A stretch of 64,000 nucleotides of DNA. Origin: a virus (lineage: Duplodnaviria > Caudoviricetes). The stretch lies in the IMG/VR virus record IMGVR_UViG_3300037067_007090, positions 23,831 to 87,830 of that record; one strand, written 5' to 3'. The notes beneath the pieces were generated by a model. It was not told where the DNA came from and made no database searches. It worked only from the letters and a program-made list of their open reading frames with translations. Below, piece by piece: positions 1 to 64,000 of the stretch (positions are counted from its first letter, which is position 1; the number at the start of each line of letters is the position of its first letter). The translations under genes were made by a program, and so were the position numbers.

Positions 1-176
1 AAAGAAAGTTCGTGTCATACAAATATGACTTGTGATCTTGATAACAGCGAGACGGATGATAATCTTGTTTGTGGGCAATGGAATATGAGCGAGTGTTTGA
101 AGAGGTTTACGAATAAAGAGTAACAACATTTAATAACTATTAGAACGTATACTATTTACTATGAAAGGTAACAATC

Positions 177-1184
177 ATGTATAATGGAATTAAACGATGC
201 TCAAATTACGAAGATGTAGATGCAACAATAGGATTATTGCATCTGTTATTTGGAGAAGTTCAATATGGATATTATTTCAACTCCCGCATTCAAAAACCCG
301 GGTTCCTGAAATACAGTATGTATTTTACTACACCTTTTGACAACATCGCCGAAAAAGAATATGGTGATCACAATGGGTTTTGCAAAGAAGAACACAAAAC
401 GTTTGAAAAGTGGGGGGTAATTAACGGAGAAAAAACAAAAGACTTAATGCAACATATCCCGCTACAATATGATGATCATTCTCCGGCAGTATCATACGAT
501 TGTAACCACGGAAACCAATTTGATCGTGTTACCCCAACATACAAAGAAGCAATAACACGAAACATATGGTTTAATAACACATCAAGTCGGGGATTTTTTG
601 AGCAGTTCAAGCGAAAGAACCGAAACCAAATTCTTGAAGATCTCGAACGTTCAATGTTGTATCAGGTTACATTTGATATTCCATTTGATGTTTTATCTGA
701 GCATATAGTTATTGACAAAATTCAATATAATGGAGAAAACGAAAGTCACATCAATTTATATGCTCCAAAAGACACATCAAACCCAGTTCAAGAATTATTG
801 AGAGATCTTGTTCGGGTGGAGTCCGTATTAACAGAAATGGCAAATTGCATCAACGAGATAAAATCCGATCCGGAAAAATATAAAAGAGATAATACCGAAG
901 ACTCATGGGCAAAAGAATGTTGTAAAGACGGGTACAACATGGAAAATGCAGAAGTCCTTCTGACAAAGTGCCAAAAAGCATTTAAACAGATGGAAGAAGT
1001 GTTATATCAGGCGCGATATTTTGATGTCAATGCGGAGCCGAAAATATCGGATATTACAAAATGTGCTCATAAAAAATGCACTCGCAACGCAGCAGAAGGC
1101 AGCAAATTCTGTGATCAATGCATCCAACTCCCTACAAAAGAATGTAACTATTGTGAAGTGGGAAAATTTAATACGCGCATATAA
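177..1184 (+). CDS. hypothetical protein, Cys-rich C-terminus
   Basis: 335-aa ORF downstream of a TATA-like site (ATTTAATAAC ~128-137); C-terminal CxxxxC/CxxC motifs; no family recognised. Confidence 0.7.
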   Translation: MYNGIKRCSNYEDVDATIGLLHLLFGEVQYGYYFNSRIQKPGFLKYSMYFTTPFDNIAEKEYGDHNGFCKEEHKTFEKWGVINGEKTKDLMQHIPLQYDDHSPAVSYDCNHGNQFDRVTPTYKEAITRNIWFNNTSSRGFFEQFKRKNRNQILEDLERSMLYQVTFDIPFDVLSEHIVIDKIQYNGENESHINLYAPKDTSNPVQELLRDLVRVESVLTEMANCINEIKSDPEKYKRDNTEDSWAKECCKDGYNMENAEVLLTKCQKAFKQMEEVLYQARYFDVNAEPKISDITKCAHKKCTRNAAEGSKFCDQCIQLPTKECNYCEVGKFNTRI

Positions 1185-1260
1185 GTATAGATAGTGCAGA
1201 AACAATAGAACGATTTATAAAAACGAAGACGGCGAAGCAAATTTGTAAGGAGAAATAAAA

Positions 1261-1803
1261 ATGAAAACTGGAACAAAATCTCTGTTGTGGGGCGTACATC
1301 AAATATTTTGGCATCCACTAACTGTTACACTCGCATGGAAAGAACTCTATAAATCGTGGCCATCATGGAAAGAATTTGTTTGTATCTTCATCCACGATTT
1401 GGGATATTGGGGATGCCCAAATATGGATGGCACAGAGGGAGAAAATCATCCGGTGTGGGCAGCGAGTTTTGCAGCAAAATATCTCGATACAAAAACCGAT
1501 ACAGAATGGCGGCATTATAGAAATTTATGTTTATATCATTCTCGGCATTTTGCAAGAGCACGAAACACAATTCCATCCAAACTTTGTTGGGCCGACAAAC
1601 TATGTTACAAATATGATCCCGTTTGGTTCTACACACTGCGCGCCAAATTGAGTGGTGAAATAAAAGAATACCGCGCGCTTCCTCAAAGCCAAAACTTTAA
1701 AGGCTCTGATTCTGACTGGTATAGAGAACAAAGAAAATTATATATTAAACTTGCACTTTCACAGAAAGCAGATACTATTCCGTATCAGGATGTGAAGAAT
1801 TGA
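1261..1803 (+). CDS. HD-domain-like hypothetical phage protein
   Basis: H...IHDLG...H...H...AD pattern; GGAG RBS upstream. Confidence 0.55.
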   Translation: MKTGTKSLLWGVHQIFWHPLTVTLAWKELYKSWPSWKEFVCIFIHDLGYWGCPNMDGTEGENHPVWAASFAAKYLDTKTDTEWRHYRNLCLYHSRHFARARNTIPSKLCWADKLCYKYDPVWFYTLRAKLSGEIKEYRALPQSQNFKGSDSDWYREQRKLYIKLALSQKADTIPYQDVKN

Positions 1804-2042
1804 TTAGAATAAAAATAATAGAAAATGCTGGAAATCATTTTGCTCAACGATTTTTAAAAAATTGTTTTGGTGGTGATGAAGCAGTAGCATACCTCGCATC
1901 CCAAAAAGCACATTGGCTTGAAAATCACGAAAGGGAAATTGGATTTCTCACTAAAGAATTCGGGGATTTAAAAATATCGATTGGAGATGATTATGAGTTG
2001 TTTGATTCCGAATACACCGATTTATTTGAGGTTGTTGAATGA
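1800..2042 (+). CDS. hypothetical protein
   Basis: 80-aa ORF coupled to both neighbours by 4-nt overlaps; TTG start. Confidence 0.55.
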   Translation: MIRIKIIENAGNHFAQRFLKNCFGGDEAVAYLASQKAHWLENHEREIGFLTKEFGDLKISIGDDYELFDSEYTDLFEVVE

Positions 2043-3595
2043 TTATCCAAGGCGACGCTTTAACAGTTTTGAAAAGGATGGATAGTGAGTCAGTGCATTG
2101 TGCGGTAACGTCAAGTCCATATTATGGATTGCGTTCGTACAATACCGAACCACAAATATGGGATGGAGATCCAAACTGCCAACATGAATGGGGGGAAGTT
2201 CATCCACCGGGATATAGATCATCTGATACAAAACCGGGTCCAATGCAACATGAAGGGAATACGCACCGTGAGAATTTGCGAAGTGATATTTGTTCAAAGT
2301 GTGGAGCGTGGAAAGGTGAACTGGGACAAGAGCCTACACCTGAATTGTTTGTTAAACACCTAACAACTATCTTTCATGAATTAAAAAGGATTTTAAGAAG
2401 CGACGGTGTTTTCTGGATGAATATTGGGGATAGTTATTGTGCTTCTAAATGCGGATCGTTCAACGGTGGATCAGATATTCTTAAAGGAAGAAATCTTGAA
2501 GGTCACTCTAAATCCGGGAATGTAGATAAGTCAAAACTTATGGGAATGAAACCCAAAGACCTTATTGGTATCCCGTGGGCTTTAGCATTTTCTATGCGCT
2601 CCGATGGTGCCTCATCACCACAGACAATGTATACAGTAGAAAAAATCAAAACTTCGTTGCTTCGAGATTATGATACTTGGAATGACGTTCCAAAACATAC
2701 TAAAAGAACAATTGAAGATTTGGATGAAGAGTGGTTAAAAGCAAGTAAGGGGGGTTGGTATCTCCGTTCTGATATTCCTTGGGTAAAAAGAAATTCACTT
2801 CCATCATCTGTAACAGATCGCCCCGGCTCTTCCATTGAACACATATTCTTATTCTCAAAATCACAGAAATATTACTATGACTACATAGCAACAATGCAAC
2901 TTTCATCAGAATCTTACAACAAAGATAAAAGACCGCGCGGTGTTATTCGTCAATGCGTAAACACAAACTCCAAGTATCCAGATGGGGGGCAATTTAAAAA
3001 GCAAGATAACACAGGGAATGAAACTTACACAGGATTTAACGCTCGCTATGAACCTAATGGTTATGGCCTTCGTTACATGCGGGATTCCGATTTCTTCTTC
3101 AAGACATGGCAAGGACTTCTTCACAATGAAGATGGTGAACCAATGGCTCTTGTGGTAAATCCGAAACCGTATAAAGGTTCACATTTTGCCGCATATCCGA
3201 TAAGGCTTGTAGAACCCCTAATTCTCGCGGGAACATCAGAAAAAGGCGTTTGCCCACATTGTGGAGCGCCGTGGGTTAGAGTTGCGAAAAAAGAATCATA
3301 TATAACTCGCCCCACCATTGGTTCTGATGATCAGAAGCAAAAACTCAATCCCGGTAATGCGCAGGGATTAGAACGCACTGGTGGTCATGTTGCTCAAATT
3401 ACTGAAACCATAGATTGGCAACCATCTTGTAATTGCACAAATAACATACCAGTTCCCGCCACAATTCTCGATCCCTTCTCCGGCTCATCAGCAACCGGTG
3501 TCGCTTGTAAACTCCATAATCGTGATTATATTGGTATAGAACTCAATCCTGAATATTGTGAACTTGGAAGAAAACGTATTCGTGAAGGCAAATAA
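2039..3595 (+). CDS. DNA N4-cytosine/N6-adenine methyltransferase (beta class) with Cys-rich insertions
   Basis: GDALTVLK, motif IV variant VTSSPYY, GSHFAAYP, motif I variant DPFSGSSAT, YIGIELNPEY; CxxC inserts. Confidence 0.9.
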   Translation: MIIQGDALTVLKRMDSESVHCAVTSSPYYGLRSYNTEPQIWDGDPNCQHEWGEVHPPGYRSSDTKPGPMQHEGNTHRENLRSDICSKCGAWKGELGQEPTPELFVKHLTTIFHELKRILRSDGVFWMNIGDSYCASKCGSFNGGSDILKGRNLEGHSKSGNVDKSKLMGMKPKDLIGIPWALAFSMRSDGASSPQTMYTVEKIKTSLLRDYDTWNDVPKHTKRTIEDLDEEWLKASKGGWYLRSDIPWVKRNSLPSSVTDRPGSSIEHIFLFSKSQKYYYDYIATMQLSSESYNKDKRPRGVIRQCVNTNSKYPDGGQFKKQDNTGNETYTGFNARYEPNGYGLRYMRDSDFFFKTWQGLLHNEDGEPMALVVNPKPYKGSHFAAYPIRLVEPLILAGTSEKGVCPHCGAPWVRVAKKESYITRPTIGSDDQKQKLNPGNAQGLERTGGHVAQITETIDWQPSCNCTNNIPVPATILDPFSGSSATGVACKLHNRDYIGIELNPEYCELGRKRIREGK

Positions 3596-3640
3596 CCCAC
3601 CACAACCTTTTTATATTAACGCGTCCTATCTTATTACAAT

Positions 3641-4429
3641 ATGCCTCCTCTCGTTTCTGTTATCATTCCAACTCACAACCGCAACCTATCTTTAAAACGA
3701 GCAATCCAAAGTGTCCTAGATCAGACTTTTACAGATTATGAAATTATTGTTGTAGATGACACATGGGCAACCAACGAAATTTCCGATAATTATCCAAATG
3801 TCCATTTTCTTCATATACCTACAACATCATATCCAGCCATATCCAGAAACATGGGCATTAAAGTTTCAAATGGAAAATACATTGCCTTTTTAGATGATGA
3901 TGATGTTTGGTATCCAGAAAAATTAGCATCGCAGATATCAAGATTATTAATAGACCCAAAATTAGGATTGGTTTGCAGTAACGGGAACATAGGAAAAGAT
4001 TTATATATTAAAAGAAATATTACAAATGAACCCGACATGCTTCCACAGGAAATAATAGGGGATTTCGTTGTAACATCGTCATGTGTAATTCGCAGAAGTT
4101 TATTGGAAAAAACAGGTCTATACAACCTGCTCCCACTTTGTGAAGACTATGATTTCTCAATAAGATTTGTAGCAACAACACAAATTTATTACGACCCGAC
4201 ACCTTTGTTTGAATATACTATTTCAGAAAATAGTATACAAAAACGAAGTAACTATTCCTTTGTTGCTTATCACCAAAACGTTATAAAAGTAATGGAAAAT
4301 TTACGAGAATTTTTAAAAAGGAACAATCTGGAAAAACCAGAAACATCGTTTTTAATTCATTATAGAATTCTCGATGAAAAAATAATGGTAATGTGGAATA
4401 TAGTTAAAGATTTTATTAGAGGATATTAA
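3641..4429 (+). CDS. glycosyltransferase family 2
   Basis: VSVIIPTHNR, IIVVDD, AFLDDDD (DxD), EDYDF. Confidence 0.9.
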   Translation: MPPLVSVIIPTHNRNLSLKRAIQSVLDQTFTDYEIIVVDDTWATNEISDNYPNVHFLHIPTTSYPAISRNMGIKVSNGKYIAFLDDDDVWYPEKLASQISRLLIDPKLGLVCSNGNIGKDLYIKRNITNEPDMLPQEIIGDFVVTSSCVIRRSLLEKTGLYNLLPLCEDYDFSIRFVATTQIYYDPTPLFEYTISENSIQKRSNYSFVAYHQNVIKVMENLREFLKRNNLEKPETSFLIHYRILDEKIMVMWNIVKDFIRGY

Positions 4430-5422
4430 ATGACAAAAATCTTTTTCGCCGGAGATATGCGCAGTCCTTTTATACAAGGAGATGCAGAACTTTTAAAGGA
4501 AGATCACGATGTTTTTATTTTTAACACCCCGATCAAAAAAATGGATTTTCCGCTTTATCTATTTAAATGTTTTCAACAAGTTTTAAATATTAGAAAATCA
4601 AATCTCGTCTGGGTTTGGTTTGCAGATTGCCCGGCACTACCATTAGTTATTATTGCAAAAATATTTAATATACCCACAGCTGTGAATGTCGGTGGATTTG
4701 AAGTTTCTGGAATATCTGAAATTAATTATGGAAATCAACTTAAACCAATCCGTGGATATGTTTCAAGATGGATTATAAGAAATGCAACAGAAATTATTGT
4801 TCCTTCCCCCGTATACAATGTTAAAACATTAAAAGTTGGTATAGGAATAAAATTGATGGATAATACATTTGCATTGCCCGAAGACGATTATTATTTTGAA
4901 AATTATTACTTAACCCACACAATGGCTCATATAATCACAATTCCGAATTGGGTTGATACGGAAACTTGTGATATACCACTTCCACAAAAAGAAGATCTTG
5001 CTGTAACCGCCGTGTGTTCGAAACATGCGTATGCTTATAAAGGAATTTCAATATTTCAAGAAGCATCAAAAAATATTCTTTATAACACAAAAATATTAGA
5101 ACATCTCCCACGAAAAGAATACGAGGACTATTTGAAACGCGCCAAAGTCTATTGCCAACTTTCACGCGATGAAACATTTGGTATCTCACTTGTAGAGGCA
5201 ATGGCATATGGTTGTGTGCCTGTTGTTAGCGATAAAGGTGCTTTGCCGTGGATTGTAGAAGACACGGGTATTATCGTGCCTTATGGAGATGTTACAGCAA
5301 CTATTAATGCAATTAATAAAGCAATGACTATGGACGGTTCAAAAGCGCGTGAGCGCGCACGTTATTTCAGCCGTGAAAGAAAACAAGAATCGGTGAAACA
5401 ACTCATCAAGGAATTAATATGA
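4430..5422 (+). CDS. glycosyltransferase family 4 (GT-B)
   Basis: ETFGISLVEAMAYGCVPVVSD motif. Confidence 0.85.
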   Translation: MTKIFFAGDMRSPFIQGDAELLKEDHDVFIFNTPIKKMDFPLYLFKCFQQVLNIRKSNLVWVWFADCPALPLVIIAKIFNIPTAVNVGGFEVSGISEINYGNQLKPIRGYVSRWIIRNATEIIVPSPVYNVKTLKVGIGIKLMDNTFALPEDDYYFENYYLTHTMAHIITIPNWVDTETCDIPLPQKEDLAVTAVCSKHAYAYKGISIFQEASKNILYNTKILEHLPRKEYEDYLKRAKVYCQLSRDETFGISLVEAMAYGCVPVVSDKGALPWIVEDTGIIVPYGDVTATINAINKAMTMDGSKARERARYFSRERKQESVKQLIKELI

Positions 5423-6591
5423 CACGTATTCTTATACTCGGAGACTACCCACTACCCAATGAAACAATAACCGGCGGAATAATGCGGTCAGTTTATTTAA
5501 CTGCCAATGCATTATCAAAATTGTGCCCAGAATATGACTTTCACGTATTGACAATCACGGATGGAATTGATAAATCTTTTGTGTCAATCAACAAAAATCT
5601 TGCAATCCATTATATCCATTTTCCTTTAAGAAACAAACCAATCTTGGTTCCAAAATTCCTTTCCAAGCAATTGATATTGCATGAAATAAATAAAATAAAA
5701 CCAGATTTAATCCACGCCAATGGTTCAAGCTGGGAATATGGATACCCAGCAATTGCATATAAAAAATGTCCTGTTCTTATAACTGTTCACGGAGTGTCAC
5801 ACAATGAATCAAAATATTGGTCTGGTCTAAAAGGCGCGTGGCATCGTATAAGTTGTTGTAAAATGGAATCACACATCTTTGAAAAAATGGAAAACGTTGT
5901 TGCCGTTTCTTATTATGTAGAAAGAGAAATGAGAAAATGCATATCGAAAACACAATATGGAAACTATGCGATACATGTAGATGTCATTTCCAACCCGGTT
6001 GATCCATGTTTTATGGATGTTACAACAAAATACACAATACCAAATCTATTATTATATGTTGGGGGGATTGAAAAACGAAAAGGATTAGACGTTCTTATCC
6101 GATCACTTTATATAGTTAAAAAACAAATGCCTTATATAAAATTGAATGTCGTTGGTTCGATACGAAGTCCTATATATTGCGCAGATATAATGAAACTCAT
6201 TTCCGATTTGGATTTAATTGACAATGTGAATTTTGTTGGAAAAGTAAGCGATACATTATTAATGAAAGAATATTCTAATGCATCAATATATATTTCACCT
6301 TCATATGAAGAATCAGAGGGTATAACCATTCTTGAAGCGATGGCTACAGGAACACCAGTAATAGCAACCCGGTCGGGCGGTTCGGAAAGTATAATAAAAG
6401 ATGGTGTTGATGGATTGTTGGTAAAAAACGGAAACCACGAAGAACTAGCATTTAAGATTTTAATTTGTGGTGATGCATTAAAAGAGCAACTTGGAAAAGG
6501 AGGGAGGGAAACAGCATTGAAATATTTACCGGAGAATATTGCGAAACAGTATATGGAAGTTTACAGGAGGTTGTTGAAATGCCAAAACTAA
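5419..6591 (+). CDS. glycosyltransferase family 4 (GT-B)
   Basis: PDLIHAN, YVGGIEKRKG, ESEGITILEAMATGTPVIAT. Confidence 0.9.
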   Translation: MTRILILGDYPLPNETITGGIMRSVYLTANALSKLCPEYDFHVLTITDGIDKSFVSINKNLAIHYIHFPLRNKPILVPKFLSKQLILHEINKIKPDLIHANGSSWEYGYPAIAYKKCPVLITVHGVSHNESKYWSGLKGAWHRISCCKMESHIFEKMENVVAVSYYVEREMRKCISKTQYGNYAIHVDVISNPVDPCFMDVTTKYTIPNLLLYVGGIEKRKGLDVLIRSLYIVKKQMPYIKLNVVGSIRSPIYCADIMKLISDLDLIDNVNFVGKVSDTLLMKEYSNASIYISPSYEESEGITILEAMATGTPVIATRSGGSESIIKDGVDGLLVKNGNHEELAFKILICGDALKEQLGKGGRETALKYLPENIAKQYMEVYRRLLKCQN

Positions 6592-7223
6592 CCGAACGGG
6601 AGCGCGAAGGATTTGAAAAAATACTAACGCAGGATTTGAAAGCAATCAATCAACGCTTTATCAGTCAGATAAAAGATTTCTGGGGAATTGCTCGTAGTAA
6701 TGTGCTTAAACGAAAAGGATGGGATACTCTCATACTCGAAAAAGAACAACTGGAACGGAAACAAAAAGAAATTAAACAAAGAATGCACGAGATAGAAGAT
6801 ATTTTAAATAGTGAAAAATTGAGAGTAGAACAAGTGGTTGAACTCGGTGGAAAATCAAATGAATATGGACGATGCGAAGGTGCGAACTTTTATGGAATTC
6901 CGATTACATCACAATTTGAATATGAAATTGTAGAATACATCAAAGCAAATATTGACCTCGAAGTGCCGGCAAAAATGTTGCGTGATGTATGTGAATCATC
7001 AATCCGCGCTCTCGTAATGGCTGGAACGTTTGAAGAAGCACGTGGGGCATATGAAAAGTTTTATTCTCTGGATTTCAGAAAGTATGGTGTTGATATTCCC
7101 CCACGATTGGATGATATTTGTGCCAACAAAAATTCAATGTTATATGCTCAACAATCATTGCAACAAATTGAAAAAGAAAAACCGGATATTAAGTTGATTG
7201 AATGTAAGGAGGAGAAAGAATGA
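6579..7223 (+). CDS. hypothetical coiled-coil protein
   Basis: 214-aa ORF within the operon, GGAGG RBS. Confidence 0.7.
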   Translation: MPKLTEREREGFEKILTQDLKAINQRFISQIKDFWGIARSNVLKRKGWDTLILEKEQLERKQKEIKQRMHEIEDILNSEKLRVEQVVELGGKSNEYGRCEGANFYGIPITSQFEYEIVEYIKANIDLEVPAKMLRDVCESSIRALVMAGTFEEARGAYEKFYSLDFRKYGVDIPPRLDDICANKNSMLYAQQSLQQIEKEKPDIKLIECKEEKE

Positions 7224-7408
7224 AAGATGGTTATAAATTAACAATATTTTTAAGTGTTATAGTAATAATATTGGCAATATTTATACATGGCACAGTTATT
7301 CATTTAACACAAGTGGGTGAATTTCAAAAATGTGTAAATGCAACACTTTCTGATCCACTCTATTCCACATTTGCATGTGATAGACCGGGATGGTGGTTTG
7401 GAATATGA
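7220..7408 (+). CDS. small membrane protein
   Basis: one hydrophobic segment; ATGA overlaps with neighbours. Confidence 0.6.
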   Translation: MKDGYKLTIFLSVIVIILAIFIHGTVIHLTQVGEFQKCVNATLSDPLYSTFACDRPGWWFGI

Positions 7409-9882
7409 AAATCCTTTTTATCTTACCTAGATTTAATAAAGGTTTCGGAACTGTCTACAATGAAAACGAAACCGGTATTGACTATGATTACTTAATGCCC
7501 GTGGGAATGCCCTACATCGCTTCTTATCTCAAACACAATGGATGTGATGTCTCGGCATTAAACCTTAATCACACACCCGGATTGGTTAAAAACATTGTAC
7601 AAAAAACTATTACTGACACTCACTATGATTTCGTATTCACCGGCACAATTTCCATAATGTATCCCGCTGTGCGCGATATAATAAAATATGTACACGAAGC
7701 ATCTCCCAATACAATAACCGTCTGTGGTGGAGGTATCATTTCGTCTAACCCCGAACTAATGATGAAACTTATTAATCCACATTACGGGATTATTTTTGAG
7801 GGTGAAGAAACAGCATTAGAGTTGATACAAACTATTGAGAAGGGGCAATCTGTGGAAAATGTTAAAGGTATTATTTATTCAACAACATGGCCTATTCCAA
7901 CGTTTACTAAAACACAACCACGCCCCCAAATCAAAAACCTAGATGCACTCCCGTTTCCCGATCTTGAACTATTCGGTTATTCCGAATACTTGAAACACCA
8001 AGAACTTGGCGGTTGGAATCAATATCCACGAGATTATCCACCGCGCCCGTATATGTTGGTTTCAGCGCGCGGTTGTTCGGCAAATTGTTTATCAGGAGAC
8101 ACTTTAATTGCAACCACAAATGGCAACATTAAAATAAAAGATCTCGTTGGGCAGACCCCAAAAGTTCTTACACGAGATCCAATTACAAAAGATGTATTAT
8201 ATGCACAGTCCTCAATAGTTGCTAAAACCGGAGAAAATAAAAATCTCGTTAGAGTTTCATTTAAAGAGGGGGGATATATTGACTGTACACCAGATCACAA
8301 ATTTGTAAAATTTTTAAACTCAAACCAATATGTCCCGTTGAGAGAGTATGAAACGGAAGCACAATTTTTGAGACCCGGTGATAGTGTTCGTGCTGTTCAT
8401 TATAAATTGAGCACCACTGGTTACACGATTATAATATGGGGAAGGAAAAAGCATCGATATCAGCACACTTTAATAATGGAATCTATGATTGGAAGGAAAC
8501 TCTCACAATACGAAAGGGTTCATCACAATGATCATAATCAAATAAATAATGTTGAAAAAAATTTAACACTTACCGACAATCATAAACATATCCCAACTTA
8601 CCATCCAGAACTATCACAACGTATGAAAGATAATAATCCCGCAAAAAATCTACCACACGAATTTTTTGTGCAACGCGGAAAAGAACAACGTGGTAAAGTT
8701 CGCTCTATAGAATCCAGAATGAATTATAAAGCATCCAAAACGGGGAATAAAAATCCGATGTGGAAAGGTGGTTGTGGAAGAACAACAAAATCCCGTATAC
8801 CCGGGCAACCAGATGTAAATCACGTAGTTAAAAGCGTTGAACCACTAGATGGGTTACATAATACGTATTGTTTAGAAGTGCCGGGATATAATTGGTTCTA
8901 TGCCAACGACGTTCTTGTTCATAATTGCACATTTTGCTACCACACAACCGGCCCAAAATACCGCTACCGTTCCGCAGAAAATATAATGTCAGAAATCAAA
9001 TACGTTGTTGAAAAATACCACATTAACTTCTTCACATTTCTTGACGAATTGTTTTCATACGATAAAGCGCGCGCACTTGAATTCTGCCGACAATTTAAAG
9101 AATATCAGAAAACCATTCCGTGGCGAATTGAAATGTATTGCAATCTGCGCGTTGATTGCGCGGACGCAGAACTTCTTGATGCCATGAAATCCTGTGGGAA
9201 TGTAGTTATCGGATTAGGTCTCGAAAGTTACAACCAAAAAGTTCTCGATTCAATGCGAAAACACATAACACCCGCGCAGATTGAAACCACGCTTGGAATG
9301 ATCGCAGAAAGAAATCTTGTTCCGCAAGGGGGGTTCATCTTTGGAGATAATGCAGAAACACTTTCCACCGCACGCACTACTTTACAATTCATTCGAGAAC
9401 ACCCACATCTTTCACGAGGTGGTTTATTTATGGGCTTTATTATTCCGTTTCCCGGGACCGCTATTTATAAACATGCTTTACAAAATGGAATCATAAAAGA
9501 TGAAATAGAATTTATTAATAAATTGACAAGCACGGATTATAATTATGATAACGTATGTAATCTCACAAATTTATCAGATGAAGATTTTGACACGTTGAAA
9601 AATGAAGTGTTCACTTTAAAATACACAGCAATTCCCGTATCTGTTCCAACAAAAATAACCAATGATGAAATCTTTGTAAAATGCCCCCATTGTGGGAAGA
9701 TGCAAACTTATAAAACAACTAAACGACCACATGCGCAATTCAGCGTGGGGGTAATTTGTAATAACCCCGAATGTAATGGAAGATTTGAAATGGGCACACG
9801 ATATATTCAATTGGGGAGACTCGCTGTAAAGTTATTGGGATTTAAAAGAATGCGACGGATTAAAAATTGGATGGGGATTTGA
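7405..9882 (+). CDS. cobalamin-binding radical SAM protein (class B methylase-like), intein-containing
   Basis: N-terminal B12-binding domain (PVGMPYIASYLK, VCGGG, FEGEETALEL); spliced motif RGCSAN/CTFC = CxxxCxxC; FLDELF, GLES, GFIFG. Start placed at ATG 7405 (MKILFILP). Confidence 0.9.
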   Translation: MKILFILPRFNKGFGTVYNENETGIDYDYLMPVGMPYIASYLKHNGCDVSALNLNHTPGLVKNIVQKTITDTHYDFVFTGTISIMYPAVRDIIKYVHEASPNTITVCGGGIISSNPELMMKLINPHYGIIFEGEETALELIQTIEKGQSVENVKGIIYSTTWPIPTFTKTQPRPQIKNLDALPFPDLELFGYSEYLKHQELGGWNQYPRDYPPRPYMLVSARGCSANCLSGDTLIATTNGNIKIKDLVGQTPKVLTRDPITKDVLYAQSSIVAKTGENKNLVRVSFKEGGYIDCTPDHKFVKFLNSNQYVPLREYETEAQFLRPGDSVRAVHYKLSTTGYTIIIWGRKKHRYQHTLIMESMIGRKLSQYERVHHNDHNQINNVEKNLTLTDNHKHIPTYHPELSQRMKDNNPAKNLPHEFFVQRGKEQRGKVRSIESRMNYKASKTGNKNPMWKGGCGRTTKSRIPGQPDVNHVVKSVEPLDGLHNTYCLEVPGYNWFYANDVLVHNCTFCYHTTGPKYRYRSAENIMSEIKYVVEKYHINFFTFLDELFSYDKARALEFCRQFKEYQKTIPWRIEMYCNLRVDCADAELLDAMKSCGNVVIGLGLESYNQKVLDSMRKHITPAQIETTLGMIAERNLVPQGGFIFGDNAETLSTARTTLQFIREHPHLSRGGLFMGFIIPFPGTAIYKHALQNGIIKDEIEFINKLTSTDYNYDNVCNLTNLSDEDFDTLKNEVFTLKYTAIPVSVPTKITNDEIFVKCPHCGKMQTYKTTKRPHAQFSVGVICNNPECNGRFEMGTRYIQLGRLAVKLLGFKRMRRIKNWMGI
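8086..8925 (+). mobile_element. intein (280 aa) with HNH homing endonuclease
   Basis: begins CLSGDT, block B DCTPDHKF, HNH core RVHHNDHNQINNVEKNL, ends ANDVLVHN followed by Cys+1. Confidence 0.92.
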
Positions 9883-10214
9883 TGACCATAAAAATTCCAT
9901 TGTCAATTTTAAAATATATTGCAGATCGACAAACCGAGTTTCAGACCGCGTGGAACATATATCAATATGTTTTTCCAATCGTGACGTTTGAAACATTTGC
10001 TATGTTGGCTTGTGAAAAATTTGGGATATATGGCAATGCTGCCATTCTTATTTATATAATTATTCCAATAATAGGATTTATCGGAGTTGTAATATCAGGG
10101 AGAGTTTTAATACGATCCGATTATCAATATTTATTTATGAAAAATTCAGCGGATTTGAATAAGGATTGGAAGGAAGTCGTGACTATATTAAGAGAGTTGA
10201 AGGAGAGGAAATAA
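9882..10214 (+). CDS. membrane protein
   Basis: two hydrophobic segments; ATG overlaps the upstream TGA. Confidence 0.6.
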   Translation: MTIKIPLSILKYIADRQTEFQTAWNIYQYVFPIVTFETFAMLACEKFGIYGNAAILIYIIIPIIGFIGVVISGRVLIRSDYQYLFMKNSADLNKDWKEVVTILRELKERK

Positions 10215-10215
10215 A

Positions 10216-10590
10216 ATGGAAGAATTTATAGAATTTTGGCCCATGGTTAAATGTTTAATATTTCCACATATTATGGGAATATTATTTGGAATATTCGTTG
10301 GAATCTCGATATATATATTATTGTTTTCAAAAAAATATATATCCTTTTTATATAATTGGAATAATGTAATAAAAATCGCTCCATTTTTAATAATATCACT
10401 TATGGGAGGAATATTAGGAATATTAAAAATTATAGAATTTGCAAGTGAAACGCAACCTATTTATCATATGTGGGCATATATAATGGGATGTCAAATGATA
10501 ATCATTTCTTATGGAATGATAACCGGATTTGGTTGTGGTGGAGCGATTGGATATTTTATTAATAAATTCATGGATAAATTGGAGGATTAA
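10216..10590 (+). CDS. membrane protein
   Basis: three hydrophobic segments; GGAG RBS. Confidence 0.6.
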   Translation: MEEFIEFWPMVKCLIFPHIMGILFGIFVGISIYILLFSKKYISFLYNWNNVIKIAPFLIISLMGGILGILKIIEFASETQPIYHMWAYIMGCQMIIISYGMITGFGCGGAIGYFINKFMDKLED

Positions 10591-10591
10591 A

Positions 10592-11461
10592 ATGAACCGC
10601 GTATTTTGGAACCCAATAGTAAAACCAACACCACTATATTTTGAATTGTTGCGAGAATTTAATTGCAAAAAATATAATGACAATCTTCCACTCGTAAGTA
10701 TTGTCATTCCTGCTTATAATTCTGGAAAATACATCGGAGAATGCCTACAATCCGTTATCAACCAAACTTACACAAACTGGGAATGTTTTATTGTTCTCGC
10801 ACCATGCACAGATAATACATTGGATGAAATATGGAAATGCATTAATGTAGATGATCCAAATCCAAAAATCCGTATTATACGGGAAGATAAAAAATCTAAT
10901 TGTGCGACCGCGCGCAATAAGGGGTTTAATGAATGTTCTGGTAAATATGTTACTTTCCTAGATGCTGATGATTGGTGGGAACCACAAAACTTGGAAAGAA
11001 TGGTTATGGCAATGGAAAACTATATCAATTCAGATTTGGATTGGTGTGTGCATTGCCAAAAAATGCATAAAGATAATAAGGAACAAATTATTATGGAGAT
11101 GCCCGGTACACACAACGAGATTGGGGGAATTGGAGGAATATTATTTAAAAAAGAAACATTAGATAAAATAAAATCTGAATATGGGTATGTGTTTGATGAA
11201 TCTTTAAAACACACTGATGATGGAGATTTGTCTTTGCGTTTGCGAAAATATAAAGGTAGATTATTCCCAGAAGTTTTATCTCACTATCGTTGGAACGAAA
11301 GCGGGTTGACTGCAACAACGGGCAATATTAATCAATCGTGGGGCATTGTAAAAATTCTTATTAAAAGGGGTGCGTGGGATTTGCTGCCGTATCATTTGAA
11401 GAATTTGGGAGTTTGTATCGTTGAAGAAGTAACGGGGTTTGATTTGGTGAGGAAGAGATGA
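10592..11461 (+). CDS. glycosyltransferase family 2
   Basis: VSIVIPAYN, TFLDADD, TDDGD; GGAGG RBS before ATG 10592. Confidence 0.85.
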   Translation: MNRVFWNPIVKPTPLYFELLREFNCKKYNDNLPLVSIVIPAYNSGKYIGECLQSVINQTYTNWECFIVLAPCTDNTLDEIWKCINVDDPNPKIRIIREDKKSNCATARNKGFNECSGKYVTFLDADDWWEPQNLERMVMAMENYINSDLDWCVHCQKMHKDNKEQIIMEMPGTHNEIGGIGGILFKKETLDKIKSEYGYVFDESLKHTDDGDLSLRLRKYKGRLFPEVLSHYRWNESGLTATTGNINQSWGIVKILIKRGAWDLLPYHLKNLGVCIVEEVTGFDLVRKR

Positions 11462-11610
11462 AAACGAACTACGATATATATTTCCAAGTTTACAACACAT
11501 CATCTAAAAAATGGGTGAAATATGATAGAACACAGGGGAGAGTCGTGGATATCAAAGACGATGGCGAACCGTATGAAAATATACAGATATATAATGAGGG
11601 GATAAAATGA
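11458..11610 (+). CDS. small hypothetical protein (50 aa, below the ORF-track cutoff)
   Basis: MKTNYDIYFQVYNTSSKKWVKYDR...; ATGA overlaps at both ends. Confidence 0.5.
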   Translation: MKTNYDIYFQVYNTSSKKWVKYDRTQGRVVDIKDDGEPYENIQIYNEGIK

Positions 11611-12407
11611 TCCTACCACCCTCCTACTTCGAGATCACAACCAAAATCGGTTGCTCAATCAACTGCCTAAAATATTGTCCACAGGAAACGATTATTAAAA
11701 ATTACAAAGGTAATCCTTTAATGACACTTGACCAGTTCAAAAACTTTATGAAAACGGTTCCACAAAATCTACCCATTTTCTTTTCTGGTCTATGCGAACC
11801 ATTCCTTAATCCACAGACAACAGATATGATTATGTGGGCACATCACAAAGGACACCCCATTTCTATATTTAGCACACTAACCGGATTGACACCAACTAAT
11901 GCTTGTAGGTTAATTGATATTCCCATCGACAAATTTGTCCTTCACCTCCCCGACGCTTATGGTAATGCCAAAATCCCACAAACACAAGATTACTTTGAAG
12001 CACGCTCCATTATTGAAATGAATGTTAAGCATCTCGAATATATGAACATGGGGTGGGGGTTTATTTCCAATAAGTGCGAGGATATGGCGCGCGGTCGGGC
12101 CGAATTAAAAAAAGGGCGTAGACTTTGCAACTTCCTAGAATCACCTGCTTATCAACTCCTGCCCAATGGCAACGTGTTCTTTTGTTGTATGGTGCGCGGG
12201 TTGACGGAGAAGGTTGGGTCGTTGTATGAGAATACATATCTAGAGTTGGCAGCGCGACATGGAAAGATCTCTGATAGATTGCAGAAAGACCAAAATTCTA
12301 TTTGTCATTATTGTAATGTGTCGGAGAAATATTGGTTGAGGAGAGCGATACAAAAGAAGAATGAGTTGTTGAAGGGTAAGACGATTATGCAGGTGTTGGG
12401 GGTTTGA
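11607..12407 (+). CDS. radical SAM protein with C-terminal SPASM/twitch-like Cys domain
   Basis: GCSINCLKYCPQ, FSGLCEPFLNP, PNGNVFFCCM, CHYC. Confidence 0.8.
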   Translation: MILPPSYFEITTKIGCSINCLKYCPQETIIKNYKGNPLMTLDQFKNFMKTVPQNLPIFFSGLCEPFLNPQTTDMIMWAHHKGHPISIFSTLTGLTPTNACRLIDIPIDKFVLHLPDAYGNAKIPQTQDYFEARSIIEMNVKHLEYMNMGWGFISNKCEDMARGRAELKKGRRLCNFLESPAYQLLPNGNVFFCCMVRGLTEKVGSLYENTYLELAARHGKISDRLQKDQNSICHYCNVSEKYWLRRAIQKKNELLKGKTIMQVLGV

Positions 12408-12414
12408 AAACAAT

Positions 12415-12630
12415 TTATTTTTCTATTTTAGAGTGAAGCAATTTTAATCCTTCTTGATAAGTTGGGCATTCTTCGCATGAAATATAACGTGGCAATGTAG
12501 ATTTTCCTTTCCCTCTACATAAACATCTACGTTGATTTTTCTTAACATCTTTGGAGAAAAATGAATGTGTTTCTACGGCCATTCCAAGATATTTGCATTC
12601 CATTTCAACACAAAAATGAAGCGGAATCAT
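12415..12630 (-). CDS. small Cys-rich protein
   Basis: 71-aa ORF with six Cys at the end of the leftward operon. Confidence 0.55.
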   Translation of the reverse strand: MIPLHFCVEMECKYLGMAVETHSFFSKDVKKNQRRCLCRGKGKSTLPRYISCEECPTYQEGLKLLHSKIEK

Positions 12631-13041
12631 TTAAGGCTCCACCCACATTCCCTTTTCAAACCATCCTTGCCCAGACAAGAAATTATTAATTTCTAAAAGC
12701 CTCTTGTCGATTTTCTCTTTTTGCTTCTCCAATTTTATTTTTTCCTGCTGCATATTACCAATATACAGATCATCGCCATTCTCCGAAAGATAATCACGGA
12801 ATGCGATTTCTTCTGCGCGCGATGTTGAAAAAGATCTTTTCAAACTCGCATCTATTTCTGGTAAAAGATCCATAGCATCGGTATAATAAATCTCATAATC
12901 TGTATTGAGATTCATATAACTTTTTTGCTTCCCATCGGGTGTCACAACAGCGATATGGGTTGAAACCGATTCCTGTGAAGGATCACAGAAATTGAAGTGG
13001 CCACGACGACTCGTTACTTGGATGTAGTTGTGGAGTTTCAT
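12631..13041 (-). CDS. hypothetical protein
   Basis: start placed at MKLHNY with GGAGA RBS. Confidence 0.6.
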   Translation of the reverse strand: MKLHNYIQVTSRRGHFNFCDPSQESVSTHIAVVTPDGKQKSYMNLNTDYEIYYTDAMDLLPEIDASLKRSFSTSRAEEIAFRDYLSENGDDLYIGNMQQEKIKLEKQKEKIDKRLLEINNFLSGQGWFEKGMWVEP

Positions 13042-13280
13042 AATGTCTCCCTCACAATAAAAGACTGACAACCAACCGCGCGAAGTAGTTGCAAATCGAT
13101 AACGCGCATAGGCATTACGTGGACCCATGCTGATGGGCAATAACACCCATATTTTGCGTTTCCATCTTCGTTCTCTAACATATCGGGAGTCAATCGACCC
13201 AATGGTGGATGATCCCCTCCAAAATTATCAGTAACGATTTCATGGAAAAACCAACAGTTGGGGCAGTAGTGTTGCATTTC

Positions 13281-13466
13281 TCACTCACTCCATGAATGAT
13301 CAATTATCTGCGATACTTTGATATCAACTTCTTCGACTTCCAAATCTTTAACCCCATAATATGGTTTTTGTTTAATCATCTCAATAGCCGTTTCCTTCGT
13401 CTTTGCAAGCACAACTCCGCAACCTTGATCATATGAAATGTCGTATGCGTATTTGAATAGTTTCAT
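13281..13466 (-). CDS. small hypothetical protein
   Basis: MKLFKYAYD start overlaps the upstream TGA. Confidence 0.55.
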   Translation of the reverse strand: MKLFKYAYDISYDQGCGVVLAKTKETAIEMIKQKPYYGVKDLEVEEVDIKVSQIIDHSWSE

Positions 13467-13660
13467 AGCAACCCCTTTAATTTCAAATGGGCATACTGTT
13501 CCAAATTCAATGATTCGCTCCATTCATATCCACATTCGTTGCAACCAAAATTTACTTTAACCATCGATCTTCCTGTCTTTGCGATATATTCTTCATCTCC
13601 ACATACGATGACTAGATCGTAACCACATGCTGGGCAAATGTCACGTTTCTTTGTGCTCAT
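13463..13660 (-). CDS. small zinc-ribbon protein
   Basis: CPACG...CNECG. Confidence 0.6.
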   Translation of the reverse strand: MSTKKRDICPACGYDLVIVCGDEEYIAKTGRSMVKVNFGCNECGYEWSESLNLEQYAHLKLKGLL

Positions 13661-13663
13661 TTC

Positions 13664-13864
13664 TCACACATCCACATGATCCCCGAAATAACCCAACGGC
13701 AAATTAGTTATTTCACACGGTGTTGGAACTGCTTTGCCTGAAAGCAATTCATCAATGCGCTTCAACTTGTCTTCATAAAACACGACGCGCAACTTGTGCT
13801 TTTGAAGATGATTTAAATACATTCGCTTTCGTGTTTGTAGTGTAATAATTTCGTGGTCTTTCAT
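13664..13864 (-). CDS. hypothetical protein
   Basis: 66-aa ORF in operon. Confidence 0.55.
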   Translation of the reverse strand: MKDHEIITLQTRKRMYLNHLQKHKLRVVFYEDKLKRIDELLSGKAVPTPCEITNLPLGYFGDHVDV

Positions 13865-14220
13865 TCTGCGTCATCTCTCATAGACTCAATGGTTGATTTT
13901 AAGCATGAGACATCAACGGTGAAATATTGGCAGGTATCACAATTATATTCCCCGTTTCTAGTTCCGGGACAACCACCCTCCCCACTGATTCTATCATCAA
14001 GATATGCACACTCTAACAAACAAGCATCAATTTTATCAAGTAAATTATTCTTTACTTTCTTGATTTCATCTGATATCGGATTGATACGAATTGTTCCTGC
14101 AAGACCACGCGCGTTTTTATATTTTTCTTCGGTGTGGTTATCGTCGTCTTCTACATAGTCTCCAAACTTTTCAATTTGAACATTTGTGATTACATATTGC
14201 CCTTCCGTGTTCATTTTCAC
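13861..14220 (-). CDS. hypothetical protein
   Basis: 119-aa ORF in operon with a Cys cluster. Confidence 0.6.
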   Translation of the reverse strand: MKMNTEGQYVITNVQIEKFGDYVEDDDNHTEEKYKNARGLAGTIRINPISDEIKKVKNNLLDKIDACLLECAYLDDRISGEGGCPGTRNGEYNCDTCQYFTVDVSCLKSTIESMRDDAE

Positions 14221-14320
14221 AACTCCAAACTTTCTATAACATACTACGCGTTTAAAATATTTATACCTAACGGTCTGAATATTTATAATTATAAAAAAAG
14301 AAATTTAAAAAATATTTATT

Positions 14321-14551
14321 TTAAGCCTTGCCCGCGTTCTTCATCGGAGCCCGCTCAATGCGACCGCTCTTACCGAGGAAATACAAGTAACCGGGTTCCT
14401 TCTTAACCGCTTCCTTGCTTACCGTCTTCCTAGAACCGGTCTTGTTTGACTTCGCGGGAACACGATCAACGTTTCCATCCTTTGTAATACAATAAAGGTA
14501 TCCTTTCTCACGCGTAATAACTTCTTTACCAACAATTTCACTATTAGTCAT
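14321..14551 (-). CDS. small basic protein with internal duplication (candidate DNA-binding/chromatin protein)
   Basis: two copies of KExxx(R/K)ExGYLYxxxKxGxxxRxP; GGAG RBS and own TATA. Confidence 0.75.
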   Translation of the reverse strand: MTNSEIVGKEVITREKGYLYCITKDGNVDRVPAKSNKTGSRKTVSKEAVKKEPGYLYFLGKSGRIERAPMKNAGKA

Positions 14552-14733
14552 ATTTTAAAATTCTCCTAAAAACGTCTAATCGTTTCATCGATTGACACTA
14601 CAATGTATGCACTTCTAGTTTATATACTTTTCGTCTACTTACGATGAAAATGTAAAAAAGATGAAAGATATTTTAAAAACGCGCGAGGGGAAAGGTTTAT
14701 TATGTTTTGAGACTAATACGTATATTGATAATC

Positions 14734-15324
14734 ATGACCAAAAAAGAAAAACAACCACGCGACGGAATGGGAAAGTTTGTAAAACAAACACCTATGATCG
14801 CATTACACAGCAAAGATGGATCGACTGCTTATTTCTCTTCCGTGGAGGAGATGGAGAAGTTTACAAAAACGAGCAATCTTAAATTTAAAGAACGAATAGA
14901 TAATAACAAACCAATCGCGCTTTATGGTGAGAATGGAAATGTCGCATACTTCACAAAGGAAGAACTTGCTGGTTTTAAAAACCCGGATTGTGAACCGGCG
15001 ACAAAAGGTTTCGTTAAATGTTTGATGAGGAAAACACGCAATCATACACACATTATAAGATGGGAGGGAACACCAATATCATTATCATTGCTTGGTGGAT
15101 GTATCGCCAGTATTATTCTTGGGGCCGGTTGCCTTTCGGTTAATGAAACTGCACGAAACATCGGGAATCAATATTTTGTCCCGGTTTTTCTATTTACAAT
15201 TGTAGTCACTTGTATATTTTGCGAATTTATGAATTTCGAAGTTGAAGAAATTAAAGAGTGTGTTCCACCCGAACTTCAAAAATACACCCCACCCACGTGC
15301 GAGAAGAAGGATGAGTGTGATTAA
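14734..15324 (+). CDS. membrane protein with duplicated N-terminal motif
   Basis: P(M/I)ALxxxxGxxAYF repeated twice; two TM segments. Confidence 0.65.
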   Translation: MTKKEKQPRDGMGKFVKQTPMIALHSKDGSTAYFSSVEEMEKFTKTSNLKFKERIDNNKPIALYGENGNVAYFTKEELAGFKNPDCEPATKGFVKCLMRKTRNHTHIIRWEGTPISLSLLGGCIASIILGAGCLSVNETARNIGNQYFVPVFLFTIVVTCIFCEFMNFEVEEIKECVPPELQKYTPPTCEKKDECD

Positions 15325-15326
15325 TT

Positions 15327-15617
15327 TTAAAACTTTTTTAAAATCTCTTTTACTAACACCCATTCAAATTCCACAATTGGAGAAATAACTACTGCTGCTA
15401 TCAAAGATGATGCAACACTAATAACAGGTGAAACATTTTCCACAATCACTTTATTAAAAAATCCAATCGTGGTTAAAGTTGTCGGGTCTTGGATGTATTG
15501 AAAAATAATGGAGATACTAACAAAAATTATAGAAATACATATCCACTTCAATTTATAAAAATCTAATATCCGCATTTTTCGTGGTTCGGGTGGGTCTATA
15601 AAAATGTGGTCTTTCAT
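15327..15617 (-). CDS. membrane protein
   Basis: two hydrophobic segments. Confidence 0.55.
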   Translation of the reverse strand: MKDHIFIDPPEPRKMRILDFYKLKWICISIIFVSISIIFQYIQDPTTLTTIGFFNKVIVENVSPVISVASSLIAAVVISPIVEFEWVLVKEILKKF

Positions 15618-15618
15618 T

Positions 15619-15843
15619 TTAAAACTTATTCTTTTTTCCACATTCCGGACAAACAAATCCAACAACTGCGTCGGGCGCGCTCACTTTAAATCCACAATAT
15701 TCTTCGTATCCTTGTTTTTCATATATAACATCTTCGTCATCCAGTGCATCAAAATTGACAAGCACGTGGCAATGTTCACACTCGTCGTAAATGTCTTTAT
15801 AATCTTCGTAATCGGAATCTTCGGGATAGATTATTTTCTTCAT
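15619..15843 (-). CDS. small acidic zinc-ribbon protein
   Basis: CEHC...CPECG; GGAGG RBS. Confidence 0.6.
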   Translation of the reverse strand: MKKIIYPEDSDYEDYKDIYDECEHCHVLVNFDALDDEDVIYEKQGYEEYCGFKVSAPDAVVGFVCPECGKKNKF

Positions 15844-15868
15844 TAAATACCTCCACTGGGTATTATAT

Positions 15869-16228
15869 TCATTTATTTCTCTCCTCCAAAAACTTTAATA
15901 CTTTAATAGACGCCTCTGTAGCCCCGTGACACACTAAGCAAGTATAACCAACTCTCTGAAGGTATGTCATTATCTTTTTCTGTGCCTCGGAAACAACCCC
16001 ACCTTTTTCCCTTTTAAGCTCAATGTATAACGCCCACGATGGCACAAACAAATCTGGTATGCCTGCCACGACGCCCATCTTCTTTAAGCGCACAGCGGTT
16101 TTTATAGAACGTTTTTCTCCATTCGGACAATGATAAATTAAAACGCCGGGGAACTTCTGGTGAAACCAAATCAAGAAGCCGTATTGGTGCGATGCCTCGG
16201 TAGCTTGTTTTGTTGTTTTACTTTTCAT
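15869..16228 (-). CDS. VRR-NUC domain nuclease
   Basis: EASHQ...HCPNG...MGVVAGIPDL...YIELKREKGGVVSEAQ. Confidence 0.9.
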   Translation of the reverse strand: MKSKTTKQATEASHQYGFLIWFHQKFPGVLIYHCPNGEKRSIKTAVRLKKMGVVAGIPDLFVPSWALYIELKREKGGVVSEAQKKIMTYLQRVGYTCLVCHGATEASIKVLKFLEERNK

Positions 16229-16431
16229 CTTCTTGTAAACCTCCTTCGTTTACTTCGCGCCGGGTAGTGAGTGTGTGGAATATAATTGCAAATATTTTCT
16301 ACAATAGACGACCCAATATCAGTTACAACTAACGAGACTATTAAAGAACAAACCCATTCTGGGCATGTATAATTTAAAACAAACCATACAGAAATCCAAA
16401 ATAAAATAACAAACGCAACATTTATAATCAA
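16225..16431 (-). CDS. small membrane protein
   Basis: hydrophobic N-terminus, basic tail. Confidence 0.5.
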   Translation of the reverse strand: MIINVAFVILFWISVWFVLNYTCPEWVCSLIVSLVVTDIGSSIVENICNYIPHTHYPARSKRRRFTRR

Positions 16432-16519
16432 ATTGGTTTGCGCAACAACAATTACTAAATAAATTACAAAACATGGAATTAAAATAGAAAGAGCAGTCTT
16501 TAAAATTTCTGAAATGATG

Positions 16520-16804
16520 TTAAATATTTTTATATTTCTTCCCCCACATCCCTTTTATATTACCAGCATTTTTATTCACGCTAGATCGTTTACAAATACT
16601 ATAATACTTTCCCGTTACAGGATTATAAACCTTTTGTTCGGACTTCGCATATAAAATTTTATAAATATCTTTAACCGCGCCGTCAATTATCCTGCATTCA
16701 CGCTCTGCTTTATTGATGGGCAAATTTATTTGAATCTTTAAAAGGTTCATAACTATTTCGTCGTGTTGTTCTTGTGTGTATTCATAGTATGGTGTTGTTG
16801 TCAT
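16520..16804 (-). CDS. hypothetical protein
   Basis: 94-aa ORF in operon. Confidence 0.55.
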   Translation of the reverse strand: MTTTPYYEYTQEQHDEIVMNLLKIQINLPINKAERECRIIDGAVKDIYKILYAKSEQKVYNPVTGKYYSICKRSSVNKNAGNIKGMWGKKYKNI

Positions 16805-16805
16805 T

Positions 16806-17261
16806 TCATTCTACCCCACAATAAATATCATAATAACTCTCACTCGGATAAATATAATAACTACATCTATTATTGTCTATTAATATATTATACTTTGCAC
16901 TACTTATCATAGGGAAATCAACTTCGGAATTGTTATCGGTGTAACTATACATTTCTTGTGTATTTCGAAAACACTCATTACTCATTTTTATAGAAACATT
17001 TATTCCTTTTTGTTCGTGTCGAATATGAAATTTTACATAATGTGGAATATATGTAAAATCCTCATGTGTATAATTTTGATATGCGAAATTGTAATTTTTA
17101 TCCACCCCCAAATAATTATATAAAAAATTACAGTAATTACTATAAACAATATCATTTGTTTTAAATGACATATCTTGCTCGTGTGTAAAATATAAAACAA
17201 GACCAAACAATGTGCAGCCAATTAGCATACACATTATAATAAAAATAAATGTGTGTTTCAT
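16806..17261 (-). CDS. membrane-anchored hypothetical protein
   Basis: N-terminal hydrophobic anchor. Confidence 0.6.
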   Translation of the reverse strand: MKHTFIFIIMCMLIGCTLFGLVLYFTHEQDMSFKTNDIVYSNYCNFLYNYLGVDKNYNFAYQNYTHEDFTYIPHYVKFHIRHEQKGINVSIKMSNECFRNTQEMYSYTDNNSEVDFPMISSAKYNILIDNNRCSYYIYPSESYYDIYCGVE

Positions 17262-17365
17262 ACCTCACACCACCCCACAAACCTTTCTCGGAATCCACCA
17301 TATCAATAATGCCACTACTGCCCATAATACAAAAATTGATGCGCCATTTAATGTTTCTCTTATTG

Positions 17366-17644
17366 TCATGGTTTCCTCTTCGGTATATTAAAATAATAAT
17401 GCCCGCCGCGTTCCGTCTTTTGCCAATACAATATCCAAAACACTTTATTCTTTTCGAGAGCACTAATTATTTCTTCGTTGCCACTCCATCCACCGGTGTG
17501 CAATTCAAGTTCACGCGTGTTCTTGTCGTATTTGAAATAACCAATATCTGCATATGCCCACATGCTTTTTATCATACAAATAAGATCGCATGGTTCTGGG
17601 TTTTTAATGCAGTCGTAGGTTTCGATGTAGTTTAGGTTTGTCAT
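17366..17644 (-). CDS. conserved phage hypothetical protein
   Basis: ELELHTGGWSGNEEIISAL...W...ERGGHYYF pattern recalled from phage proteins. Confidence 0.65.
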   Translation of the reverse strand: MTNLNYIETYDCIKNPEPCDLICMIKSMWAYADIGYFKYDKNTRELELHTGGWSGNEEIISALEKNKVFWILYWQKTERGGHYYFNIPKRKP

Positions 17645-17910
17645 GTTTCCTCCTTCAATCTCTTAATTAACCAATTAGAAAATCGAACATATCCCATATA
17701 TAACAATGCAATAATAGATATAACGAGCATTGTTATCCCAAAAAATAAAATCGGCGCTGCCGCTAATGATGGCGTATTATTTGGTAGAAGGTGTAATACG
17801 ATAAGCGAAAATACAAAACACTCAATCCCAGATATAAAAAATTCAAACACAACCGGATCGCAAGTTTGCATCTTTCCCCTATCTCTTGCTTCTTGTATTG
17901 GTGTTGGCAT
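17641..17910 (-). CDS. membrane protein
   Basis: two TM segments. Confidence 0.55.
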   Translation of the reverse strand: MPTPIQEARDRGKMQTCDPVVFEFFISGIECFVFSLIVLHLLPNNTPSLAAAPILFFGITMLVISIIALLYMGYVRFSNWLIKRLKEET

Positions 17911-17912
17911 TT

Positions 17913-19550
17913 TTACCCCTCCAACTTCTGCTGCGTCGATTGCCCCTTTGCAAAGACGAAGCCGGTCACTCTAGTAAATTTACCATCGGGTCGGACTTCG
18001 ATCTTTTCAACTTTCCGCCAATTGGGATATTCTTTTAATGCTTCCTCCACCGATTTTGATTTTCCTCCAAGTTGTTGAACCAATGCACGCGCTTTTTCAG
18101 CGGCGTAGTTCCGGTGATCAAGGCAGATCCAAATCGGATAGGCACGATCCATTCTATCAATAAATTCCACTTTCACCGACGGTATTTTTCCCGGTTTGGA
18201 GTGTTTGGAAACGTAGGTGTCAACTACATCTATAATGTAGGGTTTTATTTGATCACTCATTACCGGGCCAGAATACGCGGTAGCACCGTGCCTTGCTTCG
18301 GTGTCTTCATCTTTCGGATAAACAAACCCACACCCCGGACAAACAGATAACCGCGCGTGGTGAATGCAGTGGCAACGCTCGCACTCACGCATAGGCGGTT
18401 TTGCTGGTGGTTTCCCAAATATATCTTTTCCATGTATCTTTACTGGATCTATAGAATCAATCGGGCCATGTTCAATACAATTATTTCCAAAATCGAGCAA
18501 AATAGCGTTTGCCTTGTTTGTCGTCGGGGAAGGTCTCATAGAACGGCCCACCATCTGGATGTAGCGCCCCGTTGATTTTGTACTTGTTAAAAGCGCCACA
18601 AGATCAATAGCCGGAACGTCCAATCCTTTTGTGTAGATTCCGACGTTAATCAAACATCTCAATTTACCATTTCTATATTTTTCCACAATTTTATTTCTTT
18701 CTTCAGACGGTGTATCTCCGGTTACAATCTCGCAATCAATTTTATGCTTTTTTAATTCTTCGGCAACGTGCTCTGAATGTTTTATACCAGAAGTAAATAT
18801 CAACCAGCACTTTCTATCCTTACCATATTCCACGATTTCATTAACAGCCTTTTCAACCAATATCTTCGAATCTGCTGCATAGGCAAGATCTTTAGAATTA
18901 TAATCTCCCGCTTGAACGCGCACTCCCTTTAAATCAATTTTCGCCAATCCGCCTTTGCTAATTACATTTACCAAATATCCTTCTTTAATCAATCTCTTCA
19001 TATCACAGACATACACAATATCTTCAAATAAAGCATCGTCTCCTTCGTTTAACATTCCGTCGGAAAGCCTAAATGGTGTTGCGGTTAGACCAACGACCAC
19101 AAAATGCGGTGATGATACCCGAAGTTGTGTAAAAAATTTCTGGAATCTTGTTGTGGATTTGGGTGAAACTAAATGAGCTTCGTCAATTATGACAACATCC
19201 ACACGACCGAAATCATATGCTTTATTATACATACTCTGAATGCCACAGCAAATCACGGTTGGCTTAACACTTTTCTCACGTAACCCCGCACTGTAAATTC
19301 CAATGTTGCATTCTGGGTAGTGGTTTTTTATAGATTTGTAATCCTGCGAAATTAATTCTCTGGTGTCGGTAATAACCAATATTTTAATGTCGGAACTATC
19401 CAAACATAATCGTTTAATCATCTCTGCCAAAATAATGCTTTTCCCAGAACCCGTTGGGGAGACGATCAGAGCGTTTCTACCGTTTCCACTTTCCCAGTAG
19501 TTCCAGACTGCTTGGACAGCCTCGTTTTGATAATCCCGAAGAATTGCCAT
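17913..19550 (-). CDS. SF2 DEAD/DEAH helicase (RadD/YejH-like) with C-terminal zinc finger
   Basis: LRDYQ, SPTGSGKS, IIDEAH, LTATP, KGLDVP, YIQMVGRSMR, CERC...CPGCG. Confidence 0.92.
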   Translation of the reverse strand: MAILRDYQNEAVQAVWNYWESGNGRNALIVSPTGSGKSIILAEMIKRLCLDSSDIKILVITDTRELISQDYKSIKNHYPECNIGIYSAGLREKSVKPTVICCGIQSMYNKAYDFGRVDVVIIDEAHLVSPKSTTRFQKFFTQLRVSSPHFVVVGLTATPFRLSDGMLNEGDDALFEDIVYVCDMKRLIKEGYLVNVISKGGLAKIDLKGVRVQAGDYNSKDLAYAADSKILVEKAVNEIVEYGKDRKCWLIFTSGIKHSEHVAEELKKHKIDCEIVTGDTPSEERNKIVEKYRNGKLRCLINVGIYTKGLDVPAIDLVALLTSTKSTGRYIQMVGRSMRPSPTTNKANAILLDFGNNCIEHGPIDSIDPVKIHGKDIFGKPPAKPPMRECERCHCIHHARLSVCPGCGFVYPKDEDTEARHGATAYSGPVMSDQIKPYIIDVVDTYVSKHSKPGKIPSVKVEFIDRMDRAYPIWICLDHRNYAAEKARALVQQLGGKSKSVEEALKEYPNWRKVEKIEVRPDGKFTRVTGFVFAKGQSTQQKLEG

Positions 19551-19551
19551 T

Positions 19552-20433
19552 TTACCACCCCCACATATCATGATATGCTTTATGAGAATTCTTCAACATG
19601 GTGATTCCATTATTTATATCCCATAATTCTTCGCATGATTCTGCTTCTTCCAAAGTCGTTATATTATATTTTTCTATTATTGTATGGAAAGGTATTATAT
19701 GGTGTGCTTGAATAGGGTTTTTGCGTGTTCCTTTGCATCCGCTGAACCAATCTCGGTAATTATCTCTGGCAAATATAGAAAGAATCCATTTTCTCATTTT
19801 TGTGCAATGTCTAATTTGATTATTTAATGATGTGACACCATCCTTCCATTGATATGCATTTTCACCACGTCTTATATATCTTAAATTTAAACATTTATCC
19901 TCTGACCATTTTTTCCCGATTCGAAATTTGCGACTGCATTCATCAGAACAAAATTTCCCCCTTTCGTGATCAACTTTGTATTGTGTGGTTTCAAATTCTT
20001 TCCCACATTGCTGACAAACACGATTTATACGTTTTCTTCTGGCAATCGATTTACATCCAACCGAGCAATATTTCCCACCACCCCTAACAATATAAGATGT
20101 CCACACTTCAAATTCTTTTCCGAATGTCAAGCATTTACATTTTATTTTACTTCTATTTCCGATATATGCACACTCACGAGAACAATATTGCGGGTGTTGA
20201 TATGGATATTTTACTTCGAATACAATTCCACATTGTTTACAAATACGCAAAACATCACGGATTTTTGATTCCGTTGGATGTAATATTTTATTTCTTTCCC
20301 TCCCATATTCACTTTGGCAATCTTTACACCACATTTGCAATCCATCTTTTCTACTTTTTTCTCTCCTAAACTTCGTTAACGGCAATCCCCTCTTACACCG
20401 ACTACAAACCTTTGTTTTAATTTCTTCTTCCAT
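19552..20433 (-). CDS. HNH endonuclease with multiple zinc-finger repeats (homing-endonuclease-like)
   Basis: repeated CxxCG..F and YCSxxC units; C-terminal ARDNY...AHHIIP...NGIT...H. Confidence 0.8.
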   Translation of the reverse strand: MEEEIKTKVCSRCKRGLPLTKFRREKSRKDGLQMWCKDCQSEYGRERNKILHPTESKIRDVLRICKQCGIVFEVKYPYQHPQYCSRECAYIGNRSKIKCKCLTFGKEFEVWTSYIVRGGGKYCSVGCKSIARRKRINRVCQQCGKEFETTQYKVDHERGKFCSDECSRKFRIGKKWSEDKCLNLRYIRRGENAYQWKDGVTSLNNQIRHCTKMRKWILSIFARDNYRDWFSGCKGTRKNPIQAHHIIPFHTIIEKYNITTLEEAESCEELWDINNGITMLKNSHKAYHDMWGW

Positions 20434-20608
20434 TTAACGACCCAACCCAATCAAAATCAACCTTCCAACAAGTTGCCGTGACATGATATTGAAGTCTTGA
20501 CTTCGGACAATAAAAAACAGATTCGCCGCGCATTAATCTATCAACAGCATCACATCGCGCAACGGAATTCTCTTCTTTTAAACATTCACATTTTTTGTAT
20601 TTAGTCAT
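20417..20608 (-). CDS. small Cys-rich protein
   Basis: 63-aa ORF in operon. Confidence 0.5.
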   Translation of the reverse strand: MTKYKKCECLKEENSVARCDAVDRLMRGESVFYCPKSRLQYHVTATCWKVDFDWVGSLNGRRN

Positions 20609-20616
20609 TATAAGTA

Positions 20617-20898
20617 TTATGTTTTAATAGTATTTAATACTATCGTTTGATTCAACATCCTCGCAGATTCATTCATCATATTTTGTTGAAACACAAACAA
20701 CGGATTGTTCGTAACAAGACCACTATACAAGAACCCAACGGGGTCGTGAATAAATTGCGCTCCTAGAACCACGATACAGACGATTAAACCGACAATGCAA
20801 ACGGCAAGAATGCCATATAACAAAATTTCGGGTGCATAGACTGTTATTAATATTAGAATAATTATTAATAATAAACCCACTATAAGAAGATCGGTCAT
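20617..20898 (-). CDS. membrane protein
   Basis: two TM segments. Confidence 0.55.
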   Translation of the reverse strand: MTDLLIVGLLLIIILILITVYAPEILLYGILAVCIVGLIVCIVVLGAQFIHDPVGFLYSGLVTNNPLFVFQQNMMNESARMLNQTIVLNTIKT

Positions 20899-21025
20899 TT
20901 TAACTTCTCATTATGCACTGAGCATTCACTTAACATTTTAAACGGACATGGTAATCCATAAAAACCACAATCTTCATTAGTGCAATCGCCAGTAAAGTTG
21001 TATCCACATTCCCACGATTCATCTG

Positions 21026-21517
21026 TCATACTAGAACTTTCCCAAATTGTGAATTTAAATAATCATATGTAGCCATCATTGTTGGAACGATTGTTGGTTT
21101 AGAAACAACAGAGTTTAAACCGGGATCTAAAATATCCAACCCATAATGTAATGGAGTTCCATTCCCGCATTGCTTGTCTTTCATTATAATATATTCATCC
21201 AACGAATATCGTATATCATCGGTTCTCCCACTTCCAAAGGTTGGTGAGTCTATTATAAAATCCACACTATATTTATTATGTTGGTAAACGAGGAAATTTT
21301 TTATTTGACTCCAATTTCCTTTATATTCTCCCTTCCCATATGCATCATAAATAAACGCATGAAAATCACCGTTATTTTCACACCAACCGGGTTGATTACC
21401 AATCATTATAACATGAGATGATTTTTGATAATAATATCCACATAAAATAATGGCAATTGTGAAAATTATAATCATCGCAATTTTTAATTTATTTTCTACC
21501 ATCACAATCACCTTCAC
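21026..21517 (-). CDS. membrane-anchored hypothetical protein
   Basis: N-terminal TM segment; GGTGA RBS. Confidence 0.6.
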   Translation of the reverse strand: MKVIVMVENKLKIAMIIIFTIAIILCGYYYQKSSHVIMIGNQPGWCENNGDFHAFIYDAYGKGEYKGNWSQIKNFLVYQHNKYSVDFIIDSPTFGSGRTDDIRYSLDEYIIMKDKQCGNGTPLHYGLDILDPGLNSVVSKPTIVPTMMATYDYLNSQFGKVLV

Positions 21518-21647
21518 GGAAACGGATTCTCGTACATGGTCTCATTATCAAACTCATTCTCCAACTCCTCCTTATCAGTTAAAGGGTCAAGAATGGGTTC
21601 CTCTTTCTTCTTCACCATCAACTGACGACGCGCGTATTCGTGGGACA

Positions 21648-21869
21648 TTAATCCCCCATATTAAAAAATGATGCAAGCATTCCTTCAATAATCAAAGTCG
21701 CTCCAAAAATGCTCCCCCAGCAAAATAGTTTTATATCAGAATGACCAATGAGCGCGCACCATAATGTTATTGTTGACAAAATCAAAATGAAAAATCCTAT
21801 TACAACAACACAATTTATAAATTTGTGATAATCAACTTTTTGTTTGCCGTAAGAATCGTCTGTTGTCAC
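21648..21869 (-). CDS. membrane protein
   Basis: two TM segments. Confidence 0.55.
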   Translation of the reverse strand: MTTDDSYGKQKVDYHKFINCVVVIGFFILILSTITLWCALIGHSDIKLFCWGSIFGATLIIEGMLASFFNMGD

Positions 21870-22426
21870 AATTACCCTTCCACTTCTTCATTACCCACGA
21901 TTTCCTTCAACTCTTTATATACTTCAAAAATTTTCCTTGCTGTAGGGAAAGGAATGTTTGTTCCTTCCATCGCTTCAATCGTTGCCATTAAATGGCGAAT
22001 TTTTAAATTTTCATCTTTTGTTATACTCATTCATACTCCCCCTCATACGTCGCTTCAAACTCATCGCCCTTTATTTTCACCGTTGCAACACGACCATCTG
22101 GTAATTTTACTTTGAGTGTGTCTGCATTAACACCGATAATTATTCCGTCATAAAGTTGTGTCGGGCATAATGGGAAGGTTATCATATGTATGTATAGAAC
22201 GCGTTAGTATTTAATGGTTGTTGTTTATTTTTCCACACTCACTACACAACTTCCCACAATACCAACATCGTGCCGGCACAAGAAACGGCGGGGTTAATGA
22301 AACGTCGCATGTTGGGTTGTTGCAACAATCTGTGTTTGGGTGTTTTATGGATGTTGTTTTGATGCACATAATAATACCATTGTTTCAAAAGTATTTATAA
22401 CTTTGTAGAATAGAAAAGTTTAAATA

Positions 22427-23398
22427 TCAGATATTTTTCTTATTAATAACCTTTTCCAAATCCACGCTCAATACATTCCCAGCGCCATTTATAATACCCC
22501 CTTCGTATTCGATAGTGCCCTTTTCCGGGTCTGCACCAATTAACCGAAGCGGCACAAGTTCCGGAATAAAAATGTGTCCCACACAACCCTGCTTCTGTTC
22601 AAACTCACTAATCACCCTTTTCTCAAAACGTCCACACGTCCACGTGCCGTCTACTTCGGGGGTAGAGAAAGCGCAGGTGCGGCAACTCACAAGGGGGAGT
22701 CCGCCGTGCCAGCATAAATCCGCGTGGTCGCAGAATTTACAGCAGAACGATGTTTCTTTGTCTCCCAACTTCTCCAATGGTATCGACGAATATACCACGC
22801 GCTTTGCCTTATCTGCCTGTCTTTCTGCAAAATCTTTATCGTAGTATATTCGTTCAGAAAAAATTTCGTCTGTATCTTTATTTACAACGAAAAAGAAGGC
22901 TCTTGTTAACTTAAACCACCTCATATAATCTTGGACTTGAGCGTAATAGAGTGGCTTGATCTTCTGAACCCCTTGCTTTTTTATGAGATTAAAATATTTG
23001 TTGGAAGCACTTTTAATTTCTAAAATATGCCACTCTTTTGACTCTTCAAACCCTTGAGCGATACCATCTACACTCCCACTGTGGTGTGGGCAATCCTCGT
23101 CAAAACAAGATAATTGTTTTCCGGAAGATGGATCACGGTCGTATACGCAGACGCCAATATTTCTCAAATCATTTATAATACGTTCTTCTTCGATTTTCCC
23201 CGTGGCAAAAAGCCTCTGCATTCTACCAATGAAATTGGGAGAAGAGCAGTGTCTAAATGAATACCATAACTTTCTTTGACAGTCCTCACCGATCAAAGAG
23301 GCTCCGAGATGCGGTCTTCGCCATTCAATATTTTTATCCACATAATATTTATAAATTTTATCAACCGTTGGTTGATGTTGGATTGGTAGTTCGGCCAT
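22427..23398 (-). CDS. Cas4-like PD-(D/E)xK exonuclease (phage recombination)
   Basis: HLGASLIGEDC, GSVDG, LEIKS, YAQVQDYM, CKFCDHADLC (Fe-S-type Cys set). Confidence 0.85.
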   Translation of the reverse strand: MAELPIQHQPTVDKIYKYYVDKNIEWRRPHLGASLIGEDCQRKLWYSFRHCSSPNFIGRMQRLFATGKIEEERIINDLRNIGVCVYDRDPSSGKQLSCFDEDCPHHSGSVDGIAQGFEESKEWHILEIKSASNKYFNLIKKQGVQKIKPLYYAQVQDYMRWFKLTRAFFFVVNKDTDEIFSERIYYDKDFAERQADKAKRVVYSSIPLEKLGDKETSFCCKFCDHADLCWHGGLPLVSCRTCAFSTPEVDGTWTCGRFEKRVISEFEQKQGCVGHIFIPELVPLRLIGADPEKGTIEYEGGIINGAGNVLSVDLEKVINKKNI

Positions 23399-23399
23399 T

Positions 23400-23663
23400 T
23401 TACGTCACCTTAAAAAATATTGAGAATGTTATGTTTGGAGGAGTAATTGGCGGCATCGCTAACAACACAATATTAATCATATACACGGCGGAAGTAAGAA
23501 TCCCTATACAACATAACACTACCCCAAATAACAAAAATATAATATCTTTAGAATCAAAAATTTTCCACGAAATCAAAATACAAATTATACCTATTACACC
23601 CAATATTAAACCAATTAATATTGGGCGGGGTATCATCGACAACGGAATAACAATTTCAATCAT
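23400..23663 (-). CDS. membrane protein
   Basis: strongly hydrophobic 87-aa ORF. Confidence 0.55.
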   Translation of the reverse strand: MIEIVIPLSMIPRPILIGLILGVIGIICILISWKIFDSKDIIFLLFGVVLCCIGILTSAVYMINIVLLAMPPITPPNITFSIFFKVT

Positions 23664-23714
23664 TTAAAACTCCTAAACACCTCTCCACGGAACGAACCGA
23701 AAAAAGAGGTTAAT

Positions 23715-24218
23715 TTATTTCCTTTCCCACGGCTTCTTTGCCTTAGCCCCGCCAGTACCACCAACAACCGGCGCAGCACCCTTTACCGGCGCAGTCGCAT
23801 CCGTAATGTCCTTAAGTTCTTTTCCATCGGTGCGGGAATAACCTTTAATCACATTTCGATCTTCAAACCCGTTTGAACCGGCGCGAATGCCCACGCTGAT
23901 TACCAGCGGCTTTCCATGAAGTTCCGCGCTGTCCTTCGGATGTAAAACACCAGTTGCACGACAAACAGCGGAAAGCGCGCGCTGTGCTATTTCAACAGTC
24001 TGTGTATTCGTGTTAACAAGATTGAGTGTGTCGAAAATTTTCCGTCCCTTGAAGTCTCCTTCTGCTACCTCATAGGTCAGCAACAGATACTTTCCGTCGC
24101 CTTTCTTGGTATCTTTCATTTCGCTATCAACAATAATTGCCAAATAATCGTCTACGGGGATTGGGGTGAATTTTCCCATCGGATCTACGACGTTGCTATC
24201 AAAGTTTAATTCAGTCAT
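23715..24218 (-). CDS. DUF669-family ssDNA-binding protein
   Basis: FTPIPVDDY...GKYLLLTYEV..G.FKGRKIFD.LNL...IAQRAL...C.ATG; KKPWE tail. Confidence 0.8.
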   Translation of the reverse strand: MTELNFDSNVVDPMGKFTPIPVDDYLAIIVDSEMKDTKKGDGKYLLLTYEVAEGDFKGRKIFDTLNLVNTNTQTVEIAQRALSAVCRATGVLHPKDSAELHGKPLVISVGIRAGSNGFEDRNVIKGYSRTDGKELKDITDATAPVKGAAPVVGGTGGAKAKKPWERK

Positions 24219-24224
24219 TTTATA

Positions 24225-24443
24225 TCAGTCTCCTTTTATTTCTGTTATTTCATCATATCCGCAATACTCGTCATCTGCATATGATATAGCATCTTCCAAA
24301 CTATCAAATTCATCATATATCGTTTGTTCCGGTATATGAATCACAAATTTCTTTTTCTTCGGATATTCCTTTTTGGGAGGATGCAACTCTGGATATTCCT
24401 TTTCCATGTGTTTTTCTACATCTTCCTTAAATCCCACGATCAT
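24225..24443 (-). CDS. hypothetical protein
   Basis: 72-aa ORF in operon. Confidence 0.55.
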   Translation of the reverse strand: MIVGFKEDVEKHMEKEYPELHPPKKEYPKKKKFVIHIPEQTIYDEFDSLEDAISYADDEYCGYDEITEIKGD

Positions 24444-25225
24444 TCCTCTTTCTTTACACTTCCACCCGGAATATACTTCTCAAATTCCGTGTAATCCAGT
24501 GGCATTTCATCGGGCATATTACGGTAACGTTTCTTTGCTACATAGCCTGCTGTTGGAGCAACATGCAAGACGCGCTGTCCTGTTGACACGGCAATATTTC
24601 TGGTCTTGTCAAAACCTGCTTTTTCACTACGAGTCAGAGTTGTGAGCGAACAGAACCCCACCACGTCGCCCCATTCAACAATTTTAGCAGCCGCAAGTTT
24701 CTGGAGTTTGAGCGTGTTCTTGTCGTATGCGGAACACAGGGGATCTTCAATCTTGACCACGGCAGAATGCGCAACCAGAATAACCATCATTCCCTTTGTA
24801 TCGCGCAGATATGTCAAGGCATCAAGAAAATCCTGCCACTCAGTCATGCATTCAACATAACCGCGCCCGTAACCCGGGTCTTCGATAGACTTTGCGTTGA
24901 GACGTTTGCACGTAGCCTTCCATACAAGGGGTTGGAACCAATCGAGCGTATCTATAACCACGGTCTTGTAATCATGATCGGTCGTGGCAAGGATCTGAAT
25001 ACAATCCATCACCTCTTCATAGGAACGCGCTGCGCGGGGTTTGCCATTTTCATCCTGTGGGATCGCAGTGGCGTCAATGTCTCCCAATCCATCTTCAGTA
25101 AGAATTAAAATGGAGTCTTTTGCCATAGACCCGAAAGTAGATTTGCCAATTCCTTCAGGTCCATAGATAACAACCAATGGGATTTTAGGAGCGTTCTTCT
25201 TTGAAATTTTGTTTAAATCAATCAC
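24440..25225 (-). CDS. AAA_24 / Sak4-like ATPase (single-strand annealing module)
   Basis: IYGPEGIGKST Walker A, VVIDTLDW Walker B, ILVAHS, AKKRY. Confidence 0.85.
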   Translation of the reverse strand: MIDLNKISKKNAPKIPLVVIYGPEGIGKSTFGSMAKDSILILTEDGLGDIDATAIPQDENGKPRAARSYEEVMDCIQILATTDHDYKTVVIDTLDWFQPLVWKATCKRLNAKSIEDPGYGRGYVECMTEWQDFLDALTYLRDTKGMMVILVAHSAVVKIEDPLCSAYDKNTLKLQKLAAAKIVEWGDVVGFCSLTTLTRSEKAGFDKTRNIAVSTGQRVLHVAPTAGYVAKKRYRNMPDEMPLDYTEFEKYIPGGSVKKEE

Positions 25226-25340
25226 AATAGATCTCCTTTCGTTTTGTTCGTTTGTCGTTTCATGTTACGGTCGGGGCAGCATATGCCCAAATCGCGTATC
25301 TATGTAGGACGCGTTAGTATAAATAGTTATGGTTGGAAGA

Positions 25341-25523
25341 TTAAAAACCAAGTCCACCATAACTATTTGAAACCATAGTTAAATATTGACCAAATTGAAA
25401 AACACGTGGAACTAAAAAACCAAACACAAAAATAAGTAAAAACGTGGTAATCAAAATAGTTATAATGTCGGTCTTACTAAAAACATCTGCAAATGTTACC
25501 GTTTCCTTTTCTTCTTTAATCAT
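25341..25523 (-). CDS. small membrane protein
   Basis: one TM segment. Confidence 0.5.
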   Translation of the reverse strand: MIKEEKETVTFADVFSKTDIITILITTFLLIFVFGFLVPRVFQFGQYLTMVSNSYGGLGF

Positions 25524-25705
25524 ATTTTATTATCCACAATTTTTTGAATGCTCGGGAAATCTGATAATTTGATGGATTCTGTGAATCTTATATTAATCCC
25601 AGTAATTTGATCATCTTGAGAATTTACCACAAGAGAACTTCTTAATTCTCTAACCGACGCAAATTTTATTACAAGATTAATTGTATCTTTTGTATCTCCA
25701 TTCAT
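25520..25705 (-). CDS. hypothetical protein
   Basis: 61-aa ORF in operon. Confidence 0.5.
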   Translation of the reverse strand: MNGDTKDTINLVIKFASVRELRSSLVVNSQDDQITGINIRFTESIKLSDFPSIQKIVDNKI

Positions 25706-25712
25706 AATTAAT

Positions 25713-26120
25713 TCAGCCCACCGGATAACCTGCGTTCACGCATTCTGATAGCCACGCGGGGCGATTGCCAATATTATTGTTATCAAATGGCACGTAGCAC
25801 GTCTCAACCCACTGCGCTTTAACCAACTCTTCTAATAAATCATTTTGTTTAGTCAGAGCGTTTAAAACGATCTGGTCTTGTGTGGGGCACATTGAGAGGT
25901 GGGATCGCCCATCCGTGGAGTTTAAACCAATGTCGGTCCAAGTCCAGCTGTCATTGCTTCCCCCGATATACCATTTTTCTGACGAAGCGGGCTGTATTGA
26001 ATTCTGCACTTTTGATTCATCTCCCATTACAGGAGTAATGCATAGAAGGAGGAGAAGGATTATCAAGAATTTTGTTTTCATAATAGTGTTATACGCGTTT
26101 ATTGGATATATAGTTTTCAT
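25713..26120 (-). CDS. secreted hypothetical protein
   Basis: signal-peptide-like segment KTKFLIILLLLLCITPVMG. Confidence 0.6.
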   Translation of the reverse strand: MKTIYPINAYNTIMKTKFLIILLLLLCITPVMGDESKVQNSIQPASSEKWYIGGSNDSWTWTDIGLNSTDGRSHLSMCPTQDQIVLNALTKQNDLLEELVKAQWVETCYVPFDNNNIGNRPAWLSECVNAGYPVG

Positions 26121-26121
26121 A

Positions 26122-27225
26122 TCATTTCCCCGACTTCGTTCTATTATGGTGCATACAAAGCATCTGACAATTATCTTCTACCGATTTTCCACCTTTTACC
26201 CACGGAACAATATGATCCGCTTCCATCTCTTCAAACTCATAATGTTTAGAGGGATCACATATAGGGCATATACCTTTTTGTCTTTCATATACTTTTGTTG
26301 TGATTTTTTCATCAAAGGTTCGTAAGTTTAAAGACGACTGATCTTTTTCTCCACTCAACAGGAATTTATAAATACCTTTTTTATTTCCCACTTCATCGTC
26401 ATCCATAAGTTCTTTGATGCGATCTTCCATAATAGAGGGGGTGTATTTAAAATCCTTATATTTATTATAGAATATACCCCATTCTAACCCTTTCATTTCT
26501 TTTCTATAATTTGAAAATATTGCTTTCACCCAATTAATAACCCCTTGGAAATATAACCACATTTCATTGGCATTAGTATCATGCTGGTGGATTGACATAT
26601 AGTCTTCTATCCCAATACCGTCTCTTTCAGAAATCCATTTTATAGCGGTTTCCAAATAATCTTGTCTTATAGACGAACCCACCAAATATTTACTTGCAAT
26701 ATCGTGAGCAGGGCACATATTTTTTGAAAAATATTTTTTAGCGTCAGAAAGCCACTCTCCCGTATAAGTGGCATTCCGCAATTCTTGATCAGTGAGTTTG
26801 ATACCTGCTATATTTATAATTTTAAACCAATCTAACTTCTCCTTATCATTGCCTTGACAAATATAAATCATCAATTTATAATTTAATATTTGTTCCTTTT
26901 CCACATCTGTGAGATTGTGAAAAAACATACAATCTACTGAAAAATCACCATTAATATATTGGCAAATACTCACTGTTCTTTGCTGACCATCAAGCAATTC
27001 ATATGTGCCATTATTATTAACTACCCAATACATAATATTTAATGGGAACCCTTTAACAATTGTTTTAATAACTTCGTTTCTTTGATTAACATTATAAACA
27101 AATTCTCTTTGAAATGGTGGGCGAATATTTAGTTTACCATTATATCCAAATGCCCCATTTTCAACATCATCCACATATCCTTCTGATATTTCTTTAATAG
27201 GTATTTCTTTTAGTATTATTTTCAT
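26122..27225 (-). CDS. DUF262 (ParB-like/GmrS-like) + HNH nuclease
   Basis: IRPPFQREFVY, LLDGQQR (DGQQR motif), INIAG.KL; C-terminal CPIC...ADHIVPW.KGG...NCQMLC..HN..K. Confidence 0.9.
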   Translation of the reverse strand: MKIILKEIPIKEISEGYVDDVENGAFGYNGKLNIRPPFQREFVYNVNQRNEVIKTIVKGFPLNIMYWVVNNNGTYELLDGQQRTVSICQYINGDFSVDCMFFHNLTDVEKEQILNYKLMIYICQGNDKEKLDWFKIINIAGIKLTDQELRNATYTGEWLSDAKKYFSKNMCPAHDIASKYLVGSSIRQDYLETAIKWISERDGIGIEDYMSIHQHDTNANEMWLYFQGVINWVKAIFSNYRKEMKGLEWGIFYNKYKDFKYTPSIMEDRIKELMDDDEVGNKKGIYKFLLSGEKDQSSLNLRTFDEKITTKVYERQKGICPICDPSKHYEFEEMEADHIVPWVKGGKSVEDNCQMLCMHHNRTKSGK

Positions 27226-28146
27226 CTACTTCACCTTTCTTTTTATAACGATGCGAGCATAAACTTTTTTTCCATTTATATATGGATACCCATAATTAAA
27301 TTCATCAATCTTTGTGGTTGTCATACATCCAATAATCTCAAACTGATCTGGGTTATATTTATCAATAAATGTAATTGGAACACCGAACTCGCCAAAATAA
27401 TCTATTGGTATATCTTTAATCTTATTCACATTAATAGCATCATAATTGTCATATTCGGGATACTCTACATCATTATATTTTTTATAAAGAATCAATTCTT
27501 CGCATCTCTTCTTTATTTCGAGATTTGTAAACCAATAAGTATTACCCATACCACGATATTTAATCCCATTTTCTTCTCTACATCCATTACTATTTAATTC
27601 ATAATAATTAGGCACTATATATTCTTTATATCCATTATTATACCCAACCCATATTTTATTCTCTTTAAGCAGGGGGAAAATTTCTTTATAAGTAATAGCA
27701 TTCAAACTCCCAATAATCAAAAACCTCTTTTCATATTCCATCAACTGCGCTACATATTCACGGAATAAAGAAAATGGTGGGTTGGTAACAACAATATCGG
27801 ATTCTTTCAATAACTCGATACATTGCGGGCTTCTAAAATCACCGTTTTCTTCCAAATTTGTTTCTTTAAAGTCCACGCCGTCGTATTCTAGTTTATATGT
27901 GGGTTTCAATGAATCATAATGTGTCGATATTAATTTCTTCAACCCAAGATATTTAAACTTTAAACAAAAATAACCCGTGAAGTTACTTTCTCTCGGATCA
28001 TCACAATTGCAGAAAACGGTCTTCCCTTTGAAATATTCTTTATAATGTTTTAATTCCTTTTCTATATCGGACATTTGTGTGTAAAACTCATCCTGCTTAT
28101 CTTTCTTTGCTTTGTTAAGTTGGCAGTTCTTTGAAGTTGTAGTCAT
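27226..28146 (-). CDS. adenine-specific methyltransferase, EcoRI-methylase family
   Basis: DEFYT, VFCNCDDP, NGDFRS.QC, VVTNPPFSLF, GVPITF. Confidence 0.88.
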   Translation of the reverse strand: MTTTSKNCQLNKAKKDKQDEFYTQMSDIEKELKHYKEYFKGKTVFCNCDDPRESNFTGYFCLKFKYLGLKKLISTHYDSLKPTYKLEYDGVDFKETNLEENGDFRSPQCIELLKESDIVVTNPPFSLFREYVAQLMEYEKRFLIIGSLNAITYKEIFPLLKENKIWVGYNNGYKEYIVPNYYELNSNGCREENGIKYRGMGNTYWFTNLEIKKRCEELILYKKYNDVEYPEYDNYDAINVNKIKDIPIDYFGEFGVPITFIDKYNPDQFEIIGCMTTTKIDEFNYGYPYINGKKVYARIVIKRKVK

Positions 28147-28189
28147 TTTTAATCACAACACTATATGCGTCCATCGTAGATATAATTTT

Positions 28190-28771
28190 CTATGTTGCTC
28201 CGGATTCACCATGTTCAAAACGCGCAGAACGGGCTTTGTATGCGGCATCTTTAGTTAACACTTCAAATGTGTCTTGTTTAAAGTATTCCCACTGTTCGTC
28301 GTCCGGATGATATAGTGAAACAACATTTGAGTTTGTATCCCATTCAGAAACAAATACAATTCTATCTTCTCTTCCCGTTCTAACTTGTAATCCCACCCAA
28401 TCCCCATCTACTCCAAATATACATTCGTCATCATATGAACCACCGCCGCTATCACAAGAGTCCCACCCATAAAACCAACCAATATAATTCCAAGGCGATC
28501 CACGCATCAACACAATCGCATTGTTTATTTTGCTAGAAAACTCACTATATAAACCACTTCCTTTATCGCTATCGGGTTTGATCTCAACAAAAACTTTAAT
28601 TTCTGGTAACCAAAAATCCGGCAAATACCATTTTCCATTAATATCATAACCTTCGATTTCATATTCCCATTTTATACCAAGAACATCAAAGTAGACAGCA
28701 TATCGGGCTTCTAATCTTGACCTAAAATTGCATCCTTTATACTTGGTTTGTATTGGCTTTATTTCAGTCAT
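28190..28771 (-). CDS. PD-(D/E)xK nuclease-like phage protein
   Basis: FRSRLEARYAVYFD...WEYEIEG...YLPDFWLP...FVEIKP. Confidence 0.75.
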   Translation of the reverse strand: MTEIKPIQTKYKGCNFRSRLEARYAVYFDVLGIKWEYEIEGYDINGKWYLPDFWLPEIKVFVEIKPDSDKGSGLYSEFSSKINNAIVLMRGSPWNYIGWFYGWDSCDSGGGSYDDECIFGVDGDWVGLQVRTGREDRIVFVSEWDTNSNVVSLYHPDDEQWEYFKQDTFEVLTKDAAYKARSARFEHGESGAT

Positions 28772-28864
28772 GCATATATGTAAGTTCTCATACTATTTAT
28801 ACTTATCTAAACAATTTTTATCAAATGGATACAATTAAATACTAGAAGCACCTACATTGTTTAC

Positions 28865-29044
28865 ATGTTGACACTGGAAGAAATTGTTACTATTTTACAA
28901 GACCGGAACTTAAGCGAAGTCAGTAGAAGAACAGGACTTGCAATACCAACGGTTTGGAGAATAGCAAATAATCAGGCGGGTAATGTTGGATATGAAACAG
29001 TGAAACGCCTCTCCGACTACTTAGAAAAGAAACCCGGTGAGTGA
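28865..29044 (+). CDS. Cro/C1-type helix-turn-helix protein (59 aa, below the ORF-track cutoff)
   Basis: MLTLEEIVTILQDRNLSEVSRRTGLAIPTVWRIANNQAGNVGYETVKRLSDYL; stop overlaps the primase GTG. Confidence 0.8.
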   Translation: MLTLEEIVTILQDRNLSEVSRRTGLAIPTVWRIANNQAGNVGYETVKRLSDYLEKKPGE

Positions 29045-31398
29045 TATCTTTGGAAAACACATTGTTCATTCCGCGCGCGCTTGAAAACAGAGTTAAACTC
29101 ATTAAGTTAAAACAGAAATCCAAAATTCCCGACCAAGATACTTGGAGTGTCGAAAATAGCTTCTTCCCGAATGATACAGAAATCATAGATCATGTATCTT
29201 CGGGAAAAAATTATGGTATAATCCCAATCAACAATACGATAGTAATTGATTGTGATACCGAAGAATTATATTCGACAATCGGGGGACATTGGAAAAAAAC
29301 ACTTACTGTGATTACTGGGAGAAGTGGAGTTATCGGAAGACATTTGTTTTTCGATTGCCCCGACTCCCCAAAAGATAAAATATTAATAAATGATCCAAAT
29401 AACCCAAAAATACAACTCGGGGATATAAGGGGCAGCGAATCGCCATTTTATACAGTTGGCGCTGGAAGCATTCATCCAGATACCGAAAGAAAATATAAAT
29501 ATAAAGACCCGAATGCTTCTTTGATTTCTATATCTTGGAAAGATATTCAATCTGAATTGCTCGACAAATTCAAATTAAAAATCAAAGAAGAAATACCAGT
29601 CAAAACAAAAAACATTGCACAAAACCCGTTGACGAATAAACTAAATTTGCGAATAGAAAATTTCGCTATGCCAACCGGTAAAATCGAAAGGCGCGCAAAT
29701 GGAGATATACAAGGCACGCATCCAATACATGGTTCCACTACAAAAATGAATTTTGCTATAAATTCGAATAAGAATGTCTTTCATTGTTATCGTCACGACG
29801 TTGGTGGCGACCCGATATCTTGGATAGCGTATGCACATTGTGGTGTTCCAGAAGAAGATTGTAATAAATTAACAGATGATCAATTTAAAGAAGTTGTTGA
29901 ATGGTTACGTGACAATGGTTTTGAAAAGGAACTTAAAGAACTAGACGAAAAATATTCACCAAACTTAAATGTAGAAATAATAGATGAAAGATCTATAAAT
30001 AATATTATAAATCAAAAACCCCCTACTAAAACCACAACTACAAACAATCCACCAATTGTTGGTAACACAATCGACATGGAAATAAAAGCTGCAAATGACA
30101 GATGTAAACTTCCAAATTTTCCCGAAATTGACGAAGGGTTATTTAAAGAATATATAGAATTAGGTAAACGAGTGTCATATTCTTTGCACGAATTTCACTT
30201 TGCGGCATTGCTTTCAATTGCATCAATGGCTATAAAAAGAAGAGTTCTTATACAAGTAGGGATGACAAAAATTTATACTAATGTATTTGCAATGGTGGTC
30301 GGTCATACAACAATTAGTGGAAAGTCCGTAGCATGTAATATGGCCATCGATTCATTTTCCCAAGCAATCATCCATGAAGAAAACTTAAATAAATTACAAT
30401 CAACCAATCTTCTCCGTGGGACAATAAGCGAACCCGCACTTATTCAAGGATTGGATGAAACATATAATTCCCTTTGGTATTACGATGATTGCGCTGGATT
30501 TTTTGAAGATGCTGGTAATTGGAATGCACATGTTCTTGGAACATTATGCAGTTTATATGATTGCACTGCAATTGAAAGAACGCTTTCAAAACGCGGAAAA
30601 AACGGGGAGAAATATAAATGGGAATGCCCAACACCATTTATGTCTATATTATTCAATACAACGAATAAAGATATTGAAACTGTCGCAAGCGCACGGTTGT
30701 TTTCATCCGGATTTTTCCCACGATTAATGTGGTTTTATGGTCAGGGTGGAACACCGAGGAAGAACGAAAATGTATCTGAAAGCGATAAGAAGATTACCAA
30801 CAATGTGTTTAAAGAGATTGTTGGGTTAAGAACAAAACTTGAAATATATCCAGATGATGGTATTATATTTGGGGTATGCAACGAAATAGAAGATTGGAAA
30901 CTTAACTCAACGCTTGGAAAACTTGGTGTTGAAGACGAATCATATAGAACATCAATTTCAAGAGGGTTTATACATGCGTATAAAATTGCAGTGATCCTTA
31001 CTATGGTCGATAAAGAATTCCAAAGAAAAAATATACCGGAAAGGTTAAAAAAACTTGAACCCGGTGAAATATATCAACCAATAGTGCTAACAATTCCCCA
31101 TAAACACGCAATGATGGCAATAAAGATAGTAAACGATTATCTTATACCACGTATGATGTATGTATACGATCTATGCAATAATTCGGATATGAAAAACCAC
31201 CAAGTGATTGTAAGAAAGGCTATAATTGGATTTGGGGGTTCCGTGGAAAGAACCAAACTTTTAAAGAAGACGCATCTTAACAGCAAAGACCTTAATACTG
31301 CATTGAATACTATGGTAGAATCTGGAGAAATAAAGATGTATGAGAATAAAAAGACTGGTAGCGATAAACCAACAACATTTGTTATCTTAAATGATTAG
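29041..31398 (+). CDS. primase-polymerase (Prim-Pol) fused to DUF3987-like helicase domain
   Basis: NYGI...VIDCD...GRHLFF...GDIRG...VGAGSIHP; degenerate Zn-binding HPIHG...FHCYRH; SGKS Walker A-like motif; C-terminal wHTH-like region. Confidence 0.85.
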   Translation: MISLENTLFIPRALENRVKLIKLKQKSKIPDQDTWSVENSFFPNDTEIIDHVSSGKNYGIIPINNTIVIDCDTEELYSTIGGHWKKTLTVITGRSGVIGRHLFFDCPDSPKDKILINDPNNPKIQLGDIRGSESPFYTVGAGSIHPDTERKYKYKDPNASLISISWKDIQSELLDKFKLKIKEEIPVKTKNIAQNPLTNKLNLRIENFAMPTGKIERRANGDIQGTHPIHGSTTKMNFAINSNKNVFHCYRHDVGGDPISWIAYAHCGVPEEDCNKLTDDQFKEVVEWLRDNGFEKELKELDEKYSPNLNVEIIDERSINNIINQKPPTKTTTTNNPPIVGNTIDMEIKAANDRCKLPNFPEIDEGLFKEYIELGKRVSYSLHEFHFAALLSIASMAIKRRVLIQVGMTKIYTNVFAMVVGHTTISGKSVACNMAIDSFSQAIIHEENLNKLQSTNLLRGTISEPALIQGLDETYNSLWYYDDCAGFFEDAGNWNAHVLGTLCSLYDCTAIERTLSKRGKNGEKYKWECPTPFMSILFNTTNKDIETVASARLFSSGFFPRLMWFYGQGGTPRKNENVSESDKKITNNVFKEIVGLRTKLEIYPDDGIIFGVCNEIEDWKLNSTLGKLGVEDESYRTSISRGFIHAYKIAVILTMVDKEFQRKNIPERLKKLEPGEIYQPIVLTIPHKHAMMAIKIVNDYLIPRMMYVYDLCNNSDMKNHQVIVRKAIIGFGGSVERTKLLKKTHLNSKDLNTALNTMVESGEIKMYENKKTGSDKPTTFVILND

Positions 31399-31399
31399 T

Positions 31400-31733
31400 G
31401 TTAAATAAATATAATTAACTTAATAACTTTTGTTTTACTTAATTATTTTTAATTAACTTATTAAACTACATGTTCAATCATTATAAATAAATTTGATTTA
31501 ACATGATTAATTATTATAATATATTGTAAATATATTTTATTTAACTTTTCATATTTATTAATCATTTCTATTAAATAGCAAGTTCACAAAGTTCACAAAG
31601 TTCACAAAGTTCACAAAGAGTACGTAGTTATCATACCCTATTTTTTAACGTCGTAGTTACTTCTATAATAGATAGGGTCTGTGAACTTTGTGAATTTTGT
31701 GCGTTATGTGAGCTTTGTGCGTTTTGTGAACTT
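31400..31733. repeat. putative replication origin: AT-rich tract plus inverted 9-bp iteron arrays
   Basis: AT-rich 31400-31579; AAGTTCACA x4 (31580-31615); TGTGAACTT-like x6 in the opposite orientation (31680-31733); directly after the primase gene. Confidence 0.75.
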
Positions 31734-31980
31734 GGTAATACGTATACTCGTTTTCCATCGGAAATGATGGTTAAATAAATTTTTTAATACGCGCGTTGTT
31801 GCCAATGGAAAGCGCGGTTTCCCTATCAATTTTCAAAACCATGAACACTTACTCACAAAACAATAGAACCGAGAAATCTTACGCAGGTATTGCGGCTCTA
31901 TGTTGATTTTGTTGTGGGTGTCGAAAATGGTTTTGCTTGTGTGGGAAAACTATATAATGTTTGAATGCGTATAGTTTGGT

Positions 31981-32172
31981 ATGGAAGATAGTGTTGAAAA
32001 TGCACAAAAAGTGCTTAACGAATTAAAGGAAGATATTAACGAGAGAATTAAAGGTCTCAGCAATATGATGCAGAAAGAATCTATCACCCCAACACAATTC
32101 GTGACAATTGCAGCAGTAAAAGGTGAACTTGAACGATTTATTGATGCTTACCCAGAACTTAAAAATTATTGA
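31981..32172 (+). CDS. hypothetical protein
   Basis: 63-aa ORF downstream of a TATA-like site. Confidence 0.55.
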   Translation: MEDSVENAQKVLNELKEDINERIKGLSNMMQKESITPTQFVTIAAVKGELERFIDAYPELKNY

Positions 32173-32183
32173 GGAGTGGTAAT

Positions 32184-32432
32184 ATGGTCGAAAAACTACA
32201 CACAATCCACTACATCTGCGTCTGGAACTATGCCAACCTTCCAGACCCCATTAAGAGTTGGATGGAAAAAGAACACATTGCAAGAGATGACCTTGATTGG
32301 ATTGCATTGGTTCCACCGTGTTACTCGGATGTATGGATTAATTGGTTAGAAGAACCAGTATTTGGTTGCTGCTCCGTAAAGACATATGATTTCGGTAAAG
32401 ATCACAATCTCGTGTTTGGGTATCATGCATGA
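32184..32432 (+). CDS. hypothetical protein
   Basis: GAGGAG RBS before ATG 32184. Confidence 0.55.
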   Translation: MVEKLHTIHYICVWNYANLPDPIKSWMEKEHIARDDLDWIALVPPCYSDVWINWLEEPVFGCCSVKTYDFGKDHNLVFGYHA

Positions 32433-33256
32433 AATTCCAATACGCATTTATTCTATGCATTTTATTCCTTCTCATTGTCGGTTGCACCCAAACCGTGCCT
32501 GCGCCCATAAATAACAACGGTAATCTTGCTGTTCACTTCATCGATGTTGGTCAAGGAGATTCAGAACTTGTCCGATTTCCCAATGGTGAAACAATGCTCG
32601 TGGATGCAGGCACAACGGATTCCGAAGTGTCGGAACTTGCGTATCTAAAGAAGATTGGTGTAACACACCTAGACGCAGTGGTTGCAACCCATCCGCATGT
32701 GGATCATATTGGTGGTATGGAATACATTATCACGAATGTTCCAACGTCTGAATACATTGATGGCGGATCAACTTCCACAGAAAAAACTTATACTTCGTTG
32801 ATGACTAAAATTCCCAACCACGTGATTGTTCGTCATGGAGATTCTATTGTTTTAGACCCAAACGTGTCTGTGAAAGTTTTGAGCAGTAAAGGATATGTTG
32901 ATTCCGAAGATTTGAATGAACAGAGCGTGGTTTTACAAATCACGTATGGTAGAAATACATTCTTATTAATGGGAGATGCCGGATACCCGATTGAAACTAA
33001 ACTTGTGACGAGTGGCGATGAATTAGGCGCGGATGTTTTGAAGGTTGGGCATCACGGAAGTTCAACGGCGAGTAGTGTGCAATTTTTAAATGCCATCGTG
33101 CCAAGATATGCGGTGATTGAAGTTGGAGCGAATAATAAATACGGACACCCGACGAAACAAACACTGGCGCGGTTGGAAAAGGTGAAAGTGTATAGAACGG
33201 ATTTGGGTGGGACGATAGTTATAAGTAGTAATGGGGATAATATAAGTGTGATATGA
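32429..33256 (+). CDS. ComEC/Rec2-family metallo-beta-lactamase-fold lipoprotein
   Basis: lipobox-like LIVGC; FIDVGQGDS, THPHVDHIGG, GDAG, LKVGHHGS, NKYGHP. Confidence 0.9.
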   Translation: MKFQYAFILCILFLLIVGCTQTVPAPINNNGNLAVHFIDVGQGDSELVRFPNGETMLVDAGTTDSEVSELAYLKKIGVTHLDAVVATHPHVDHIGGMEYIITNVPTSEYIDGGSTSTEKTYTSLMTKIPNHVIVRHGDSIVLDPNVSVKVLSSKGYVDSEDLNEQSVVLQITYGRNTFLLMGDAGYPIETKLVTSGDELGADVLKVGHHGSSTASSVQFLNAIVPRYAVIEVGANNKYGHPTKQTLARLEKVKVYRTDLGGTIVISSNGDNISVI

Positions 33257-33257
33257 A

Positions 33258-33527
33258 ATGACCTGCCCAAATGCTCCATATGGAATAGTAGACTCCGCAT
33301 ACATCGAAGGTGTTGAAAAATACGCTGGCAAAAAGTTCACGCGCATTGGAAAGTTCAATCTTGAACTCTTGTGCGAGACATTAGAAAAGGTATGCGCGGA
33401 AACTTCTGGAGAAGTAGAGTTACTTTCGTTATCCGATATCGAAATGCCTATGGGTGGAAAGGCAGGTATGTTTGTGATTAAGTATGATGGGGAGAATTAT
33501 ATTGCGTTGGCTGGGGTGAGGGAATGA
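33258..33527 (+). CDS. hypothetical protein
   Basis: 89-aa ORF in operon. Confidence 0.55.
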   Translation: MTCPNAPYGIVDSAYIEGVEKYAGKKFTRIGKFNLELLCETLEKVCAETSGEVELLSLSDIEMPMGGKAGMFVIKYDGENYIALAGVRE

Positions 33528-33733
33528 CTCCAAAAGACGCAGATGATTTAAAACAGATGGACGCTTCGATAGAAAATCACATCCGACGAATTGAACGATT
33601 AAAAACTTTAAAAGAAGTATATGATCGTTTAGAAGGAATGTCATATCAAGATTTCGAAAGTGGGTGCAAACACGCTGTTGTAGATTGGTCGGATATTGAT
33701 TGTTTGTTTGCAGAGTTAGGAGGAGAGGAATAA
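33524..33733 (+). CDS. hypothetical protein
   Basis: 69-aa ORF in operon. Confidence 0.55.
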   Translation: MTPKDADDLKQMDASIENHIRRIERLKTLKEVYDRLEGMSYQDFESGCKHAVVDWSDIDCLFAELGGEE

Positions 33734-33873
33734 ACTATGATAACGATCAACGAACTTGAAAATTATTACGTTTATAATCAACCAATATCAGAAAGAAGTA
33801 GAATCAATGGTGTTATCAAAGTTGACGAAACCGCGTGGAAATCAGAAACTGATTTTAATGGGCCGGTGAAAAA

Positions 33874-34581
33874 ATGAGTGACGCATTATCGGATATTCGA
33901 AAAGCAGATCGTAATAGACCGAGATATTCACAAGTTGAATATGAAGATGCTATTAGAAAGGCGAGAGAAGAGGAAAGGAATAAATGTCCAACATTCGACA
34001 GTATTGCTAACGAAATACGTTTAACTGACGCCGGATATGTTAAATGCAAATTTGATGGTAAGTGCGAGTGTGACACGTGTGGAAAGAAAAGTAAAGAACT
34101 TTATACACATCTTGATTGGGAAACAAACGAATCTGACGGTTGGGTTTGTCCAGATTGTGCTTTTAAAGTATTACGCGATGCGCGCACCGAATCGTTCTTG
34201 TTTAATCAAGAAATAGAAAATGATCACATAAAAGAAATACAAAAAGAAGCAAATCCGTTTAATAGATCGTGTTTAGGAAATATTCATGACTGCCCATGTG
34301 AAGACGAATGCGGTGCAAAAAGCGATTGTTTTAAATTTGCCAATATTATAAATAAACACGAAATAATATCTACCCACTGTGGTTATGAGAAGGCATTAAG
34401 TGATATGAAAAATCGTGCCGATTGCGGATTTTATATTAAAGGGGTTTCGGACACGCTGGAAGGTAGGATTTATAAAACTATAGAATTACTTCAAAATTCT
34501 AATATGATGGATTCTGAAGAGCAGTGCAAAATGTGTGAAGAACAACTCGGTTCTGCATATTGCATAGGATGTAAAGAATGA
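33874..34581 (+). CDS. Cys-rich hypothetical protein
   Basis: several CxxC motifs; GGTGA RBS. Confidence 0.65.
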   Translation: MSDALSDIRKADRNRPRYSQVEYEDAIRKAREEERNKCPTFDSIANEIRLTDAGYVKCKFDGKCECDTCGKKSKELYTHLDWETNESDGWVCPDCAFKVLRDARTESFLFNQEIENDHIKEIQKEANPFNRSCLGNIHDCPCEDECGAKSDCFKFANIINKHEIISTHCGYEKALSDMKNRADCGFYIKGVSDTLEGRIYKTIELLQNSNMMDSEEQCKMCEEQLGSAYCIGCKE

Positions 34582-34779
34582 AATAAAAACTAAAAGTTGG
34601 CGGGACGCTGCCCGCCTATTGTATCGATTGTGGAGATTTGTTGTGTGGTATGGTTTTCTTCTAACCTCGGTTTGTTTTAGGAGTGCCGACCCACTCCATG
34701 AAAAGATAGTTTGTTCTTATTAATAAACTTTTCGGTTAGAAGGAAAGGTATTTAAAGTTAAAACGCATATAATATTGCC

Positions 34780-35328
34780 ATGAGAAAATATTGTGCTATG
34801 GTAGATGTTGACAACACCCTCTTCGATTTCGCCACGCCATTATACGAAATGTTTATAAAGGATGGAATTAATATTTCACCACCCACAGAATGGAATATTT
34901 GGGATTATTTTTATCCCGAGTACATGACCAGCAAAGTAGCGCACGAGTATTTCAACAATGTGCATTCACATCAATTGGAATACGAGCCATTTGAAGATGC
35001 GCGCGTATTTTTGAGAGATTTGATGATGTATTATAAAGTGGTAATTGTATCTCATAGGCGACCGCACCACTGTGGCATTCTAAAAGAATGGTTAGATATT
35101 AACCATTTGTCATATGATGAAGTTAAATGTTCAAACGATAAAACTAAAATGTTTGACAAAGATGTTTTCGATGTGGTTATTGATGATTGCCCTATGACAC
35201 TAACGGCGGCGAAAAATGCAGGCATTGTTGGTTACGGATTGATTCGTCCGTGGAATGTTGGATGTAAAGACGGGGTGTTATTGTCTACATTGACGGAGAT
35301 TGGGAAGTGTGGGGGTTGGATAGAATGA
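34780..35328 (+). CDS. HAD-family 5'(3')-deoxyribonucleotidase-like hydrolase
   Basis: VDVDNTL (DxDxT), VSHR, K, IDDCP. Confidence 0.85.
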   Translation: MRKYCAMVDVDNTLFDFATPLYEMFIKDGINISPPTEWNIWDYFYPEYMTSKVAHEYFNNVHSHQLEYEPFEDARVFLRDLMMYYKVVIVSHRRPHHCGILKEWLDINHLSYDEVKCSNDKTKMFDKDVFDVVIDDCPMTLTAAKNAGIVGYGLIRPWNVGCKDGVLLSTLTEIGKCGGWIE

Positions 35329-35534
35329 CTCGTGCGGATTATTGGAATCAACAGATAGCATTTGACTGCCCAATTACAAAGAAGCGACATACTTTAAATG
35401 ATTGCTTTCATAGATGTCAAGAGAATGGTTTTGAATATTTAGAATCTAATAAAAGGGTAGAGGCATTTTTATATTGTTGTTTAGATTCGCAAGAAAGGTT
35501 TTTACATGACGGAAAGGTTAGGAGAGATCTTTGA
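35325..35534 (+). CDS. hypothetical protein
   Basis: ATGA overlap; Cys motifs. Confidence 0.5.
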   Translation: MTRADYWNQQIAFDCPITKKRHTLNDCFHRCQENGFEYLESNKRVEAFLYCCLDSQERFLHDGKVRRDL

Positions 35535-35597
35535 ACTGTAAGATAATATCTAATAGTTGGGTTATCACCACAGTGTGATAATCAGAAGAATATATTA

Positions 35598-35870
35598 GTG
35601 ATAATAATGCTAGACAAATATAAACGCTACCACATCGGACGTATAATCCGCGCGACCAATAATCTATTTAAAGAGCCAGATTCCATCTGCCATAAGTGTC
35701 ACAACGTGGAAGGCGATTTAAATTGTTTCTTTTGTTTTTGTCCGCTATACGAAGAATATGAGTGTGGTGGCGATTATGTTATTCTGAATAACGGGTTGAA
35801 GGATTGTTCGGGTTGTTTGAGACCACACATGAAGGAGTTTATTGAGGAGCAACTTTTAAAAATAATGTAA
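35598..35870 (+). CDS. cysteine-rich small domain (zf-like) protein
   Basis: NCFFCFCPLY...CGG...NGLKDCSGCLRPH. Confidence 0.8.
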   Translation: MIIMLDKYKRYHIGRIIRATNNLFKEPDSICHKCHNVEGDLNCFFCFCPLYEEYECGGDYVILNNGLKDCSGCLRPHMKEFIEEQLLKIM

Positions 35871-35917
35871 TGTTGGAAAAGTATATATACTTTAAAAACA
35901 ATAATGTATGTGTTGGA

Positions 35918-35990
35918 GTTCGCATAGCACAATTGGTAGTGCGTCGGGATTGCAATCCGAAGGTTGGGGGTTCAACTCCCCCTGCGAACT
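35918..35990 (+). tRNA. tRNA with anticodon TGC (Ala codons) but non-Ala acceptor identity
   Basis: acceptor GTTCGCA/TGCGAAC, D-stem GCAC/GTGC, anticodon stem TCGGG/TCCGA with loop ATTGCAA, T-arm GGGGG-TTCAACT-CCCCC; TATA ~25 nt upstream. Confidence 0.8.
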
Positions 35991-36047
35991 CCTTCATCTT
36001 GTGTTCCGCATACACATGAAACCTGCGGTGGAGTTCGCAATAAAATT

Positions 36048-36081
36048 GGGCATCTCGCGGTTCATATCCGTGTGATGCTCT
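36048..36081 (+). ncRNA. tRNA minihelix-like element (acceptor stem stacked on T-arm)
   Basis: GGGCATC-T-CGCGG-TTCATAT-CCGTG-T-GATGCTC-T. Confidence 0.5.
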
Positions 36082-36171
36082 TATCAAGTGCACGAAAATA
36101 GATAAAATCGTGCATTATAATGTTTGGAGTGCACGAAACTTTTAAATACTATAAAATAGAATTAACAGAGA

Positions 36172-36792
36172 ATGTTACCAAAAACTTTATATATAACAAT
36201 TTTAGTAATCACGATTTTCGCCGCCGGTTGCACCTCCGTTCAACCAACCGTAGTAGAAAATGTGCCTACTCCGGTTGCGGTCACACAGACATACGTGACC
36301 ATTACAGATACACCAACCGAAATACCGGGCCCTGCACCCACGAATGATATGGGCGCGTGCTTCAACCGATCAGACTCGGTGTATCCGGATTATTGTTACG
36401 ACTACTATTATTGGGTCAAACCAACAACTACACCCGTGGGTATGGGATATACTGCTAAAGTGTGGCAAAATTCGTCGTGCGTTTATAGGAACCGGACGAG
36501 TGATGAATGCGAAATGTGGGGGGATGATTCTTGGACGGCGATCTTCATGAAAAATCTGACGGTGGTTAGGAATATTAGTGGAATTAACATTACAGAGGTC
36601 GTTGCAGCCGCGTCTTACTACAATGATACGTGGGGGTTGAACGTGGTGAATGGAGCCGACTTTAATAGTTTTGTAAAGGCATACTGGAATGGAATTTACC
36701 CCGATGTGAAATATGATAAAAGTTTATTTGCGCCGGATAAGAATGTTAGCGTGGTTGTAACAAATGCGACCTTCAATCCTGCTGCGTTTTAG
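36172..36792 (+). CDS. secreted lipoprotein-like protein
   Basis: signal peptide ending FAAGC, Pro/Thr-rich linker, several N-x-S/T sequons. Confidence 0.7.
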   Translation: MLPKTLYITILVITIFAAGCTSVQPTVVENVPTPVAVTQTYVTITDTPTEIPGPAPTNDMGACFNRSDSVYPDYCYDYYYWVKPTTTPVGMGYTAKVWQNSSCVYRNRTSDECEMWGDDSWTAIFMKNLTVVRNISGINITEVVAAASYYNDTWGLNVVNGADFNSFVKAYWNGIYPDVKYDKSLFAPDKNVSVVVTNATFNPAAF

Positions 36793-36873
36793 AAACGGAA
36801 TAAATGGGATTTTAGATATTTTTTGTTATTTTTATATAGAAACATTTATATACTATCAATTACAATATTGTAA

Positions 36874-36984
36874 CACACTTTGATAAAGTGATTTTGTAAT
36901 GCAATGTGATGTGATGTGTTGTCATGTTCTGTATTGTTTTGTGATGTAATGTTATCTGGCGTATTGTAATGTTTTCTACTGTAT
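36874..36984 (+). ncRNA. hairpin + TGT-NN pentamer array (18 units); putative guide-like RNA
   Basis: BRE/TATA AGAAACATTTATATA ~36838-36852; hairpin CACTTT-GAT-AAAGTG 36876-36890; units TGTAA TGCAA TGTGA TGTGA TGTGT TGTCA TGTTC TGTAT TGTTT TGTGA TGTAA TGTTA TCTGG CGTAT TGTAA TGTTT TCTAC TGTAT (36895-36984). Confidence 0.65.
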
Positions 36985-38508
36985 GGATCGAGTGAGATTT
37001 AATATCTCACTCTCATTTTTACGTTCGTACAGACTCCATGCTCCGGAAAAAACTTCTGTATATTCGTCATTTACCCTTTTTACAATATTTTTCTTCTCGA
37101 TGGAATCTAATCCAAACCAACCATCCGCTTTCCCCAAAGGTCCATCTGCGAGGATATATCTATTAGAATAGTTCATAATACACATATATTCTTCTTTGTA
37201 TGCCGGCAACGTACTTACAATTGTTCGGTTTGGATTCATTCTCTGTATAACTAATGGTGCGACGTAGCGGCAACTACTATTCGTAGAAAAATAGTACGGA
37301 GCCGATCCCGTATCGAGATACAAAAGTGTATTTTCTTTAGATAAATTAAACTTTATTTCAATTGCATTTGCATTTTCATTGAAATAATTGTTCATCTTCA
37401 ACTCCTGAACGCCGTAATTTTGTTCTAGACCCCAGATTGGTTGTGGACTATAAAGAATGCACCACATTGCGAATAGAACGAGGATTGATGCGGATACAAC
37501 ATTTTCGCGCTTAATTTTTTTAGTTATCCCTCTTTCCCTTGGTGTGTCTATCTCGTAAAGCACAATACCGACGATGGCAGGGAGAAGAAAAACGTAATAC
37601 TGGTACGCAAAACTCTCGCTTTGATAAAAAACCACAAATAACGGGGCTAAAAATGAAATTACAAACCATTTTGCGCGCGGATCGCGAATATGATTTTTTA
37701 ACCACACGCCACTGTATATAATTCCGATGCCAATACAGGGAATATATATACTCATCGAGATTACTGTTGCAATACCGGTTACTCCGATTTGCCCTATCCA
37801 ATCATATTCACCCACGTGACTTAAAATTGGAGCCATGAGAATGTCAGGGATAATTTGTGGCCATACAAAAATATCTGCCGCGAGGAATGCCAAACCCATT
37901 AATATGAAACCAATCACACCACGAATCAAATCTATATGTTTATTAAAAATCAATACGATACACACGGCGGAAACTATAAGGCACCCCGTTGTGCCTTTAA
38001 CCAACAATACCCAAATTAAAAGTGCGCCGGCGATATAGTGCCAAAGATTACTCTTCTCCACGAAGAGCGCGCATGAAATCATTGCGAAAATAATTGCTAA
38101 AAATTCAGCCTGTAAAATATTTAAATTGAGCGCGCAGAACATTCCGAAGAAGCAGAGGAGGAACGAGTATTTTACCTTTAATATATTTTTTGAAAATAAC
38201 CACGATGCAAAAATAACTAAAGCGACCGCAACACATTTAATTATCGGTTCCTGTAAGGCGTGATTTGAGAATGGGACAAAGATATTAGTAAACAACGCAA
38301 TGAGAAATTCACATATGTGATTCCCAACCGGTTTTATTTCCCAAAAACCGCCGTAAACATTTTGTGGGAATGATAGGTATTTTATCCCTAATTCCTCAAT
38401 TCCGTAAAAAATCCGAACGTCATTAGTAAGAGGCGAAAGTATAGAACCAACTGCCACTATTGGAAACATTATAAAATATAACAACTTCTCGAAAATCGTA
38501 AACGCCAT
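36976..38508 (-). CDS. polytopic membrane protein, possibly GT-C-fold glycosyltransferase
   Basis: many TM segments, acidic residues in the first loop (NDVRIF..IE), EIKP motif, soluble C-terminal domain. Confidence 0.55.
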   Translation of the reverse strand: MAFTIFEKLLYFIMFPIVAVGSILSPLTNDVRIFYGIEELGIKYLSFPQNVYGGFWEIKPVGNHICEFLIALFTNIFVPFSNHALQEPIIKCVAVALVIFASWLFSKNILKVKYSFLLCFFGMFCALNLNILQAEFLAIIFAMISCALFVEKSNLWHYIAGALLIWVLLVKGTTGCLIVSAVCIVLIFNKHIDLIRGVIGFILMGLAFLAADIFVWPQIIPDILMAPILSHVGEYDWIGQIGVTGIATVISMSIYIPCIGIGIIYSGVWLKNHIRDPRAKWFVISFLAPLFVVFYQSESFAYQYYVFLLPAIVGIVLYEIDTPRERGITKKIKRENVVSASILVLFAMWCILYSPQPIWGLEQNYGVQELKMNNYFNENANAIEIKFNLSKENTLLYLDTGSAPYYFSTNSSCRYVAPLVIQRMNPNRTIVSTLPAYKEEYMCIMNYSNRYILADGPLGKADGWFGLDSIEKKNIVKRVNDEYTEVFSGAWSLYERKNESEILNLTRSIQ

Positions 38509-38559
38509 TATTTAGTATGTGTTCGGAAAGTATTTATAGGTTTGCGACAATATACTATT

Positions 38560-38928
38560 ATGAAGATTTGGAAAGTTGTTTTGGTATTGATAGCAGTGCT
38601 ACTGTTTTGTGGAGTTGTATCCGCGTGTGATTCTTCATACACAAATTATGGAAATGGGGTATTGTATTTTCATAAAGCGTTTGGATATACGCCACAAATT
38701 GGATGTAATTATCTAGAAGCAGGTGCAAGTATGTCGCAATATCTTGCAGATCATCCAGAGAAACATATTGTATCTATTGTCCCCGATGCATATATTGGAT
38801 ACGGGTTGACCGGTGGATTTTATGTTATTGTAGAAAATAAAAGTGTTGGTAAGATGGATTGCGAACCCAATAGTGCATTGGGGGGATTTGGAACCACGGT
38901 TTTTAATTATACTTGTATAGAGGAGTAA
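38560..38928 (+). CDS. secreted hypothetical protein
   Basis: signal peptide MKIWKVVLVLIAVLLFCGVVSA. Confidence 0.65.
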   Translation: MKIWKVVLVLIAVLLFCGVVSACDSSYTNYGNGVLYFHKAFGYTPQIGCNYLEAGASMSQYLADHPEKHIVSIVPDAYIGYGLTGGFYVIVENKSVGKMDCEPNSALGGFGTTVFNYTCIEE

Positions 38929-38933
38929 TTAAT

Positions 38934-39287
38934 ATGCCATCCGGAAACGAAACAATATTAGTAATACTGGTGTTATTGATTGGTGGAGCGATTGGTGCAT
39001 ACGCAATTATGTATCAATCAACACCAACATCCACAGCACCAATGAATATAACCATCGTAGAAAAATATTCTGTCCATTCGTATCAAGAACAATGTGGTGG
39101 CGGCAAAGCAGCAGGTATGAAATGTACTTACACAGACCCACCAAAAATTATCGATGATAAAGGGGACTTGTATATAGTGCAGAATGAAGACGACTGGGCT
39201 AAAATGCAGATAAACAAAACGTATAATGTGCAATATGCAAGTTATCCAAACGTGCAGAAGGGAAAGATTGTTGGGATTAATTATTAA
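38934..39287 (+). CDS. membrane-anchored hypothetical protein
   Basis: GAGGAG RBS; N-terminal TM segment. Confidence 0.65.
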   Translation: MPSGNETILVILVLLIGGAIGAYAIMYQSTPTSTAPMNITIVEKYSVHSYQEQCGGGKAAGMKCTYTDPPKIIDDKGDLYIVQNEDDWAKMQINKTYNVQYASYPNVQKGKIVGINY

Positions 39288-39585
39288 AAACCCCACCGAC
39301 TTCACCCTAGGCATCCTACTCGCTCTAGTCTTTGCACTAGACATTGCCACAACCCAGAGATTTGCCTTTCAACCGGAATTGGGTTTGAAGGAAACCCTAT
39401 AATGCGCGCGGTCGTGGATAATTCGTTGTTGATAATTGCTGCAAAAGGCGTGGCATTAGGTTTAACTATTTACATTGTGAATAAGTTTAAAGATCATTTT
39501 CCTAGTTGGATCGGTCACTTTGGAATGTCGTGGTTATTGGAATTACTTGGGTGCGGTCATAAATAATTTGTTGGTGATTTTTTAG
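39271..39585 (+). pseudogene. frameshifted DUF5658-like membrane protein gene
   Basis: segments ...LALVFALDIATT / TGIGFEGNPIM...IIAAKGVAL / GITW-GAVINNLLVIF* lie in different frames. Confidence 0.5.
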
Positions 39586-39657
39586 GACAAATTGTAAATT
39601 GGGTTTCCAATCCGCCCAACCAAAACCTTTATCATCTTTCAAAACGTATATGATAAG

Positions 39658-39879
39658 ATGAATCATAAAACAAAAGGAAACGATACTCTCCGCCAACGGT
39701 TAAAATTATTTTTAAATAAAATACCTAGTGGGAAAGAAATCGAAACAAATCACTTGGTCATGGAACTTTCAAAACTCAATAAGAATTATTCTTTGAATTC
39801 AGCGCGCGTAACTAATCTTTTAAAAGAAAACCGAGAAGTCGTTAGATTTATTAGATCTGGGATTTGGTTGAAACTATAA
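39658..39879 (+). CDS. small basic winged-helix-like protein
   Basis: 73 aa, basic, ends VVRFIRSGIWLKL. Confidence 0.5.
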   Translation: MNHKTKGNDTLRQRLKLFLNKIPSGKEIETNHLVMELSKLNKNYSLNSARVTNLLKENREVVRFIRSGIWLKL

Positions 39880-39941
39880 AATTTAACCTTCAACCGAAAA
39901 GTATAAGTAATTATGAGTTTATATAAAAAGTGGGAATTTAT

Positions 39942-40673
39942 ATGAAGTCAAAATACATTATGATTTTTATAGCATTGCTTGTTAGTGCTATCTGTATTGC
40001 TGGATGTATAAATAATACTCCTACACCAACTGTAGTAACTGTTAAAGAAATCGGGCAACCTGCTCTACTATATTCATATCCAACTACAATACCCACGGTG
40101 CCCACCCCTGCTCCTATAATAAAATCTGTTTCTGGATATTCGTCGCGTGGAACAAGCGAAGTAATTATACCCGGGAGTGATAAACATCTTTTTTATCCAA
40201 ATTCGTGGACTGTAAAAACCATAAGCGGTTCACAAATGAAGTCTGCTACTTCCGATGGGTCAACATCTAACCTTCAATTAACAGATGCGATTTATATTAT
40301 TTCGCCATCAAAATCTACAATAGTAGCAGGAGAAGGTGTGGATATAAGTACAATGATATTTGGATCTTCTCAATTTATTTCCATATTAGATAAGGGATAT
40401 ATTACCGATGACGAACTTGACGAAAATTCGCTAATTGATTCTTATGAGAAAGATGGATATACAAATGTTCAATTTGATCCAACATATTACAAAATAAATG
40501 GAAACCCCGCGCGGTCGATGTCTTTTGATTCTTCGAAGGATAATACACATGTATCTGCGTATATCATAGTATCTGATTCGAAAATGGGGTATGTTACTAT
40601 GATAATTTATAATGCAAATTCTCCCAGTGGAGAAGTAAGTCAAGGGTATCAAATAATTCAATCGTTTGTATAA
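39942..40673 (+). CDS. lipoprotein with PsbP/Mog1-like domain
   Basis: lipobox ICIAGC, PT-rich linker, LFYPNSW...INGNPARSMSF. Confidence 0.65.
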   Translation: MKSKYIMIFIALLVSAICIAGCINNTPTPTVVTVKEIGQPALLYSYPTTIPTVPTPAPIIKSVSGYSSRGTSEVIIPGSDKHLFYPNSWTVKTISGSQMKSATSDGSTSNLQLTDAIYIISPSKSTIVAGEGVDISTMIFGSSQFISILDKGYITDDELDENSLIDSYEKDGYTNVQFDPTYYKINGNPARSMSFDSSKDNTHVSAYIIVSDSKMGYVTMIIYNANSPSGEVSQGYQIIQSFV

Positions 40674-40738
40674 ATTTATAATTTATCAACATTTTTGTAA
40701 TAGAAACCTTTAACTACTATAACACACTATACATTTTT

Positions 40739-41203
40739 ATGCGCGTTAAAATTATATTAATCGCAACACTTGTTGTTATAAGTGCGTTAGTATGTTCGGT
40801 CGGCGCAATGCCCGATCCAAATAAATATGCTCCTGTTGTCATTAATAACGGAGATGGAACCGGCTCTCTATACATCCAAGCAATGTGTGGGCATACACTA
40901 ATAACTAAAGATGTTATTATTCAAGAAGTTGTTCTGAAAGATGAAAAATATAATCTGGGAACAATGAACGCTCTTATTCAAAAAGATAATCTTAATCTAT
41001 ATAACCCGGTTGGAGAAAATAAAACCATTGAACTAGATGCCAATGGAAAGTATGATGCATTTTTTAAACCCGGTATATATGCATTAACATTCTTAAATGA
41101 ACAAGCAGCCGGGAATGAATATGCTATTGCACAAGTTAATGCGAACTACAAAACGCAGATAAACTTTGCTGGGCATGGAGTTACGAAAGCGGATGAAAAT
41201 TAA
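40739..41203 (+). CDS. secreted hypothetical protein
   Basis: signal peptide; own BRE/TATA (AGAAACCTTTAACTA). Confidence 0.65.
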   Translation: MRVKIILIATLVVISALVCSVGAMPDPNKYAPVVINNGDGTGSLYIQAMCGHTLITKDVIIQEVVLKDEKYNLGTMNALIQKDNLNLYNPVGENKTIELDANGKYDAFFKPGIYALTFLNEQAAGNEYAIAQVNANYKTQINFAGHGVTKADEN

Positions 41204-41269
41204 AAATTAATTATTATTAACTTTTTTATTACCAAAAGATATAAATATTATTAAAGTTTATTATTATAT

Positions 41270-41362
41270 ACCGTTGTTGAAACGGGTTTGGTTGGGTAAG
41301 GTTTGTTTTGGTGCGGCAATGCCGGGCAAGGTATGTTACGGTTGGGTCGGTTTTGGTAAGGA
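41270..41362 (+). ncRNA. hairpin + GGY-NN pentamer array (16 units); putative guide-like RNA
   Basis: TATA-like AAAAGATATAAATA ~41234-41247; hairpin CCGTT-GTTGA-AACGG 41271-41285; units from 41285: GGTTT GGTTG GGTAA GGTTT GTTTT GGTGC GGCAA TGCCG GGCAA GGTAT GTTAC GGTTG GGTCG GTTTT GGTAA GGA. Confidence 0.7.
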
Positions 41363-41363
41363 A

Positions 41364-42470
41364 TTAAAACTTGGGTGAATTTTCCACCCAAGTTATTCTT
41401 CTATTCATCAAAAAATTCCAAATATATCCGATTACTATTCCTATAGCATTTCCTATTAAATAGTTTATTCCTACGAATGTTAGTGCCACCAAAACAGTAA
41501 CATTTATTATCATTGATCCAATACAGATTGAATTATAACTAAACATTCTGTGAAGGAATGATTTTTGGCATTTTGCTCCTTTAAATGTAAAATTATCATT
41601 CATTAAAAAATTTGTTATAATACTTATTTCTATCGCTAGGAAACTTGCAAAAACCAAAGGCGTATTAAAAACTTCTTTGAACACGGACAAACAAATCATA
41701 TTTGTTGCCACTCCGATAAGACCAACGATCCCAAATTTTACCATCTTTCTTAATTCTTCTCTTCCACGTCCGGGGAACAATGCATTATCAATAAATTGTT
41801 TTGCGAATTGAATAATTGTGGATTTCTTTAATTTGCTTTCACCCACTTTTCTGTTTGTGAAAACATACGGTAATTCTTTCACTATAGTCCAATGGCATTT
41901 TGAAAGAATCTCCAATAAGATTTTATATCCACACCGTGGGTTTAATGAAGGTGTGTGCATTATTAAATCCTTTTTTGCTCCGAAGAATCCGGAAATTGGA
42001 TCGGTAATTTTCGGGAAAAGGAGGCGACCGAGGAATGTTGCCCCGAAAGAAATAACACGACGTTTTAAAGGCCAGTCTTTGATACCACCATTTGGCATAT
42101 ATCTTGACCCAATTGCGATATCTACATTATTGTTTTTTATTTCATTGAACATTGCAGGAATAATTTCTATTGAGTGCGATAAATCTGCGTCCGTCACTAC
42201 CACCACGTTTCCGCGCGCTTTATTTATTCCGGCAATAACAGATTGGGAAAGTCCCGGATCTTTTGTGCGCGTTATTAAAACCACGGGATACTTCCTAATG
42301 ATAAGATCGGTAACAATAAGTTGTGTCTTATCCGTGGAAGAATCATCGACAACGATTATTTCAAAAGTTATAGTGGTGAGACGAAGAGTATGAGAAATTT
42401 TTTGTATTGTGTTTTGAATGTTTTCTTCTTCGTTGTAAGTGGGGATGATTATAGAAAGAGATGGACGCAT
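41364..42470 (-). CDS. polyprenol-phosphate glycosyltransferase (DPM1-like GT2) fused to GtrA-like flippase domain
   Basis: IIIPTYNEEEN, VVDDSSTD, VTDADLSH, IGSRY, DPISGFF; C-terminal KFGIVGLIGVATN...NF..N..ITW. Confidence 0.9.
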   Translation of the reverse strand: MRPSLSIIIPTYNEEENIQNTIQKISHTLRLTTITFEIIVVDDSSTDKTQLIVTDLIIRKYPVVLITRTKDPGLSQSVIAGINKARGNVVVVTDADLSHSIEIIPAMFNEIKNNNVDIAIGSRYMPNGGIKDWPLKRRVISFGATFLGRLLFPKITDPISGFFGAKKDLIMHTPSLNPRCGYKILLEILSKCHWTIVKELPYVFTNRKVGESKLKKSTIIQFAKQFIDNALFPGRGREELRKMVKFGIVGLIGVATNMICLSVFKEVFNTPLVFASFLAIEISIITNFLMNDNFTFKGAKCQKSFLHRMFSYNSICIGSMIINVTVLVALTFVGINYLIGNAIGIVIGYIWNFLMNRRITWVENSPKF

Positions 42471-42539
42471 GATATATAAAGGTTATTAAGATGTAGTATA
42501 AAATAGTTTCGTCTGGAAATTTATAAAACAGATTGGTGG

Positions 42540-42722
42540 TTATCTTCGTGTTGCGCGGCGAGATCCTCTTATAGTTTTTGTTAAATGCCCCGACCTTCCT
42601 CCAAAACCGTGTTTGCTTCTTTTTTGAATAGAAACTAATTGTGATTTACCTATCTTCCCGGTTTTGTTGAATGCTCTTGTATTTATTCTTTCAACCTTTA
42701 TATTTTTGCCTTTTGTCGTCAA
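42540..42722 (-). CDS. small very basic protein
   Basis: 60 aa, K/R/G-rich; TTG start with GGTGA RBS. Confidence 0.5.
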   Translation of the reverse strand: MTTKGKNIKVERINTRAFNKTGKIGKSQLVSIQKRSKHGFGGRSGHLTKTIRGSRRATRR

Positions 42723-42796
42723 GATGTTTCACCTTTATTATTTTATTATAATGACATTATCATATTTAAACCTTTCTATTCATTTAGTATACTTTG

Positions 42797-42824
42797 AATT
42801 AGTCTAATTTGGATTAGACTAATT
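42797..42824. promoter_or_regulatory. perfect 12-bp inverted repeat between divergent promoters
   Basis: AATTAGTCTAAT-TTGG-ATTAGACTAATT. Confidence 0.5.
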
Positions 42825-42876
42825 AAAAATACGGTGAAGAATAAGTTTTAAATACTTATAAGTCATACAATAGTAT

Positions 42877-43228
42877 AGCCAAGAGTTACAAAATCAATAC
42901 GAATGTGAGGTCAGCGAATTTTCGAAACCTCCAACATTCTTATGGTTAGAACTTTTGAGCTAATGTACAGAAGTCCGACTAATCATCTCTCATGCTTTGC
43001 TTTCCGCACAGGAATAAGTTTGGCGGATACTTACCAACAACCGCCATAAAACAATCGTCTAATATTGACATTTGTGAAAATAGTTTGTGTAAAAGACCGG
43101 CGCAATAAAATAATGCGCCGGTCAAAATGCAACCAAGATAACCCCTCGTGGCAGATCGTTGCGGGTTCAACACCCGCTGGTTGCTTTTGGTTAAAACAAT
43201 GGAGTGTACAAAGACTCTCGTTTTGGCC
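42877..43228 (+). ncRNA. unidentified structured RNA (~350 nt) containing a truncated tRNA-like element
   Basis: TATA TTTTAAATA ~42846-42854; stacked hairpins (GAATGT/ACATTC, ATGGTTAG/CTAATCAT, TGGCGG/CCGCCA, GACCGGCGCA/TGCGCCGGTC); 5'-3' end pairing; acceptor GCAACCA/TGGTTGC with T-arm GCGGG-TTCAACA-CCCGC at 43129-43185. Confidence 0.6.
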
Positions 43229-43242
43229 AGAATATATTTTTC

Positions 43243-43319
43243 GGGCCTGTAGCTCAGTCCGGTTAGAGCGCCCGGCTCATAACCGGGAGATTTCATCGGT
43301 TCAAATCCGATCTGGCCCA
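43243..43319 (+). tRNA. tRNA anticodon CAT, resembling archaeal tRNA-Ile2
   Basis: GGGCCTG acceptor (one U-U mismatch), CCCGG-CTCATAA-CCGGG, ATCGG-TTCAAAT-CCGAT, A73. Confidence 0.85.
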
Positions 43320-43365
43320 CTAATCGAAACATATATAACTCATCACAACCAATACGTATATAGAT

Positions 43366-44478
43366 ATGAAAATTCTTCTCGTTTCTTCTCAAGATTACAT
43401 TCACCATCCAGTTCCAAGCCGTCATCATTATATTTTTGAAGAACTGGCAACACGTCATGAAATACACGTCGCGCATTTTCACGTAAGTAATAACAACGAC
43501 CGCGCGACCCTTCTTATTCCTGAAGAAGTTACAATGTTTAATATCAAGTCCCCATTTTTGCATTACACATTAAACGCGCCATATCATTTTTATAAATTTG
43601 ATGCAATACTACATCACGAACATTATGATGCCGTGGTTGTAGCAAACATTCTCGCGGGCACAGCAGTGATCTGCGCGGCCAACAAATATAAGGTTCCCGT
43701 GGTTTTTGATTTAAAAGATTGGTTCCCGGACAGCGCGGCAATGTATATAAAAAATAATATTCTCAAGGAAGTCGTGCGCATGTCGGTTCTGGACATTACA
43801 AAATATAATCTTGAACGTAGTAATAAAATTGTCACGGTTTCCCCCTCACTGGTTAAAAAGTTAAATGCGCTGGGATTCGAATCGGAACTTATTACAAACG
43901 GAGTGGATACCTCCATTTTTAAACCGATGCCAAAAACAAATGATAATGATTTCGTCATCGGGTTTGTAGGGAGTGTTGAACGTTGGTATGGTCTTGATGA
44001 AATAATTAAGGCTATGCCCAAATTGCTTAAATATAATCCTAATATGAAATTGCTCATTGTCGGGGATTCATTATTTACTGAATATGGGAAGGAATTAAAA
44101 TCTTTAGTTAATAATTTAAATTTATTTGATAATGTTATTTTTACCGGGTTGAAACCTTACAATGAATTGCCACATTATATTTCTATGATGGATGTTTGTG
44201 CTATCCCCCCTATACCTCCACAGTGGAGAAACATTGCGTTACCAAATAAATTTTTTGAATATACCGCATGTGGGAAACCAATTATCACAACGCCAATCCC
44301 CGATATGATTGCAATGGGAACAGATAATTTGTTTGTTTATAAAAATATAGGAGAATATGTTGAAAAGATTAAATATATAGAAAATAACAAACCAAAAGTT
44401 TTAAATAATATAGAAAACTTTGATTGGAAAAACAGGGCGAAAGATTTTGAGAAATTGATAAAGGAAGTAACATTATGA
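43366..44478 (+). CDS. glycosyltransferase family 4
   Basis: GFVGSVERWYG, DVCAIPP...ALPNKFFEY.ACGKPII. Confidence 0.9.
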   Translation: MKILLVSSQDYIHHPVPSRHHYIFEELATRHEIHVAHFHVSNNNDRATLLIPEEVTMFNIKSPFLHYTLNAPYHFYKFDAILHHEHYDAVVVANILAGTAVICAANKYKVPVVFDLKDWFPDSAAMYIKNNILKEVVRMSVLDITKYNLERSNKIVTVSPSLVKKLNALGFESELITNGVDTSIFKPMPKTNDNDFVIGFVGSVERWYGLDEIIKAMPKLLKYNPNMKLLIVGDSLFTEYGKELKSLVNNLNLFDNVIFTGLKPYNELPHYISMMDVCAIPPIPPQWRNIALPNKFFEYTACGKPIITTPIPDMIAMGTDNLFVYKNIGEYVEKIKYIENNKPKVLNNIENFDWKNRAKDFEKLIKEVTL

Positions 44479-44951
44479 TTATTGGAGAAAATTCACTTAT
44501 TAGATCCGGGGCTATAATATATGATGATGTAAAGATTGGAGATAATTTTGTTACTGGTCATAACGTTTTGATACGGGAACATACAACTATCGGAAATAAT
44601 GTTAAAGTTGGTTCTTCAAGTATTATTGAAGGAAATTGTTATCTTGGTAATGATATCAATATTCAAAGCATGGTTTTTATTCCAACAAAAACCGCTATTG
44701 GTGATAATGTATTTATCGGGCCATGTGTGACAATGACGAACGATAAATACCCCCCCTCCAAATATTTGGGTGGTCCGTCAATCATGGACGGTGTGGTCAT
44801 TGGAGCGTGCGCGATTATTCTTCCGGGTGTAAAATTGGGGAAGGGGTGTTTTGTAGCAGCGGGTTCGCTTGTGACAAAGAATGTTCCAGCAGGTAAAATG
44901 GCAATCGGTTATCCTGCGAGAATAGTTGATAAGCCGATGGTGATGAAATGA
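44475..44951 (+). CDS. hexapeptide-repeat N-acetyltransferase (WbpD-like)
   Basis: IGxN repeats, FIGPCVTMTND, GAxAIILPGV, IGYPAR. Confidence 0.85.
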   Translation: MIIGENSLIRSGAIIYDDVKIGDNFVTGHNVLIREHTTIGNNVKVGSSSIIEGNCYLGNDINIQSMVFIPTKTAIGDNVFIGPCVTMTNDKYPPSKYLGGPSIMDGVVIGACAIILPGVKLGKGCFVAAGSLVTKNVPAGKMAIGYPARIVDKPMVMK

Positions 44952-46027
44952 TACGTATGGCACATCCAATTATTGGTGATGAAGAAACAGAAGCGGCATT
45001 GAATGTCTTAAAATCGGGCAACCTTGCGCAGGGGAAGAAAGTAAAAGAATTTGAAGAGAAGTATTCCGATTACTGTGGTGTAAAATATTCCGTGGCTGTA
45101 AACAGTGGCACGGCTGCACTTCATGCTGCGTTATCTTCGATAGGTATTGGAAAGGGTGATGAAGTTATAGTCCCCGCATTTTCTTTTATTGCAACAGCAA
45201 GTGCAGTTTCGATGTGCGGCGCAACTCCGGTATTCGCAGATATCGAATCAGATTATTTTACAATCGATCTGGCGAATGTAGAAAATTTGATTTCGGATTC
45301 TACGAAGGCAATCATTGGTGTCCATTTATTCGGGCAACCGTTTGATATTAAAAGAATTTTAAATTTTGGTATTTCCTTGATTGAAGATGCAGCGCAAGCG
45401 CATGGTTCAACCTATCACGGCAAACCGGTTGGCGGTTTCGGTCAGGCTGGTTGTTTTAGTTTTTATGCAACAAAAAATATGACAACCGGGGAAGGTGGGA
45501 TGGTTACGACAAATTTAATCGAAATAAATAATAATGTTCGTCGTTTCATTAATCATGGGCAGAGTGAGAAGTATCTTCACACTTCACTCGGTTATAATTA
45601 TCGTATGACCGATATTGCTGCTTCGATAGGTATTGCACAATTGGAGAAGTTGAATTTATTTAACGCGCGACGGATTTGTAATGCAAATTATTACGATGAA
45701 CATTTGAAAGCGCACGGGGTAATATTACCGAAGCGTCGTGATTATTGTAAACACGTTTTTCATCAGTATGTTATACGGATAACTGATGATTGCCCGATTA
45801 CAAGAAGTGAAATTATTAACATATTAAAACAAAAGGGTATTGATACGGCGATTCATTATCCCATTTCGATCAATAAACAACCAATGTATAAAAATATGAA
45901 TGTTGAATGTCCGGTTGCGGAAAAAATAAGTGGTGAGATATTGAGTATACCGGTTCATCCTTCGTTGACAACGGACGATTTAAAATATGTTTGTGATACA
46001 ATAAATGGGGTTGTAGAAAATGCTTAA
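44948..46027 (+). CDS. DegT/DnrJ/StrS sugar aminotransferase (WbpE-like)
   Basis: VNSGTAALH, IEDAAQAHG, SFYATKNMTTGEGG (PLP Lys), GYNYRM. Confidence 0.92.
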   Translation: MIRMAHPIIGDEETEAALNVLKSGNLAQGKKVKEFEEKYSDYCGVKYSVAVNSGTAALHAALSSIGIGKGDEVIVPAFSFIATASAVSMCGATPVFADIESDYFTIDLANVENLISDSTKAIIGVHLFGQPFDIKRILNFGISLIEDAAQAHGSTYHGKPVGGFGQAGCFSFYATKNMTTGEGGMVTTNLIEINNNVRRFINHGQSEKYLHTSLGYNYRMTDIAASIGIAQLEKLNLFNARRICNANYYDEHLKAHGVILPKRRDYCKHVFHQYVIRITDDCPITRSEIINILKQKGIDTAIHYPISINKQPMYKNMNVECPVAEKISGEILSIPVHPSLTTDDLKYVCDTINGVVENA

Positions 46028-46931
46028 TGTTGGTGTTATTGGTGTGGGTATGATGGGGAAGAATCATGCTCGTGTTTATTCGGAATTAAAAAATGTGGAT
46101 AATTTATTTGTGACTGATATAAATGAAAGTGTTGCAAAAGAAGTGGCGACGAAAAATAACGGAATATATTGCGCATCGATAGATAATCTTTTAGAAAAAG
46201 TTGATGCAGTCAGTATTTGTGTTCCAACGCAGTATCATTATGAGGTGGCAAAGAAAGTAATCGAATCTAATATACCCCTGCTGATCGAAAAGCCAGCCTG
46301 CGAATCTGTTTTAGACGCCAAACAATTAATAGAAATGACTCCTTCTGGGTTGATTTGTGGGGTCGGGCAAATTGAAAGGTTCAACCCGATTGTTAAAGAA
46401 ATAAAAAAGATAATTGATTCACCAATATACATTGAATCTAAACGTCATAACCCGGCATCCGCGCGTGTTACTGGATCTGTGGTTTTGGATCTTATGATTC
46501 ATGATATTGATGTTGTGTATAATTTATTGGACTGGAAACCGACAGAATATATTTACAGTTCTGGGAGCAATGATATTTGTGGCGCGCTATTAGATTTTGA
46601 TAAAACAACAGTTTATTTATCTGCAAGCAGAAAAGCGTCAAAGAAGATTCGAAGTATATACATTGAACAGGAAGATTATACAATCGAAGGTGATTATATG
46701 ACACAGGAGATTACTATTTATAGTAAGCCCGAACGATATAATATGAATAATAATAAATACACAAGGGAAGGAATAGTTGAAAAAGTTATGGTTCCAAAGT
46801 TAGAACCTCTTAAAGAGGAATTATCTACATTTCTTAATTGCGTTGAAACAAAAATGTCTTTCCCAGTAACATTGGAGCAGGGATTGAGAAATCTTAATAT
46901 CGCGCATAAAATAGAGTCGGGGTTAAATTGA
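46020..46931 (+). CDS. Gfo/Idh/MocA oxidoreductase (WbpB-like 3-dehydrogenase)
   Basis: GVIGVGMMGKNHAR, LLIEKP, VGQIERFNP, DLMIHDID. Confidence 0.9.
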   Translation: MLNVGVIGVGMMGKNHARVYSELKNVDNLFVTDINESVAKEVATKNNGIYCASIDNLLEKVDAVSICVPTQYHYEVAKKVIESNIPLLIEKPACESVLDAKQLIEMTPSGLICGVGQIERFNPIVKEIKKIIDSPIYIESKRHNPASARVTGSVVLDLMIHDIDVVYNLLDWKPTEYIYSSGSNDICGALLDFDKTTVYLSASRKASKKIRSIYIEQEDYTIEGDYMTQEITIYSKPERYNMNNNKYTREGIVEKVMVPKLEPLKEELSTFLNCVETKMSFPVTLEQGLRNLNIAHKIESGLN

Positions 46932-48310
46932 TGGAGACCATTGGTGTTGTGGGTATGGGTTACGTGGGCATTCCTGCTGCAATGTTGTTTGCCGACTCTC
47001 CATATTATAAAAAGGTGTATGGATTTCAGCGCAATTCAAAAAATTCTGGTTATAAAATCGAAATGTTAAACGATGGTCGGAACCCTTTGAAGGGTGATGA
47101 ACCGGGGTTATCGGAACTAATACGACGCGTTGTTCACGATAAGAAATTTTTATGTACATCCGATTTTAGTAAAATTCGAGAATGCGATGCAGTCACAATT
47201 TCAATTCAAACTCCTTTTAAAAACAAAGATGATTTGATCCCAGATTTTTCTGCATTGTTTGATGGTGTTAAAGAAGTTGGAAAAAATATAAAACCGGAAA
47301 CTTTGGTGGTGTTGGAGTCAACTGTTACCCCGGGGACAACTGTGGGAATAGTCAAAGACATTCTTGAAACAGAATCGGGGTTGGTCGTGGGCAAAGATTT
47401 TTATCTGGCACATGCCCCAGAGCGGGTTATGGTAGGACGGCTCATAAAAAATATTCGGGAGTATGATCGTATTGTTGGGGGCATTAATGAAGCGAGTACG
47501 AACCGCGCCGTGGATTTGTATACACTACTTCTTACTAAAGGCAAACTAATAAAAATGAGTGCAACAGCAGCAGAAGTTACAAAAACCGCAGAGAACACTT
47601 TTAGGGATTTACAAATCGCGGCTGCTAATCAATTGGCGTTATATTGCGAAGCAATGGGAATAAATATTTATGATGTGCGGAATGGGATAAACTCATTAAA
47701 AGGAGAAGGGGTTTCGCGTGAAATCCTGATGCCGGGTGCGGGGGTTGGTGGGCATTGTCTTACAAAAGATACTTACCATTTGGAACGCGGTGTTAAATTA
47801 AGCGGGGGGCTGGATTATCCAGAAGGTGTGGAGTCACTATTTGTTTCCGCAAGACATTTAAATGATTTTATGCCGGATCATATTTTTAATTTGGCTGTTG
47901 ATGGTTTGAAACGCGTTGATAAAGAAATTCATGGTTCAAAAATTGCTATTCTTGGTTGGGCATTTATTGCAAATTCTGATGATGATAGAAATACCCCGTC
48001 GGGAAAATATAGGGATTTGATTGTTCAATCAGGAGGGGAAGTCGTTATTCATGATCCATATGTCGCATCACATTATAATGCAACTATTGAACGTGATATA
48101 AATCGCGCCCTTAAAAATATAGATGCTGTTGCAATAATGACTGGGCATAACATGTATAAAAATTTAACGCCAGAAAACATACCGGGGAATAAAGTTGTGA
48201 TAGTCGATGGCAGAAATGTAATCGATCCAGATACATTTATTAATAAAGGTTTTATTTATAAAGGCGTTGGGCGCGGAGACAAGAATGACCACCCAATAAA
48301 GGAGTTTTAG
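46928..48310 (+). CDS. nucleotide-sugar 6-dehydrogenase (UDP-GlcNAc/ManNAc dehydrogenase, WbpA-like)
   Basis: GMGYVGIP, ESTVTPGTT, HAPERV, KTAENTFRD, GVGGHC, DDRNTP. Confidence 0.92.
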   Translation: MMETIGVVGMGYVGIPAAMLFADSPYYKKVYGFQRNSKNSGYKIEMLNDGRNPLKGDEPGLSELIRRVVHDKKFLCTSDFSKIRECDAVTISIQTPFKNKDDLIPDFSALFDGVKEVGKNIKPETLVVLESTVTPGTTVGIVKDILETESGLVVGKDFYLAHAPERVMVGRLIKNIREYDRIVGGINEASTNRAVDLYTLLLTKGKLIKMSATAAEVTKTAENTFRDLQIAAANQLALYCEAMGINIYDVRNGINSLKGEGVSREILMPGAGVGGHCLTKDTYHLERGVKLSGGLDYPEGVESLFVSARHLNDFMPDHIFNLAVDGLKRVDKEIHGSKIAILGWAFIANSDDDRNTPSGKYRDLIVQSGGEVVIHDPYVASHYNATIERDINRALKNIDAVAIMTGHNMYKNLTPENIPGNKVVIVDGRNVIDPDTFINKGFIYKGVGRGDKNDHPIKEF

Positions 48311-50065
48311 ATGTGCGGCATTGCAGGTCAATATTGTATAGATGGTAAGACTCCCAATAAAGACATTTTATTCACAATGTCGCAAAAACTTGCACACAGA
48401 GGCCCGGATGGAAATGGAATATATTTAAATGGCAATGTTGGATTAGTTCACCGTCGTCTCGCCATTATAGATTTAACCGAAGATGGCGCGCAGCCGATGT
48501 CAAATGAAGATGGTTCTCTTATTATTACTTTTAATGGAGAGATTTATAATTACATTGAATTGCGCGAAGAATTAATAAAAAAGGGATATGTGTTTAAATC
48601 CGGTTCGGATACAGAGGTTATAATTCATGCCTACGAAGAATGGGGTAGTGCATGTGTAAATCGATTTAACGGCATGTGGGCGTTCGCGCTCTGGGATTCA
48701 AAAAGGCAAGAGTTATTCTGCGCGCGCGATAGGTTTGGAATAAAACCATTTTATTATACAAGGGTCGGAGATTCATTTTTCTTTGCTTCGGAAATAAAAG
48801 CGTTACCCAAATATTTTAATCCGAATGACAAAACGGTAAATATGTTCCTTGCGTGGGGGATGCAAGATTATTGTGAAGAAACGATGTTTGATGGAGTATA
48901 TCAAATTGAACCGGGTTTTGCTTTAACTGTTTCTAAATATGGGATATCTAAATATCATTATTGGATTCCCACGATAAATGAAAATATTTCTGGCGAATGT
49001 AATTACAAAAAATTGAGGGGTTTGATTAATAGTGCCGTTAGGCTTCATCTTCGAAGCGACGTTCCGGTTGGGTCGTGTTTATCTGGTGGGATCGATTCTT
49101 CTGTCATTGTTTCTATGATTGACACGGAAAATCAAAAAACATTTTCGGCAGTGTTTGGAAACGAAAAGTTTGACGAAAGTAAATATATAAATGAAGTTAT
49201 AAAAGATAAAAAGGTCGATTGCGATTTCGTTGAACCGACATCACAGCGATTGATAAAAGATATTGATGATTTAATTTATATTCAGGACGAACCGTTTGGT
49301 TCTCTGTCAATCTATGCACAGTATTGTGTTATGAGAAGTGCGAAAGATAAAGTAAAAGTTCTTTTAGATGGACAAGGGGCGGATGAATTATTTGCTGGAT
49401 ATCTTGGTTATCAGGTGGCATATATTAAAGGATTAATTAAATCGTTGCATCTCTGGGCAGCGGCAAAAGAGTCTGTGGGATTTATAAGACGGCATCACGA
49501 TTTTATTTTTAATTCAATAATGGAGACATATGCTAGGAAACGATATAGAAAGTGCTTGGGTGAGATTCCTATGTACGAGGATCGGTATAAACCACCGTTG
49601 AGTTGTGTATTGGAACGGGAGTTGATATCTACAAATCTCCCGGCGTTATTACATTATGAAGATCGCAATTCTATGGTGTTTTCCATTGAAGCGAGAGTGC
49701 CGTATCTTGATATAGATTTGATTGAATATGTTACCAGATTACCATTAGGCGAAAAAATTAGAAATGGTGTTTCAAAGTTTTCATTACGGAATTCTGTAAG
49801 AGGGATTATACCTGAATCTATCCGAACACGGAAAGATAAGATGGGGTTTGTTACACCGGAAGAAATGTGGATGAAGAACGAGTTGCAGGAATTTGTGCAA
49901 GGGGTTATAACATCGGAAAGTTTTAGAAGTAGAAAATACTGGGATTGGCAGGAGGTCAAAAAGTGTTATGATGAATTTGTTTCAGGTGAGATTGAGTATT
50001 CGTGGATTTTGTGGAGGACTGTTTGTACGGAACTGTGGTTGAGGAGGTTTATTGATAAGATTTAA
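48311..50065 (+). CDS. asnB: asparagine-synthase-like glutamine amidotransferase (probable sugar amidation)
   Basis: MCGIAG (Ntn Cys), HRGPDG, NGEIYN, RDRFGIKP, LSGGIDSS, DGQGADELFAGY, EARVPYLD. Confidence 0.9.
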   Translation: MCGIAGQYCIDGKTPNKDILFTMSQKLAHRGPDGNGIYLNGNVGLVHRRLAIIDLTEDGAQPMSNEDGSLIITFNGEIYNYIELREELIKKGYVFKSGSDTEVIIHAYEEWGSACVNRFNGMWAFALWDSKRQELFCARDRFGIKPFYYTRVGDSFFFASEIKALPKYFNPNDKTVNMFLAWGMQDYCEETMFDGVYQIEPGFALTVSKYGISKYHYWIPTINENISGECNYKKLRGLINSAVRLHLRSDVPVGSCLSGGIDSSVIVSMIDTENQKTFSAVFGNEKFDESKYINEVIKDKKVDCDFVEPTSQRLIKDIDDLIYIQDEPFGSLSIYAQYCVMRSAKDKVKVLLDGQGADELFAGYLGYQVAYIKGLIKSLHLWAAAKESVGFIRRHHDFIFNSIMETYARKRYRKCLGEIPMYEDRYKPPLSCVLERELISTNLPALLHYEDRNSMVFSIEARVPYLDIDLIEYVTRLPLGEKIRNGVSKFSLRNSVRGIIPESIRTRKDKMGFVTPEEMWMKNELQEFVQGVITSESFRSRKYWDWQEVKKCYDEFVSGEIEYSWILWRTVCTELWLRRFIDKI

Positions 50066-50093
50066 ATATTTTGGGAGCATATAAGATTATAGA

Positions 50094-50166
50094 AGGCTCG
50101 TAGCACAATCGGTGGTGCGTTGTTCTTATAAGGCAAAGGGTGTCAGTTCGATCCTGACCGAGCCTA
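50094..50166 (+). tRNA. tRNA-Ile (anticodon TAT)
   Basis: AGGCTCG/CGAGCCT acceptor, GCAC/GTGC D-stem, TTGTT-CTTATAA-GGCAA, GTCAG-TTCGATC-CTGAC, A73. Confidence 0.85.
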
Positions 50167-50169
50167 TCT

Positions 50170-50340
50170 ATGAAATCCACATTTCCGTTCTCAATACCGA
50201 TTGCAGATACATGGTATATCGAAGGTCATTCGTGCCCAAACTGTGAAAAGAAACTCGGTCTCCATAGTGATTTATATACTGATGGTATAGTTGAATCGTG
50301 TGGATACTGTGGATATACGAGAGAAATTAAAGGTGATTAA
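50170..50340 (+). CDS. small zinc-ribbon protein (56 aa)
   Basis: CPNC...CGYCG; below the ORF-track cutoff. Confidence 0.55.
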   Translation: MKSTFPFSIPIADTWYIEGHSCPNCEKKLGLHSDLYTDGIVESCGYCGYTREIKGD

Positions 50341-50347
50341 AATTGGG

Positions 50348-50794
50348 ATGTATGATTATATAGAATTAGACGTTGGTTGCCCAATCTGTGGTAATAGTAT
50401 CATTAACACTTTCCAAACAAAAGATTTGGCGTGTATGATGAATACATATCAGCCGGGTGATAAAGTTCCATCGGATTGTAGAAAAAGTAGTATTGTTACT
50501 TACACGACCTGCGACCATCACCGCGAGATAACTAAAATCGACGGCGAATTAATATTCACAATGATAACAGGATATTGGATAGAATATGAGATCCCAATTA
50601 TTGACGGAACAATAGTAAATGATCAAAATCTGTGGAAAAGGAAAGTAGAACCTACAGCGTATAATGCTTTGAGTGTTGCACCGGAAGGATATACAGAAGA
50701 AGAGTTGTATGCGATGGCGGAGAAGTTGAATGAAAAGATTGAGAAAGATATAAATATTATGAAAGCAGAAAGAATAATGAAAGGGGTTGTTTAA
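50348..50794 (+). CDS. hypothetical protein with CPICG motif
   Basis: MYDYIE..CPICG...FQTKD pattern recalled from phage proteins; GGTGA RBS. Confidence 0.6.
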   Translation: MYDYIELDVGCPICGNSIINTFQTKDLACMMNTYQPGDKVPSDCRKSSIVTYTTCDHHREITKIDGELIFTMITGYWIEYEIPIIDGTIVNDQNLWKRKVEPTAYNALSVAPEGYTEEELYAMAEKLNEKIEKDINIMKAERIMKGVV

Positions 50795-51039
50795 GATGTT
50801 TGTTAAAATTCGGAGTCTTGGATGGAAAGTGTTGATCGAAGAAGATGAATTGAATATTGAAGACGAAGAAACGGAAAGAAATTAGAGGTGACATCATGTA
50901 TGACGAAACGAGTAATTAAACCAATCGAAGATGGAATTAAAGGTGTTATTATGTGGGAAAGTGTTGCTACTTAAACAAGAAAAAATAAGATTTCTTTTTA
51001 ATTTTTATGTTTATTCAATCACTGTTGGATTTGATTTAA

Positions 51040-51243
51040 ATGAAAACCAAAATCGTCTCGTATGAAATTGCACACTGTAATTCATTATGCAGAAACTTCT
51101 ACCACAACTACGACGACGAGGAGAAGTGTTGGTGTTCGGTGTTAAATAAAAAGATTTTTGACGTTGATAATAATGTTGACATTTTTTGCGACTTGGTAGA
51201 AAGAGAGTTTCCGGAAGATTGTCCGTTGGATGAAAAGGTATAA
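51040..51243 (+). CDS. small Cys-rich protein
   Basis: C..C...C.VL...FPEDCPL. Confidence 0.55.
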   Translation: MKTKIVSYEIAHCNSLCRNFYHNYDDEEKCWCSVLNKKIFDVDNNVDIFCDLVEREFPEDCPLDEKV

Positions 51244-51323
51244 ATATTTAGCGAGCGTATATGGATATGTCAAGAGAATGGAAACACACAAGGGCAAATA
51301 ATACATTCTCTTGACAAACGAGA

Positions 51324-51394
51324 AGGGCTACAGTTTAGCGGATTAATGCCGGCCTTTGGAGCCGGCGGCGGGTGTTCGACTCACCCTAGCCCTA
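51324..51394 (+). tRNA. tRNA-Gln (anticodon TTG)
   Basis: AGGGCTA/TAGCCCT (A1-U72, as in archaeal tRNA-Gln), CCGGC-CTTTGGA-GCCGG, GGGTG-TTCGACT-CACCC. Confidence 0.85.
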
Positions 51395-51615
51395 TCCAGA
51401 AACCACGGAAGTGATATCACTGTGGAAGTATGGTCGTAGATTACGAACGTCAAGCGTAATTGAGGTAGAAGCAACCAAAATAACAATGCTACGTGAGTTA
51501 ATGTGCTATCACGTTAATCACCGCGCACCCCCCCCGTGCGGGATTACACCAATCGGGGCAGTAACAAGGTGGTTGAGGCGACCGGAGCCAAGAACCAAAA
51601 TCCGGATTAATTATT

Positions 51616-51735
51616 ACCAGAGAAACACAAAAGATGTGTTGTCAACTCGCACCGCGAGAACGGGATGCCAAGTTCCACAAGAGACCCAATCTCGCGCGAG
51701 AAATTGAATAATGAGTTCAAATCTCATCTCTGGTT
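51616..51735 (+). ncRNA. tRNA-like element with expanded interior (120 nt)
   Basis: acceptor ACCAGAG/CTCTGGT, T-arm ATGAG-TTCAAAT-CTCAT; interior of 3-4 short hairpins, no canonical anticodon loop. Confidence 0.6.
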
Positions 51736-51761
51736 TGCGCCTGCGTGTACACAAAGGCGTA

Positions 51762-51877
51762 AGGATAGGTTGCTAGTTGTTGAAAGACCACCTTTAGCCA
51801 ACATTAGACTGATTCGGTGAGCACCGTGGTTAGTAGGGTAATGTCCTGCGAATGAGGTTCAAATCCTCATTATCCTT
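51762..51877 (+). ncRNA. tRNA-like element with expanded arms (116 nt)
   Basis: acceptor AGGATAG/TTATCCT, T-arm TGAGG-TTCAAAT-CCTCA; long D-like, anticodon-like and variable-like hairpins. Confidence 0.6.
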
Positions 51878-51997
51878 ATATTATCAAATGTCAAATGGGA
51901 TATACCCTTTATTGGGACACATCTTTCATAGGATATACCCATTGACGAGTCAATTTAAATCAAAAAGTATTTATTCTTAAACATCCTATACATATTT

Positions 51998-52082
51998 GGC
52001 AGGGTGGCAAAGCGGTGAAAGGCCATCGCAGGCAATCACCTAATAGGTTGCTGATACGTGGGTTCAAATCCCACCCCGGTCA
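51998..52082 (+). ncRNA. tRNA-like element (85 nt) with aberrant anticodon arm
   Basis: own TATA ~51962-51980; acceptor GGCAGGG/CCCGGTC, Leu/Ser-like D-loop AGCGGTGAAAGGC, T-arm GTGGG-TTCAAAT-CCCAC; bulged central arm. Confidence 0.6.
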
Positions 52083-52161
52083 TCGGGTCTGGCACGCGGA
52101 AGATTCCTTTGGGAACCAGACCCGTTGTTCCTCATAAGCGTGGAAAGGGAACATATTAAAA

Positions 52162-52241
52162 GCAACAGTAGTTTAACTGGGAAAACGTAAGTGAGGCATG
52201 CCATTTGACTTACATTGTTGGTTCGAATCCAACCCGTTGCA
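52162..52241 (+). ncRNA. tRNA-like element (80 nt) with 15-nt anticodon loop
   Basis: GCAACAG/CCGTTGC, D-stem GTTT/AAAC, TAAGT-(GAGGCATGCCATTTG)-ACTTA, GTTGG-TTCGAAT-CCAAC, A73. Confidence 0.65.
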
Positions 52242-52246
52242 TTAAA

Positions 52247-52420
52247 ATGATATCTAATGGAATTAAATTATTAATTCCGGTTGGGTCTATTACCGGAGAC
52301 CCTATAGGATCAAGAAGATATATGGAGGTTGACCCTACCAACTATAGCAATTCGGTTTCTAGAAATATTCTCATTTTACCAGATGGATCGGAATGGGTAA
52401 ATCTTTATCAAAATCAATAA
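52247..52420 (+). CDS. small hypothetical protein
   Basis: ATG directly after the last tRNA-like element. Confidence 0.45.
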   Translation: MISNGIKLLIPVGSITGDPIGSRRYMEVDPTNYSNSVSRNILILPDGSEWVNLYQNQ

Positions 52421-52452
52421 TAGAAAGTTATATATACTATTAGTATTAATAT

Positions 52453-53556
52453 ATGAATATGATTAGAACAATCAAGTTGAAACTAAATGTTTCTTCTGAT
52501 GCGAAGATATCTCTTTTTAAAACAATGAGAGATTATACAACCGCATTTAATATTTGTTCAACTTGGGGGTTTGATAATCATACTGCTAATAAGATAGATT
52601 GCCATAAATCAACTTATTATAAAATTCGGGAATTGATACCCAATTTTCCCTCTTCGTTGGTTCAGTGTGCAAGAGATGTTGCTTGCGCATCTTTGAAATC
52701 GGTAAAGTGTCGATATAAACCGATTCGTAAAGAACATTCGGCAATGTTATATAATTCGCAGGTTATTAGGGTTTGTTTGGAATCTGGTTACGCAACTATT
52801 GCTACTTCAAACGGTAGAGTAAAAGTTGAATTTATAGTTCCGAAGTATTATATACCATATTTAACGTGGAAAATTAAATCATCTACACTGTCTCTTCGTA
52901 AGACTGGCAATATGTTTTATTTGCATTGTCAGATTGAAACGAATACTCCCAAAATCATTCCCGATCAAATGGTTCTTGGAATCGATAGAGGCATTATTAA
53001 CATTGCGGTCTGTTCCGACAACACATTTTTTAATTCCCGGGCAGTGAAGAATACGCGGTCGCAGTACGCATATCTCCGAGCTCAATTACAGTCTAAAGGC
53101 ACTCGATCTGCTAAAAGAAAGTTAAAGAAACTTTCCGGTCGAGAAAGACGGTTTGTGACTGATGTTAATCACTGTATCTCGAAGCAAATTATACAAACCC
53201 AATATACAGTATTCGCTCTTGAAGACCTTACTAAAATTCGGGTACAAAAACGACGCGGGAAAATTTTTAATCGAAAATTGAACAATTGGTCGTTCTTTGA
53301 ACTTGAACAGTTTATCCGGTATAAAGCCGAAAATCTTGGCAAGAGGGTTATATTTATTGATGCTCGTTATACTTCTCAAAAATGTTCAATTTGCGGGCAT
53401 GTCTATAAAGGCAATCGTAATGGTTCCTCTTTTAAATGCTGTAAATGTGGATTTGAACTTCATGCTGATCTCAATGCTTCTCGTAATATAGCTCAAGATG
53501 GTATATCTGTTTTGAGTAGGCTGCCTGTCAACCAGCCAAATGTAGCGTGTCTCTGA
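52453..53556 (+). CDS. tnpB: IS200/IS605-family TnpB RNA-guided endonuclease
   Basis: RTIKLKL, RuvC-I LGIDRG, RuvC-II ALEDL, CSICG/CCKCG zinc finger, RuvC-III ADLNASRNI. Confidence 0.92.
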   Translation: MNMIRTIKLKLNVSSDAKISLFKTMRDYTTAFNICSTWGFDNHTANKIDCHKSTYYKIRELIPNFPSSLVQCARDVACASLKSVKCRYKPIRKEHSAMLYNSQVIRVCLESGYATIATSNGRVKVEFIVPKYYIPYLTWKIKSSTLSLRKTGNMFYLHCQIETNTPKIIPDQMVLGIDRGIINIAVCSDNTFFNSRAVKNTRSQYAYLRAQLQSKGTRSAKRKLKKLSGRERRFVTDVNHCISKQIIQTQYTVFALEDLTKIRVQKRRGKIFNRKLNNWSFFELEQFIRYKAENLGKRVIFIDARYTSQKCSICGHVYKGNRNGSSFKCCKCGFELHADLNASRNIAQDGISVLSRLPVNQPNVACL

Positions 53557-53596
53557 CATAGTTACAAGCTTACGAAGAAATTTGTAAGCAGTTGAC
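53520..53596 (+). mobile_element. IS605-type right end / omega-RNA scaffold 3' end
   Basis: CCTGTCAACCAGCC, hairpin GCTTACG-AAGAAATT-TGTAAGC followed by AGTTGAC; putative guide starts at 53597. Confidence 0.7.
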
Positions 53597-53731
53597 GAAC
53601 GAGGTTCGCTATCTATTTCTACGAAAAATAATTACTATTAATAATCGTTTTTCGATTTGATTTACACCACTGGTTTTATATATTATAAACGCATATATCT
53701 ATTTTGGTTGCAGAGCAACCGGAGTTAAAAA

Positions 53732-54127
53732 ATGGCAAAATCTTTTATTAGAAATGTAGATGGCATTGGGATTTGGGTAAGAGAAACAACTTATGATAAA
53801 GCAAATCTTGTCAATATAATTGTTTTCGCATTGGCGGTATTCTGTTCTTTTCTTTGTGAATGTCTATGGGTAAATGGTAAGTCTATTTGGGGCATTGCAA
53901 TGAGTGCTTCATGTTGCGCGTGGATATCACTCACATTTGATTTAATTACATATTTACCTGCCTATGAAGTATATCCGGGATCTGATGTGGGAACAACTAT
54001 TATCAAAACCACCCCCGAAGCAGACCAACTCGCAATCTGCAAAGCCGCAAAAGAAATCGAAGCGCAATGCCACGATATAGCAGCAAAGCGTAGAGAGTTA
54101 GATAGGATTGCAGGAAACTGCAAATAA
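53732..54127 (+). CDS. membrane protein
   Basis: two TM segments, GGAG RBS. Confidence 0.6.
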   Translation: MAKSFIRNVDGIGIWVRETTYDKANLVNIIVFALAVFCSFLCECLWVNGKSIWGIAMSASCCAWISLTFDLITYLPAYEVYPGSDVGTTIIKTTPEADQLAICKAAKEIEAQCHDIAAKRRELDRIAGNCK

Positions 54128-54170
54128 TCTTTTTTAGAAATAATTAAATAGTTTTGACACATATACTATT

Positions 54171-54401
54171 TTGATGTCAAGAACACTTCGTATCTACAAC
54201 CGCATCATTAAAAAAGCACATCGTTATACATTAGGACTTTTCGACCGTGCCGTTCATAAGTATGGTTTTGCATTCCATCCATACCGCGCGCTCTGTATGG
54301 GGCATTGTGGATCTTGTAAAAACCCGGAACTAGATCAGAAACATCAAAGGAAAATAAGGAAGCAAGAATTTCGGCGCGCGCTTTCAATGGAGTTAGCATG
54401 A
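54171..54401 (+). CDS. small basic protein
   Basis: CMGHCGSC motif; TTG/ATG start uncertain. Confidence 0.55.
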   Translation: MMSRTLRIYNRIIKKAHRYTLGLFDRAVHKYGFAFHPYRALCMGHCGSCKNPELDQKHQRKIRKQEFRRALSMELA

Positions 54402-54658
54402 AAGTTTATTTGGTTGGAACTAAAGATTGTGAAGAAACAAACACACGATACATTTGTATTTTCAAAAATACCGCATTAAAATTATGGGAAGAATTACGCC
54501 AAGAATTAATAGAACGCGCAAATAATATACTTGAAAAATATTCTAATGACAAAACAGAATTGAGAAATCTGGAAAACCTTTCTGAAATAGACCCGGAAAA
54601 AATGGATAATTATCCGCAAGAAGAACCTTTCATTCAAGAAATGGAAACTGAAGATTAG
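54398..54658 (+). CDS. hypothetical protein
   Basis: ATGA overlap; GGAG RBS. Confidence 0.6.
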   Translation: MKVYLVGTKDCEETNTRYICIFKNTALKLWEELRQELIERANNILEKYSNDKTELRNLENLSEIDPEKMDNYPQEEPFIQEMETED

Positions 54659-54948
54659 AAAAGTTTCCCCCCTTTCTTTTCCAACCATTCGAGATTTAAT
54701 GGTTTATCTATTGTTTCAAACTTCAACCCGCCAACCTTCCATTCTTTCTGTGGAAGTCGGAATAATTTCCTGATGTCGTTTTCAATAAGGAATAAATATG
54801 GTTTTAAATTTAAGCGTGGTTTTTTTACCTTTGTTTTTATAATTGGTGATTCTTCTCGTGGTTTTGGTTTTTCTACAGGTGTATCACCTTTTTGTAGTCG
54901 TGCGTAACGGTCACGAAGTTTTGCCATTTCTTCTTCACGGGTTGCCAT
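54655..54948 (-). CDS. hypothetical protein
   Basis: GGAG RBS. Confidence 0.6.
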   Translation of the reverse strand: MATREEEMAKLRDRYARLQKGDTPVEKPKPREESPIIKTKVKKPRLNLKPYLFLIENDIRKLFRLPQKEWKVGGLKFETIDKPLNLEWLEKKGGKLF

Positions 54949-55080
54949 TTTATTTCTCCTTCAAATTATAACACGATTCACAAATACAGCATTCAAAACA
55001 TTCTTTTGATTTTTCGTTATGCGTTCCAAAGCATTGCGGCAATTTAATTTTGTCCATTTTAATCCGGTTTGATTTGTCTT

Positions 55081-55269
55081 TCAATCTTTCCACCATCCTT
55101 GTTTTCTTCCCAATCTTATTATTTTGGCGGGGTTATTTTTTAAACCTTCAATAATATAATTTCCATCATCCCAACCAAAATAATGCATTCCACCGTGATC
55201 TTTCCACCAACAGTACCACGTGTAGAACACTTCGAATTTATCTATTACTATTATTTCTGGTTCCATCAC
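55081..55269 (-). CDS. hypothetical protein
   Basis: 62-aa ORF in operon. Confidence 0.5.
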   Translation of the reverse strand: MMEPEIIVIDKFEVFYTWYCWWKDHGGMHYFGWDDGNYIIEGLKNNPAKIIRLGRKQGWWKD

Positions 55270-55448
55270 ACATTATCACCTTCCAAAGATTTGAATAAGA
55301 ATGAACCCATTACATATACAACGAAATAAATAACATCAATTATAAATAATGGAATTAACATGGTTGTAACCATATTATTATCCGGATTTAATACTGCTAG
55401 AGGGATGAGTATTAAATTAACAAAAATTAGTATCAATTCATCAATCAT
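55266..55448 (-). CDS. small membrane protein
   Basis: two TM segments; ATGA overlap. Confidence 0.55.
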   Translation of the reverse strand: MIDELILIFVNLILIPLAVLNPDNNMVTTMLIPLFIIDVIYFVVYVMGSFLFKSLEGDNV

Positions 55449-55960
55449 GCAAATACCGCCGTTAAAATAACCGCTGCTGCAATCGGAAGCATCCACGGGG
55501 AACCGCGTGGGTAATTATTAAACTTATTCCATAAATTTAAATTTTTGTTTCCTGCACGTCGGTTATAAAAATAAACACATATCATCCATATGATAGAAGT
55601 AAATGCCAGCATTATAATAAATATAATTTGAAAGATGTTACTACTATCAGCAGGGTTTAATGGATTTAAAATACAGAACCATGAAATCAATATCAGAAAT
55701 CGCGCATCTGCTCCGCGATAACAATTTTTGGTAAATAAAAATATAAATAGTGCGGTCATCAAACACGACAATGCGATATAAGCAAATGGTAATCCGTTAG
55801 TATAAAGGAGTAATAAAGCCGGAACATTAACTATTATGAGTGGAATGAAAGACCATTTTGGTATTGAGCGGTTTTTTATATCCCAGTAACAAAGTGGGAT
55901 TAAATAAAGGAGTGTAGAAATTACTCCGACATAAGCAGCCGTGTGGATGTAGTCAATCAT
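55445..55960 (-). CDS. A24 prepilin/preflagellin peptidase-like membrane protease
   Basis: first Asp motif WDIKNRSIP, second GADAR, C-terminal PWMLPI; about five TM segments. Confidence 0.8.
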   Translation of the reverse strand: MIDYIHTAAYVGVISTLLYLIPLCYWDIKNRSIPKWSFIPLIIVNVPALLLLYTNGLPFAYIALSCLMTALFIFLFTKNCYRGADARFLILISWFCILNPLNPADSSNIFQIIFIIMLAFTSIIWMICVYFYNRRAGNKNLNLWNKFNNYPRGSPWMLPIAAAVILTAVFA

Positions 55961-57576
55961 TTCAATTCCTTTCTACGTAGATATATAGAAATTAAATACC
56001 AGACCACACCAATAATTATTGCTCCTATTATTATTCGCGTTGCCCACTTCTTTATATTTTCATCAGCAATTATTTTTTGTTGAGTCTTTATTTGTTCATC
56101 GGAAGGCGTAACTTTTACAGTAACTATTTGTGTTGGTCCGGGCACCGTGACTGTTACATTTTGAATGATTGGTGTTGGCGTTGGAATAAATTCTTCCGGT
56201 CCATATTCTCCCGATATATAACGTATTGTTTTTGGTGGAATATATGCATCTAATGGAGCGGAATATATTACGAATGTATATACTGTTCCGCCAGTAGATA
56301 GATTTGTATAAGCGGTTACTGTATGATCTCCCAGCCACATATTATATTTATAGACTGGAATTGTAACATCAAACCATCTCATATCTCCCGGGTTGTTACT
56401 TCCTGCTGTAACGGCAATTGTTGTATGTGACTCCAGTGTTTTGGAATCCTGTTGCTGTTCATCAATGATGAATTTTAATGGCGAACCTATTGCAACATTG
56501 GTGTATCCTTTTACTTGGATGTAACTAACGTTGGTATTATATTCAACTACACCTGCTTGATTTATAGTTTCATTCGGAGTAAGTTTTTCCGACACGCTTT
56601 GAATTTCGATTGTTGGCAATTGATATTCCATTGAATATGTTTTAAATGTATCCATTGTTTCCGGGGTTATTTGCCAGAATTTTTCGAGAATAACTTTTGG
56701 AGATAAACCATTTATGTCTAATGATTTGATACTAAACGATGGAAGATCAAACCATTTTATTTCTTTTTCTGTATTATCATATATAACAGTAAAGAATTTA
56801 CTGTTTCGTTCGTTTATTGTTTGTAACATTACGGTATATGTGCCGGGTTCAAATCCTGTTAGAACGTCTTTTGATATATCAATTAAAGTTGAATTTGTTG
56901 ATTTAAAATCAAGTAGTTTATCAACTCTACCGAATAACCAAATGTTTGTTGTAGCATTTGTTTTTACCACGAATGGATCTCCACGAGCAACCAAATAATC
57001 AGATATATGTTTGATTTCAACCGGCGGAGATATTGGTATTTCAATATCTGTATAATTATTTATAATCAATTCGGAAATGTTAACAATAGTTCCATTACTA
57101 TACGTCATTGTGCTATTTCTGTAAGATTGTGGATATACTACAAATGCAATGTTGTTTCCGTGCGTTTCATATGTTCCATCATATTTATACCATTTCCCCG
57201 TGCGTGTTTCAAAAATTGACGGATCTATATAAAAATGATAGTAACCTGCTTTCGCATGTGGTAAGGTTATAATATATGATGCACTTGTGTTATACATATC
57301 TCGCCCGTTCCAGTATGCTAGTTGTGGGTATGGAGCAACAACACCTGATATATCAATAGTATCGTTGATATATACTATTTCGCCTTGTGAAATATAATGC
57401 GTCGGTATAACAATAGGTTCCGGTGTGGATGTGGGAATAGGTGTTGGTGTTGGGATATAACCCGTTTGCATTGTAGTTGGTATTGATGTAGGTATAGGAG
57501 TAATTATTGTAACATTATCCGCTAAAGCAGGAGTAATGATTAGGGCAAATAGTAAAATAATGTATAAATGTCTCAT
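55957..57576 (-). CDS. secreted cell-surface protein, C-terminally anchored (DUF3821-like N-domain)
   Basis: signal peptide, PT-rich linkers, SQGEIVYINDTIDISG motif, C-terminal TM + RRK. Confidence 0.7.
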   Translation of the reverse strand: MRHLYIILLFALIITPALADNVTIITPIPTSIPTTMQTGYIPTPTPIPTSTPEPIVIPTHYISQGEIVYINDTIDISGVVAPYPQLAYWNGRDMYNTSASYIITLPHAKAGYYHFYIDPSIFETRTGKWYKYDGTYETHGNNIAFVVYPQSYRNSTMTYSNGTIVNISELIINNYTDIEIPISPPVEIKHISDYLVARGDPFVVKTNATTNIWLFGRVDKLLDFKSTNSTLIDISKDVLTGFEPGTYTVMLQTINERNSKFFTVIYDNTEKEIKWFDLPSFSIKSLDINGLSPKVILEKFWQITPETMDTFKTYSMEYQLPTIEIQSVSEKLTPNETINQAGVVEYNTNVSYIQVKGYTNVAIGSPLKFIIDEQQQDSKTLESHTTIAVTAGSNNPGDMRWFDVTIPVYKYNMWLGDHTVTAYTNLSTGGTVYTFVIYSAPLDAYIPPKTIRYISGEYGPEEFIPTPTPIIQNVTVTVPGPTQIVTVKVTPSDEQIKTQQKIIADENIKKWATRIIIGAIIIGVVWYLISIYLRRKELK

Positions 57577-57800
57577 TGTTTTTTTGCCCCGGTTTTCATT
57601 GCTTTATACAAAGGCGGCAGCGCAAGAATAACGACAACCATTAAGATGAAACATACAGTGGCACTTTGCCATGCGAAGGTGAAACGTTGTTCTTGTGAGA
57701 TTGTGATGTAGGGAAGCATACTATAGTAGGCTGTGAAAAGTAAGCTCCAAATAATACCGCCTGTTATTCCAAGTTTAAGCGAGAGTTTTATGCGCGTCAT
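57573..57800 (-). CDS. membrane protein
   Basis: two TM segments; start overlaps the upstream TGA. Confidence 0.55.
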   Translation of the reverse strand: MTRIKLSLKLGITGGIIWSLLFTAYYSMLPYITISQEQRFTFAWQSATVCFILMVVVILALPPLYKAMKTGAKKQ

Positions 57801-57949
57801 GGTTGTTTCTCTCCATTTTTCCAACGACGAGATTGACAATCTGGGCAGGCGACCGGTATTCGTTTGGATCTAGGGTGCCATGCCCAGTGGCACTTTAGGC
57901 ACCAGTAAAATCCTTCTGGTATTAAATCTTTTTCATGAATTCTAGGCAT
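57797..57949 (-). CDS. small zinc-ribbon protein (50 aa)
   Basis: CLKCHWAWHPRSKRIPVACPDCQSRRW; own TATA upstream; below the ORF-track cutoff. Confidence 0.7.
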   Translation of the reverse strand: MPRIHEKDLIPEGFYWCLKCHWAWHPRSKRIPVACPDCQSRRWKNGEKQP

Positions 57950-58105
57950 ACTAATAATAATGTTAATACTAATAAGTATTTATACTTTTCGTCTAGTTAT
58001 TGTTTTAGTATTTGAATGTTGTTATAGAACGTATATATAAAGAAATCTTATCGTTAACGTCGGAGAGTAATAGAAAGATTTAAATATTAGTAATGTCTAT
58101 AAACA

Positions 58106-58288
58106 ATGAAGACTATGACTAAAAAGAATACACAAGGGAAAAAGAAGCATATGATACGTACTTGGTTTGATGTTGATTTTTTAGAACATTTAGATCGAGT
58201 CGGTGAAATACGTATTGCATCGGATGGTCGTGTTTATGGGTTTGAGGCGTTTGTTAAACGTATGGCACGAAGGGGGAGAGTAATATGA
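58106..58288 (+). CDS. small basic hypothetical protein
   Basis: BRE/TATA AGAAAGATTTAAATA upstream; overlaps the start of the PKD gene. Confidence 0.5.
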   Translation: MKTMTKKNTQGKKKHMIRTWFDVDFLEHLDRVGEIRIASDGRVYGFEAFVKRMARRGRVI

Positions 58289-61200
58289 AGTGGAGAAATA
58301 TTTTAATTGTTTTATTGATTTGTTTATTGATGGGTGTAGTAGGTGCCGTTGATTTAAACGAGGGTGTTACATCTGCATCTGGAACGGAAGTAAATTTAAC
58401 AAACGGTGCTGTAACATTCGCTGACAATACAAATGGACTATCTGTTGCAACATCTACTACGATTGATAATACAACGTTTATTCCAGCCGTTACAAAAACA
58501 GATAATGGTAATCTTACATGGACATCCGGTGAAAAAGACTGGCTTGTTATAGACAATCCAATTGTATCAATGTCATATCGTTATACCGGAAAATCTTTAA
58601 AAGAAACCATTATCTTAAAAGAAGATAAGCAACTGTCTTTCCCAATTAATTTAGATAACGATTCTAAAATCATTCCTTGGGATCATGGGCAATGGAAGAT
58701 AGTTTCTGCCACTTCCGGTAATACAATGGTTGGCATCATTGCCGAGAAACCATTTGGTATAGATGCTGCCGGTAATCACATCGATATGGAATATACGTGG
58801 GATGGTTCTGCACTCAATTTAGATTATAACAGGACGTTGCAGATATTCAATTCTACACTTACAGATATAAAAAATGAAACGGATGTCAGTGGGGTAACAA
58901 TCCCATATTACGATTATATTCCAATTTCATATCCTCTAATTATAGATCCTACATGGACTGATACTGGAAGTCCTTATACACTTACGGATGGTGCTTACAC
59001 CGTTTTAATGTGGAATACCACTGGTACAACCACATGGACTGTGCCAACTGGTGTAAGTAATGTAGAGTATCTTGTTGTTGCAGGCGGCGGATCTGGTGGA
59101 TTAAATGGTGGTGCCGGTGGAGGAGCCGGGGGATTCCGCAACAATACATCATATTCGGTTACATCGGGAAATAGTCTTGCTGTTATTGTAGGTGCTGGTG
59201 GTGCTACTAAAATTACCAATGGGGTGGGAAATATTGGTGGAAATTCCACGTTCGATACCATCATATCAAACGGCGGTGGCGGTGGTGGATGTGCAGTTTC
59301 GTCTGCCGGAGGTAATGGAGGATCTGGTGGGGGGGCAACAGCCGGGCAAACAAATCATGGATATGGGAACACTCCTCCAGCATCCCCTTCGCAGGGAAAT
59401 GATGGTGGAGACGCAGATTTGGGGGTGGGGGACGCAAGACCAACAGGCGGTGGTGGAGGTGCTGGCGCAGCGGGTTCTCATGGTTATGCTGCGACTGGTG
59501 CAGGCGCTGGTGGTGCTGGGGTATCCTCATCTATTACTGGCAACTTGACATATTACGCCGGTGGTGGTGGCGGCGGAGCGTCAGCCGCATGGACTGGTGC
59601 TATCAGAGGAGACGGTGGTATAGGTGGCGGAGGATACGGCAGTGTTGGAGCGAACAATGCCGCTCCGGGAACAGATGGATTCGGAGGCGGTGGTGGAGGG
59701 TGCTATGATACAGGGAGTGGTGGTGCGGGTGGTTCGGGTGTCGTTATTATTAGATATCTTACCCCAACACCTCCGGTTTCATCATTCACACCAAGTAACA
59801 CAATCACGGGAACTAACACCGTAACACAATTGTTCAATGATACATCTTCCGGTTCACCTACAACTTGGAACTGGTCGTATCAGGGAATATCCGGCGGAAA
59901 CAATACGCAAACCATCTGGTCAACTGTACAAAATACAACTGGTATATTCAACGCTGGCAACTACAGTATTAAATTGAATACAACCAATGCAAATGGTTAC
60001 AATCTCTCTACGCAGGTTACATGGGTGAATGTTACATCAATAACTGATCCAAACCCGGATTCATTACTTCAATATAAAGTAGGATCTTCAAACGTTCAAA
60101 TAAATAATCAAACCCCATATGTTGGTACGGCCATCGCTAGAAATATTTCTTCAAATACAACCCATGTAGTTGTTAATTTCACGTGGGATACATCTCACGT
60201 TTCGGTTAATAACATTCGCATTAATGAATCTTCTGCTAATATACCGGGACTTTCTATAGATTCTTCGTCCGTTCATAACGGATATGCAATTGTTAATATG
60301 TCAAAGACATCTGGATTTACTGCTCCATCGAACGCATTATTTGATTTTGATATCACGTATACAAAATATGCCGAACCGGGAACCGTTGACGTATTTTCGT
60401 TTAATAAAACCAATAGTTATTATTATGACATTGGAAACTCCACATGGTGGAATTTTAATCAGGCAAATTCGGCAAATGCGATAATCGGAACATGGCCGAA
60501 TGTTAATGCCGATTTTACAGCAAATGCTACATCATTATATATTAACAACCCGGTTTTGTTTACTGATAATAGTAGTGGGTATCCTGACGCATGGAATTGG
60601 AGTTTTGGCGATGGAAACTATTCGGTAGCGCAAAATCCGGTTTATACATATGTAACTTCTGGGTATAAAAATGTTTCACTTCATGCATATATGTCTGAAA
60701 ATGGAACTATAACTAATACTACTACGAAGACAGATTACATTAATGTGGTAACACCATTGTTTCCCATTGCTAATTTTACATATACTCCAGTAACTGGTAT
60801 AGTACCGGTTACAGTTAATTTCACTGACACTTCGATAAATGCGAACTCTTACTATTGGGAGTTTGGTGATGGTAATACATCTACCGTGCAATCCCCATTG
60901 TTTACTTATAATATTCCGGGGCAATATTTCGTTAAACATTCTGCGAGTAATAGTAATGGAACAAGTTGGTTTAATTCGACTTACAATTATGTTTATGTAT
61001 TCCATACACCAGCGGAATCAAGTTTTACCAATGGCACTACGCCACTACAGGGACTTGCACCATTAACGGTACAATTTATTGATACATCAACCAGTGATCC
61101 CGCATATTGGCTCTGGCATTTCGGAGATAGTAATAATGGAACTTATTGGGATACAAATGTACAAAATCCAATACATACTTATACATCTACTGGAACTTAT

Positions 61201-63987
61201 GATGTAACATTATATGCACAAAACGACGGGGGTGGGCATACTATGACTTATAGTGCTTATGTCACAGTATACCCCTCACCCCCAGTCACTAGTTTCACTG
61301 CAAATCAAACTACGGGCGCAACTCCTCTAACCGTGCAGTTCACAGATACTTCAACAAATTATCCTACTTTGTGGAATTGGACTGCTACAAATATAGCGGA
61401 AAACAATACGCCCATTTCATTTAGCACATTACAAAACCCTACGTTTACTTTTAACTATGGAAACAATTCAATAAAACTTAATGCAACAAATAGTCTTGGA
61501 AGTAATATTTCTTCACAAACAACATGGGTTAATGTGACAACACCAGCGCCGGTTGCGTCGTTTATTCCTACTTCTTCTAATGGCAATACTCCATTTACAG
61601 TACAATTTACTGACACGTCAACTAATTATCCAACTTCGTGGTTATGGGACTTTGGAGACGGAAACACTACAAATTCTACGGTGAGAAACCCCGTGCACAC
61701 TTATTGGCATTATGGACAATATGATACACATTTAAATGTTACAAATCCATATGGGAATAGTTCGACACTTGGAGTATATAATAATGGGGTTTTGGTTATC
61801 GATATAGCTCCGGTTGCTGATTTCTATGCTTATCCGTTAGTAGCATATACTAATTATCCGATACAGTTCACTGATAACTCTACTAATAATCCCACCTCTT
61901 GGGGATGGACATTTGGCGATGGTACCAGTCTCGATGGAACAAATTCTACAGATCAGAATCCTACGCATTCATATATTTCCCCCGGATTATATACTGTATT
62001 TCATTATGCTAGCAACAATTGGGTGGGAACTATAAATAAAATTAATTATATCAATATAACTGCAACACCACCTGCGCCAGTTGCATCTTTCACGGGAACA
62101 CCAACGAGTGGTTATATGCCTCTAGCAGTTCAATTTACCGATACATCACAAAATTACCCTACAACATGGAATTGGTCATTCGGTGACAGCGGAACCTCCA
62201 CCAGCCAGAACCCGACGCATACCTATACAACTGCCGGTACGTATTCGATACGGTTAAATGTTACAAACAATTGGGGGAATAGTTCAATAACGATGTCAAA
62301 TTATGTTTCGGTGACAGTCCCTCCATCTCCGGTATTATCATTTATTGGTTCACCAACAAGTGGTGATGCCCCATTAACCGTGCAGTTTACCGATACATCT
62401 ACAAATTCGCCTACTTATTGGTGGTGGAATTTTGTTGGCGGGGGAACACCACAGTCGTTATTGCAAAATCCATCATATACATATACAATACCGGGTGTTT
62501 ATAGTGTAACTATGTATGCTCAGAATCTTGGAGGTGCGAACACTATAACAAAAACATCATATATCACAGTAACAACCCCATCACCACCCATTACCAACTT
62601 CACATACACCCCTCATAGTGGCTTCATCCCATTAACAGTTCATTTCACTGACACAACAACAGGATCGGTTGCTTCACGGTTATGGCAGTTTGGTGACGGC
62701 GGCACATCCACTTCGCAAAACCCATCACACACTTTCTCAACTGCCGGAAATTATACGGTGAATTTAACATCTACCAATATAATTGGATCTAGTTCAAAAA
62801 TATATTATGTAAATGCTACAACACCACAACCTCCCACAGCATCGTTTACCGGAACGCCAACAAGTGGGTTTACCCCGTTGTCTGTACAGTTTACCGACAC
62901 GTCTATAAATTCCCCCTCTTCGTGGTCGTGGACGTTCGGAGATGGCAGTACGTCTACGTTACAAAATCCATCTCACACTTACAGTAGTTATGGTGTGTAT
63001 ACAGTTATATTGACAGCAACAAATTCTTATGGGTCGGATACTAAAACATCGAGTAATTATATAACTGCTTCGGCAACACGCGGGCGTGCAGATTTGATTC
63101 TGACATATAAATATTCTGTGGTATTATATGTTAAAGATTCTTCGTCTGGAAATCTAATAACTAATAATGCTTCGGTTGTTGATGATAATGGTTCTGTCAT
63201 TAGATCCGCGAGTGGAATATTCTCGGGAACATATGCTGCCGGGCAGCATTCGTTTACGGTTACGGCAAATAGTTATGATACTAACTATGTAACATATTTC
63301 GTAAATACAAATCTCACAGAAAATATATTTATGACGAAGATAGTATCATCGGTTTCTACCACTTGGTACACTCCGAAAACAGCACTATTTAAAATCGTGG
63401 ATATATATGGAAATCCGCTCATTGGAGCGAATGTAAGTGCTCGTTTCAATTCTACTACTTTGCCGTATGGAGTTAGTGATTTAATTTCCAATTATGGGAT
63501 GAATGTTGCAGATGCAAATCAGGCTCTTAATGGAACATTGATAATGTCTGGTTCTACTGATAATATGGGAGCAGTCGTGTTTACAATGTTAAGCACTTTA
63601 AAATACGACATTGTAATAACGTATGGTGGTCATTCTAATTATTATCAGGTGTATCCACAGGAAGCAGAATATCAGTTCCGGTTCATTACAATATCTACTA
63701 CGACTGATAATATATGGGATGACTTGTATGCAAATGGAAATACCAAAGTCTGGGCGGTTGAACCAGATCCGGCTAATGTAACATTCTTCTGGTCGTTCCA
63801 AGATATGACGGACTTGACAACACAGATAGATTTCTATTTGAAAGATGTAGATTTGAATACCACTGTTTATACCACGAGTATGTATTCCCCGGTTGCAGGT
63901 TCTATCTATCAGTTGAATTACACGGTGCCAAATGAACGTGGTAAGAATTATATGGCGTGGGAAAATTACACACGGGGTGTTGCATAA
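58285..63987 (+). CDS. giant secreted adhesin/surface protein with glycine-rich domain and ~11 PKD repeats
   Basis: signal peptide MKWRNILIVLLICLLMGVVGA; EYLVVAGGGSGG...GGSGVVIIRY Gly-rich domain; repeated P(V/T)ASF...VQFTDTS...W.W.FGDG...NP.HTY units; abundant N-x-S/T sequons. Confidence 0.9.
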   Translation: MKWRNILIVLLICLLMGVVGAVDLNEGVTSASGTEVNLTNGAVTFADNTNGLSVATSTTIDNTTFIPAVTKTDNGNLTWTSGEKDWLVIDNPIVSMSYRYTGKSLKETIILKEDKQLSFPINLDNDSKIIPWDHGQWKIVSATSGNTMVGIIAEKPFGIDAAGNHIDMEYTWDGSALNLDYNRTLQIFNSTLTDIKNETDVSGVTIPYYDYIPISYPLIIDPTWTDTGSPYTLTDGAYTVLMWNTTGTTTWTVPTGVSNVEYLVVAGGGSGGLNGGAGGGAGGFRNNTSYSVTSGNSLAVIVGAGGATKITNGVGNIGGNSTFDTIISNGGGGGGCAVSSAGGNGGSGGGATAGQTNHGYGNTPPASPSQGNDGGDADLGVGDARPTGGGGGAGAAGSHGYAATGAGAGGAGVSSSITGNLTYYAGGGGGGASAAWTGAIRGDGGIGGGGYGSVGANNAAPGTDGFGGGGGGCYDTGSGGAGGSGVVIIRYLTPTPPVSSFTPSNTITGTNTVTQLFNDTSSGSPTTWNWSYQGISGGNNTQTIWSTVQNTTGIFNAGNYSIKLNTTNANGYNLSTQVTWVNVTSITDPNPDSLLQYKVGSSNVQINNQTPYVGTAIARNISSNTTHVVVNFTWDTSHVSVNNIRINESSANIPGLSIDSSSVHNGYAIVNMSKTSGFTAPSNALFDFDITYTKYAEPGTVDVFSFNKTNSYYYDIGNSTWWNFNQANSANAIIGTWPNVNADFTANATSLYINNPVLFTDNSSGYPDAWNWSFGDGNYSVAQNPVYTYVTSGYKNVSLHAYMSENGTITNTTTKTDYINVVTPLFPIANFTYTPVTGIVPVTVNFTDTSINANSYYWEFGDGNTSTVQSPLFTYNIPGQYFVKHSASNSNGTSWFNSTYNYVYVFHTPAESSFTNGTTPLQGLAPLTVQFIDTSTSDPAYWLWHFGDSNNGTYWDTNVQNPIHTYTSTGTYDVTLYAQNDGGGHTMTYSAYVTVYPSPPVTSFTANQTTGATPLTVQFTDTSTNYPTLWNWTATNIAENNTPISFSTLQNPTFTFNYGNNSIKLNATNSLGSNISSQTTWVNVTTPAPVASFIPTSSNGNTPFTVQFTDTSTNYPTSWLWDFGDGNTTNSTVRNPVHTYWHYGQYDTHLNVTNPYGNSSTLGVYNNGVLVIDIAPVADFYAYPLVAYTNYPIQFTDNSTNNPTSWGWTFGDGTSLDGTNSTDQNPTHSYISPGLYTVFHYASNNWVGTINKINYINITATPPAPVASFTGTPTSGYMPLAVQFTDTSQNYPTTWNWSFGDSGTSTSQNPTHTYTTAGTYSIRLNVTNNWGNSSITMSNYVSVTVPPSPVLSFIGSPTSGDAPLTVQFTDTSTNSPTYWWWNFVGGGTPQSLLQNPSYTYTIPGVYSVTMYAQNLGGANTITKTSYITVTTPSPPITNFTYTPHSGFIPLTVHFTDTTTGSVASRLWQFGDGGTSTSQNPSHTFSTAGNYTVNLTSTNIIGSSSKIYYVNATTPQPPTASFTGTPTSGFTPLSVQFTDTSINSPSSWSWTFGDGSTSTLQNPSHTYSSYGVYTVILTATNSYGSDTKTSSNYITASATRGRADLILTYKYSVVLYVKDSSSGNLITNNASVVDDNGSVIRSASGIFSGTYAAGQHSFTVTANSYDTNYVTYFVNTNLTENIFMTKIVSSVSTTWYTPKTALFKIVDIYGNPLIGANVSARFNSTTLPYGVSDLISNYGMNVADANQALNGTLIMSGSTDNMGAVVFTMLSTLKYDIVITYGGHSNYYQVYPQEAEYQFRFITISTTTDNIWDDLYANGNTKVWAVEPDPANVTFFWSFQDMTDLTTQIDFYLKDVDLNTTVYTTSMYSPVAGSIYQLNYTVPNERGKNYMAWENYTRGVA

Positions 63988-64000
63988 TGATTTCTATACG

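Follow-up and report, generated by a model that had tools for sequence, protein, structure and literature searches.

A candidate solo VIPR-type vrRNA gene with a U-G-U scaffold in an archaeal viral element

Introduction

The closest described counterpart of the locus analyzed here is VIPR, composed of a minimal Cas7-like RAMP protein (Vipr) and vrRNAs, in which 9-16 YNNGG repeats precede an invariable, structured 3' tail (10.64898/2026.04.26.720920, 10.64898/2026.04.26.720927). In a complete locus, the vrRNAs are accompanied by a vipr gene, whose product combines an RRM core, a thumb, and a G-loop, and by an accessory vap gene for a DNA-binding protein, nuclease, or helicase; the vrRNAs are small RNAs of ~100 nt and co-purify with Vipr. 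Each NN pair of a vrRNA reads two bases of double-stranded DNA and leaves one out, which is usually the wobble base of a codon (10.64898/2026.04.26.720920), and rival mobile elements are thereby silenced at the level of transcription (10.64898/2026.04.26.720920, 10.64898/2026.04.26.720927). In addition to YNNGG, the discovery paper reported the alternative vrRNA repeats NNNGG, YNNNG, and NNNNG (10.64898/2026.04.26.720920). In the Vipr of Escherichia phage SUSP1, the exemplar of type II (PDB 36pp), H17 and D177 read G1 of the repeat, W178 stacks on G2, and the D177A substitution abolishes silencing (10.64898/2026.04.26.720920, 10.64898/2026.04.26.720927). VIPR was described in 2026, mostly from enterobacterial and Pseudomonas phages. 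Solo vrRNAs have also been found on vipr-null SUSP1-like phages and F5 satellites (10.64898/2026.10.15.759431); these phages are recent deletion derivatives of VIPR-positive Enterobacteriaceae phages, with vipr itself and other vrRNAs among their targets.

Two further systems are comparable with the locus. Class 1 CRISPR crRNA bound on a Cas7 backbone would share with it a RAMP filament, a fixed periodicity, and regularly flipped bases; however, its period is 6 with one flipped base, and its contiguous spacers are acquired via Cas1-Cas2, whereas the locus analyzed here has no CRISPR repeat, cas gene, or RAMP. The TRAP sites of Bacillus resemble it in geometry only, with a triplet lattice separated by 2-nt spacers, a 5' stem-loop, and a terminator, but they comprise 9-11 (G/U)AG triplets in an mRNA leader that is bound by an 11-mer ring. 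A TRAP-like protein-binding lattice was considered and rejected, as the triplet is UGU, the TrpBP family (PF02081) is absent from the genome (the B. subtilis control was positive), and VIPR offers a closer counterpart.

Here, we describe a TGT-NN pentamer array located in a 64,000-nucleotide stretch of viral DNA, referred to below in its entirety as the window, and compare it with a second, GGY-NN array of the same window at 41.3 kb, with arrays of related viruses, and with TGT-NN arrays of human-gut phages. We consider it probable (roughly 0.6), based on comparative sequence analysis, that the TGT array is a VIPR-type vrRNA gene in which U-G-U replaces G-G-Y, and that it is a solo (orphan) gene.

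Results

Anatomy of the TGT-NN array

The array lies on the + strand, preceded by a promoter-like element and a short hairpin and followed by a structured tail (Table 1). The BRE/TATA element, the hairpin, the 18 pentamers, and the order of their NN pairs had been listed in a first-pass annotation made from the letters alone, and direct reading of positions 36838-36984 confirmed all of them. Among the 18 triplets, 14 are TGT, two TCT, one TGC, and one CGT (unit 14, CGTAT); by column, the fixed triplet is T in 17/18, G in 16/18, and T in 17/18 units, with variable NN. The period-5 column score of the array is 47/60 compared with a window mean of 25.9 (sd 2.8), which places it 7.6 sd above the mean and makes it the maximum across the whole 1.27-Mb assembly. 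Six consecutive TGTNN units (at most one mismatch) occur eight times, always within this array, and never in 100 shuffles. The K-G-Y-N-N register proposed earlier for this array and the 41.3-kb GGY array holds for both, and they are the only two K-G-Y-NN arrays in the assembly.

The tail hairpin is present in both the MFE and the centroid structures predicted by RNA folding, and the fold of the array shows no excess stability over shuffles (z = -1.6 and -1.2). At Rfam gathering thresholds, five tRNAs and no other family were found in the window. As part of the vrRNA reading, and with the same likelihood, the locus would be a stand-alone gene for a predicted small RNA of ~145 nt.

Table 1. Features of the TGT-NN array, of its sister array, and of comparable gut-phage loci. 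Positions are those of the window, except in the last row.
Feature	Position	Strand	Remarks
Archaeal promoter-like element	36838-36853	+	AGAAACATTTATATA (36838-36852); purine-rich BRE-like AGAAACA, TATA box TTTATATA, ~23 nt 5' of the hairpin
5' hairpin CACTTT-GAT-AAAGTG	36876-36890	+	At the predicted RNA start; copy in L140 identical
TGT-NN array	36895-36984	+	18 in-phase pentamers; direct sequence reading
Variable part, units 1-14 (putative guide)	36895-36964	+	NN = AA AA GA GA GT CA TC AT TT GA AA TA GG AT
Last four units	36965-36984	+	TGTAA TGTTT TCTAC TGTAT; kept in the L140 orthologue
3' tail	36985-37020	+	GGATC, hairpin GAGTGAGAT-TTAAT-ATCTCACTC (9 bp, 36990-37012), then TCATTTTT, a terminator-like T-run
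510-aa membrane-protein gene	36976-38508	-	Convergent to the TGT array; no Pfam family
Sister GGY vrRNA-like gene	41240-41392	+	TATA 41240-41247, 5' hairpin 41271-41285, 16 GGY-NN units 41285-41364, tail hairpin 41370-41392
Own GT2-GtrA glycosyltransferase gene	41364-42470	-	Pfam matches; mismatched (self-safe) allele of the target of the 41.3-kb guide
Gut-phage TGT-NN loci	L035 1185-1698; L041 5460-5987; L057 5119-5723; L062; L125 and relatives		IMG/VR

Genomic setting

The TGT array is located between convergent genes encoding proteins of 206 aa (+) and 510 aa (-) and on the same strand as the 41.3-kb array, as the first-pass annotation had stated. The stop codon of the 510-aa gene (36976-36978) falls inside the array. 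No same-strand gene is found downstream of the array, none of the neighbouring genes is a DNA-binding gene, and the ORFs flanking both arrays encode signal peptides or membrane helices.

The assembly is a 1.27-Mb bin, a small archaeal genome with an archaeal 16S gene and 99.6% completeness, assigned to an order of DPANN-like organisms with ~1-Mb genomes. Within it, the window sits on an 87.8-kb contig (C3) encoding prim-pol, methylases, a Sak4-like ATPase, tRNAs, TnpB, and glycosylation genes. Since this contig is colinear with IMG/VR viral records, including a 46.6-kb relative (G316), the element is a large archaeal virus or provirus.

Window DNA with identical arrays was found in four metagenome DNA runs from three studies (landfill and groundwater) and in no RNA run, and the contigs of these runs contain no length or base variation in either array. 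Copy-number variation by slippage alone, named in the first-pass annotation as the pattern that would speak against a guide, was thus not seen in these runs; where the array does vary, in the related locus L140, the NN pairs differ and the triplet is kept. In co-occurring strains, metagenome contigs depart from the window sequence at ~36821 and 41357-41379, exactly at the outer edges of both vrRNA-like genes, which suggests that the inter-array block, or the RNA genes themselves, are swapped as units.

Arrays in related viruses

Approximately 50 related loci, gathered through homologues of the 510-aa gene and through viral records, were compared. Arrays occupy two positions: slot 1, downstream of the 510-aa gene and marked by the 69 homologues of its product, and slot 2, beside a GT2-GtrA gene, which is filled in the window and in L143. 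An orthologous TGT array is present at slot 1 in L140 and L194 (87% protein identity), with a promoter, 5' hairpin, and tail 86-91% identical to those of the window (91% between the window and L140 over 36814-36894). The L140 array comprises 13 units compared with 18 in the window and differs in its NN pairs and by whole-unit indels of 15 and 10 nt. Because the flanks are kept while NN has changed and the indels are multiples of 5, selection acts on the TGT phase, not on NN.

At the same slot, L142 and L155 contain GGY-NN arrays of 13 units and ~12 + 5 units, respectively. The 5' hairpins differ between arrays (CTCTGAT-TT-ATCAGAG in L142, ACACATT..AATGTGT in L155, and CCGTT..AACGG at slot 2), and all four slot-1 arrays, TGT or GGY, share the tail consensus GGAWY + AAGTGRGAT..ATCYCACTT + TCATTT; the hairpin of this tail also falls in the 3' coding end of the 510-aa gene, so that coding may account for part of its conservation, which does not count as independent evidence. 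A TATA box precedes each 5' hairpin by ~23-30 nt. Having a TATA box and hairpin of its own, every array looks like an independent, rapidly evolving transcription unit of small size, with nothing but its phase and its fixed triplet held constant. BLASTN of both arrays against 60 relatives returned AT-rich chance matches only, and none of 315 other genomes in the order to which the bin belongs contains the 8 x TGTNN pattern.

In many relatives (L141, L143-L146, L149-L152), slot 1 contains an HNH endonuclease gene directly downstream of the 510-aa homologue and no array. This replacement marks slot 1 as a cargo-exchange hot spot.

Sister GGY arrays and the 1-nt-skip code

With the related loci (231 kb) as the search space, every array was scored for skips of 0-3 bases, and 200 unit-order shuffles served as the null. 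When one base is skipped after each NN pair, the L143 guide (slot 2) matches the GT2-GtrA gene of L140 at 24/24 positions (null maximum 20), and the first 12 units of the L155 guide (slot 1) match the N-terminal LTNDVRIFYGVE codons of the 510-aa gene at 24/24, with targets present in at least five relatives (L149, L153, L173, L146, and L201); the whole L155 guide reaches 27/34 against a null maximum of 25/34. Units 2-13 of the 41.3-kb guide of the window match the 3' end of the L140/G316 GT2-GtrA gene (motif WNFLANRKTTWR) at 23/24, and the whole guide reaches 25/32 (null maximum 23/32). In all three sister guides, the skipped base is codon position 3 (wobble), and the targets lie on either strand, whereas skip rules 0, 2, and 3 raised no sister guide above its own shuffle null. 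The carriers' own alleles match the sister guides at 16-18/24 only; at the site of the 41.3-kb guide, the own allele scores 18/24 compared with 23/24 for L140.

Units with a degenerate scaffold (GTTTT, TGCCG, and GTTAC) still pair in register in the sister guides. Since both TGCCG, with its TGC scaffold, and the GTT units of the 41.3-kb guide do so, T at position 1 is tolerated. The last 3-5 units of the sister guides never match their targets and thus act as a tail; the last four units of the TGT array, which L140 keeps, are probably also tail and not guide. On the basis of these matches, the sister GGY arrays look like functional VIPR guides, directed at conserved motifs in the glycosylation genes of relatives and each coupled to an allele that resists it.

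The guide genes adjoin the carrier's own mismatched target allele (both minus-strand genes of Table 1; L140 2064-3158), an arrangement resembling that of poison and antidote. The GT2-GtrA gene is split in two in L199 and L200. On contig C14, the L142 guide finds a 16/16 match in AT-rich intergenic DNA, which was judged to be due to chance.

Target search for the TGT array

Scored with the 1-nt-skip rule against the related loci, the TGT array reached 22/36 at best, under the shuffle mean of 23.6, and the L140 TGT array reached 20/26, a score attained by 44 of 200 shuffles. No target for the TGT array was found in its own genome (skip 0-3), in more than 45 related loci (guide sub-windows included), or in 40 relatives at up to 3 mismatches. 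Peptide-level patterns of the array matched none of the proteins of the collected loci, and other offsets, lengths, registers, and skip rules gave no signal. The search for targets in codon register proposed in the first-pass annotation yielded nothing in the relatives and chance seeds only in IMG/VR (units 3-12, units 9-18, and the L140 guide) and GTDB genomes; five seed matches of the TGT guide extend to 24-27/36, and these are located in unrelated bacterial or giant-virus genes. The suggestion that NN corresponds to codon positions 1 and 2, with the wobble base skipped, was thus borne out in part: it is exactly the published VIPR code and is seen in three GGY arrays, including that at 41.3 kb, but the TGT array itself matches no target in any collection searched. 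Few relatives of this virus are present in the collections (three in IMG/VR), so the absence of a target is weak negative evidence, and the rival genomes relevant to the TGT array may be missing from them.

Absence of a recognizable Vipr in the element

Pfam RAMP families had no match in the element at E <= 10, and Pfam searches of 20 viral ORFs returned nothing RAMP-like. A profile of 159 Viprs, built from a 3,055-cluster family found with the Vipr of locus L178, did not match the 1.27-Mb bin, although it recovered the L178 Vipr used as a positive control. HHalign comparisons with all ORFs of C3 and the 46.6-kb G316 gave probabilities of at most 5%, and a six-frame Vipr search of three related IMG/VR records was empty. 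Searches for Vipr candidates with regular expressions for the G-loop yielded only a dCTP-deaminase-like false lead. As no vipr was found in the element, its arrays are best called solo (orphan) vrRNA-like genes.

The L178 locus (4561-6032 of metagenome contig Ga0315291_10018219) is a complete, GC-rich VIPR locus, in which a GGC-NN array lies directly upstream of a 222-aa Vipr and ~190 nt of GGC/GGT-NN arrays lie downstream. The G-loop of this Vipr reads CGVGEWRP, and its thumb and G-loop region aligns to the SUSP1 Vipr (PDB 36pp) with E = 5e-4. The same contig encodes a distant homologue of the 510-aa protein of the window.

TGT-NN arrays beside Vipr homologues in gut phages

Scanning of IMG/VR for 8 x TGTNN returned more than 119 loci, ~50 of whose arrays are not microsatellites. 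In at least five human-gut phage lineages, 2-3 TGT-NN arrays stand beside a homologue of Vipr, a Cas7-like protein of ~225 aa. These arrays comprise 9-20 units with variable NN, each array being followed by a short GC hairpin, and are located between a phrog_15946-like gene and the Vipr homologue; RecT and SSB are encoded nearby, and the genes lie on the strand opposite to TGT. The protein contains the G-loop GIGSGRTSGYGRY and ends C-terminally in GFGxGIGSGRTSGYGRY. Its HMM matches the L178 Vipr with E = 1.7e-6 (HHalign probability 67% over the G-loop region), and its best sequence match in the PDB is the SUSP1 Vipr, a weak one (E = 0.16). An AlphaFold model of the protein (pLDDT 76, pTM 0.71) finds the Cas7 chains Csm3 and Cmr4 with a probability of 1.0.

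Compared with GGY-type Viprs, the aligned gut-phage Viprs carry Asn in place of the beta-1 His and GSGR in place of GEWR (GVGEWR to GIGSGR). If the residues are equivalent as aligned, these alterations fit a changed specificity at repeat position 1. Given that G1 is read by H17 and D177 in SUSP1, and that D177A abolishes silencing there, a GGY-type Vipr may not load UGU RNA. The adjacency of gut-phage TGT-NN arrays to Vipr homologues argues that the UGU scaffold is a natural VIPR variant. Neither 1 Mb of sequence from gut-phage loci nor two IMG/VR scans contained a target of the gut-phage TGT guides, Rfam searches of eight gut-phage loci returned nothing, and BLASTP revealed no similarity between the ORFs of the window and those of the gut-phage loci.

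Discussion

The reading of the TGT array as a VIPR-type guide gene draws on its sharing a slot, a promoter type, and a 3' tail with GGY arrays that decode. For the TGT locus itself, we infer transcription, protein loading, and guiding by the UGU array. According to the proposed mechanism, a Cas7-like Vipr would polymerize along the RNA with one protomer per pentamer, sequester each fixed triplet, and present the NN pairs, which would read double-stranded DNA at positions 1 and 2 of successive codons and skip the wobble base; such binding would silence transcription of a rival mobile element. The Vipr would have to be supplied in trans to the solo vrRNA, since the virus encodes no recognizable Vipr.

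In common with VIPR, the locus is viral and combines 5-nt repeats, a fixed triplet, hypervariable NN, and a structured 3' tail, and the sister arrays of its virus family additionally share the wobble-skipping code, the targeting of conserved rival-element genes on either strand, and mismatched self alleles. It differs from VIPR in that the canonical repeat is YNNGG, whereas the 18 UGU units fit only the alternative YNNNG; moreover, the element lacks vipr, and each RNA has its own archaeal promoter and 5' hairpin. The term undescribed variant, used in the first-pass annotation for the TGT scaffold, is therefore overstated, as YNNNG is a published alternative (10.64898/2026.04.26.720920), and the locus is not a new kind of system, because the VIPR papers anticipate both non-GGY repeats and orphan guides. 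The second specificity class that the annotation also suggested for this genome is possible. With solo vrRNAs, the locus shares a putative guide gene on a vipr-less element and a Vipr that would presumably be provided by another element. Self-safe alleles and guides aimed at relatives, as known for the published solo vrRNAs, are seen with the 41.3-kb array and with that of L143. In contrast to the phages carrying solo vrRNAs, however, the window derives from an archaeal virus lineage whose bin is a DPANN-like genome; close relatives positive for VIPR were not seen, and glycosylation genes are the targets of the sister guides. The TGT locus would extend the idea of solo guides to a large archaeal virus lineage without Vipr. 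In this virus family, guides adjoin the resistant allele of the glycosylation gene silenced in relatives. The gut-phage arrays (L041, L057, and L062) have the UGU scaffold, variable NN, and a hairpin after the array in common with the window, but they belong to bacterial phages, with 2-3 arrays per locus and an adjacent Vipr homologue on the opposite strand.

The main rival to a solo vrRNA, although in our judgment an unlikely one, is a decoy or sponge: the UGU RNA would be transcribed and bound by Vipr, or by another oligomeric RNA-binding protein, with one subunit on each pentamer, much as TRAP occupies its 11 triplets, but it would guide nothing and would instead titrate or divert the silencer of a rival (anti-VIPR). 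A decoy would be consistent with the lack of a target under any rule, with 18 units where 9-16 have been published, with a scaffold uniformly unlike that of the GGY arrays with proven targets, and with a virus devoid of its own Vipr; freely drifting NN pairs would likewise yield the variation seen between the window and L140. Satellites are also reported to redirect the VIPR of their helper by solo vrRNAs (10.64898/2026.10.15.759431), but those redirecting RNAs still guide, namely to decoy DNA sites. In slot and tail, the TGT array matches arrays that do guide, a pure sponge needs no strict register joined to a vrRNA tail, and, as far as other oligomeric proteins are concerned, TRAP is missing from the genome.

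The remaining explanations dispense with an RNA acting in trans. The TGT/ACA sites, spaced by half a helical turn, could form a lattice for a viral DNA-binding protein involved in partition, packaging, or origin function, which we regard as improbable. In its favour, the TGT strand of the gut-phage arrays runs opposite to the neighbouring genes; however, the TGT or GGY strand of each array bears a correctly spaced TATA box, a 5' hairpin, and, as a terminator-like element, a hairpin with a T-run, and the sister arrays decode to gene targets in trans, unlike a cis-acting site. Least probable, to the point of being nearly negligible, is that the array is a slippage repeat without function or an ORF for a short Cys-rich peptide (ATG at 36899, 16 codons). 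Tandem Repeats Finder does report periods of 5, 15, and 20 for the array, and any TGT-rich array allows a short ORF to be read. Nevertheless, slippage copies whole units, NN included, whereas here NN entropy is high and TGT is fixed, and no slippage products appear among the four metagenome runs; as for a peptide, the 25-nt difference of L140 destroys any frame, and the ORF has no ribosome-binding site.

Whether or not the TGT array guides, the uniform U-G-U scaffold and the gut-phage Viprs with changed G1 residues together offer a handle on the recognition of the fixed triplet. They also prompt one to ask whether scaffolds and proteins form orthogonal pairs, a matter of importance for viral competition as well as for engineering. 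We put forward tentatively, as a possible but rather speculative extension of the solo vrRNA reading, that UGU-NN constitutes a second, orthogonal VIPR channel read by G1-altered Viprs, and that Vipr-less archaeal viruses carry both UGU and GGY solo guides, together with resistant alleles, thereby exploiting two different Viprs that rivals or the host provide; an anti-VIPR sponge would be the alternative role of the UGU RNA. Should the array prove inert or a decoy, it would provide a natural example of an anti-VIPR RNA.

Several other features of the element and its relatives were recorded. Ro60/TROVE genes (with a vWA domain) are found a few kb from the array slot in L140 (10228-11763) and L141 (9739-11274), as well as on bin contig C13 (~30150-30845), and in the window a tRNA-like gene (52162-52241) whose anticodon loop spans 8 nt (ARAGORN anticodon 'gcat') lies immediately upstream of the TnpB gene (52453-53556). 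The Ro60/TROVE genes and the tRNA-like elements of the window suggest a viral Ro60/Y-RNA-like module; despite the proximity of TROVE genes to arrays in L140 and L141, a link between Ro60 and the pentamer arrays was sought and not found. On contig C2 (84500-84780), ~180 nt of GAAG/GGAAG-rich repeats precede ~75 nt of GTT/GTTTT repeats and a T-run in a non-coding stretch that does not follow the period-5 K-G-Y pattern. Finally, at 7390-9882 of the window, a B12-binding radical SAM gene is interrupted by an inserted intein (Pfam Intein_splicing).

Follow-up and report, generated by a model that had tools for sequence, protein, structure and literature searches.

The segment at 41235-41405 of the analyzed window, a 64,000-nucleotide stretch corresponding to contig C3:23831-87830 of a large virus, is best explained as a stand-alone (solo) vrRNA gene of the VIPR system in a virus without its own vipr, a reading to which a probability of roughly 0.8 is assigned. 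In VIPR, a minimal RAMP protein (Vipr) is paired with vrRNAs that carry a structured tail behind 9 to 16 GGY/NN pentamers. The NN pairs recognize double-stranded DNA and pass over one base in each unit, usually at the wobble position of the codon, silencing is lost when NN pairing is perturbed, and related scaffolds of the forms NNNGG, YNNNG, and NNNNG exist (bioRxiv 10.64898/2026.04.26.720920). The original prediction for this locus had invoked such a system, and the system and its GGY/NN vrRNAs are real. Solo vrRNAs without vipr, published in October 2026 from satellites and from 346 VIPR-null enterobacterial phages, match themselves worse than they match rivals and can compete for Vipr, and the kind of element described here is for that reason not itself new (bioRxiv 10.64898/2026.10.15.759431).

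The array is at the place originally given, between two convergent genes at 40739-41203 (+) and 41364-42470 (−), and is preceded by a TATA-like box and a short hairpin (Table 1). The 15 NN pairs listed at that time are exactly those in the sequence, while the count of 16 pentamers has to be corrected to 15 full units with a terminal GG, and the 10-bp hairpin at 41368-41394 had been omitted from that account. The scaffold columns of the array contain G in 14 of 15, G in 12 of 15, and Y in 15 of 15 units, and both N columns are mixed. The repeat tract is unstructured (z about −1 versus shuffles), and the tail hairpin, formed by pairing of 41368-41377 with 41385-41394, has a folding energy of −15.1 kcal/mol (z = −4.9 versus shuffles) and overlaps the last codons of the downstream convergent gene. 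The same 22-nt promoter box is found again at 50744 and 58074 of the window, in front of genes; it can be read either as an archaeal BRE/TATA or as a bacterial −10 element. Termination of the transcript is likely to occur within the T-rich stretch that follows the tail. The units from the first or second to the 12th or 13th appear to form the guide core, and the last two to three seem to behave as a handle, because four out of five informative guide-target pairs described below leave the final three unmatched and because the final TAAGG unit is conserved among orthologues.

Table 1. Features of the solo guide locus, its candidate targets, and neighboring elements (window coordinates)
Feature	Position	Strand	Remarks
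Second guide-like gene	36845-37012	+	TATA 36845-36852; 5' hairpin 36876-36890; 18 TGT-NN units 36895-36984
Site in 510-aa multi-pass membrane-protein gene (36976-38508, −)	38396-38439	+	Spelled by foreign guides
73-aa protein, helix-turn-helix look by eye	39658-39879	+	56-72% identity in L046-L049 and G301
Consensus promoter box, A-rich element + TATAAATA (41239-41246)	41235-41256	+	Precedes guide gene
5' hairpin CCGTT-loop-AACGG, 5 bp	41271-41285	+	Abuts first repeat unit
15 full GGY-NN pentamers	41285-41359	+	Followed by terminal GG at 41360-41361
3' handle: last unit + GGAA, A-rich linker ending AAAC, 10-bp hairpin	41355-41394	+	
T-rich stretch, likely transcript end	41395-41405	+	From sequence and conservation
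GT2 + GtrA glycosyltransferase gene	41364-42470	−	Pfam PF00535 2e-33, PF04138 1e-21
Own-copy near-target, codons 350-364 of glycosyltransferase	41380-41423	−	21/30; skipped base = codon position 3

A scan for GGY-NN arrays on both strands of the 1.27-Mb assembly retrieved this array as the sole match, and the same scan recovered all 4 known vrRNAs of phage SUSP1. A period-5 scan of the assembly that was blind to the scaffold retrieved it again, together with a TGT-NN array at 36895-36984 and five A- or T-rich low-complexity tracts. A chance origin of the GGY-NN array is thus excluded, since it is unique in a scan that finds genuine vrRNAs and since the blind scan adds a single further array.

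Orthologous loci were found from GT2-GtrA homologues at 68 to 77% identity, which gave seven metagenome or assembly loci (L043 to L049) and two IMG/VR virus contigs. The RNA gene occupies the same place in four distinct loci (L043/L044, L045, L046, and L049). Among the five orthologous loci compared, the TATA part is invariant, the 5' hairpin is identical, and the tail is almost invariant, the last being non-independent evidence because the tail sequence doubles as coding sequence of the neighboring gene. The tail stem of L045 carries one compensatory pair change, on both sides. The orthologues differ in their NN pairs and in the number of units, which ranges from 11 to 16, and when the units are anchored at the right end, scaffold identity is 0.65 versus an NN identity of 0.43. 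Comparison of homologues had been set in advance as a test of the guide reading, and its outcome, with scaffold, 5' hairpin, and tail retained while the NN pairs change, is the one that the reading expected. The array is missing at the orthologous place from L047, L048, L164, and L165, of which L164 and L048 retain a remnant of the tail. Homologues of the 73-aa protein adjoin arrays or the glycosyltransferase gene in related loci, and a role of this helix-turn-helix-like protein together with the guides is speculation. An acidic, Cys-rich protein of 178 to 180 aa is also conserved (L046 15780-16322, L047 13286-13825, and L048 5098-5634) and sits, in L046, between two solo guide genes; it was considered as a Vipr candidate and rejected, as it is not Vipr-like and is missing from this strain.

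When read with one skipped base per unit, the guide of the window (WIN-1) spells WNFLANRKITW, a C-terminal motif of the GtrA domain, and the glycosyltransferases of the closest relatives read exactly this peptide. In the virus's own copy the peptide is WNFLMNRRITW and its first Arg is encoded by AGA, so that at the letters read this copy differs from the guide by M for A, R for K, and AGA for CGN. Of all sites in the window, this one in the adjacent gene matches best; 10 positions across the assembly, including it, score at least 21 of 30. The guide matches the glycosyltransferase gene of a related IMG/VR virus (L165) at 25 of 30 letters, with 23 of 24 in units 2 to 13, and at the same site in other relatives it reaches 24/30 on L043/L044, 23/30 on L045 and L049, and 22/30 on L048. 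For this gene only the 1-nt skip works, and the base passed over is the one at the wobble position; under spacing rules with 0, 2, or 3 skipped bases, the guide tops out at 20 to 22 outside the arrays themselves. Among 200 order-shuffles compared with 255 kb of related DNA (mean, 20.8), none reaches 25/30 and one reaches 24. Any single guide-target match would thus appear only moderately strong, and the case is built on position, phase, and repetition across guides. The exact gapped patterns of all 15 units, of units 1 to 12, and of units 4 to 15 are absent from IMG/VR, and no perfect target was found there; the exact pattern of units 3 to 12 has two matches in JGI metagenomes, which were rejected because on extension they fall to chance level (22 to 23/30).

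The same code is recovered with sister guides from the related loci. Guide L046-1 matches the glycosyltransferase gene of L043 at 24/30, and L043-1 matches that of L165 at 21/24. Guides L046-2 and L047-2 match the N-terminal part of a neighboring gene for a membrane protein of 507 to 510 aa, at 24 to 26/30 in relatives; on L046's own copy of this gene, L046-2 scores 22/30, below the copies of the relatives. At the corresponding site in the window, read in the antisense direction, L047-2 reaches 23/30 and L046-2 reaches 25/30, the latter with 23 of 24 letters matched over its first 12 units. In all four sister guides, only the 1-nt skip works and the skipped base is codon position 3. Guides L045-1, L049-1, and L046-3 and the three guides of the relative G301 have no target in the related DNA compared. 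The gapped-pattern comparison that had been proposed originally therefore yields matches above chance solely with one skipped base and in wobble phase, and the guide-RNA reading is supported by these matches, by the conserved scaffold with its varying NN pairs, and by the presence of Vipr in a syntenic relative.

This relative, G301, is the IMG/VR contig IMGVR_UViG_3300035208_001463 (112.5 kb; CheckV estimate, 82%), which is syntenic with the window from 39.6 to 64 kb. It encodes a Vipr of 182 aa (81405-81953) that matches phrog_4652 (7.5e-28) and, over its full length, PDB 36pp, the “SUSP1 Vipr protein” (1.4e-11). The two proteins align end to end with 27% identity, and the G-loop GDFRP is kept. 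In G301, vipr is followed by a gene for a 111-aa protein and then by three vrRNAs. Between these vrRNAs stand hairpins whose form matches that of the 5' hairpin of the present locus, and the vrRNA tails are made of AAAC and a hairpin. The window's guide shares this layout, with CCGT..ACGG before the first unit and AAAC plus a hairpin after the last, and differs from the G301 vrRNAs in the stem sequences. In about 24 unrelated loci, genuine vrRNAs next to Vipr genes have ends of the GGTAAGGAT type. A search with four units followed by GGTAAGGAT matched 85 viral and 29 genome loci, of which about 66 were rejected as guides because they consist of plain GGTTA/GGTAA repeats within or close to genes for phage replisome organizers. 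Such repeats, seen in L051 to L054 and in about 60 other IMG/VR loci, can mislead vrRNA callers.

The same strain is also represented by a longer contig (k141_1126466 of ENA ERZ27247350; 138,947 bp), which encodes identical proteins and runs beyond the end of the window. On this contig, the slot of the G301 vipr is filled by a 369-aa zinc-finger HNH endonuclease (phrog_1271, 6e-36; L174 16303-17412), flanked by the same two genes that in G301 enclose vipr, the 111-aa gene, and the array. Neither a Vipr nor a further array was found in the part of this contig at 83-132 kb of the record, which together with contig C3 covers about 118 of its 139 kb. Likewise, no Vipr was found in the assembly with phrog_4652, the Pfam RAMP family PF03787, a profile of 120 SUSP1-clade Viprs, an iterated profile that included an archaeal Vipr, or tblastn with the G301 Vipr; this absence is one measured by profiles, which a very divergent effector would escape. 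The neighbors of the array are secreted proteins and the glycosyltransferase, with no Vipr beside it. The upstream 247-aa and 154-aa proteins were rejected as Vipr candidates, as they carry signal peptides or lipoboxes and match nothing in PDB or Pfam, and nothing RAMP-like was seen by eye or by Pfam among the other unassigned ORFs of the window. Adjacency to a Vipr gene is therefore lacking here, but it defines a full VIPR locus and not a solo vrRNA. The original statement that the window holds no RAMP-like partner is borne out and extends to the roughly 118 kb of the virus examined; with Vipr missing there and present in the syntenic relative, the guide is an orphan, as had been proposed, and is plausibly served in trans.

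The window contains a second guide-like gene with a different scaffold. Its TGT-NN units are followed by GG, a 3' hairpin (36990-37012; z = −4.2), and a T run, and this tail hairpin, too, overlaps the last codons of its convergent gene. The orthologues in the same syntenic place, L046-2 and L047-2, have a GGY scaffold, whereas in the window's array the first scaffold position is never G and is T in 16 of the 18 units. SUSP1 vrRNA4 tolerates a non-G base at this position in several units. No target emerged for the TGT-NN array, whichever spacing or 12-unit window was compared. The change from GGY to TGT within one orthologous guide gene is a natural experiment on the recognition of RNA by Vipr.

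The DNA that carries these guides is a large virus that was probably misassigned to a Patescibacteria genome. The bin's EF-Tu is that of Patescibacteria, and the assignment to a virus follows from the replication genes and from relatives that are IMG/VR virus contigs. Contig C3 carries genes for a family B DNA polymerase, a Prim-Pol, several homing endonucleases (NUMOD3/HNH), and methylases, five tRNA genes, and a phage-type replication module (AAA_24, DUF669, YqaJ, helicase, and VRR-NUC), and surface proteins of 1554 and 1900 aa are present on the virus contig. An archaeal host is likely, in view of the archaeal pilin N-terminal domain in relatives, DUF3821, and the Methanoregula relatives of the glycosyltransferase (46 to 49% identity). 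An identification of the binned genome as an archaeon by the archaeal SSU model (1054 bits on G000 contig C11 13009-14478) was rejected: the hit is most likely a bacterial 16S, and the model also matches all bacterial control genomes, so that it does not discriminate the domain. Among relatives of the binned genome, neither a DNA match nor a close glycosyltransferase was found, and GGY or TGT arrays were absent from 300 and 40 genomes; as the bin is Patescibacteria and the contig is viral, these negatives say nothing about the element.

Several other features of the window were recorded. Just after the Prim-Pol gene, at 31580-31733, there are four direct copies of the 9-mer AAGTTCACA and about six reverse complements, which look like origin iterons. 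An intein splicing domain interrupts a B12-binding radical SAM protein at 7390-9882. A tRNA-like gene at 52162-52241 was called with a four-base anticodon (gcat) and may reflect an intron or be a frameshift suppressor. A TnpB (OrfB_IS605 plus a Cas12f1-like TNB domain) lies at 52453-53556 without an adjoining TnpA, and diverged TnpB copies of the relatives sit elsewhere in the island.

Under the solo vrRNA reading, the promoter box would drive an RNA of roughly 130 nt, made of the 5' hairpin, about 12 information-bearing guide units, two or three handle units, and the hairpin tail. Vipr protomers would be supplied by a co-infecting or resident VIPR-positive relative, for example, a virus of the G301 type, and would coat the RNA with one protomer per pentamer, such that the GGY bases are hidden and the NN pairs are presented. 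The resulting filament would bind double-stranded DNA, reading it as NN-x-NN-x, and block its transcription. The predicted target is the stretch encoding the WNFLANRKITW motif in the GT2-GtrA gene of rival viruses, and the virus's own copy, placed tail-to-tail with the guide, would escape through its mismatched read letters. Loading into a foreign Vipr and silencing of a competitor in this manner may be of benefit to the virus.

The guide might instead act on its own neighbor and, with a Vipr-like protein, tune or shut down the virus's own glycosyltransferase through the partial match. The best match in the window does fall in the adjacent gene, at 21/30, and guide and target are always neighbors. 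Own copies, however, score lowest in both cases that can be compared (21 versus 22 to 25 for WIN-1 and 22 versus 24 to 26 for L046-2), silencing in the published system fails once NN pairing is disturbed, and searches of the assembly and of 83-132 kb of the same-strain contig record turned up no Vipr in the virus, which makes self-regulation unlikely. An RNA that reads no target and merely soaks up a protein, either a rival's Vipr or a TRAP-like binder of triplets, would be expected to have variable spacers where the protein makes no contact, the published solo vrRNAs can compete for Vipr, and the TGT-NN array has no detectable target. Drift of the NN pairs in such a sponge leaves unexplained the in-phase matches of up to 23/24 to genes of the neighbor family, obtained with five guides and under one spacing rule only, so that this explanation is decidedly improbable.

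The locus could also be read as a cis-acting element at the 3' ends of the two genes, concerned with convergent transcription, with antisense overlap to the glycosyltransferase mRNA, or with termination in both directions, and its pentamer rhythm would then be incidental. The tail hairpin of each of the two arrays extends into the final codons of the convergent gene, and L164 and L048 retain the tail without the array, as such an element would predict. It does not account, however, for a GGY scaffold kept over 11 to 16 units with changing NN pairs, for the handle layout linked to Vipr, or for the gapped matches; as the sole explanation it is very improbable, and a role in cis could coexist with a guide role. 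There remains a functionless repeat that arose by chance or slippage, for which only the short period speaks. The array stands alone in the 2.5 Mb of strands scanned, its units are not homogenized, and five loci conserve its promoter, hairpins, and position, in agreement with the original argument against simple slippage, and the probability of this explanation is negligible.

A wider interpretation of the solo vrRNA reading, possible but clearly tentative, is that of a selfish allele-killer cassette. Each solo vrRNA would travel linked to a resistant allele of its target, tail-to-tail with a surface-glycosylation gene and with a shared 3' end, and would silence the sensitive alleles of rivals by means of the rival's Vipr. 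The second guide with its TGT scaffold would then either guide a Vipr of altered scaffold specificity or act as a decoy, one that the rival's Vipr cannot load.

VIPR was described only in 2026, and the experiments have centered on one Escherichia coli phage and a Pseudomonas prophage. The same code, with its GGY scaffold, single skip, and wobble phase, is recovered here by sequence comparison alone in a distant, probably archaeal, large virus. What is new is the dispersal of solo guides beside the gene family that they appear to target, where the mismatched local copy suggests linked pairs of weapon and immunity; predicted targets that are accessory genes of the glycosyltransferase type and not vipr, satellites, or repressors; and a sister gene with a TGT scaffold. 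A ready-made test set comes with the locus: the guide, an allele predicted to be sensitive, another predicted to be resistant, and a relative's candidate Vipr.

Among known RNA systems, TRAP binds (G/U)AG repeats. RNAs of the TRAP type have (G/U)AG triplets spaced by 2 to 3 nt, whereas the triplets of the present arrays are GGY or TGT and not GAG or UAG. The likeness to Class 1 CRISPR crRNAs with a Cas7 backbone lies in a RAMP filament that measures the guide and in bases that are flipped at a fixed period. Unlike those systems, the locus lacks a repeat-spacer array, cas genes, and a contiguous spacer, and three of every five guide bases would be hidden.

The closest parallels are within VIPR itself. 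With the Type II VIPR of Escherichia phage SUSP1 (bioRxiv 10.64898/2026.04.26.720920 and.720927; PDB 36pp), the locus shares the pentamer scaffold, the range of 9 to 16 units, the 1-nt-skip code whose skipped base falls on the wobble position, and the use of either DNA strand. It differs in that its AAAC linker leads into a plain hairpin tail and not a pseudoknot, in that a 5' hairpin precedes the repeats, and in that no Vipr is encoded nearby. Like the solo vrRNAs of the VIPR-null SUSP1-family phages and F5 satellites, it is a GGY-NN guide gene in a genome without vipr or vap, the vipr locus has been lost at the syntenic slot, the self-match is lower than the match to relatives, and use of a rival's Vipr is presumed. 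The published solos, however, sit at the vipr-vap1 deletion, whereas here the slot holds an HNH endonuclease and the solos lie elsewhere. The published solos target vipr, other vrRNAs, satellites, and host REP elements, whereas those described here stand tail-to-tail with glycosylation genes and spell foreign alleles, and their carrier is a large, probably archaeal virus and not an enterobacterial phage.

Follow-up and report, generated by a model that had tools for sequence, protein, structure and literature searches.

Among the described systems, MALAT1/mascRNA and MEN-beta/menRNA (PMC8457004) share with the viral RNA reported here a tRNA-shaped, non-decoding element of ~57 nt that lies 3′ of a longer structured non-coding RNA. 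In MALAT1/mascRNA, cleavage by RNase P at the 5′ end of this element makes the 3′ end of the upstream RNA, and the corresponding cleavage of the viral RNA is only predicted. The protective structure just 5′ of the element is a triple helix in MALAT1, whereas a plain hairpin is found there in the viral RNA. In addition, the pairing of an A-rich leader with a U-rich trailer can lengthen the acceptor stem of mascRNA (PMC8457004). The two systems differ in domain of life, polymerase and sequence family. Moreover, mascRNA has a reduced anticodon stem, whereas the viral element (the mini-tRNA, or tRNA mimic) has none but keeps its D arm, and the viral unit, unlike MALAT1/mascRNA, is followed by genuine tRNAs.

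YrlA Y RNAs (RF02553; PMC4201824) resemble the viral RNA in joining a tRNA-like module (T arm, D arm and acceptor-like stem) to a second module. YrlA-type RNAs are also found in viruses, and one relative of the virus studied here (G042) encodes Ro60. However, YrlA RNAs are 80-130 nt long and the viral RNA is 270-366 nt long. The termini of YrlA form the Ro60-binding stem and its acceptor-like stem is closed, whereas the viral RNA has an open acceptor and a contiguous mimic. The viral RNA also differs in that it is not adjacent to a Ro60 gene and is kept in viruses without Ro60.

In the TMERs of murid gammaherpesvirus 68 and in the dicistronic tRNA-small-RNA genes of plants and archaea, a tRNA or tRNA-like unit is fused to a small RNA, and the two are split by tRNA-processing enzymes. 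The tRNA-like unit of the TMERs lies 5′ of the cargo and bears the promoter, whereas the viral mimic lies 3′ of its leader. The cargo in RNAs of this type is either a miRNA hairpin or a box C/D RNA; by eye, no C/D boxes, H/ACA boxes or K-turns were seen in the viral RNA. With canonical tRNAs (RF00005) the mimic has in common the acceptor stem, the UUCRANN T loop, the D-loop signature, the discriminator base and the lack of an encoded CCA, and it is similar in length to mitochondrial tRNAs that lack the D arm or the T arm. The anticodon arm is the one arm that every decoding tRNA retains. The mimic differs from canonical tRNAs in lacking this arm, and it is therefore no translational adaptor and cannot decode.

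To our knowledge, few structured non-coding RNAs of archaeal viruses have been described. The viral RNA has a clear anatomy, shows selection on structure and has no Rfam match. If the processing model proposed below is true, the use of a tRNA-like element as an RNA-processing handle, which is known from vertebrate lncRNAs and a herpesvirus, would reach archaeal viruses. For RNase P, RNase Z and the CCA-adding enzyme, a tRNA that keeps its elbow and lacks only the anticodon arm is a natural minimal substrate. The mimic also gives a direct route to asking what these viruses do with their many non-decoding tRNA-shaped RNAs, and since some related viruses have tRNA-like RNAs next to their Ro60 genes, Y-RNA biology becomes testable in the archaeal virosphere.

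The locus, its virus and its relatives

The window, the whole stretch of 64,000 nucleotides that was analysed, belongs to an 87.8-kb contig (C3), and the RNA locus lies in an intergenic stretch (42723-43365) in which tRNA(CAU) is the sole recognised gene. C3 encodes PrimPol with DUF3987, a family-B DNA polymerase, a DNA methylase and a YqaJ-like nuclease, as well as homing endonucleases, TnpB, glycan-synthesis operons and a DUF3821 protein, and it has 12 tRNA genes. Several traits are archaeal in style: TTTAAATA boxes are found ~30-35 nt 5′ of tRNA genes in the window, a tRNA-Met gene in a relative has a 22-nt intron at position 38, and the DUF3821 protein is a further trait of this kind. The archaeal-virus setting that the first-pass annotation had assumed is in line with this viral contig and its archaeal features. 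The 1.27-Mb bin that holds C3 contains tmRNA, which marks it as bacterial, and ribosomal protein S8e was not found in this bin. Since the bin is bacterial, C3 is regarded as a virus that is archaeal in style and was wrongly assigned to a bacterial MAG, and the host cannot be read from the bin. A methanogen host was considered from the bin and rejected; mcrA was not found in the bin, which is uninformative on the host. The idea of a CRISPR-repeat mimic was also rejected, as no arrays were found in the bin. The gene that flanks the RNA locus is a divergently transcribed DPM-synthase/GtrA-like gene, and no candidate partner protein is encoded adjoining the locus.

Two related IMG/VR contigs were reached via the DPM-synthase/GtrA-like neighbour gene: G041 (112.5 kb), whose RNA copy is L004 and has a twin, L008, in a metagenome record, and G042 (46.6 kb), whose RNA copy is L005. 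Over tens of kb, the gene order of both contigs follows that of C3, with 70-85% nucleotide identity (collinear), and both have the RNA locus at the identical site and in the identical orientation, with the DPM-synthase-like gene on one side and a tRNA cluster on the other. The comparison with other viruses that had been called for thus found the locus in two more of them, with compensatory changes. The locus is 366 nt long in the window, 288 nt in L005 and ~270 nt in L004 (268-288 nt in the relatives). The 5′ part of the RNA is 83% (L005) and 80% (L004) identical to that of the window, and the adjacent DPM-synthase-like gene falls below this level, with 74% and 71% nucleotide identity.

Further searches left the family at three distinct sequences (the window copy on C3, L005 and L004), with L008 counted only as the twin of L004. 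Exact and degenerate DNA patterns added only L008 in IMG/VR and the metagenomes, and in GTDB genomes they gave two chance matches, both of which failed both CMs. No members beyond L004, L005 and L008 came from protein-anchored searches with the two flanking genes, the upstream-gene alignment and the PrimPol gene, and none were added by CM scans of seven further viral records or by the 40 "relatives" of the bin. The alignment of the locus was built block-wise; MAFFT on the full locus misplaces the mini-tRNA because of an insertion in the window copy. The features of the locus in the window are as follows.

42799..42822, no strand assigned: palindrome TTAGTCTAA-N6-TTAGACTAA, 55-78 nt 5′ of the RNA start
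42846..42854, + strand: TATA-box-like element TTTTAAATA with an A-rich, BRE-like 5′ flank (motif)
42877..42962, + strand: 5′ domain ("P1 domain"), an irregular, extended hairpin of 86 nt, z = -5.2
42942 (ATG) to 43047-43049 (TAA): ORF of 34-35 codons, mostly in the linker, open in the window and L005
42963..43020, + strand: variable linker (~55 nt), 78% identical in L005 and 48% in L004
43021..43046, + strand: HP2, a 6-bp stem (UGGCGG/CCGCCA) with a 14-nt loop, z = -2.4
43051..43128, + strand: window-specific insertion of 78 nt, missing from L005 and L004
43129..43185, + strand: mini-tRNA, 57 nt, with acceptor, D-arm-like hairpin, T arm and discriminator U43185
43186..43231, + strand: 3′ hairpin UUUGGUUAAAAC.../...GUUUUGGCCAGA, after the mini-tRNA and before tRNA(CAU), z = -4.5
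43232..43241, + strand: AUAUAUUUUU tract, ending 1-2 nt 5′ of the next tRNA
43243..43320, + strand: genuine tRNA(CAU), called by ARAGORN; Rfam 65 bits

The TATA-like box and the start predicted from it in the first-pass annotation were both recovered: the box lies at 42846-42854, and the RNA would begin with AGCC from 42877, ~26 nt past the centre of the box. In the alignment, AAGTTTTAAATA is invariant in all three viruses. Upstream of the box, the half-sites of the palindrome are the sole exact copies in the window, and the motif recurs in the relatives as inverted repeats (L005) or direct repeats (L004); it is a candidate binding site for a regulator. The view of the locus as non-coding and structured, with a predicted promoter to drive it, is supported.

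Anatomy of the RNA

The 352-nt stretch folds with z = -4.8 and beats 100 of 100 shuffles; its minus strand also folds well (z = -3.6). In Rfam, both at gathering thresholds and at E<=10, nothing meaningful was found except the neighbouring tRNA-Met, and the L005 and L004 copies had no match either. The Infernal/Rfam check suggested at the outset thus matched the locus to no known family, which agrees with the earlier failure to recognise an RNase P or SRP RNA in it. The internal hairpins described earlier are present, including a perfect 10-bp one at 43095-43123. However, the RNA had been drawn as a single closed fold of ~350 nt, and this part of the description did not hold. The long-range pairing of GCCAA, GAGT and TACA at its 5′ end (42878-42890) can be drawn in the window, with TGTA (43205-08), ACTC (43214-17) and TTGGC (43223-27) or with TTTTGGTT (43185-92) as partners, and also in L005, but it is absent in L004, where the closed fold fails. 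Instead, the 5′ end closes a local 86-nt domain, and this closure works in all three viruses and is supported by covariation.

In the 86-nt domain, the 5′ end AGCCAAGAGUU pairs with AACUUUUGAGCU, and the apical GGUCAGCG..UUCGAAACC.CCAAC is invariant in all three copies. Its consensus fold has 28 pairs, of which 95% are paired and two are compensatory by count across the three sequences; a third compensatory pair was seen by eye, where C3-G becomes U-A in L004. The G-U pairs of this domain fit the + strand only. It is the best-conserved part of the leader, with 94% identity to L005 and 73% to L004, and no relative was detectable outside the three lineages, in which CM R2, built on this domain, matches only the RNA locus. 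The linker that follows contains GUCCGA at 42973-42978 (+97), a word kept in L005 and absent in L004. The stem of HP2 is invariant in all three copies, and its loop is kept in L005 and altered in L004. At its start, the 78-nt insertion of the window has a remnant (CAATCGTC) that looks like the 5′ end of the mini-tRNA, and farther on it carries the perfect, GC-rich 10-bp hairpin (GACCGGCGCA at 43095-43104 with TGCGCCGGTC at 43114-43123). No further copies of the insertion were found in the genome or in related viruses, and the 10-bp hairpin, one of the internal hairpins first described, proved to be specific to the window and no part of the conserved RNA.

The truncated tRNA of 57 nt at 43129-43185 was likewise found as first described, with its acceptor (GCAACCA/TGGTTGC), its T arm and 25 nt between the two. 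The acceptor has 7 bp in the window (43129-35 with 43178-84) and 6 bp in L005 and L004. The T arm (43161-77) is GCGGG-UUCAACA-CCCGC, in which the loop is of the UUCRANN type and three of the five stem pairs covary. No 5-bp stem with a 7-nt loop and U33, as an anticodon arm would have, was found between acceptor and T arm. The 25 nt there are not a featureless linker; they form one conserved, D-arm-like hairpin with a 3-bp stem (43137-39/43155-57) and a loop with an invariant AACC...GGCAG. In established tRNA numbering, the D-loop signature is A14-R15-Y16-Y17...G18-G19-Y20-A21, and in our reading AACC...GGCAG matches it. Since the central arm is D-arm-like, the element is taken to be a tRNA lacking only its anticodon arm, one that, as judged from its sequence, keeps the acceptor/T-arm stack and the D/T elbow. 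The mini-tRNA has no encoded CCA, like the genuine tRNA genes of the virus.

The pairing of the mini-tRNA was compared across the three copies, which are 56-74% identical in sequence. All 17 pairs are standard in all three, with six compensatory changes, split equally between the T stem (three) and the central stem (three), and in each copy this fold is the MFE. As controls, none of 500 shuffles equalled the real pairing and slid partners were 25-49% paired; with three related sequences, these figures are indicative only. The covariation statistics are weak because there are only three distinct sequences. Related sequences can also outscore shuffles even without structure. With CM R1, all three copies reach 79-84 bits. 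On the + strand, neither ARAGORN nor Rfam (RF00005, 29 bits or more) made a tRNA call on the mini-tRNA.

Downstream of the mini-tRNA, the site of the 3′ hairpin is occupied by a stable hairpin of different sequence in L005 and L004. The AUAUAUUUUU tract behind it does not differ among the three viruses, even though it precedes a Met tRNA in the window, a Gly tRNA in L005 and an Ile tRNA in L004; in the window the tract occurs in four copies against 1.9 expected, and it is possibly a leaky oligo-T terminator or a leader signal. The genuine tRNA(CAU) is 97% identical in L005. A promoter-like box at -25 to -35 of this tRNA was not found, whereas such a box precedes the other viral tRNAs, and we infer from this a single transcript from ~42877 through the tRNA(s). 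The tRNA(CAU) is thus probably co-transcribed with the leader RNA. Antisense targets for the linker, the HP2 loop, the insertion and the tail were not found among the sequences analysed.

Taken together, these results indicate that the locus is real and encodes a conserved, structured RNA that is non-coding, in a group of large, tRNA-rich viruses of archaeal type. As far as alignment and database comparison can tell, it is a new RNA sequence family in three lineages, unusual for its anticodon-arm-less tRNA mimic. The label of a new class of viral non-coding RNA given to it earlier is fair for the sequence family but not for the type of element, since a tRNA-like unit on a longer non-coding RNA has precedents, and the principle by which the RNA acts is most likely one that other systems have already shown.

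Proposed processing of the transcript and competing explanations

We propose, at about even odds, that one promoter drives an operon of leader RNA, tRNA mimic and tRNA, and that cutting by RNase P and RNase Z at the mimic releases the leader. The TATA-type promoter at 42846-54 would start the RNA at ~42877, and the transcript would hold, in this order, the 86-nt domain, the linker, HP2, the tRNA mimic, a further hairpin and at least one genuine tRNA, with the T5 tract acting as a leaky stop at most. The acceptor/T-arm stack and the elbow are the features by which a tRNA is recognised by RNase P, RNase Z and the CCA-adding enzyme. Because the mimic keeps exactly these parts, which are read by tRNA-end enzymes, it is predicted to be cut by RNase P at 43128/43129 and by RNase Z after U43185. 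The first product would be a leader RNA of 165-250 nt whose new 3′ end is guarded by a terminal hairpin; this would be HP2 in L005 and L004 and the inserted 10-bp hairpin in the window. The second would be a tRNA-shaped RNA of 54-57 nt that does not decode, and the third the downstream tRNA. The enzymes are assumed to be the RNase P and RNase Z of the host, because the bin is bacterial and does not identify that host. Transcription, co-transcription with the tRNA and both cleavages are all predictions from the sequence.

Several observations are consistent with this processing model. A hairpin lies 4-6 nt 5′ of the mimic in all three viruses, and it may have a protective role. In the window and in L005, pairing between an A-rich leader and a U-rich trailer can lengthen the acceptor stem. 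Furthermore, the architecture and the genomic site are identical in the three virus lineages. Against the model, L004 lacks the A/U extension by leader and trailer; there, the HP2 region and the tail are instead complementary over 11 nt, so that the structure flanking the mimic is not uniform. The T5 tract could also be a true terminator, in which case the tRNA would be a separate unit. The model further explains the mimic but gives no role to the best-conserved 86-nt domain. A broader proposal, which we hold as tentative and less probable than processing itself, is that the 86-nt domain and the mimic make up a new class of regulatory RNA of archaeal viruses, in which the leader and the tRNA body would act on the tRNA-handling or antiviral machinery of the host and would be one of a wider, so far unrecognised set of such elements that large archaeal viruses have, made up of non-coding RNAs with a tRNA shape and of Ro60/Y-RNA-like modules.

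The mimic might instead be the effector, with the upstream RNA a mere leader. In one version, an uncharged, non-decoding tRNA body would titrate or divert proteins that recognise the elbow and acceptor, either tRNA-targeting defence enzymes of the host or tRNA-processing and tRNA-modification enzymes; in the other, the mimic would be charged by an anticodon-independent synthetase and used outside translation. This reading draws on the mimic being under the strongest structural selection in the locus and on several other tRNA-shaped RNAs with unusable anticodon arms in the same virus group, such as L005:2904-2984, which has a GCAACC acceptor stem like that of the mimic and a 4-nt "anticodon" loop, and an array at 51.6-52.2 kb of the window. 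These other non-decoding RNAs suggest a wider use of tRNA bodies. However, the reading leaves unexplained the 86-nt domain and HP2, which are conserved at least as much in sequence, and the adjoining genes offer no candidate partner protein for the mimic. In addition, we know of no defence system of these hosts that targets the acceptor or the elbow, and we consider an effector role unlikely, though the most plausible of the alternatives.

It is less likely again that the RNA is a Y-RNA-like (YrlA-type) partner of a virus-encoded Ro60, in which GUCCGA binds Ro60 and the tRNA-like module tethers an effector. In bacteria and phages, Y RNAs do include a tRNA-like domain, and the motif with which they contact Ro60 (GNCGAAN0-1G, near the 5′ end) is similar to GGUCCGA of vertebrates (PMC4201824). 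A T arm and a D arm, as in the tRNA-like domain of YrlA, are indeed present in the viral RNA, but in a different topology. GUCCGA occurs in the window and in L005, but it is absent in L004, and as GTCCGA it is a common word, at ~1 per 8.7 kb (291 per 2.5 Mb). G042 encodes a Ro60-like protein (TROVE and vWA_Ro60); YrlA RNAs, however, are expected within ~4 kb of the Ro60 gene and on the same strand, and the RNA copy of G042 lies 8.6 kb away on the opposite strand. At the syntenic site in C3, a tRNA-Ala gene takes the place of this Ro60 gene. TROVE had no match in the 112 kb of G041, although this contig ends near the syntenic region, and C13 has the sole TROVE gene of the bin; this contig belongs to a different virus, without nucleotide similarity to this virus group (G041 and G042), and its TROVE protein is 39% identical to that of G042. 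Therefore, the RNA is kept without a viral Ro60. The YrlA model of Rfam (RF02553) gave 16.2 bits against a threshold of 69 bits and covered only the T arm and flank. Finally, a far better Y-RNA candidate lies directly 5′ of the TROVE genes, and in shuffled local alignment this Ro60-adjacent RNA has only the T arm in common with the present RNA.

The locus could also be debris, that is, a decaying tRNA pseudogene without an anticodon arm, plus spacer DNA, 5′ of a tRNA gene. Gain, loss and swapping of tRNA genes at the site (Met, Gly or Ile) would fit this, as would the 78-nt insertion of the window with its remnant of the 5′ end of the mimic. Decay is nevertheless very improbable, as all stems survive six double substitutions, the RNA is more conserved than the neighbouring coding gene, and the promoter box is invariant.

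Slighter still is the chance that the apparent conservation of the RNA is a coding constraint on a peptide of 34-35 residues (ATG 42942 to TAA 43047-43049). The window and L005 both have the frame open, with a 3-nt indel that keeps it and three differences that are synonymous by eye; these two sequences are so close that an open frame is weak evidence, and six of the nine codon differences between them alter the residue. Moreover, the ORF starts inside a base-paired domain, L004 has ATT in place of the ATG, and in L004 the frame stops before HP2 while the stem is still kept as nucleotides.

A very divergent RNase P or SRP RNA is effectively refuted: the reading drew on neither family being found in the whole bin, an argument that collapses because the bin is bacterial and the archaeal models are not expected to match there, and on its other side stand the lack of any match to RF00373/RF01857 even at E<=10, the RNase-P-like word AAGUCCG not being kept in L004, and the failure to see a P4 partner or helix-8 motifs.

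RNAs next to viral Ro60 genes

The Ro60-like protein of C13 (IMGVR_UViG_3300037067_012186) has TROVE and vWA_Ro60 domains, and its orthologues are found in G042 and in G043, a 219-kb virus. Upstream (5′) of the Ro60 gene of G043, structured hairpins were found and a tRNA-like element was not seen. The word GUYCGAYUAAUC and the AUACUU loops, which the present RNA has in common with the Ro60-adjacent RNAs, were dropped as a shared signature, being not significant in shuffled local alignment. In both C13 and G042, the stretch directly 5′ of the Ro60 gene holds, on the strand of that gene, a promoter and a leader hairpin as well as a tRNA-like RNA that has a long insertion. This is the arrangement known for the YrlA Y RNAs of bacteria and phages (PMC4201824).

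Ro60-like genes and candidate Y RNAs in viral contigs

We found Ro60-like genes in three viral contigs that look archaeal, namely C13, G042 and the 219-kb G043, and the three encoded proteins share only 36-39% sequence identity.

Ro60-like genes
G000:C13:29973-31499 (= L023:9973-11499), on C13 (IMGVR_UViG_3300037067_012186); TROVE and vWA_Ro60 domains
L024:12147-13682, on G042; TROVE and vWA_Ro60 domains
L027:about 2939-4368, on G043; 36% identity to the C13 and G042 proteins

A study of viruses of Asgard archaea reports Ro60 there too, and puts forward its possible action with Y RNA as a suggestion only (bioRxiv 10.1101/2021.07.29.454249). In C13 and G042, a candidate Y RNA lies immediately 5′ of the Ro60 gene (L020:1043-1290 and L024:11880-12090, respectively), and both candidates have a promoter of the TTTAAATA type and a leader hairpin of 75-90 nt. 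The leader-hairpin helix covaries (GUUGAAC/GUUCGAU in G042, GUUGGGC/GCCCGAU in C13) while keeping UUG/CGA, in which it resembles the vertebrate Ro60 site. The hairpin is followed on its 3′ side by a tRNA-like RNA with an acceptor, a D arm and a T arm, which carries 55-80 additional nt where the anticodon arm would be and is followed by a T-run. Rfam gave only weak tRNA or tmRNA-like matches for the two candidates. The motif (G)[AU]UACUUC is repeated in their loops and is also present in G043.

C13 shares bin G000 with C3, the contig that holds the window. The bin is bacterial, because it contains a tmRNA (C17:3310-3707, tag ANKIAKATFSWKVPAFAPVVA) and neither S8e nor mcrA was found in the whole bin; C3 and C13 are two distinct viral contigs that were binned together with it. 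On C13 by itself there are 28 tRNA genes, and the anticodon of one of them is CUA.

tRNA genes and non-decoding tRNA-shaped RNAs

Window 35870-36089 (C3:59700-59919) is syntenic with the G042 module of candidate Y RNA and Ro60 gene (L024 11842-13689), and in the window this slot is filled by a tRNA gene that follows the same conserved promoter as the G042 module. It looks as if the Ro60 system and the tRNA gene have been exchanged here as modules. Two further tRNA-shaped RNAs are non-decoding.

tRNA and tRNA-shaped genes
Window 35918-35992, tRNA-Ala(UGC)
L005:2904-2984 (G042), minus strand, non-decoding
Window 51615-51740, non-decoding, acceptor ACCAGAG/CUCUGGU

The L005 element shares the GCAACC acceptor stem with the mini-tRNA. 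It also carries a D arm and, at the anticodon-loop site, a stem capped by a 4-nt loop. In the element at 51615-51740, the acceptor and T arm flank an insertion of roughly 90 nt.

Sequences around the structured RNA

A palindrome, TTAGTCTAA-N6-TTAGACTAA, precedes the RNA start by 55-78 nt (window 42799-42822) and has no second copy within the window. Its motif is kept in inverted form in L005 and as direct repeats (GTAGACTAA / GTAGACTCC) in L004, the G041 stretch. A regulator of either the RNA promoter or the divergent gene may act at this site.

The conserved hairpin HP2 of G041 has a 5′ strand and loop (GCGGUCACCUG) that are complementary over 11 nt to the tail segment CAGGUGAUCGC (L004:5716-5726 and 5621-5631, minus strand). 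Such pairing would form an alternative long helix enclosing the mini-tRNA, and could represent either a leader-trailer clamp or chance. The corresponding sites in the window and in L005 have only ACCAA/UUGGU.
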